The notes under the pieces are model-generated. The model had not been told where the DNA came from. It saw only the letters and a program-made list of their open reading frames with translations, and searched no databases. From positions 1-26,764 of the IMG/VR virus record IMGVR_UViG_3300031519_000180: a stretch of 26,764 nt of DNA. One strand, 5' to 3'. Positions 1-26,764 of the stretch are shown in pieces. The stretch's first letter is position 1. The number at the start of each line of letters is the position of its first letter. Both the position numbers and the translations under genes were made by a program. Source of the stretch: a virus (Duplodnaviria > Caudoviricetes).

Positions 1-2
1 TA

Positions 3-149
3 GTAAAGGGCTTTATTAAAATTGGAAATGAAGCTAATGTCATAGTCAAACTTGGTCATGTCTATTCTGGAGATATGGAACGGAAAGACAGTTTTTTTAA
101 AAGGTTGGGTCTTGTGAAAGCAGGATCTCTATATACGGAGGTCAAATAA
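3..149 (+). CDS. C-terminal fragment of a GNAT-family acetyltransferase (5' truncated by window edge; not in ORF track)
   Basis: Frame 3 reads VKGFIKIGNEANVIVKLGHVYSGDMERKDSFFKRLGLVKAGSLYTEVK*. RKDSFFKRLGL..G..Y resembles the GNAT C-terminal motif. It lies directly upstream of the ejection-protein genes. Confidence 0.6.
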   Translation, partial: VKGFIKIGNEANVIVKLGHVYSGDMERKDSFFKRLGLVKAGSLYTEVK

Positions 150-150
150 A

Positions 151-1143
151 ATGGGTGCAATGTGTGCAAGTTCATCGATAAGCCTACCCAGTTCAGGTCA
201 GACAGTAAGCGGTACAACGCTCCCAGCTTGGGTTTCTGCCGCAGGTAGAGGTTTATTCGAACAATCCGCAGAATTAGCAAAATCTCCTTACCCTCTCTAC
301 AGAGGTCAACGTATAGCGAGTTACGGTGGGTCTAAGTTAACTCCTGAAGAGCAGGAGGCGGCACGATTGCTTTCGACAAGTGCAGGTGAGTATCAACCCT
401 ACATCGATAAAGCTACAGACCTAGCAGGAAAATTAGGTCAAGGTTACGGAGCATCTACAAGTGCAGAACTTATGGGAGATGATTTCTCTTTAGAATCAGC
501 TCAACCCTTCTTAGACATTTATCAAGGGGCGCAAGATTCCGCAGTAAGAGAAATTGGAGATCAAACTGTAGCTCAACAAAACATGGCTAGGGCTAACGCG
601 GCTAGGGGTGGTGCATTCGGTGGTTCGAGATTAGGAATTACAGAGGCTATGCTCGGTGCTGAGGGCGCACAATCCGCAGGAGATTTAAGGTCAAGGGCGG
701 CCGCTGAAGGTCTAGGCTTTGCGGCAAACAGGTTTGACACAGATAGAGCGGCTCGATTTAGTGCAGAGGATGCTAGGAGAGTAGGCTACGAGACTGATGA
801 AGGTTCACGGCTAAGACAGCAAGAGACTTATCAAAGCATGGGGCCAATGGTTCAGGCTTTGCGAGAGCAGACAGCGGCAGGACTTATTACAACTGGTGAG
901 GCCAAGAGGCGTTTAGATCAAATGGCTTTGGACATGTCTTACGCTGATTACCAAGATCAGAGGCAGTACCCTTACGAGCAAATTAATTTTGCGTCAGGTG
1001 TTCTTCAGGGAACTCCCTACAATACTCAGAATTACGGATATAATATGGCGCAACAATACGCCCAAGCTCCGAGTGTATTCGGTCAGGGCGTTGGTGCGTT
1101 AGGCTCACTTGGTGCGGCATACGCTATGTATAAGAGAGGATAA
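151..1143 (+). CDS. Internal virion / DNA ejection (pilot) protein, P22 gp7-like
   Basis: 330 aa, rich in Ala/Gly/Gln, with AARGGAFGGSR motif and Gly-rich hydrophobic C-terminus (GQGVGALGSLGAAYAMY). GGAGG RBS at 137-141. First of three consecutive large genes. Confidence 0.65.
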   Translation: MGAMCASSSISLPSSGQTVSGTTLPAWVSAAGRGLFEQSAELAKSPYPLYRGQRIASYGGSKLTPEEQEAARLLSTSAGEYQPYIDKATDLAGKLGQGYGASTSAELMGDDFSLESAQPFLDIYQGAQDSAVREIGDQTVAQQNMARANAARGGAFGGSRLGITEAMLGAEGAQSAGDLRSRAAAEGLGFAANRFDTDRAARFSAEDARRVGYETDEGSRLRQQETYQSMGPMVQALREQTAAGLITTGEAKRRLDQMALDMSYADYQDQRQYPYEQINFASGVLQGTPYNTQNYGYNMAQQYAQAPSVFGQGVGALGSLGAAYAMYKRG

Positions 1144-1146
1144 GTA

Positions 1147-2943
1147 ATGGGACGTTTTGGAGTAAGTAACACTGATATAGAAAATAATCCTCTTTATGGT
1201 ACTCTTAAAAGTATATCTGGTTCTGATCTTTTAGCGCGTCAAGCAATAGAGGGCGCACAGGCACTTGTACCTGCACCAAGAGAAATATCAGGCGCAGAGC
1301 TTGCCCTACAGTTCTTTTCCAATATGGCGGCTAATGCGTCACAGCCAGGATCAACAGCATTAAGTTCAGCGGCAAGTGCAATTAAGCCTACTGCCGATGA
1401 GTATATACGGCAAGTCGAGGCTAACCGTAAAGCTCAGGAGGCCACAGGGCCGTTGGCTATCTCACTGGCTAAAGCATTGAAGCCTGACAAAGTTACGCCA
1501 CGCGCACCTGTTAAAGTAATGGTGGGTGGTAAGGCCGTTTACATGAGTGCGGCTAAAGCGATTAGAGAAGGCTATGAAGTCGCTACTACCCCATCATCTA
1601 CAGGGACTTATAAATCTGTTCTTGTTGATAGAAACGATGATAAAGGCCCAGTATTAGATTTTATGAACTCTAATGAAATAACAGCCGCTAAAGCCGCAGG
1701 GTTTACGGTTACTAATGATAAGACCACAAAATCTTCTACAACTAGAATGGATGTTCTTTTAAGAGATGGGGTTGACAACGTTGAAACACCATTAATTAAT
1801 GAACGTATAACTAGTATATTAGCATCAGATTTTGATGAAAAACTACATATTCCTGCATCGGCTCTAGATACGACCGCTCCTAAGACTCCTGTTGCTCCTA
1901 AAACTTACCAAGTTCCTCCAGATAACATAGAAGCATTTAAATTAAAATTTCCTTTGGTTGCAATTGATCCAGATGGAATTGTTTTGTTAAACAGCAAACA
2001 ATTTGTAGATGCACAAAACCTTGTTTTTTCCTATAATAAGCCAGCAGGTGGCACAGAAAAAGAACGTGGTATTGAAACTTTAAATCGTATTGCAGGTGGG
2101 TGGAACTATGAAGATTCAAGTTGGAACGAAGGTGTTTCTCCCGAAGATAAAACTGAATATGGTATACAATATCAAATGTTAATGAAGGGTTATGAAACAA
2201 CTCGAATAGTGGATGGCAGAGAGCAAACAATTAAAGTACCAGGTATAGATTTAACAATTACAAATCTCCCTGTTCCTGAAGGATTTGATCCTTCAACAAT
2301 CCTTAATGACAGGGCTAGAGATTTTGGCCCACAAGCCGTGGACGCAGGTTTTGCTCAAAGAATGCTTTACGCTGAAGGTCTTGTAAGGGATGTTTTAGTA
2401 GGAGGATATGAGCCTAATGTGACAGATGCCGCTACAGATGATATTGGGACTTGGATAGGTTCATCCCTTCAATCCCCTCAAGGTCAGAGATTTTATCAAG
2501 CGTCAAGAAACTTTATTGCCGCTGTTCTACGAAAAGAATCTGGTGCGGCTATTAGTGATGGTGAGTATACTAATGGATTAAAACAATACTTCCCTAGAGT
2601 TGGAGATGGGCCAGAAGTTTTAAAGCAGAAGGAGGCCTTGAGAGAATCGGCAATAAAAGGAATGGTAAATGTTTCTGGAGATGCATTTGCTTATATATTT
2701 CCAGAAGCAGTTCCATTTTTATCTTTTGAAGTTAATAATGAAAAAATAGATATTCTTAATCCAAGAGGTTACTCTTCTAATGAATTAGCAAAAAGTTTAA
2801 GAGGCAAAGGGTTATTCTTTGATTATAGCCTTGGTAATATGGGTGTAGACGAACTTAGAGGTATGCTTGGAAAACCTGAAGGTACTTATACTCCAGACCA
2901 ATTAAATAAAATAGCCGCAAGACTTGACGAGCTAGGGAGTTAA
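1147..2943 (+). CDS. Internal virion / DNA transfer protein, P22 gp20-like position
   Basis: 598 aa. The C-terminal block FIAAVLRKESGAAISDGEY...QYFPRVGD...QKEALR is one I recognise from podophage DNA-transfer proteins. Synteny fits. Confidence 0.6.
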   Translation: MGRFGVSNTDIENNPLYGTLKSISGSDLLARQAIEGAQALVPAPREISGAELALQFFSNMAANASQPGSTALSSAASAIKPTADEYIRQVEANRKAQEATGPLAISLAKALKPDKVTPRAPVKVMVGGKAVYMSAAKAIREGYEVATTPSSTGTYKSVLVDRNDDKGPVLDFMNSNEITAAKAAGFTVTNDKTTKSSTTRMDVLLRDGVDNVETPLINERITSILASDFDEKLHIPASALDTTAPKTPVAPKTYQVPPDNIEAFKLKFPLVAIDPDGIVLLNSKQFVDAQNLVFSYNKPAGGTEKERGIETLNRIAGGWNYEDSSWNEGVSPEDKTEYGIQYQMLMKGYETTRIVDGREQTIKVPGIDLTITNLPVPEGFDPSTILNDRARDFGPQAVDAGFAQRMLYAEGLVRDVLVGGYEPNVTDAATDDIGTWIGSSLQSPQGQRFYQASRNFIAAVLRKESGAAISDGEYTNGLKQYFPRVGDGPEVLKQKEALRESAIKGMVNVSGDAFAYIFPEAVPFLSFEVNNEKIDILNPRGYSSNELAKSLRGKGLFFDYSLGNMGVDELRGMLGKPEGTYTPDQLNKIAARLDELGS

Positions 2944-2948
2944 AAACC

Positions 2949-4991
2949 ATGAGTTTACTTGATGATCTAAGAGACAAATATAATATAGTTGAAACACCAA
3001 CAGAAGAGCTTGATGCAGAGACTGGTTTAACTTTATCTGAGAAGGCTAGGTTAGTGGCTCAGGGTGCTAGTTTGGGTTGGTCAGATGAAATAATCGGAGC
3101 AATTAAAGGCGCAGTTCAAGGTGATGTTGCAGGTGGTATAGAATCTGAGAGACAATCTGTAAAAGACGCACAAGAGAAAAAAGGATCATTGAAATATGAA
3201 ATAGGCGGTGCGTTTGTTCCTGGAGTATTAGCGGCTCCATATACGGGTGGGGGGTCAATGGTTCCCTCTCTTGTTAGGTCTGGAGTTATTGGCGCGACAG
3301 AAGGTCTTGTATATGGCATGGGAACTGCTGAGGGCAATGTCCAAGAAAGGGCTGTACAAGGTTTAGATGAAGCGGCAATAGGTTTGTTTTTAAATCCTAT
3401 CGCACAAAAAACAATTGGATATGGAACTAAAATAATTCCTAAATTGTTTGGAGATTTTGCTAGAAGAGGCATGGGGAAAAATAGTGCTAAAGTTGAAAAA
3501 GAAATAATACGCCTATTAGATGAAGCAAATATAAATGCTAATGATACTGGTGAAGTAAATAATCTTTTACAGCAAATTGCAGATGGTAAAATATTTGCTG
3601 AAATATCAGAAGATACGGCTATGGTTGTTAGAAATTTATATGCGGCTTCAGGTAAAGGCGCACAGATACTTGCTGACAGTGTCGAGAGTAGAGCTAAACA
3701 ATTTATGGGTGAAGCCGCATCTGGTCTCCAACGAGGTCTGGCTCCAGCTTTAGAGGAAAATGTAGAGAGAACTTTTTCTACAAACCTTAAAAAACTTAAA
3801 GCTGATGAAGGTGTGGCATATGAAAAGATATTTAAATCCTCAAAAGAGACTGGGGGTGTTTCAGCTTTTGATAGATTAAAATCTCTTAATTTAAATATGG
3901 CTGTTGAAGATCTTCTAAACAACCAGAAGTTTTTAAGAAATAACATTGCAACCTTAATATCCGCTAAGAAATTAAAGCCTTTGTTTGAAGTTGTAAAAGG
4001 ATCTAAATCAGGAAAGGTCAATCTTCTAAGAGACATTGATTTAGAGACTGCTGAAGTCATTCGTAGGGCATTAAAAGATAAATCTGATACAGCTTGGAAG
4101 CAAGGCGATGGAAGTTTAGGGGGTGCTGTAGGTGATTTAGAAACAGAGTTAAGAACTATAATTGATGACATATCACCAGACTTAAAATCCACCCGTTCGG
4201 CATGGAAAGATATTTTATCATCTCAAAAAATATATAAAGACGCAAAAACAATATTTTCTAAGAATGCTGATGAAATGGAAGAATATATTGAAAACATATT
4301 GCAAGATGGAACACCAGCCCAGATAGAAGCTCTTAGAGCAGGTGGGGCTTCTCACATAAGAAAAATTATACAAGATAGAGGCTTAACAAGAGTAATTAGT
4401 AAATTCAATCAAGGCGAACTCAAAGAAGCTAGAATATTGCAATATTTATATCCCTCCGATAAAATTGATGATATCTTAAATAAAATTTCTAAAGCTGATA
4501 CATCGAATGCAACTAAGAATCTTATTATCGCTAATAATAAAATTGGTACGGCTAAGACATTAGAGGGTGCTTCAAGGGTAGGTGGAATGCTTGGGCCTCT
4601 TGCTTCTTTTGTTACAACTGGAAATCCATTGTCAGCTATTAGCTTAATATCTAAGCTACTTGGGAAATCAAGCGGTGATTTATCTGAAGACCAATTACTT
4701 GAAATTGCCACAATACTTTCTTCGGAAAGTCCTGATTTGTTAAGAGATGCGCTTACAGACACTAAAACTCAAACTGTTCTGAAAGACGCTGTTTTTAATA
4801 TTGCTCAAAGAATACAAGGTGGGATAGGTACTGCGGTTCAAAAGACAACAGAAATAACTCCAATTCCAGATGCAATAGACAAAATAGTTTCACCAAGTTT
4901 TGCAGGAGAGTCTGACAGTTTAAATCAAATTATAAGTGGTGCTAGTAATACTAAGAAAAAGAAAATACTGGCCGCGAGTAATGCGAGATAA
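2949..4991 (+). CDS. Large internal virion / DNA transfer protein, P22 gp16-like position
   Basis: 680 aa, helical, with N-terminal AQGASLGWSDEIIG motif and Gly/Ala-rich membrane-like segments. Third gene of the trio. Confidence 0.6.
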   Translation: MSLLDDLRDKYNIVETPTEELDAETGLTLSEKARLVAQGASLGWSDEIIGAIKGAVQGDVAGGIESERQSVKDAQEKKGSLKYEIGGAFVPGVLAAPYTGGGSMVPSLVRSGVIGATEGLVYGMGTAEGNVQERAVQGLDEAAIGLFLNPIAQKTIGYGTKIIPKLFGDFARRGMGKNSAKVEKEIIRLLDEANINANDTGEVNNLLQQIADGKIFAEISEDTAMVVRNLYAASGKGAQILADSVESRAKQFMGEAASGLQRGLAPALEENVERTFSTNLKKLKADEGVAYEKIFKSSKETGGVSAFDRLKSLNLNMAVEDLLNNQKFLRNNIATLISAKKLKPLFEVVKGSKSGKVNLLRDIDLETAEVIRRALKDKSDTAWKQGDGSLGGAVGDLETELRTIIDDISPDLKSTRSAWKDILSSQKIYKDAKTIFSKNADEMEEYIENILQDGTPAQIEALRAGGASHIRKIIQDRGLTRVISKFNQGELKEARILQYLYPSDKIDDILNKISKADTSNATKNLIIANNKIGTAKTLEGASRVGGMLGPLASFVTTGNPLSAISLISKLLGKSSGDLSEDQLLEIATILSSESPDLLRDALTDTKTQTVLKDAVFNIAQRIQGGIGTAVQKTTEITPIPDAIDKIVSPSFAGESDSLNQIISGASNTKKKKILAASNAR

Positions 4992-5112
4992 GTGGAAACC
5001 AGACTTTGCATTGTGGGGTTTATTGATTATCATCTTGGCAGTTGGCTCTTGCGGAAATCTTAACTGTGAGGTCTTCCCGATTAATAATTTTTGCACTTGG
5101 GGGGTCAAGTAA
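4981..5112 (+). CDS. 43-aa putative lipoprotein (not in ORF track)
   Basis: MRDKWKPDFALWGLLIIILAVGSCGNLNCEVFPINNFCTWGVK*: charged N-terminus, hydrophobic core, lipobox-like VGS-C. Its TAA overlaps the next ATG (TAATG, 5110-5114). Confidence 0.6.
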   Translation: MRDKWKPDFALWGLLIIILAVGSCGNLNCEVFPINNFCTWGVK

Positions 5113-5768
5113 TGAACTTTAGAAAAGCAATTTCATACTTACTATTCTTTGTTGCGATAACAGGTATTCTCTACATTCTGTTTAGCTCATTTGCAGAAGC
5201 CGCAGATAGTAACACAGTTTCCTCAACTGTCATAGATAAATCTGTGGGAACGGCAAATGCGCCAGGAATAAACATCAACCAGAATGATTCTTGCGGTACG
5301 GCTAACTCCATAGCAATACAATCTCAGATCCTCGGCATTGCCAGAGGTAAGGCTATAATAGACTTGAACTGTGAACGCATAAAATTAGCTAGGGTTCTAG
5401 GGCAAAGCGGTTTGCGCGTGGCATCAGTTTCTGTGCTATGTGGTGATCCTTCAGGCCGTGTGTTTGATGCGATGTGGAGGGCAGGCACAACCTGTCCATT
5501 TGGTTCTTTATTAGATCAAGGCTTAATTGGCGAAGAAGCTAAAGTCATGTGGACGAAGAACCCAACCATGATTCCCGAAGGTAGCCACTTTCGAAAAATG
5601 ATTGAAAAAGTCAATGTAGCAAAGGCAGAAAAGAAAAAAGCGGTAGAAAAGGCTAAAAAGAAAAAGCTAAAAGAAAAGAAACCTAAGAAAGCGAATAAGG
5701 ATGAGACATCAACCAGTAAGAAAGGTGGCCTGTTTCTTAGCATTGTTACTATACTGCTCCTCCTCTAA
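5112..5768 (+). CDS. Exported Cys-containing protein with Lys-rich tail and C-terminal hydrophobic anchor
   Basis: Start moved to ATG 5112 (TAATG coupling). Signal/TM segment ending AEA-A, four Cys in the core (NDSC, NCERIKLAR, VLCGDP, AGTTCP), poly-Lys linker, C-terminal GLFLSIVTILLLL. Confidence 0.7.
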   Translation: MNFRKAISYLLFFVAITGILYILFSSFAEAADSNTVSSTVIDKSVGTANAPGININQNDSCGTANSIAIQSQILGIARGKAIIDLNCERIKLARVLGQSGLRVASVSVLCGDPSGRVFDAMWRAGTTCPFGSLLDQGLIGEEAKVMWTKNPTMIPEGSHFRKMIEKVNVAKAEKKKAVEKAKKKKLKEKKPKKANKDETSTSKKGGLFLSIVTILLLL

Positions 5769-7362
5769 GGCAGATATAAATTGTGCCACAGATGTAGTCG
5801 GCCTATGTACACCCACAACTGAGACAATAATTACTGAAGTTGTGACGGAAGATAGCTACGCAGATGGCAACGGCACAACCACAATAACCACAACCAACAC
5901 GACGACAACTACTGATAGCGTGGTCAATACTGATTCAGGAGATACTCTTGATGGTGACAATGATTTTGTGACAACAAAATATGAAGGTGATATGGATTCT
6001 GATTGGGGAGGCCAAGGGCCAGCTAATATCTCCTCTGGTGCTACTTGTGGTGACTTAGGTGCAGATAAGTGCGCTCAGATAACAGGTTCTGGTAATAGCA
6101 CCTCCACGATGGGTGTCAGTGGCATGGGTACTACATTTATACAGACTATTGATGTGTCAGACTTAAATGTTAGTAACGGTGGTAAGACAACGTACACTAT
6201 TAAGGTAGAGAAGCAGGATGCGGCTGACAGCATATATCTACATATTACAGGCAAGGACGGATCTTCAGTTAAGTTTGCAGGTACGGATGTTTTATCTGCG
6301 GCAGGCGTAGACACGGGATATGCGTCTTACTCTGGAGAGTTTGATTTCGGTGGTAGCTTGACATCACTTATCGTGGAAATTGGGGGCCGAGATATCAATT
6401 TATCCATAGGGCCTGTATTTGATGACGTGAGCATCAATGTGATTTATAATGTCATTGCACAAGTTATTGCAAACAGCATAACGACTGTCGAGCAGTGGGT
6501 CAGCCTTAATATTGGAGGCGACACAGAACTAGATCTAATAGAAGACATATTTGATAATAATGATTTTGAAGAGACAGACGGTGGCTTTATAGAAATCACA
6601 CCAAACGAAGACAATGAAGATTATTCAGATATGGATACTGTCGAGGCTGAGATAGATGCAATGGTTGGCTTTGATGAAATCCCAACATTTGAAATAGAAA
6701 TCCCAACATTTGATATACCAGATATTCCCACTGTAGATGTGGGTTCGATCGAAACAAATATAGAGGCTGAGATAGAGTCACAGATGGAGATAGATACGTC
6801 ACCTCCCCCAGCACCAGTAGCACCAGAACCAGAGGTGGTTCCTGTAATTGAAAAAACTGAAGAGGGCGAGATGGTAGAGGTTGAGCCAGAGAAAGAAGAA
6901 GTGGTCGTTGCGGAAAAAGAAGTTGAGCCAGAGCCAGAGAAAGAAGAAGTAGTTGTCGCAGAAAAAGAAGTTGAACCTGAGATAAAAAAAGAAGTTGAGC
7001 CAGAGCCAGAGAAAGAAGAAATAGTCGTGGCGAAGAAAGAGCCTGAGAAGAAAGTAAAGACTAAAGAGCAGAAGAAGGCTGATAAGCAGAAGGCGGCTAG
7101 TAAGATTGTCAAGAAGATGAAGTCTAAGTCTAGTTATTATAATGACACTTCGCAACAGAAGACACTTATTATCATGCAAGTTGTCAGTGGTAATGCTAAG
7201 GATTTCTTTTTAAATCAAAACCAGTTACAAGATATACAAGGTTTCTTTTCTAACTTGCCGTCAATCCCTGACGGTAACTTAGGGGCTAGTCCAAATGCGT
7301 TTGCATTCTTTGGCTCTGGAAGTCAGACTATGAATGAAATGATAGAGCTACAATATAAGTAG
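5701..7362 (+). CDS. Exported protein: Thr-rich N-terminus, beta-rich (carbohydrate-binding-like) domain, acidic Glu/Pro repeat linker, Lys-rich segment
   Basis: 553 aa. Signal-peptide-like N-terminus (..FLALLLYCSSSKA-D), two Cys pairs, EPEKEEVVVAEKEV repeats. Exact start uncertain (ATG 5701 or GTG 5725). Confidence 0.7.
   Translation: MRHQPVRKVACFLALLLYCSSSKADINCATDVVGLCTPTTETIITEVVTEDSYADGNGTTTITTTNTTTTTDSVVNTDSGDTLDGDNDFVTTKYEGDMDSDWGGQGPANISSGATCGDLGADKCAQITGSGNSTSTMGVSGMGTTFIQTIDVSDLNVSNGGKTTYTIKVEKQDAADSIYLHITGKDGSSVKFAGTDVLSAAGVDTGYASYSGEFDFGGSLTSLIVEIGGRDINLSIGPVFDDVSINVIYNVIAQVIANSITTVEQWVSLNIGGDTELDLIEDIFDNNDFEETDGGFIEITPNEDNEDYSDMDTVEAEIDAMVGFDEIPTFEIEIPTFDIPDIPTVDVGSIETNIEAEIESQMEIDTSPPPAPVAPEPEVVPVIEKTEEGEMVEVEPEKEEVVVAEKEVEPEPEKEEVVVAEKEVEPEIKKEVEPEPEKEEIVVAKKEPEKKVKTKEQKKADKQKAASKIVKKMKSKSSYYNDTSQQKTLIIMQVVSGNAKDFFLNQNQLQDIQGFFSNLPSIPDGNLGASPNAFAFFGSGSQTMNEMIELQYK
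6880..7050 (+). repeat. Imperfect in-frame coding tandem repeat (VEPEPEKEEVVVAEKE x3)
   Basis: gagccagagaaagaagaa recurs three times. Unit lengths are multiples of 3, with synonymous variation. Confidence 0.85.
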
Positions 7363-7371
7363 GAGTTCGAC

Positions 7372-8124
7372 ATGAGTGAAATAGAATACGGTGGCGTGAA
7401 AGTATCTGGCAAAGGAATGCTTGGTAAGCTCATTTGGATTTTACCTTTGATGGGTACACTGGGAGGAGGCTCTTGGGCAGTTTTTGAGTTTTACAAAGAT
7501 TATGAAGACATGAAAGAATCCGTACAGCAATATGTCAGCCCGGATATGGGGTGGATAGAGTCTCACATCAGCGAAACAAATGCCGAGCTTAAAATGGTTG
7601 AGCAAGACTTCTCAATTGTAGAGAAAGAATTTAAGGTTTTGAAGGAAGTTGACGAGGCGACTTCGGCAGTTATTCGAGAACGGATCAACAGTGTAAAGGA
7701 AATATCCGCAAATCTCCAAACTGACCTCCACGACCTACGCATGGATTTGAACCAAGATGTTGCTGAATTAAACAATCATATTGAGGTGACCTCAGATAAG
7801 TTGAACGCCAATTTAAGCAAGCAAGAGGCTCGACTTGAGAAGCAAGACGCTAGGAATAGGCAGTCTGTTGAGGATGTAAATAAAGCCAGTTCAGATAATG
7901 TGACAATTATTCGAGGGCTGATATCAAGCTCAGAGGAACGCAGAGATCGGATTGTAGATCGCCTTGATACTAAACTGGCAGAGACACAGTCGTTAATCGA
8001 TGATCTTGTTAAGGCAAATAGGAAGTTAAAGGATGAGATCACTGATGCTCAAGAACAATTAAGGAAAGACCTTATGGCTGACATGGAAGATCAAATCAAG
8101 AAAGCCTTGGGTGGATTTAAATAG
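7372..8124 (+). CDS. Single-pass membrane protein with long coiled coil
   Basis: 250 aa, AGGAG RBS. N-terminal hydrophobic segment (LIWILPLMGTLGGGSWAVF) followed by about 200 aa of heptad-like helix. Confidence 0.75.
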   Translation: MSEIEYGGVKVSGKGMLGKLIWILPLMGTLGGGSWAVFEFYKDYEDMKESVQQYVSPDMGWIESHISETNAELKMVEQDFSIVEKEFKVLKEVDEATSAVIRERINSVKEISANLQTDLHDLRMDLNQDVAELNNHIEVTSDKLNANLSKQEARLEKQDARNRQSVEDVNKASSDNVTIIRGLISSSEERRDRIVDRLDTKLAETQSLIDDLVKANRKLKDEITDAQEQLRKDLMADMEDQIKKALGGFK

Positions 8125-8136
8125 AGAGGAAAGCAA

Positions 8137-8238
8137 ATGAAAAACAAATGGATTTGGATAGGGTTAGCATTGGCAATATTCGTTGTCGTTATTTTTTATG
8201 GTGTGGACAAGATGATGTGTGAGCCACCCTGCATTTAA
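8137..8238 (+). CDS. 33-aa single-TM peptide (not in ORF track)
   Basis: MKNKWIWIGLALAIFVVVIFYGVDKMMCEPPCI*. GAGAGGA RBS upstream. It fills the gap exactly and its stop abuts ATG 8239. Confidence 0.7.
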   Translation: MKNKWIWIGLALAIFVVVIFYGVDKMMCEPPCI

Positions 8239-8544
8239 ATGAGCAAGGAACTTACAGCCCAACAGAAGAGTACAATGACTTGGAGGTGGACTGCCCTTCT
8301 AATTTATTTGCTTATATGTTTCTATGATTTTATGTTCTGCCCGATTTGGTACGGATTAAATAGACCAGACATCTCACAATTTATGCTGATAATTAACTCC
8401 ACTACAGAACCTATGGTTCAAATGGAATTGATGAAGAAGCTAACAGGTCAACATCAACCTTTCACATTAATGGGTGGTGGATTGTTTCATTTAGCGTTTG
8501 GGGCTATACTAACAGGATCAGCATTTGCAGAAAAAGGAAAATAG
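8239..8544 (+). CDS. Two-TM membrane protein, holin-like
   Basis: 101 aa with two hydrophobic helices (WTALLIYLLICFYDFMFCPIWY; GGGLFHLAFGAILTG) and a charged C-terminus. The holin role is inferred. Confidence 0.5.
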   Translation: MSKELTAQQKSTMTWRWTALLIYLLICFYDFMFCPIWYGLNRPDISQFMLIINSTTEPMVQMELMKKLTGQHQPFTLMGGGLFHLAFGAILTGSAFAEKGK

Positions 8545-9084
8545 ATGAGATATTTAATAGTATTATTAGCTTTGATGGTTTCACCTGCTTACGCAGATTT
8601 AACTATCTGCAAGGGAGAGTACGCACTCTGCGCGGCATCAACATGTCAGCCTACAGGTCGAAACATTAGGGCAAGCTCTGGTGAAATATATCCAGAAGTT
8701 ACCTGTAAGTGTCCAGTATTATTTGGGGATGCTATTGCCGATACCACAATGGGCAACATGCAAGGTTCGTGTCAACCGACTGACAGTGAACATGTCTGGA
8801 GTTTATTTGCTCCACTAAGTATGTATCCACAGGAGGCGAGTAACTTCAGTAAACTTCCACGCAACATGAAAGTTGTTGTCCAGAAGTGTGACGCGAGTTT
8901 AAACCAAGGTGCTAGGGCTAGTAATTGTTTCTCATGGAACTGCGAGAAAGGGCCGAATGGAATTGCTAATTGTAAGTGTCCTATGGGTCAGGAACCTCCA
9001 GCTACTACGTTCTTAACTGAGGCAGGTCAGGGAAATCCAGAGGCATGTTTCCAACATCCTGTGAGCCTTCCCATATCTAAGTAA
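8545..9084 (+). CDS. Secreted cysteine-rich protein (12 Cys)
   Basis: Clear signal peptide MRYLIVLLALMVSPAYA-D. Twelve Cys in the mature part, including two CKCP motifs. Confidence 0.75.
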   Translation: MRYLIVLLALMVSPAYADLTICKGEYALCAASTCQPTGRNIRASSGEIYPEVTCKCPVLFGDAIADTTMGNMQGSCQPTDSEHVWSLFAPLSMYPQEASNFSKLPRNMKVVVQKCDASLNQGARASNCFSWNCEKGPNGIANCKCPMGQEPPATTFLTEAGQGNPEACFQHPVSLPISK

Positions 9085-9088
9085 AACC

Positions 9089-9550
9089 CTACGCGTCAAG
9101 CATAGGGTTTATGAAGTCTTTTCTTAGGTAGCGGTAGATTGTCTTAAAGCAATCCCCGTGTGGTTTCCGATGGTTCTTAGCGAACCTTTTTATTCTAGGG
9201 CAGTGTGCGCGTTGAATGTGGTGAGCGACTTCATGGGCGACAGTCATCCAAAGAGATTCATCCATGTCATTAACCTGTCTACCGCCAATGACTTTATCCG
9301 CATCGTAGGCTTTGTACTCTCTCTCGTAGTGAGGTTTATCAGAATGTTGCCAGTAACTTAGGTTTATCTGAATTACATTTCTCCCACCGTAAGTAGCTCC
9401 ATTGCACCACTCCTTGTCAACAAGCCTAGTTACCTTTACCGCTCGATCAACGTCAGACTTTTTAAGGTCAAGCTCGTACTCTTTCTTCTTGAGTACGTTC
9501 ATGCATTTTCTAACCATGCGCTCTACTTTTATTTTATCGTTTCTAGTCAT
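9089..9550 (-). CDS. SprT-like zinc metalloprotease
   Basis: HEVAH (HExxH) plus downstream PHGDCF motif typical of the SprT family. Start moved to ATG 9550, behind RBS TGGGAGAAACAA. Confidence 0.75.
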   Translation of the reverse strand: MTRNDKIKVERMVRKCMNVLKKKEYELDLKKSDVDRAVKVTRLVDKEWCNGATYGGRNVIQINLSYWQHSDKPHYEREYKAYDADKVIGGRQVNDMDESLWMTVAHEVAHHIQRAHCPRIKRFAKNHRKPHGDCFKTIYRYLRKDFINPMLDA

Positions 9551-9567
9551 TTGTTTCTCCCAGTTAG

Positions 9568-9588
9568 TGGGGAGCGCGATGCTCCCCA
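9568..9588 (-). repeat. Intergenic GC-rich hairpin, copy 1 (GGGGAGC-ATCGC-GCTCCCC)
   Basis: Perfect 8-bp stem. Matches 20202-20222 at 20 of 21 nt in opposite orientation. No U-tract. Confidence 0.85.
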
Positions 9589-9593
9589 TTAGA

Positions 9594-9845
9594 TTAAAGG
9601 TTATACGCTGTCGCCTGAAGCGCATTCCAGTGAGCCAACTTCATCCGCTTTTGGATGTTTGCATTTGGCACAAAGTAGGTCGCCCACTTTCTACCTGTGA
9701 TTGCGAACACGAACCTCATGCCGCACACTTGATGCCCATCATCTAGATGTACACAGTAAAGGGTAGACCCTTTAAATTTACCCTTCTTAGGGCGGTTAAG
9801 TTTATAAGCCTTCTTGATTTGGCTTAATTTCAGTTTAATATTCAT
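9594..9845 (-). CDS. Small basic hypothetical early protein
   Basis: 83 aa, RBS AAGGGAGAGACG, directly behind a sigma70-type promoter. Confidence 0.75.
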   Translation of the reverse strand: MNIKLKLSQIKKAYKLNRPKKGKFKGSTLYCVHLDDGHQVCGMRFVFAITGRKWATYFVPNANIQKRMKLAHWNALQATAYNL

Positions 9846-9879
9846 AACGTCTCTCCCTTTCTAATTCGTTATACGAATC

Positions 9880-9908
9880 AGTATACTACTTTTCACTAGC
9901 AATGTAAA
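9880..9908 (-). promoter_or_regulatory. Leftward sigma70-type promoter
   Basis: Minus strand TTTACA-17 nt-TATACT. The spacer contains TGCTAGTGA. Confidence 0.75.
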
Positions 9909-9926
9909 GCAGACTATTTTTTGTAC

Positions 9927-9955
9927 TTGCATTGCTATCAAACAAATGTCATGAT
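9927..9955 (+). promoter_or_regulatory. Rightward (divergent) sigma70-type promoter for the modification/replication operon
   Basis: TTGCAT-17 nt-CATGAT, with an alternative -10 GATAAT at 9953-9958. TGCTA follows the -35, mirroring the leftward promoter. Confidence 0.5.
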
Positions 9956-9982
9956 AATCCCAACATTATTGGGAGATTATGT

Positions 9983-10531
9983 ATGAGTACGTTACTAAAG
10001 ATTACGGGATCGGACGGAGAGAAGAAGCGCAACGCAAACGACTTCTACCCGACACCGAGCTACGCAACCGAGGCTTTGATGAACCGAGAGTTCTTCAGTC
10101 AAAAGATTTGGGAGCCTGCCTGTGGTGATGGTGCTATCTCTAAAGTTCTAGAGGAGAGAGGCCATATCACAGTCAGCACAGATTTAATTGATTACGGATT
10201 TGGTCAGCCTAATGTAGACTTCCTAATGGAGCAGAAGCTACTTGCGCCAGACATAATCACAAACCCACCCTTCAGCTTGGCACATGAATTTGCTGAGAAG
10301 GCAATTGATTTGGGTGTAGATAAATTAGCGTTACTTGTCCGACTGCAATTCTTAGAGGGCGTGAGGCGTGGTAAGTTCTTCCAAAGACATCCACCGTCTA
10401 CTGTGTGGGTATTCTCGAAGCGTCTGTCATTTAATCTGAACGGTACGTTTAAGTCTGGCGGTGTCATGGCATTCGCTTGGTTTGTCTTCAAGAAGGACAA
10501 CAAGAAAACTGAAGTGAAGTGGATACTGTGA
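9983..10531 (+). CDS. DNA N6-adenine methyltransferase (small phage type)
   Basis: DFYPTP, motif I WEPACGDG, motif IV ITNPPF. Start moved to ATG 9983 behind GGGAGA. Confidence 0.85.
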   Translation: MSTLLKITGSDGEKKRNANDFYPTPSYATEALMNREFFSQKIWEPACGDGAISKVLEERGHITVSTDLIDYGFGQPNVDFLMEQKLLAPDIITNPPFSLAHEFAEKAIDLGVDKLALLVRLQFLEGVRRGKFFQRHPPSTVWVFSKRLSFNLNGTFKSGGVMAFAWFVFKKDNKKTEVKWIL

Positions 10532-10532
10532 G

Positions 10533-11354
10533 ATGAAGGCGCATCAAAAGATTGTTAGGGATAGGGTTGCATTGACAAAGTCTGGTGACCTGTTTGGTAA
10601 TTGGTGGGATGATGTAGATACAGATATTTCTAAGGCTGTTGTTAGGGAGACAACTCAGGCAACCGCAAAAAATATTATAGAGGAGTACGAGTGGCTTGGA
10701 TGTCTGGCGGCTGTAAATTGGTTTTACTATGGAATATTTTTTAATAATGTTTGTGGTGGTGTTGTTTGTTATGGCCCAGAGTATTCTGAAAACTTAGGTA
10801 AGATTGCAAGGGAGCAGGGAAGGGCTGGTGCTGATTGGTCTAAGTATGGTTTTGAGGGAAAGATGATTTTGCTTAATCGTGGTGCGTGTGTCCACTGGGC
10901 GCACCCACATTCTGCAAGCAAACTAATACGACAGTCCATGAAGCTGTTACCAAAAAAATATGAAGTTGTCACAGCGACTGTTGATGATCTAGCAGGAGAG
11001 GTCGGAACTATATATCAAGCCTGTGGGTTCCATTACATTGGGTCAATGAGAGATGCCAATAAAAATGTTAATAGTAAAAAAGGTGACAGAGATGCTTGGG
11101 TGATAAATGGCAAGCTGTATGGTTCCAGAAACATTCGGCAGAAGTTTGGTACAACTTCTTTAGATGAAATAAAAAAATATTATCCTGATGTTAAAAAGGT
11201 AAAGCAAAATTCTAAGGGGCGTTACTTTGCATTCAGGGGCGATAAGAAAACAAAGAAAGCTCATTTTGAAACTATCAAAGATTTAATTAAATCTTACCCT
11301 AAAAGATTAAACCAAGAATTACCCCAGTCTGTTCTGGAAGGGTGGCACAAATGA
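10533..11354 (+). CDS. mom: Mom-like GNAT-fold DNA adenine modification enzyme
   Basis: Pattern YGIF..N..GGVVCYG...LNRG....SASKLI..S.K.L....VVTATVD...GEVGTIYQACGFHYIG matches the phage Mu Mom family signature (GTIYQA.N/GW/F.Y.G). Confidence 0.7.
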   Translation: MKAHQKIVRDRVALTKSGDLFGNWWDDVDTDISKAVVRETTQATAKNIIEEYEWLGCLAAVNWFYYGIFFNNVCGGVVCYGPEYSENLGKIAREQGRAGADWSKYGFEGKMILLNRGACVHWAHPHSASKLIRQSMKLLPKKYEVVTATVDDLAGEVGTIYQACGFHYIGSMRDANKNVNSKKGDRDAWVINGKLYGSRNIRQKFGTTSLDEIKKYYPDVKKVKQNSKGRYFAFRGDKKTKKAHFETIKDLIKSYPKRLNQELPQSVLEGWHK

Positions 11355-12754
11355 AATTTAAAACAAAACCATTCGCCCACCAGATGAAGGCATTTGATCT
11401 TAGCAAGAAGAGGAAGGGCTTTGCACTTCTCATGGAGCAAGGCACTGGCAAGACTAAAGTCATAATCGACACTGCCGCATATCTCTACGAGAACAAGGCA
11501 ATCGACACGGTGATTGTTATTTGCCCAAATGGTGTCCACAGGAATTGGGTTAACAATGAGATTCCAATCCACATGTCCTGTGAATACAGGGCTACCTTCT
11601 ACTCATCTCAAATGAAGAAGAAGCAAATCGATAAGTTCAACGAAGTTCTGGAGTATGACGGGTTGAAGATCTTCGCATTTAACGTCGAGGCATTCACATC
11701 TGTAACGGCTCAGAAGTACATGATGACAGCCCTGAAGAAGAATAAAGTTCTAATGGTTATCGATGAGAGCAGTCGCATTAAGACACCGAGTTCGAAGCGC
11801 ACCAAGATGATTACCAAATTTGGCAAGCACCCGAATGTGATAGCCAAGAGAATCTTAACAGGTACGCCAGTGACCAAAGGGGCTGAGGATGTCTTCGCCC
11901 AATTTAAGTTTCTTAACCCTGACATTCTTGAGGTGACATCACTTTACAAGTTTAAAGATAAATACTGTGTGATGGGTGGATTTAAAAACAAGCAGATCGT
12001 CGGCTACCAAAATATGGATGAACTGACCGAGCGTCTTGGCAAGTACAGCTTCAGAGTTCTGAAGAGTGAGTGCTTAGATTTGCCTGAGAAGATATACCAA
12101 CGTCACTACGTTGAGATGTCTGCGGCTCAGGGCAAGCTCTACAAAGACCTGAAGAAGTCTTTTATCGCAGAGCTTGAGGGAAACATGATAGAGGTTCCAG
12201 AGGCGATTACACGGCTTCTCAGACTACAACAGATACTATGTGGTTGGTTTCCAGTCGAGGGTTCATCTATTCCTATTGATAAGGTAAACCCACGCATTGA
12301 GGCATTGAGGGAAGTGCTAGGCAATATCAATGGTAAGACAATCATCTGGGCTAGGTTCAGGGCTGATTTAGAGGCCATAGAGGGGCTACTAGGCTCTGAG
12401 GCGGTTAGTTATCATGGTGGAGTGTCTAACGACGACAGGGAGATTGCTGTTAACAGGTTTCAGAATGACCCTGATGTAAAATATTTTCTATCAAATCCAC
12501 AGGCAGGTGGAATTGGTATTACGCTCAACAAGGCTGAGTATGCGATTTACTACTCGAACAGCTTTAACTTGGAGGAGCGTATGCAGTCAGAAGACAGGGC
12601 GCACAGAATAGGCACAGAGAAAAATGTGACCTACATTGATATCGAGTGCCGCAAGTCAATCGACAGTAAAATAATCCAAGCACTGCGAACCAAGAAGTCT
12701 ATCGCAGATATTGTAACCAAAGACCCAATGTCAATTTTTATGGAGGAAGAGTAA
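11351..12754 (+). CDS. SNF2-family (SF2) helicase
   Basis: Walker A MEQGTGKT, DESS, LTGTP, GGIGITL, QSEDRAHRIG. ATG 11351 overlaps the upstream stop (ATGA). Confidence 0.92.
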   Translation: MKFKTKPFAHQMKAFDLSKKRKGFALLMEQGTGKTKVIIDTAAYLYENKAIDTVIVICPNGVHRNWVNNEIPIHMSCEYRATFYSSQMKKKQIDKFNEVLEYDGLKIFAFNVEAFTSVTAQKYMMTALKKNKVLMVIDESSRIKTPSSKRTKMITKFGKHPNVIAKRILTGTPVTKGAEDVFAQFKFLNPDILEVTSLYKFKDKYCVMGGFKNKQIVGYQNMDELTERLGKYSFRVLKSECLDLPEKIYQRHYVEMSAAQGKLYKDLKKSFIAELEGNMIEVPEAITRLLRLQQILCGWFPVEGSSIPIDKVNPRIEALREVLGNINGKTIIWARFRADLEAIEGLLGSEAVSYHGGVSNDDREIAVNRFQNDPDVKYFLSNPQAGGIGITLNKAEYAIYYSNSFNLEERMQSEDRAHRIGTEKNVTYIDIECRKSIDSKIIQALRTKKSIADIVTKDPMSIFMEEE

Positions 12755-13416
12755 TGACTTTATATGAGCAAAAATTAAAAGCAGAAAGTCACTTAAAAGA
12801 TATAAAACGTGCAATCAAAGCCGAACGAAAAAAAGTGGTTATTAAAGATAAATCTATTTACAAAGCGGCTACGGCACTTTTAAATATTTCGCCCCTAGAT
12901 CACAGTAATATATATAAAGCACATAGATTAGGGTCATGGCTACATCAAACCGCAACTATGAAAAAAATGTCTCCTGCGTTAGATCTTAAAATTTCTTCGC
13001 TCCTCAAGTATAAAGATAGTGAGGAAGACATCGGTGATCATTATAGTTTTCACGGCACGTTTACCTTATTGCAAGCAATGGATGTTTACAGACAGTATAC
13101 TTCCACTGAACCTGCCTTCAGTCATTTCAGGACGTTTCTTCTTATTATGGCGTATAGCGGAGAGTTCAATTTTCCCGTTGAGGTATATGGAATGAATAAT
13201 GTTCTGGGTATTCAGCAATCTACGTTAAGTCGTATTATTGGGATATTAGGAGAAGAGACAGATGGGGAAGATGCAGGTACTTCAGGACGACCTGTCATCC
13301 GACATGGTTTAATACAATGCACAAAACCCGATAAAAATACTGACGGTAGACGTAAATATGTTAACCTAACCCCAAAAGGGGGGGCATTAGCCCAACAGAT
13401 TAACGAAGTATTATAA
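12754..13416 (+). CDS. Protein with C-terminal MarR-like winged-helix domain
   Basis: QQSTLSRIIGILG...GLI...DGRRKYVNLTPKG is the MarR wing signature. The N-terminal ~110 aa are unassigned. Confidence 0.7.
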   Translation: MTLYEQKLKAESHLKDIKRAIKAERKKVVIKDKSIYKAATALLNISPLDHSNIYKAHRLGSWLHQTATMKKMSPALDLKISSLLKYKDSEEDIGDHYSFHGTFTLLQAMDVYRQYTSTEPAFSHFRTFLLIMAYSGEFNFPVEVYGMNNVLGIQQSTLSRIIGILGEETDGEDAGTSGRPVIRHGLIQCTKPDKNTDGRRKYVNLTPKGGALAQQINEVL

Positions 13417-14462
13417 TGCCTGACGATTTTCAGAAATGCGCTACGCATAAATTTACGGATCGGGATAATGCGGCATTTGAGGCTTTTAAGGTTGCAATAA
13501 AAAATAGATTAATAATTTCTAATGCTTTTCCTGACCCTATGGATGATTTTTTAGATTATGCAATTCAGAGAAAAAAAATAGGTTCTGAAACTTCAAAAGG
13601 TTTTTGTATTGCTAATATTAAACATAGGTGGGGTAACGAACAACAAGGATTGTGCGGAGTAGATGAAAATCTTTATGGGCCTTCAGAATCAATAGTAAAT
13701 TTCTACGATGATGTTACAAAAGGTCTTATTAAATTAAATCCTCACAATATTAGATCGCAAGTCAGTAAAAATGATAACTGGGATTTAAATAAAAAATTTT
13801 TTAATTCTTCACATTTAGAATTAACAGATTTGATAGAAGAATTTAAAGTTACAGTCCGACGAATAGAAAAACTTTTTATACCTCCTACGCCTTTTAGTAA
13901 AGAGAAATACTGGAGCCGAATTTTATTCACGATGACTGATGATAAAAACATATATACCTCAGCAAGTGAAGGTCTTGAATATTCCAATTTAAAAGTTGGT
14001 GACAAAATACTTCTTACAGCCAAAATAAAAAAACATGAATTTGATAGAAAAGATGGAATTTCAAAAATAAATAGATTGCATTTACAAGGTGATCTAAGTG
14101 GCATTGTTCTTATAAAAAAAGAAAAAGAAAAGAAGACCCGACGAAGTTATGATGAGCCAGAGCGAAGTCAGGCAGGAAATAATGTTAAAAAGTATAATGG
14201 CTTTAAGTGTCAAGTATGTGAGGCATTGGGGCAAAATCCAATAAGTTTTTTAAAACGTGACGGACAACCCTATGCAGAGGCTCACCATATAAATCCACTT
14301 GGTGAAGGTGGCGATGATACAGAAGACAACATTGTAAGTATTTGTGCAAACCATCACCGACAGATACATCTAGGAGATGTTAGTATTCCAAAAATTCTAG
14401 AAGATAAATTTATAATAATTATGGACGGCAAAGAGTTGTCCCTTAAACGATGGAGAACATAA
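13416..14462 (+). CDS. HNH endonuclease (McrA-like C-terminal domain) with unassigned N-terminal domains
   Basis: CQVC...AEAHHINPLGEGGDDTEDNIVSICANHHRQIH. The central region (LKVGDKILLTAKIKKH) looks OB-fold-like. Confidence 0.8.
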   Translation: MPDDFQKCATHKFTDRDNAAFEAFKVAIKNRLIISNAFPDPMDDFLDYAIQRKKIGSETSKGFCIANIKHRWGNEQQGLCGVDENLYGPSESIVNFYDDVTKGLIKLNPHNIRSQVSKNDNWDLNKKFFNSSHLELTDLIEEFKVTVRRIEKLFIPPTPFSKEKYWSRILFTMTDDKNIYTSASEGLEYSNLKVGDKILLTAKIKKHEFDRKDGISKINRLHLQGDLSGIVLIKKEKEKKTRRSYDEPERSQAGNNVKKYNGFKCQVCEALGQNPISFLKRDGQPYAEAHHINPLGEGGDDTEDNIVSICANHHRQIHLGDVSIPKILEDKFIIIMDGKELSLKRWRT

Positions 14463-14917
14463 TGAGTGAGAAAAACTTCTGGAACTTAGTCAGGGATAAT
14501 TGTCCTGTGAACATGCACCGAGTTGAGAACTCTGTGATGCGAGGAATGCCTGACGTTCATTACATTCGAAATGGCCAGTCAGGTTGGATCGAATTAAAGT
14601 ATTTAGCTAATTGGCCGAGCAAGAGATTTGCTTCAGGTTTAATGTTAAATCAAATGATGTGGAATAAAAAATACCGAGAGCAAGGTGGCAACTCGTGGGT
14701 TCTAATCCGAATAGGCAAGGAGTTCACTGCGTTACTTGCCGATGCCGAAGCACTGTACGGCAAACCTACAATACAGGAGTTTATGAACCTGTTGACTTGG
14801 TTTCACGCTGGTAACTTTAAGGAGGAGAACTGGGAGGAACTGGCCCAAAATCTTATGAAGAAAGAGACTATCAAAGTTAGTGGAAAGAATATCATAAACT
14901 TTCAAGAACGAGCTTGA
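14462..14917 (+). CDS. PD-(D/E)XK nuclease, VRR-NUC / Holliday-junction-resolvase-like
   Basis: E..FW, RVEN...GMPDV, WIELK, Q..W motifs. ATG 14462 couples to the upstream TAA and has a GGAGA RBS. Confidence 0.8.
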   Translation: MSEKNFWNLVRDNCPVNMHRVENSVMRGMPDVHYIRNGQSGWIELKYLANWPSKRFASGLMLNQMMWNKKYREQGGNSWVLIRIGKEFTALLADAEALYGKPTIQEFMNLLTWFHAGNFKEENWEELAQNLMKKETIKVSGKNIINFQERA

Positions 14918-14942
14918 CTAATACAATTGCTATCATTAGTTA
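14914..14942 (+). promoter_or_regulatory. Internal sigma70-type promoter upstream of the RHH gene
   Basis: cTTGACT-17 nt-TAGTTA(T). The spacer holds TTGCTATCA, identical to 9932-9940. Confidence 0.55.
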
Positions 14943-14969
14943 TGTATTTACTATTAAAAGGAGAGATCA

Positions 14970-15140
14970 ATGGATAATGAAATCAAAGAAGATACTAACG
15001 ACCAGTACAAGCAACTGGGTGTTCGACTTAGGGCAGATGTCTGGGATAAAATGGACGCTCACTGGGTTAAGACCCGTATTTCCAAAACGGCTATTGTTGA
15101 GATGGCTGTCAAGGAATATCTTGAGAAACTTGGGTATTAA
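14970..15140 (+). CDS. Ribbon-helix-helix (CopG/Arc/MetJ-like) transcriptional regulator, 56 aa (not in ORF track)
   Basis: MDNEIKEDTNDQYKQLGVRLRADVWDKMDAHWVKTRISKTAIVEMAVKEYLEKLGY*: alternating beta strand (KQLGVRL), helix A, then helix B SKTAIVEMAVKEYL. RBS AAGGAG. Confidence 0.8.
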   Translation: MDNEIKEDTNDQYKQLGVRLRADVWDKMDAHWVKTRISKTAIVEMAVKEYLEKLGY

Positions 15141-15141
15141 C

Positions 15142-15315
15142 ATGGATGAAATAAGATTTAATGATGTGGAGCTTAACTTTATAAGTGACGCATTAGAAAG
15201 CCTTTGGATGCCAGAGAACCCTCGTGATCCTGCTAATTCAAACAAAGCTGAAAGAATCAGAATACAGCGCAAAATATCAAAATTGCTAGATCACCCAAAA
15301 ACGGAGTTTGTTTAA
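15142..15315 (+). CDS. Hypothetical protein, 57 aa
   Basis: MDEIRFNDVELNFISDAL.... This is the likely real 3' part of track ORF 14914..15315. It fits between the RHH stop and ATG 15316. Confidence 0.65.
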   Translation: MDEIRFNDVELNFISDALESLWMPENPRDPANSNKAERIRIQRKISKLLDHPKTEFV

Positions 15316-15621
15316 ATGAGGTACACGCAGAAACTTGTAGATGACATCTGGGATGATTCGATTGACGGATTGTCTCGGTCTGAAATTGCCGACAAGAGAA
15401 AACTGAAGTGGTCACAAATTGATTATGTCTTAAAGCATAAGAGGCCAAGTCAGATCTTCGATTATCACCACGAGGACACTTCCCCAACTACCGTGGATAA
15501 ATACACTGTGGATTCTCAGGATGTGTACACTGTGGATTCTAACGGTGATGCAAAAATAGAAACCCCAGAGGGCAATCTAGTAAAGTCGATTGTTAAATTT
15601 TTTAAGGATTTTTTTAAATGA
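15316..15621 (+). CDS. Small helix-turn-helix protein
   Basis: GLSRSEIADKRKLKWSQIDYVL is HTH-like. Internal YTVDS duplication and amphipathic C-terminus. Confidence 0.6.
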   Translation: MRYTQKLVDDIWDDSIDGLSRSEIADKRKLKWSQIDYVLKHKRPSQIFDYHHEDTSPTTVDKYTVDSQDVYTVDSNGDAKIETPEGNLVKSIVKFFKDFFK

Positions 15622-16388
15622 TAGATAAAGATCTAAGCAACAAGGAGTATCACGATCATCCTTCTTACTCATCTAGCGATGTTAAAGCTGTTGCATCATC
15701 TACAATCTACCACTGGAAGAATGCGGTACGCAAAGAGAGTTCCGCATTTGATCTGGGAAGTGCAGTCCACGCAATGTTACTAGAGCCTGAGAAGTCTTTA
15801 GTTACGCAAGGCCCAGAAACTCGTAGGGGTAAAGACTGGAAAGATCTTAAAGATGCCACTGACTTTGCTGGCAAGATCTTACTCCCCAAAAAGGAATATC
15901 ACTTAGCGGAAAGCATGAGCCAGTCTGCAATGTTTACAGAGCATGTAAATAAACTGTTGACCGATAAGCTACTTATCGCTGAGGCTAATTTCTTTGTTCA
16001 CGATAAGGATAGTAAGCTAGATTTAAAGTGTAGGCCAGATGGGTTGCTGACACATAAGCGCACTATGTTTGATATTAAGACATGTCAGGACGCATCGCCC
16101 ACAGGCTTTGCAAAGGCAGTTCGTGATTACGGATATGATATTCAGGCAAGTTTCTATAAGCATGTAATGGCCTTGGAAGGCATTCCGATAAAAGATTTTT
16201 TATTCATTTGCATTGAGAAGACAAACCCGTTTATAGTACAAGTCCATAAATTGTCTGACGAGTATTTAAACCACGCCCATGTTCGAATGACAGAAACATT
16301 AAAAAGAATTAAACTGGCTGACTTGAACCAAGACTACTCTACTGGTTGGCCTGAAGTGAATACCATCCCCTTACCAAAGTGGATGTAA
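15618..16388 (+). CDS. RecE/exonuclease VIII-like PD-(D/E)XK exonuclease (DUF3799-like)
   Basis: YH....SSS, GSAVHAMLLEP, KCRPD, DIKT, YDIQASFY, F.FICIEK motifs. Confidence 0.85.
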   Translation: MIDKDLSNKEYHDHPSYSSSDVKAVASSTIYHWKNAVRKESSAFDLGSAVHAMLLEPEKSLVTQGPETRRGKDWKDLKDATDFAGKILLPKKEYHLAESMSQSAMFTEHVNKLLTDKLLIAEANFFVHDKDSKLDLKCRPDGLLTHKRTMFDIKTCQDASPTGFAKAVRDYGYDIQASFYKHVMALEGIPIKDFLFICIEKTNPFIVQVHKLSDEYLNHAHVRMTETLKRIKLADLNQDYSTGWPEVNTIPLPKWM

Positions 16389-16463
16389 AACGGAAGTCAC
16401 GGAGCTTCTGACCATATCCCAGTGTAGGGGTGCTACACATTAAAACCGAAGAAGGAGTTGCAC

Positions 16464-17081
16464 ATGCAACATATAATAAACAATGTCTCTATACTTTACC
16501 CAAGGCTAAATCAGCCTTACCGATTTGATTCGGCTGAGAATAAGTCAGTCGCATGTAAGTGGGATGAAGAGGGAGCCAGTTACGAAACTAGCTTTATCAT
16601 GGAGAAAGATGAGGCTGTAACATTAGGCCGTATCTGTAAGGAGGCATACAAGAATGCGGTTTCCTTAGATAATAAACGAAAGTGGCCAAGTGAGCCTCAG
16701 CGTTTACCTGCAAAGACACTCAAGAATGATGATGGCTCAACTGAGTATCACGGCAAGTGTCGCATTAAAGCGAAGTACGGCTCTGATCAAACTCAGCAAC
16801 CCAAACAGGTTGACGCTAAGAGAAATCCATTTCCAAGTGATTTCAGGCTGACCACAGGTTCGAAGGCAAACATTGCCGTCACGATTGTTCCTTACAACAC
16901 TGGAACGGAGAGCGGTGTATCACTTAGAATACGAGCTGTTCAGGTTACGGAACTTGCACAAGAACAGGTTTCAAACAACGATCCCTTTAGCGTTGTAGAT
17001 GGGTATACGACTGACAGTACATTTGTGTCAGCACCTGCACCAGTGGAAGACTTACTGGAGGATGACGAAATTCCATTTTAA
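16464..17081 (+). CDS. ssb: Single-stranded DNA-binding protein (T7 gp2.5-like)
   Basis: GS.ANI....Y....GVSLRIRAVQV.EL core and acidic tail LEDDEIPF. ATG 16464 follows AAGGAG. Confidence 0.85.
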   Translation: MQHIINNVSILYPRLNQPYRFDSAENKSVACKWDEEGASYETSFIMEKDEAVTLGRICKEAYKNAVSLDNKRKWPSEPQRLPAKTLKNDDGSTEYHGKCRIKAKYGSDQTQQPKQVDAKRNPFPSDFRLTTGSKANIAVTIVPYNTGTESGVSLRIRAVQVTELAQEQVSNNDPFSVVDGYTTDSTFVSAPAPVEDLLEDDEIPF

Positions 17082-17095
17082 GAAAGTACAGCTTG

Positions 17096-17125
17096 ACCCC
17101 ACATGTTGGAGAGATGTGTGGGGTT
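17096..17125 (+). other. Intergenic stem-loop between ssb and primase-helicase
   Basis: ACCCCACATGT-TGGAGAG-ATGTGTGGGGT, 11-bp stem with two G-U pairs and no U-tract. Confidence 0.65.
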
Positions 17126-17158
17126 GATTCCCATGAAACAATTTTGTAAGGCGGCAAA

Positions 17159-19009
17159 ATGACAAATTTTAAGAGGGCAATCTGGTCTGAATATAGTCCA
17201 CAAATAATTAGCGCATTAAATCTAAAGAAGGTTACCCAAGGAGAATACCACGGCTCATGCCCAAATTGCGGTGGCAAGGATCGGTTTTGGATTAATGAAT
17301 ATAACGGTGAGGTAAAGGTACAGTGTAGGCAGTGCGACGACTTTAAGGAAATAACATTGATCTTACAGGCTCAGGGCTTATGGCCAGAGAGGGAAAACGG
17401 TTTTACCGTAAAGGAGATAGAGTGGCCTAGTGTCTCAACTCAACATCCCTACCTCGCCAAGAAGAAGATCGCACAGCATAACGCACTGATCGACGGGAGT
17501 AACCTCATTATTCCAATCAACAATTACATGGCTAGGAAAGTCGGAACCCAGACAATTACACCTGACGGAACCAAGAAGTTCTCTAAGGGAATGCCTGTCA
17601 TTGGTAACTTCAGCGTCCTTGGCGGTACGATTACAGACATAGCTTATATTGCTGAAGGGTGGGCGACTGCCGCATCTATCAGTGAGGCCACAGGTAAGCC
17701 AGCCGTGTTTGCCTTAAATGCCAATAACATTACCGAAGTCATTACGAACTTAAAGATAGCCAAGCCACACGCAGAGTTCATTGTGTGTGCAGATAATGAT
17801 GAGGCAGGGATTAAAGGAGCGGAAAAGGCGAAGGAAGATCACGGCACGAAATATCTACTACCACCAAAGGGCATGGATTATAATGACCTCTGGGTAGCTC
17901 AAGGTGCAGATGCTGTAGTAAACTTCCTAACCCCGAAGAGGTTTCAGGACACAGTATTCTGGGCAGATGACGCTCGGCCAATCCTCACAAACAATTACCT
18001 GATCAAGAACTGGCTCGGTGCAAATCAACTGAGCTGTCTTTACGGTGCGTCCAACACAGGTAAGTCATTCCTAGCCCTAGATATGTCTTGGCACATTGCC
18101 ACTGGCAGAGAGTGGAATGGAAATAAAGTTATTAAAGGCGTTGTGCTGTACATGGCCACGGAGGGTGGCAACAGCTTTAGGAATAGAGTTTACGCACTCA
18201 AAGATCATTACGGAGATGAGAATGCACTCTTAGCAGTAAGGCCAAGTCCAGTCGATATGTTTAACAGTGACGTTGATCTGCCCACGTTGGAGAACTTATG
18301 CAGTGAGATTCGAGATGAGAAGGGCGAGATCGCACTGATTGTTGTGGATACATTGTCCAGAGCAATGGCAGGTGCTAATGAAAATACATCGGAAGACATG
18401 TCGCAATTCATAAAGAACTGTGACATACTTAGGAATATCTCGAACGCTCACCTGATGATAGTTCACCACACTGGCAAGGATACTGCCAAAGGTGCTAGAG
18501 GTTCTTCTGCTTTGAAGGCCGCATTAGACACTGAGATAGAGTTAGACGTTCAGCAAGATAGTGGTATCAGAACAGCACTCTGCACGAAACAAAGAGATCT
18601 AGAGAGTGGCGCGGCATACTCATTCAGGCTGAACGTCTCAGTCCTTGGCGTTGATCCAGACGGAGATGATATCACCACAGTAGTTATTGCGAAATGTGAC
18701 GCTGAGGAACTGGAAGAGGCCAAGAAGAAAATACCAAAAGGTAAGAACCAGAAGCTGTTCTTGGAGTGCTTCAGGCAACTCAAGGCAGATAAAGTTGGGC
18801 AACCTAATCCTGGCGGAACTGGGTGGCCAGAGCCACATACTTACTGGGTCATTCAGGAGGAAGATGTGCGTGAACACTTCACTGGAAAGTTCAGTGGATC
18901 GAACCACAGAAGTGCTTGGAAACAGACTCTGGAGGCCATGATTTCAGGTGACTTTATGTGTATGAATCAGGGTCAAATCTGGCTGTTGGCGAAAGAGGGC
19001 AAAGTATGA
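17159..19009 (+). CDS. Primase-helicase: Zn ribbon + TOPRIM + RepA/AAA_25-type helicase
   Basis: CPNCGGKDRF...CRQC; AEGWATA and ADND (TOPRIM); GASNTGKS, IVVDT, HHTGK..GARGSS. Confidence 0.92.
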   Translation: MTNFKRAIWSEYSPQIISALNLKKVTQGEYHGSCPNCGGKDRFWINEYNGEVKVQCRQCDDFKEITLILQAQGLWPERENGFTVKEIEWPSVSTQHPYLAKKKIAQHNALIDGSNLIIPINNYMARKVGTQTITPDGTKKFSKGMPVIGNFSVLGGTITDIAYIAEGWATAASISEATGKPAVFALNANNITEVITNLKIAKPHAEFIVCADNDEAGIKGAEKAKEDHGTKYLLPPKGMDYNDLWVAQGADAVVNFLTPKRFQDTVFWADDARPILTNNYLIKNWLGANQLSCLYGASNTGKSFLALDMSWHIATGREWNGNKVIKGVVLYMATEGGNSFRNRVYALKDHYGDENALLAVRPSPVDMFNSDVDLPTLENLCSEIRDEKGEIALIVVDTLSRAMAGANENTSEDMSQFIKNCDILRNISNAHLMIVHHTGKDTAKGARGSSALKAALDTEIELDVQQDSGIRTALCTKQRDLESGAAYSFRLNVSVLGVDPDGDDITTVVIAKCDAEELEEAKKKIPKGKNQKLFLECFRQLKADKVGQPNPGGTGWPEPHTYWVIQEEDVREHFTGKFSGSNHRSAWKQTLEAMISGDFMCMNQGQIWLLAKEGKV

Positions 19010-19146
19010 AAAGCGTATGAAAAGTAGAGTGTAATGAAATCAATGACTTACAAGTGTGTTTCATACGTTTCATACGCTTTTCCTACGCTTGTTCATACGC
19101 GTATGAATTGTAGGAATTACCTATAGGGTATTCCTACTTCATACGG
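19001..19146. other. Putative replication origin: convergent (C)GTATGAA / TTCATAC(G) iterons, IHF site, palindromes
   Basis: GTATGAAAA x2, then AATCAATGACTTA (exact WATCAANNNNTTR, 19038-19050), then TTCATACG/TTCCTACG x4. Perfect 16-bp palindrome at 19092-19107 and hairpin at 19110-19137. Confidence 0.7.
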
Positions 19147-19166
19147 AACCGCAAAAAGAGGATCAT

Positions 19167-19373
19167 ATGGGTAGTAAGACAGAAGACAGAAGGCCAAGGT
19201 TTAGGAGAGTTAAGGGTACAGAGAATTCAAGGGTATTCTGGCATCCCTGTTCTGTGTGTGGCGACACTGATGCAGGGTTTGGTTTGGACGTTGAGATATT
19301 AAGGAATAACTTTGGAACTTGGTTCTGCGGAGAATGTAAGCCTGATGATTATTATAGAGGGAAAAGAAAATGA
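19167..19373 (+). CDS. Small zinc-finger protein
   Basis: CSVC...WFCGEC; GAGGA RBS. Confidence 0.7.
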   Translation: MGSKTEDRRPRFRRVKGTENSRVFWHPCSVCGDTDAGFGLDVEILRNNFGTWFCGECKPDDYYRGKRK

Positions 19374-19627
19374 TGAAGGCAAGTAAACTTTTAAGTGATG
19401 CATCTAAGTTGGTGAGTGGAGATCGACAGAGTTCATACGGAACACCAGAGGATAGCTTCAAGAAGTTATCCGCATTGTGGAGTGCATACCTTGATGTAGA
19501 AATAACACCACACGATGCCTGTGTTATGATGTCACTTTTAAAAGTTAGCAGATTAGCATATAAACCTAGTGAAGATTCAAGTACAGATGGTGCGGCATAT
19601 TTATGCCTCGCTAATCAAGTGAGCTAA
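19370..19627 (+). CDS. DUF6378-like phage protein
   Basis: A..LV.GDR...YG.P..SF..L..LWSAYL......D...MM.LLK.SR......DS..D.A.Y pattern. Confidence 0.8.
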   Translation: MMKASKLLSDASKLVSGDRQSSYGTPEDSFKKLSALWSAYLDVEITPHDACVMMSLLKVSRLAYKPSEDSSTDGAAYLCLANQVS

Positions 19628-19725
19628 CCCCTCTGCGTCTGGTCGCCTCTATGACGCTGTTTCTCCCAAAACTTTAGGGGGGTAGACTGACCCCTGACTC
19701 AAATTGAGTTGGGGGTCTTTTTTTT
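19624..19725 (+). ncRNA. Candidate 3'UTR-derived anti-Shine-Dalgarno small RNA
   Basis: Outer stem 19624-32/19676-85, inner stem GCGTC/GACGC, unpaired TGTTTCTCCCA (19658-19668) complementary to four early-gene RBSs. Ends in a strong terminator. Confidence 0.5.
19689..19725 (+). terminator. Rho-independent terminator ending the replication operon
   Basis: GACCCCTGACTCA-AAT-TGAGTTGGGGGTC followed by T8. Confidence 0.9.
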
Positions 19726-19745
19726 ATTTATTTTACATTTGGCAC

Positions 19746-19774
19746 TTGACAGTGCTAGTGATTGCTAGTACTTA
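19746..19774 (+). promoter_or_regulatory. Sigma70-type promoter of the rightward early cassette
   Basis: cTTGACA-17 nt-TACTTA(T). The spacer has TGCTAGT twice at 10-bp spacing (19753, 19763). Confidence 0.7.
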
Positions 19775-19806
19775 TTGTTTATAGAAACAAACAAGGGAGA
19801 AATAAA

Positions 19807-20193
19807 ATGGCACAACGAGAAATAGCACACGAAAATTTAGCTCACAAAATCTTTGTAGGTAAAGAAAATTACGAAGGATACAAAGATGGTGATGTCTTAG
19901 CTATTGCATATAAATCAATAAACCACGGCACTCTGCACAACTTCTATACTTTAGGTAGTGTTGTATCTTGCGCCATCGACTGGTGTAGTTGCCCATTCGA
20001 GGCAGTAGAAAGAGCAAAAGAAAATGGTGAGGATCTTCATTTCGCATTTGGAAACGGTGTTTCAATTACTTCCCATACACGAGATCAAGAGATTTCTTTC
20101 ATGGTGAACCATGGAGATGAAATAAAGTTTCACGGTAAAATGTTTGAGATTGTTGCTACAGCAAATAACAACATTGGTCTTAAACCAGTTTAA
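19807..20193 (+). CDS. Hypothetical early protein, 128 aa
   Basis: Start moved to ATG 19807, behind RBS AAGGGAGAAATA. Confidence 0.75.
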   Translation: MAQREIAHENLAHKIFVGKENYEGYKDGDVLAIAYKSINHGTLHNFYTLGSVVSCAIDWCSCPFEAVERAKENGEDLHFAFGNGVSITSHTRDQEISFMVNHGDEIKFHGKMFEIVATANNNIGLKPV

Positions 20194-20201
20194 TTAATCA
20201 A

Positions 20202-20222
20202 GGGGAGCCTCGCGCTCCCCAC
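20202..20222 (+). repeat. Intergenic GC-rich hairpin, copy 2 (GGGGAGC-CTCGC-GCTCCCC-AC)
   Basis: Matches the reverse complement of 9567-9587 at 20 of 21 nt. Confidence 0.85.
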
Positions 20223-20239
20223 AATCAAGGGAGAGACAT

Positions 20240-20491
20240 ATGTATAATTTTGATGAAGAAGTTGCAAAAATATTTGGAATGGATCTTGATGAGCCTAAGC
20301 CAGTTAAAGTTCGCCTTAAAGATTCATTAAAAATAGATAAAAACATACTTGGCACTGTGTTAACTAAAAATATTGGTGGGTTGGTTATGGTTGGTATATG
20401 GGTTAAAGAAGATAGCTTCGAAGTTCTTGATGATGAAGAGTTAGAAGATTATGAAGTTCTTAGTGATGAAGAAATAGAAAAATTTCTCTGA
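20240..20491 (+). CDS. Small acidic hypothetical protein
   Basis: 83 aa, RBS AAGGGAGAGACA. Duplicated acidic tail EVLDDEELEDY/EVLSDEEIEKF. Confidence 0.75.
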   Translation: MYNFDEEVAKIFGMDLDEPKPVKVRLKDSLKIDKNILGTVLTKNIGGLVMVGIWVKEDSFEVLDDEELEDYEVLSDEEIEKFL

Positions 20492-20498
20492 GAAAATC

Positions 20499-20526
20499 AG
20501 CCTCACTTCGGTGGGGCTTTTTTTTT
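20499..20526 (+). terminator. Rho-independent terminator with C(UUCG)G tetraloop
   Basis: AGCCTCAC-TTCG-GTGGGGCT followed by a T run. Confidence 0.92.
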
Positions 20527-20581
20527 GCAAAATAGTGTGTATATTGAAAGCACGGTTAACCACTGAGAAAAGGTTTAAAGG

Positions 20582-21046
20582 ATGAGCGACGAAAAAAGAA
20601 AAGTAGGAAGACCAAGATTTGAGATAACTCCAGAAGTCTGTGAGAAGGTCGAGAACCTCTCAGCCCAAGGTTTAACAGTCGAGCAAATCTCTCTGGTCTT
20701 GGGAATTAATAAGTCAACTATGTTTGATAAACAGAACGAATATCCAGATTTTTCCGATGCGCTAAAAAGGGGGCGTGGCAAGGGCGTTGCCAATGTGACC
20801 AACGCATTGTACACAAAGGCAGTGGATGGAGATAACACTGCCATGATCTTCTACCTGAAGAACCGAGCAGGTTGGGTGGATAAACAAGAAATTCAGTCAA
20901 CTGTCGAGCAGAGACATATCATAGATTTAACTAGGATTCCAAATGACCAACTTGAACAGCTTGAAAATGCATTTAAGCAACCTGACACTGGAGCAAGTGA
21001 GGGCGGAGAAGTATCGGAGATCATTGAGGGAGTTTACGAAGGCTAG
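20582..21046 (+). CDS. terS: Terminase small subunit
   Basis: GRP, HTH (GLTVEQISLVLGINKST), YPDFSDALKRG, AMIFYLKNRAGW. Directly upstream of terL. Confidence 0.85.
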   Translation: MSDEKRKVGRPRFEITPEVCEKVENLSAQGLTVEQISLVLGINKSTMFDKQNEYPDFSDALKRGRGKGVANVTNALYTKAVDGDNTAMIFYLKNRAGWVDKQEIQSTVEQRHIIDLTRIPNDQLEQLENAFKQPDTGASEGGEVSEIIEGVYEG

Positions 21047-22457
21047 TTGGCCGTCTATTGAGCCTGCTCAACCTTTCATAAACAACTGGCACATCGATGC
21101 AATCTCTGATCACCTACAGGCTGTTGTGGAAGGCGATATTAAACGCCTGATCATAAATGTTCCCCCAAGACACATGAAATCTATTTCTGTGGCCGTGGCA
21201 CTGCCTGCTTGGACTTGGACGAAGCAACCTGACAAAAAGTTTCTCTACGCCTCTTACGCAAGCTCTCTGTCGGTCAGGGATAGCGTTAAGTGTCGTAGGT
21301 TGATCGACAGTAACTGGTATCAAGATCATTTTGGCGATGCATTTGATTTAACCTCTGACCAAAACCAAAAGCAACGATTTGAGAACAATAAGACTGGAGC
21401 GAGGATAGCAACATCGGTTGACGGGGCGTTAACTGGTGAGGGTGGCGATATAATCATCATTGATGATCCACATAATGTGAGAGAGAGTGATTCTTCGCTT
21501 GTCAGGCAAGGTGTTCTTGATTGGTGGGATCAGGCAATGCAAACCAGACTGAATGACCCCAGAACTGGCGCATTTATTATAATTATGCAGAGAGTACATG
21601 AGAATGACTTGGCAGGTCACATTTTAGCTAACGACCTTGGCCACGAGTGGGATCACTTATGTTTACCTGCTCGATATGAGATAGGTCACCCAACGCCAAC
21701 GATATCAACGCTAGGCTTTGCTGATCCCAGAACTAAAGAGGGAGAATTACTCTGGCCAGAGAGAGTTGACACTAAAACCTTAGACAGCCTAGAGCGAAGT
21801 CTTGGAAGTTACGCAAGTGCAGGTCAGCTACAGCAACGCCCTGCACCGAAGGGCGGTGGAATCTTAAAAGCCAAGTGGTGGGTTCCTTGGGAGAGCCAAG
21901 ACTTGCCGTCGAACATCGAGTACGTCATTCAGAGTTACGATACTGCATTCAGCACAAAAGAAACCGCAGACTACTCAGCTAGGACAACGTGGGGCGTATT
22001 TAGACATGAGGGCATGATGAACATCATGGTTCTTGATATGTGGTACGACAGGGTCAGCTATCCTGACCTAAGACGCATTGCCCAAGATTCATATTACGAG
22101 TGGGAGCCTGACGCAGTGTTGATCGAGAAGAAGGCTTCAGGTCAATCTCTATTGCAAGATTTACGCATGGCAGGAATACCTGTATTGGAATATTTACCTG
22201 ACCGTGATAAGCAAGCCAGAGCGCACGCAAGTTCCGCATTGTTAGAAGATGGAAGAATCTACTATCCTTTTGACAAGAAGTGGGCTAAAGATTTAATAGA
22301 CATATGTTCAGCATTTCCTGCTGGAGATAATGACGACATAGTTGACACATGTACGCAAGCATGGCTAAGATTGCGAAAAGGTTGGTTTGTCGGCCACACT
22401 GACGATTACGAAGAAGATGAATTTGTTGAAACAAGGAGGATGACTCTGTATGGCTAG
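20943..22457 (+). CDS. terL: Terminase large subunit
   Basis: PPRHMKS (Walker A variant), IIIDDPH, IIMQRVHENDL, RNase H-fold SYDTA, IEKKASG, DDIVD. Confidence 0.95.
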   Translation: MTNLNSLKMHLSNLTLEQVRAEKYRRSLREFTKASWPSIEPAQPFINNWHIDAISDHLQAVVEGDIKRLIINVPPRHMKSISVAVALPAWTWTKQPDKKFLYASYASSLSVRDSVKCRRLIDSNWYQDHFGDAFDLTSDQNQKQRFENNKTGARIATSVDGALTGEGGDIIIIDDPHNVRESDSSLVRQGVLDWWDQAMQTRLNDPRTGAFIIIMQRVHENDLAGHILANDLGHEWDHLCLPARYEIGHPTPTISTLGFADPRTKEGELLWPERVDTKTLDSLERSLGSYASAGQLQQRPAPKGGGILKAKWWVPWESQDLPSNIEYVIQSYDTAFSTKETADYSARTTWGVFRHEGMMNIMVLDMWYDRVSYPDLRRIAQDSYYEWEPDAVLIEKKASGQSLLQDLRMAGIPVLEYLPDRDKQARAHASSALLEDGRIYYPFDKKWAKDLIDICSAFPAGDNDDIVDTCTQAWLRLRKGWFVGHTDDYEEDEFVETRRMTLYG

Positions 22458-24960
22458 GTCACCAATTTCACTCACTAAAGAATTAGCACCCTTCGCAGAG
22501 GCCGCCCCATCGGACGACCTTCAGGTCGAAGAGATATCAGAAGACGAAGTTTTAATTGGAGATCCTGACTTAGACGTTGGTATGATGGATGAGCCTGATA
22601 ATGAATTTGATTCTAATCTAGCAGAATCAATTGATGCTCAAGACTTATCCAGAAAAGGTCAGACGCTTATTGCTTATTATGAATCTGACAGGGAATCTAG
22701 ATCTGAGTGGGAAGAGCGATACAAGGAAGGATTGAAGACAGTAGATCCTGATGGTGGAGTTAACGAATCAGAAGATGAGAGAGCCGCCCGTGGATTATCC
22801 ACAGTAGTACACCCAATGATAGCTGAGGCGGCAACACAGTTTAACGCCAGAGCGATTGCAGAGCTATACCCATCTGGAGGCCCAGTGAAAACTGTTATTG
22901 TTGGCGATCCGAATGAGGAGCTAGAAGATCAGTCAAGGCGCGTCAGAGAATTTATGAATTACCAGATTACTCAGGAGATGCCTGAGTATTTCCCAGACTT
23001 AGATCAAATGCTATTCCACCTGCCTTTGGTCGGTCAGACTTTCAAGAAGGTCTGGTGGGATGCGAACATGGGGAGGCAGTGCGCTCAGTTTGTAAAGGCA
23101 GAAGACTTTGTTGTGGCTCCAGAGAGCAGAGATTTATATACATCACCAAGATATACTCAGGTTATTAGAATACCGAAGAACGATTACAATCGATACGTCC
23201 AGTCTGGGCATTATCTTCCTGTTGATGATCAAGGTGGAGAGTTAGATCCATCTGGAGATGTTATTGGCGAGATTGTGGGCGTTGATCAGTATGGTGACGG
23301 ATCTCAAGATCACGTTGTTACATTGTTGGAAATGCATGTGTACGAGAAGTTCGACGGTGTTTCTGATTACGACGATGAAGATTATGATGATGATAATTCA
23401 GTTCACTTCCCATATGTCGTCACGATTGATTACGATACAGAGCAAGTAGTCAGTGTCAGGAGAAACTGGAGAGAAGACGACGAGCGCAAACTCAGGAGAG
23501 ATTGGTTTGTGTCTTACAAGTTCCTACCAGGTTTAGGATTTTATGGTTTTGGCCTGTATCACTTGATCGGTGGATTAGGAAGAGCGGCAACTGGCTCATT
23601 GAGGGCGTTACTAGATTCAGCGGCATTTGCGAATATGCAAGGTGGATTTAAGTTAAGGGGTCGAGTTTCAGGTGGCGAAGTTCAGGTTAATCCTGGTGAG
23701 TTCGTAGATTTAGACGCAACGGTTGACGATGTTAACAAGGCGATAATGCCATTGCCATTTAAGGAGCCAAGTCAGTCGCTCTTTAATTTGCTTGGATTTA
23801 TTGTTCAGGCAGGTCAGAGATTTGCGAGTACGGCTGATTTAAATGTTGGGGATGTAAACCCGAATGCTCCTGTTGGTTCCACTGTGGCTTTGATAGAACA
23901 GGGCAGTAAAGCGTTCTCGGCCATTCACAAGAGGTTGCATTACGCTCAGGGTCAAGAGTTCAAATTACTTGCGGCACTTAACGCAGAGAACTTGCCTGAG
24001 TCGTTTACATTTTCGTTATCAGGCAGAAGCGAACAGATTTTCGCGGCTGACTTTAATGATCGCATTGACATCCTCCCTGTCAGTGACCCCAACATATTCT
24101 CAACGGCACAGAGAATTGCTCAGGCCCAAGCTATTTTACAGATGGCTCAGTCAGCACCTCAGTTCCATAATTTATATAATGCGTATAAGCGGATGTATGA
24201 GGCGATACGCATACCGAACATTGAGGAAATCCTGAAGAAGCCTGAAGAGGCTGTGCAGATGGATCCAATTGATGAGAATATGTCTGTTATGTATGGCAAG
24301 CCAATTCGTGCATTTCCTGAGCAAGACCATGATTCTCACATTGCGGTTCACTTACAGTTTATGCAAGATCCATCTCTAGGTGGCAATCCAGGCGCGGCAC
24401 AAATGCAACCTGTGTTAGTTGCTCACATTGCAGAGCATATTGCGTTGCTTTACAGAGTTCGAATGGAGGCTGGTATTGGCATGGAAATGCCACCAATGCC
24501 TGACTTTAAAGATCCAGACTTTAGGTTTGAGGATGTAAACCCTGAATTAGACAGGTTGATTAGCCAGAGGGCGGCTCAAGTTGTACAGGCATCGCCTCAA
24601 ATGCAACCAATTCCTGCTTTACAGGCGGCTATGCAACAAGGTCAGCAACAGGGTGATCCACTACAATACGCACAACAGCTTGCACAATTAGAGACTGAGG
24701 CATTAAAAGCTAGAACTCAATCGCAGATACAAGCAGATCAGGCTAAAGCGCAATCAAATATCCAGATTAAACAGGCAGAAGCACAGCAAAAAATGCAAAT
24801 CGAGCAGGTTAAGGCTCAGGCTGACCTACAGGCCAAGGTGGCGAAGCTAGAGACTGAATTACAGTTAGAACGTGAGAAGAACGCGGCTGACATTCAGTTA
24901 GAGCGAGAGAAGAATGCGGCAGAGTTACAGATGGAGGCAATGAAGAACGATGGCATATGA
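22450..24960 (+). CDS. Portal protein (P22-like, long C-terminal Gln/Ala-rich coiled-coil barrel)
   Basis: 836 aa immediately after terL. HPMIAEAATQF, FKKVWWD, GFYGFGL motifs and a helical Q-rich tail. Confidence 0.88.
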   Translation: MARSPISLTKELAPFAEAAPSDDLQVEEISEDEVLIGDPDLDVGMMDEPDNEFDSNLAESIDAQDLSRKGQTLIAYYESDRESRSEWEERYKEGLKTVDPDGGVNESEDERAARGLSTVVHPMIAEAATQFNARAIAELYPSGGPVKTVIVGDPNEELEDQSRRVREFMNYQITQEMPEYFPDLDQMLFHLPLVGQTFKKVWWDANMGRQCAQFVKAEDFVVAPESRDLYTSPRYTQVIRIPKNDYNRYVQSGHYLPVDDQGGELDPSGDVIGEIVGVDQYGDGSQDHVVTLLEMHVYEKFDGVSDYDDEDYDDDNSVHFPYVVTIDYDTEQVVSVRRNWREDDERKLRRDWFVSYKFLPGLGFYGFGLYHLIGGLGRAATGSLRALLDSAAFANMQGGFKLRGRVSGGEVQVNPGEFVDLDATVDDVNKAIMPLPFKEPSQSLFNLLGFIVQAGQRFASTADLNVGDVNPNAPVGSTVALIEQGSKAFSAIHKRLHYAQGQEFKLLAALNAENLPESFTFSLSGRSEQIFAADFNDRIDILPVSDPNIFSTAQRIAQAQAILQMAQSAPQFHNLYNAYKRMYEAIRIPNIEEILKKPEEAVQMDPIDENMSVMYGKPIRAFPEQDHDSHIAVHLQFMQDPSLGGNPGAAQMQPVLVAHIAEHIALLYRVRMEAGIGMEMPPMPDFKDPDFRFEDVNPELDRLISQRAAQVVQASPQMQPIPALQAAMQQGQQQGDPLQYAQQLAQLETEALKARTQSQIQADQAKAQSNIQIKQAEAQQKMQIEQVKAQADLQAKVAKLETELQLEREKNAADIQLEREKNAAELQMEAMKNDGI

Positions 24961-25192
24961 TATGTTAGCCTCTATAGCACCGATTAATCCGCAGGCATTT
25001 GGCCCAGTTGTACAGCAAGGTCAGCCACAGCAAGGTGGAATGCCACAACAGGGTCAACCTCCACAGCAAGGTGGAGATGTAATGACGCAATATTTAATGA
25101 ATAAAGTCGCTGAGATTAGAGGCGACAGAGGTCAGGGCGCATTAGGAGGCGTTATGGCATCTATGGCTCAACCGCAAATAAGAAGAGGATAG
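24950..25192 (+). CDS. Small Gln/Pro/Gly-rich hypothetical protein
   Basis: 80 aa, overlaps the portal stop, GGAGG RBS at 24933-24937. Confidence 0.65.
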   Translation: MAYDMLASIAPINPQAFGPVVQQGQPQQGGMPQQGQPPQQGGDVMTQYLMNKVAEIRGDRGQGALGGVMASMAQPQIRRG

Positions 25193-25196
25193 TTTT

Positions 25197-26764
25197 ATGT
25201 GTTTTGGTGGTAAAGGTGGTGGCGGAAATCAAGGTGGCGGATCAAGTCAGGAAGATGGTGAGGTAAGAAAAGCCCACAGAGAAGCAGGAATTTCAGCGGC
25301 TGATACAAGACGTTACTTTAGAGAGAAAGAAAACCCAGCGCATATGAGAAACAAAAATGCGCCTGGCGGCACTACATCTGTTTCTCATTCTAGGGATGAA
25401 GGTGGAAACTTAGTGGCGAAACAAGTTGAGTATGGTCAGGGAAGTTTTGCTCCACCTCAAGGCTTTAGAGAGGGCGACCAAAGTTTAGCTGTGAACCAAC
25501 AAAAAGCAATTCGTAGAGATTTTATAAGAGATAATAAATATTTACCTGACCGTGACTCGTTAAGTAAAATGTTAGTTAATCAGGATCTAAGCAGAACTGG
25601 AAAATACCAAGCTAGGTCTAATCAATTTAGAGGTAAAACACCTGGAGAAATAGAGGCTATCAGGACGGTAAATAGAAAGAAAAACCCTGCTGATAAAGAT
25701 GGCGATGGCAGTTGGCTTACGTCTACTGATAATTCTGGAATTGTTTACGGCATTGGTACGACGACAAACCCTGATGGGAGTATGAGTGGTTCTGGTGGAC
25801 AGCCTGCTATTTATGATCCAAATTTACCAGAAGGTTACCGAGGTATTCCACAGGTAGACCCTAACAGGGCTGTAGACCCTAATTTAACTACGTTTGGTAA
25901 GTTTATGAGGAAAGCAGGAGGGCCAATAGTTGCAAATATGATGGGACCATTAGCTCCAGTAGCTGGTGCTATGCTTCTTGCAAATAAATATCCCGATAAG
26001 ATTCCAAGTTTTTTAACGGGAAGAGGAACGTATTCCCCTGCCTATGATGAACCCATTGGGCCAAATAGGCCATCAATAGTTGCACCACCAAATCAAAGTG
26101 AAACGAGTTCGACTAGTACATCAAATAGTGCATTGAGCCGTATTCAATCACCATACCCACAAAAACGTCCTACAGTAAATGCTGGCTCGCCTGTGTTTGA
26201 TCGCTCGGTAGAACGTCTAAAAAATATAGGTATAGTAAATGCAGGTTCACCTGTGTTTGATCGCTCGGTAGAGGGTTTAAAAAATATGGGTACATCAGAT
26301 ATTGGCGCATTGAGTTCGCCTGTGTTTCGCCCACAATTACGTCCAGCAAGTATGAATGTAAGCACTCTTGCTGACGCTAATAAAGGGGAGACTATTATGG
26401 TAGATGGTATCCCAAAACAATATGCGAAAAAAGTGCCAGTTTCAACGTATTTTAGAATGGATGACCCACTTGGAAATGATAATAATGATAATTTTGATCA
26501 AGTAATGCCTCCACCAGACGAGCCAGAGACAGGTTCACCATCGCCAGATTTAAATTATGCACAATGGATGCCAAACAGTGAATATATAGGAGCAAGCTCT
26601 TACGGAGGCCCATTTTCATCTGCTTCTCAAAACTTTGCAAGCGTTCTCCCTCCGAGCATATACAGTACAGGTGGGTCGTCTAATTCTGTTCCAACAAGAT
26701 TTGTTAATGACAGGACAAAGCAATACTTTACAGCACCTAACGACAGCTATTACGCTGAAGAAAA
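25197..26764 (+). CDS. Long low-complexity virion-associated protein beginning MCFGG (3' truncated; not in ORF track)
   Basis: ATG 25197 after GAGGA. By my reading the frame stays open to the window end (>520 codons): MCFGGKGGGGNQGGGSSQEDGEVRKAHREAG.... Confidence 0.75.
   Translation, partial: MCFGGKGGGGNQGGGSSQEDGEVRKAHREAGISAADTRRYFREKENPAHMRNKNAPGGTTSVSHSRDEGGNLVAKQVEYGQGSFAPPQGFREGDQSLAVNQQKAIRRDFIRDNKYLPDRDSLSKMLVNQDLSRTGKYQARSNQFRGKTPGEIEAIRTVNRKKNPADKDGDGSWLTSTDNSGIVYGIGTTTNPDGSMSGSGGQPAIYDPNLPEGYRGIPQVDPNRAVDPNLTTFGKFMRKAGGPIVANMMGPLAPVAGAMLLANKYPDKIPSFLTGRGTYSPAYDEPIGPNRPSIVAPPNQSETSSTSTSNSALSRIQSPYPQKRPTVNAGSPVFDRSVERLKNIGIVNAGSPVFDRSVEGLKNMGTSDIGALSSPVFRPQLRPASMNVSTLADANKGETIMVDGIPKQYAKKVPVSTYFRMDDPLGNDNNDNFDQVMPPPDEPETGSPSPDLNYAQWMPNSEYIGASSYGGPFSSASQNFASVLPPSIYSTGGSSNSVPTRFVNDRTKQYFTAPNDSYYAEE
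26174..26293 (+). repeat. 60-bp in-frame tandem duplication (VNAGSPVFDRSVE.LKN.G x2, plus partial SPVF)
   Basis: agtaaatgc.gg.tc.cctgtgtttgatcgctcggtaga at 26174 and 26234. A partial third copy lies near 26314. Confidence 0.9.

Follow-up and report, generated by a model that had tools for sequence, protein, structure and literature searches.

Phages are known to encode multi-stem RNAs that act in trans on their own transcripts. The C4 RNA of P1 and P7, which is processed by RNase P, and the CI RNA of P4 each act on one operon and in lysogenic immunity, and known phage antisense RNAs mostly control either one operon or host genes. Among base-pairing RNAs of other types, the alphaR8 sRNAs (RF00519, suhB; MmgR; Caulobacter SisA-D) are Hfq-associated, stand-alone transcripts defined by the 10-mer UUUCCUCCCU, which is single-stranded and follows a weak hairpin, and SisA represses its targets by pairing upstream of the start codon (accessible text of PMC12559287). 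The AbcR1/2 sRNAs carry two separate anti-SD motifs, one of them in a hairpin loop, each with its own RBS targets (accessible text of PMC8844928). The lambda PreS sRNA acts by base pairing in the lytic cycle and activates host dnaN (bioRxiv 10.1101/2024.10.31.621285, accessible part). The C4 family is listed in the accessible part of PMC2864571. The published pattern closest to the present locus is that of the SAS (start-associated sequences) of cluster K mycobacteriophages, an extended repeat positioned at the RBS of non-structural genes only and conserved beyond what 16S pairing requires; one reverse copy lies away from gene starts, and the accessible text of PMC3203893 leaves undecided whether the ligand is an RNA or a protein. 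The locus described here has the same arrangement, an extended RBS repeat on non-structural genes together with one reverse copy away from a start, and the reverse copy lies in a conserved element with a predicted RNA fold.

The replication operon and its flanking cassettes

The window, that is, the whole 26,764-nucleotide stretch of viral DNA that was analysed, comes from the genome of a marine phage. In the large terminase it shares 81% identity with Roseobacter phages CRP-901 and CRP-902, and its primase-helicase is nearest to those of other roseophages (36-53%), so the host is probably an alphaproteobacterium. A replication operon encoding an MTase, Mom, an SNF2 helicase, a nuclease, SSB, the primase-helicase and a DUF6378 protein terminates at 19627. 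It is flanked by two cassettes of small genes of unknown function, at 19807 and 20240 on the plus strand and at 9845 and 9550 on the minus strand. The sigma70-like promoters and the type of gene suggest that these cassettes are expressed early.

19370 to 19627, plus strand: DUF6378 gene, final gene of the replication operon (PF19905, E 8e-25)
19746 to 19774, plus strand: promoter-like region of the plus-strand cassette, with TTGACA and TGCTAG repeats, read by eye and absent from the promoter-scan list
9880 to 9908, minus strand: sigma70-like promoter of the minus-strand cassette (10/12 consensus match; inverted repeat I13), sharing TGCTAGTGA
20202 to 20220, plus strand: hairpin GGGGAGC...GCTCCCC between the plus-strand cassette genes, directly upstream of a leader, seen in the sequence
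9569 to 9587, minus strand: second copy of the same intergenic hairpin, seen in the sequence

Both cassette promoters have, between their -35 and -10 elements, a TGCTAG repeat (19753-19770, plus; 9884-9901, minus) that recurs in G001, a near-complete relative (50 kb, 95% complete); the repeat could be the operator of a phage regulator, for example the product of ORF 14970-15140 or 12754-13416. The GGGGAGC...GCTCCCC hairpin is present in four copies in G001 and lacks a U-tract. Its 3' arm is itself an anti-SD sequence, and the hairpin may serve as a site of processing, a module for recombination or a mask in cis. The cassette gene that an earlier sequence-only reading of the window had called sprT-like (ORF 9089-9550, minus) found no match in Pfam or PHROGs; its 153-residue product does contain an HEVAHH motif and has relatives in L019, L075 and L078. 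Within the operon, GTATGAA repeats in both orientations lie 3' of the primase-helicase gene (18998-19155) and probably mark the replication origin; repeat blocks with other units occupy the same position in many distant relatives. A strong hairpin without a U-tract separates SSB from primase (17100-17135), as it does with different sequence in L016 and L019. In one clade (L014 2459, plus) the SNF2 helicase gene has the full cassette leader GGGAGAAACA, so there a replication gene may be under cassette-type control.

A predicted three-way-junction RNA

Folding of the region that follows, and overlaps, the DUF6378 stop codon predicted three stems and an intrinsic terminator.

19622 to 19725, plus strand: candidate regulatory RNA, predicted three-way junction P1/P2/P3 plus intrinsic terminator (from folds and conservation)
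19622 to 19688, plus strand: P1 closing stem, 19622-19634 with 19676-19688, the 5' arm overlapping the DUF6378 stop codon (from the fold)
19635 to 19657, plus strand: P2 hairpin with loop UCGCCU at 19643-19648, complementary to AGGCGG of the primase leader (from the fold; loop kept, stem rewritten)
19658 to 19672, plus strand: seed UGUUUCUCCCA, comprising the weak P3 stem GUUU/AAAC and the open loop CUCCCA at 19663-19668 (from fold and conservation)
19684 to 19725, plus strand: linker AGACUGACC and intrinsic terminator (stem 19689-19717, U-tract 19718-19725), resembling the alphaR8/SuhB 3' module

The element has a minimum free energy (MFE) of -43.1 kcal/mol and a z of -5.3, most of which is accounted for by the terminator, a 13-pair stem and U-tract. 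The junction without the terminator reaches a z of only -1.8 in the window; for four relatives the values range from -2.6 to -6.0. Both stems proposed in the sequence-only reading, the outer and the inner one, are present in the MFE structure. The motif TGTTTCTCCCA, located at 19658-19668, had been taken to be unpaired over its full 11 nucleotides; this is predicted for the hexaloop CUCCCA (unpaired probability 0.97-1.0), but GUUU (19659-62) pairs with AAAC (19669-72) with a probability of about 0.7-0.85, and because of this weak stem only CUCCCA is open. The predicted cost of opening the seed 10-mer is about 1.2 kcal/mol. The third stem, a second conserved loop matching the primase leader and the alphaR8-like 3' module had been missed. 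A switch in which CUCCC is sequestered by the adjacent G-run and exposed by ribosomes at the stop codon, also proposed there, is not conserved across sequence types: when the 5' arm was deleted in silico, the G-run captured CUCCC in three types (window, L013 and L065), and CUCCC stayed open (0.93-1.0) in L019 and L070, types that have no G-run.

A candidate internal promoter at 19502-19530 was at chance level. The promoter scan found 19 sites in comparison to 26.8 in shuffled sequence, fewer than random, and supports no independent promoter. Of the 11 public runs listed, all of them as contigs, one is on record as RNA; it covers 19273-19485, outside the element, and is uninformative either way.

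Searches for relatives were anchored on the DUF6378 protein and hence blind to the motif. They returned 27 viral and 28 metagenome loci forming a tight clade (71-100% identity), and both loop motifs (YCGCCU and UGUUUCUCCC) are kept in all 54 clade loci with downstream DNA. These loci are not independent, since the two collections have contigs in common and one is the window's own record; they represent 10 distinct sequences. In the homologous regions downstream of DUF6378, to which the sequence-only reading had pointed as a check, the motif is conserved and its CUCCCA loop is predicted to be open in the types folded. The P1 and P2 stems are rewritten between clades (for instance GCGUC/GACGC versus UGAUAUCA/UGAUAUCA) around constant loops, and the three-arm fold is the MFE structure in 6/6 types examined. 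The seed strand of P3, GUUU, does not vary; the strand opposite it is AAAC, GAAC, AGAC or AAGC, with pairing always preserved via G-U, which fixes the plus strand and suggests that a second constraint acts on the seed strand. As to stem covariation, a further check, two-sided changes occur in 5 of 18 consensus pairs, all in P1 and the terminator, the only stems counted because the automatic alignment misplaced P2 and P3. Among more distant DUF6378 loci with downstream DNA, the loop pattern of this group (group A) was found in 0 of 17. Taken together, the comparison bears out the claim of a structured plus-strand RNA with a conserved, exposed anti-SD loop, its fold being a prediction, and indicates that the element is a real, conserved and uncatalogued phage RNA element.

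Complementarity to cassette and primase leaders

The motif position and four leader sequences quoted in the sequence-only reading were all confirmed. All four leaders belong to cassette genes and are predicted targets of the seed.

19795 to 19804, plus strand: predicted target leader GGGAGAAATA of ORF 19807-20193, complementary to the seed
20229 to 20238, plus strand: predicted target leader GGGAGAGACA of ORF 20240-20491, complementary to the seed
9848 to 9857, minus strand: predicted target leader GGGAGAGACG of ORF 9845-9594, complementary to the seed
9552 to 9562, minus strand: predicted target leader TGGGAGAAACA of ORF 9550-9089, with 11/11 Watson-Crick pairs

In addition, the MTase leader contains TTGGGAGA. 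With starts called by a simple script, some of them wrongly, and cassettes defined by position, the seed ranked the four cassette leaders 1-4 of the 27 starts in the window (G000; p 0.0009). Similarly, 12 of the 14 cassette genes of G001 fell in the top 16 of 73 starts (ranks 1-10, 13 and 16) and the remaining two at ranks 46 and 48 (AUC 0.91, p 1e-6). The expectation that cassette RBSs would outrank other starts therefore held, at 1-4 of 27 and 1-10 of 73. A generic 16S tail used as the query gave an AUC of only 0.62-0.63, indicating that more than Shine-Dalgarno strength sets the cassette leaders apart. When all 256 four-base extensions of CUCCC were compared, the natural one ranked first against cassette leaders in both genomes, and 114th and 171st against non-cassette genes, in keeping with the claim that pairing extends past the SD core beyond 16S needs.

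Over positions 7-10 of the pairing, 45 of 60 distinct GGGAGA leader/gene pairs are complementary, compared to 7 of 39 other GGAGA leaders. The remaining 15 of the 60 break the pairing; every deviation had been described as wobble-preserving, which is true of the four window leaders and not across relatives. At position 9, 49 of the 60 have C or U, both of which can pair with G; C-U change is also the most frequent kind of mutation. Being copied modules, the leaders do not count as independent events. The first cassette genes are exchanged freely across the clade and the leader is retained; since seed and leader are both almost invariant inside the group, no covariation between them is seen within it. 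Target sites are predicted to be accessible at 0.2-2.8 kcal/mol. These comparisons support a complementarity that is specific to cassette leaders and exceeds what 16S rRNA would require.

The second loop is complementary to the leader of the primase-helicase gene.

17149 to 17154, plus strand: primase-helicase leader AGGCGG, possible P2-loop target (AGGCGGCAA in 17/17 group loci reaching the primase start)

The leader sequence AGGCGGCAA complements the P2 loop motif YCGCCU. AGGCG occurs at no start other than that of the primase in G001 and at one other in the window; by energy the primase start ranks 1/73 and 4/27, respectively, as a P2-loop target. This match comprises 6-7 pairs whose flanks do not covary, and for that reason we treat it as a lead. 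In group B, the second loop placed its own primase leader outside the top 5 of 40 in G004 and 4th of 29 in G015. Separately, several phages have a terminator between SSB and primase whose U-tract faces the antisense strand and which follows the primase start region read in reverse complement; a cis-antisense RNA that controls translation of the primase is a candidate here:

G004, 11286-11366, plus strand: SSB-primase antisense terminator
G015, 10454-10534, minus strand: SSB-primase antisense terminator
G011, 5134-5214, plus strand: SSB-primase antisense terminator
G009, 18081-18158, minus strand: SSB-primase antisense terminator
G010, 22005-22082, minus strand: SSB-primase antisense terminator
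L030, 5570-5690: SSB-primase antisense terminator

We consider it probable, on balance, that the element is a trans-acting antisense repressor of the cassette genes. The motifs, the terminator, their conservation, the complementarity and its restriction to cassettes are read from sequence and comparison; on the predicted fold, we infer a transcript, its processing, repression and timing as follows. The RNA would be released from the 3' end of the operon or made from an internal promoter. Its open CUCCCA loop would first pair with GGGAG in the cassette leaders, and the weak GUUU stem would then unzip, giving 10-11 pairs over the Shine-Dalgarno site and spacer. Ribosomes would thereby be blocked from every gene with that leader, presumably with the assistance of Hfq, and the cassettes would be turned off once the replication genes are expressed. 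In a weaker step of the proposal, the primase leader may be damped as well, by the second loop. The position of the P1 5' arm within coding sequence counts against this scheme. Control via a shared leader fits the free swapping of cassette genes, and an RNA reading such a leader would bring each cassette gene under common control as soon as it is acquired.

An alphaR8/AbcR mimic directed at the host, mainly repressing host mRNAs with GGGAG-type sites and matching the cassettes only secondarily, seems unlikely to us. The linker and terminator are alphaR8-like, related phages have the exact alphaR8 10-mer with no own-phage target, and GGGAGARAY-ATG leaders number 18, 21, 9, 7 and 4 in five roseobacter-family genomes, which may not be the host's, versus 0-1 in the control. 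Yet such leaders are few per genome of 2.6-5.0 Mb compared to 4/27 and 7/73 phage starts, the 20 host leaders that were translated stand on mixed genes, some of them probably not real starts, and the seed differs from the host 10-mer by a single base that fits the phage leader. The targeting of host GGGAGA mRNAs raised in the sequence-only reading thus stays weakly open, with 4-21 matching leaders per roseobacter-family genome on mixed genes. Immunity or superinfection control, in which the RNA of a resident or first phage silences the cassette genes of an incoming relative, is improbable. Silencing of this kind is the role of the P1 C4 and P4 CI RNAs, whose three-arm fold is alike, and clades that exchange cassette genes keep one and the same seed. 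Against it, no PF00589 integrase was found in any of the four records searched (G001, 95% complete, and three others), the RNA lies at the end of a lytic replication operon, and an independent promoter is unsupported (19 sites against 26.8 in shuffles).

We give equally little credence to a cis element, either an end-of-operon stabiliser or processor of the mRNA or a loop masking only the next leader (19795) in read-through transcripts. The element does overlap the stop codon, abut the terminator and lie 130 nt upstream of the first cassette leader, but a cis role cannot account for the presence of this leader on cassettes of the other strand, 10 kb away in the window, or on an eight-gene opposite-strand block in G001, and a stability hairpin would not need invariant loops. 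Finally, the 10-mer could be bound by a protein at the DNA level, or be left over from a cassette leader that was inverted; it would be read either way and pair as RNA only incidentally. In the L019 and L070 types the minus strand does read as a leader followed by ATG and a four-codon ORF, and in L070 it folds as well as the plus strand. This minus-strand reading was rejected as a general explanation, as the window, L013 and L065 types have no start codon after the motif; furthermore, stem changes around the motif compensate each other, and the G-U pairs and U-tract work only on the plus strand. We regard a DNA site or relic as very improbable indeed.

Related elements and known RNAs

To the trans-acting repressor reading can be added a comparison with other phage groups. 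A primase-anchored search was made and the best 80 of 564 relatives were considered. Of 33 distant loci with DUF6378 and downstream DNA, 13 showed a C-rich motif, an ACU(U/G)GCC-like linker and a U-tract, a pattern that was written after seeing the sequences and that random stretches match at 0.3%. Eleven further loci (L114-L124) show the same pattern by eye with a longer spacer; these and L150 contain the exact alphaR8 10-mer without an own-phage target. In group I (G009 and G010; primase about 44% identical), a hairpin and U-tract lie opposite the primase strand, with the loop UUAGCCUUUC, and GAAAGGYUA occurs at 14 of 56 (excluding the element's own site) and 7 of 55 starts. The loop as a plain primase RBS was rejected, as only one of six loci has the ATG in frame with the primase. 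In L154/L155 (G009, G010) and L160, GAAAGGYUA takes the place of a GGAG-type Shine-Dalgarno sequence at the cassette genes, SSB and nuclease, and a second weak RF00519 match with ACCUUUCUU lies at the cassette end.

The group I seed gave AUCs of 0.93/0.95 on its own cassettes and 0.51/0.33 on group A cassettes; the group A seed gave 1.00/0.93 on its own and 0.26/0.20 on group I cassettes. The natural extension of the own seed ranked 1/256 in both group I genomes, 6/256 in G002 and 198/256 in G004. The group B seed has no own-phage targets (rank 198/256, AUC 0.48) and scores 0.98/0.83 on group A cassettes, so specificity against near seeds is thin. With the seeds of groups other than A chosen by eye, a permutation test over nine groups gave p 0.039, driven by groups A and I, and the diagonal of the cross-matrix was negative for groups B, C and J and near zero for F, G and H. 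As far as these sequences indicate, one group repeats the match of seed to own leader with another sequence and a second does so weakly; the remaining groups lack it, and there the RNA may target the host. Model R1, which comprises only P1 and terminator pairs and was built on an imperfect alignment, matched just the window, G001 and two marginal sites among 34 sources; since none was in group I, homology of its element to the group A RNA is unsupported. R1 matched 0 of 151 roseobacter-family genomes in a run without a positive control.

Among cultured phages, CRP-701 and CRP-823 have alphaR8-like elements adjoining their primase operons, so that the wider class is testable in the laboratory. 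In CRP-701 (L029 730-816, minus) the element, comprising UUUUACCUCCCU, a hairpin, AACUGCCC and a terminator, closes the primase operon, and several genes have an AGGGAAA leader. CRP-901 and CRP-902 show no such seed by eye, and an RF00519 match upstream of the CRP-901 TerS gene lacks the motif. A blastn search with 19000-20700 found no cultured phage covering the element among the 20 of 90 matches listed. A pattern scan of genome contigs returned about 1800 matches scattered over unrelated taxa, which we treated as chance.

A broader and more tentative proposal, which we think possible but would not bet on, is that marine phages repeatedly took up an alphaR8-type scaffold and retuned its seed to an address code in their own cassette leaders, so that one RNA would shut the whole exchanged gene set, and perhaps damp primase, without a protein repressor. 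If true, phages would have in such RNAs a general layer of regulation, and the orphan reverse copy of the start-associated sequences would be accounted for.

The literature covered, largely outside subscription papers and supplements, holds nothing on the element. An Rfam scan of the window (E <= 5) gave three chance-level matches, none relevant, and a gathering-threshold scan of 14 distant loci gave none. RF00519 run alone matched the window only at the element (19637-19732, 14.6 bits, E 0.028 for one genome); this score is well below the gathering cut-off of 41 bits, the match is absent from the all-family scan at E <= 5, and RF00519 also matches weakly in all 14 control genomes at E <= 10. 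Among relatives, the match falls on the corresponding element in G003, G005, G006, G012 and G013 and elsewhere in G004 and G015, and there is none in G002 and G014. The element shares with alphaR8 a hairpin, a pyrimidine anti-SD stretch, a short linker and an intrinsic, Rho-independent terminator, and the host alphaR8-like matches L318 and L319 have a similar linker. P2 supplies the upstream hairpin, and the seed is half paired in the predicted weak P3. In place of the exact 10-mer, group A has UUUCUCCCA or UUUCUCCCU, one C short. Unlike alphaR8, the element has its seed in a third stem-loop, is phage-borne, is fused to a gene end and is matched to the phage's own genes. It thus resembles alphaR8 in its predicted action and may derive from it, yet fails membership.

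Compared with the two separate anti-SD motifs of AbcR1/2 (alpha-r15), as presented in the accessible text of PMC8844928, the element may have a similar pair: two conserved loops are predicted to be open, that of P2 having a possible target of 6-7 pairs. The AbcR sRNAs differ in being host-encoded, stand-alone genes with transporter mRNAs as targets and with other motifs and another fold; neither an Rfam match nor the aSD1/aSD2 motifs given there (CUCCUCCC and UUCCCCUC) were found in the element. Like C4 and P4 CI, it is a multi-stem phage RNA for which we propose trans action on the phage's own transcripts. Unlike them, it matches a leader common to 4-12 scattered genes in a phage in which no integrase was found, and C4 (RF01695) gave no Rfam match at E <= 5. 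Lambda PreS is likewise a phage-encoded, base-pairing sRNA, and the accessible part of its description contains no set of phage genes with a shared leader. The likeness to the cluster K SAS is one of arrangement, as sequence and host phylum differ, and the accessible text of PMC3203893 does not describe the reverse copy as a structured RNA. For the question left in that text, whether the reader of such sequences is RNA or protein, the element would give a testable answer: an RNA.
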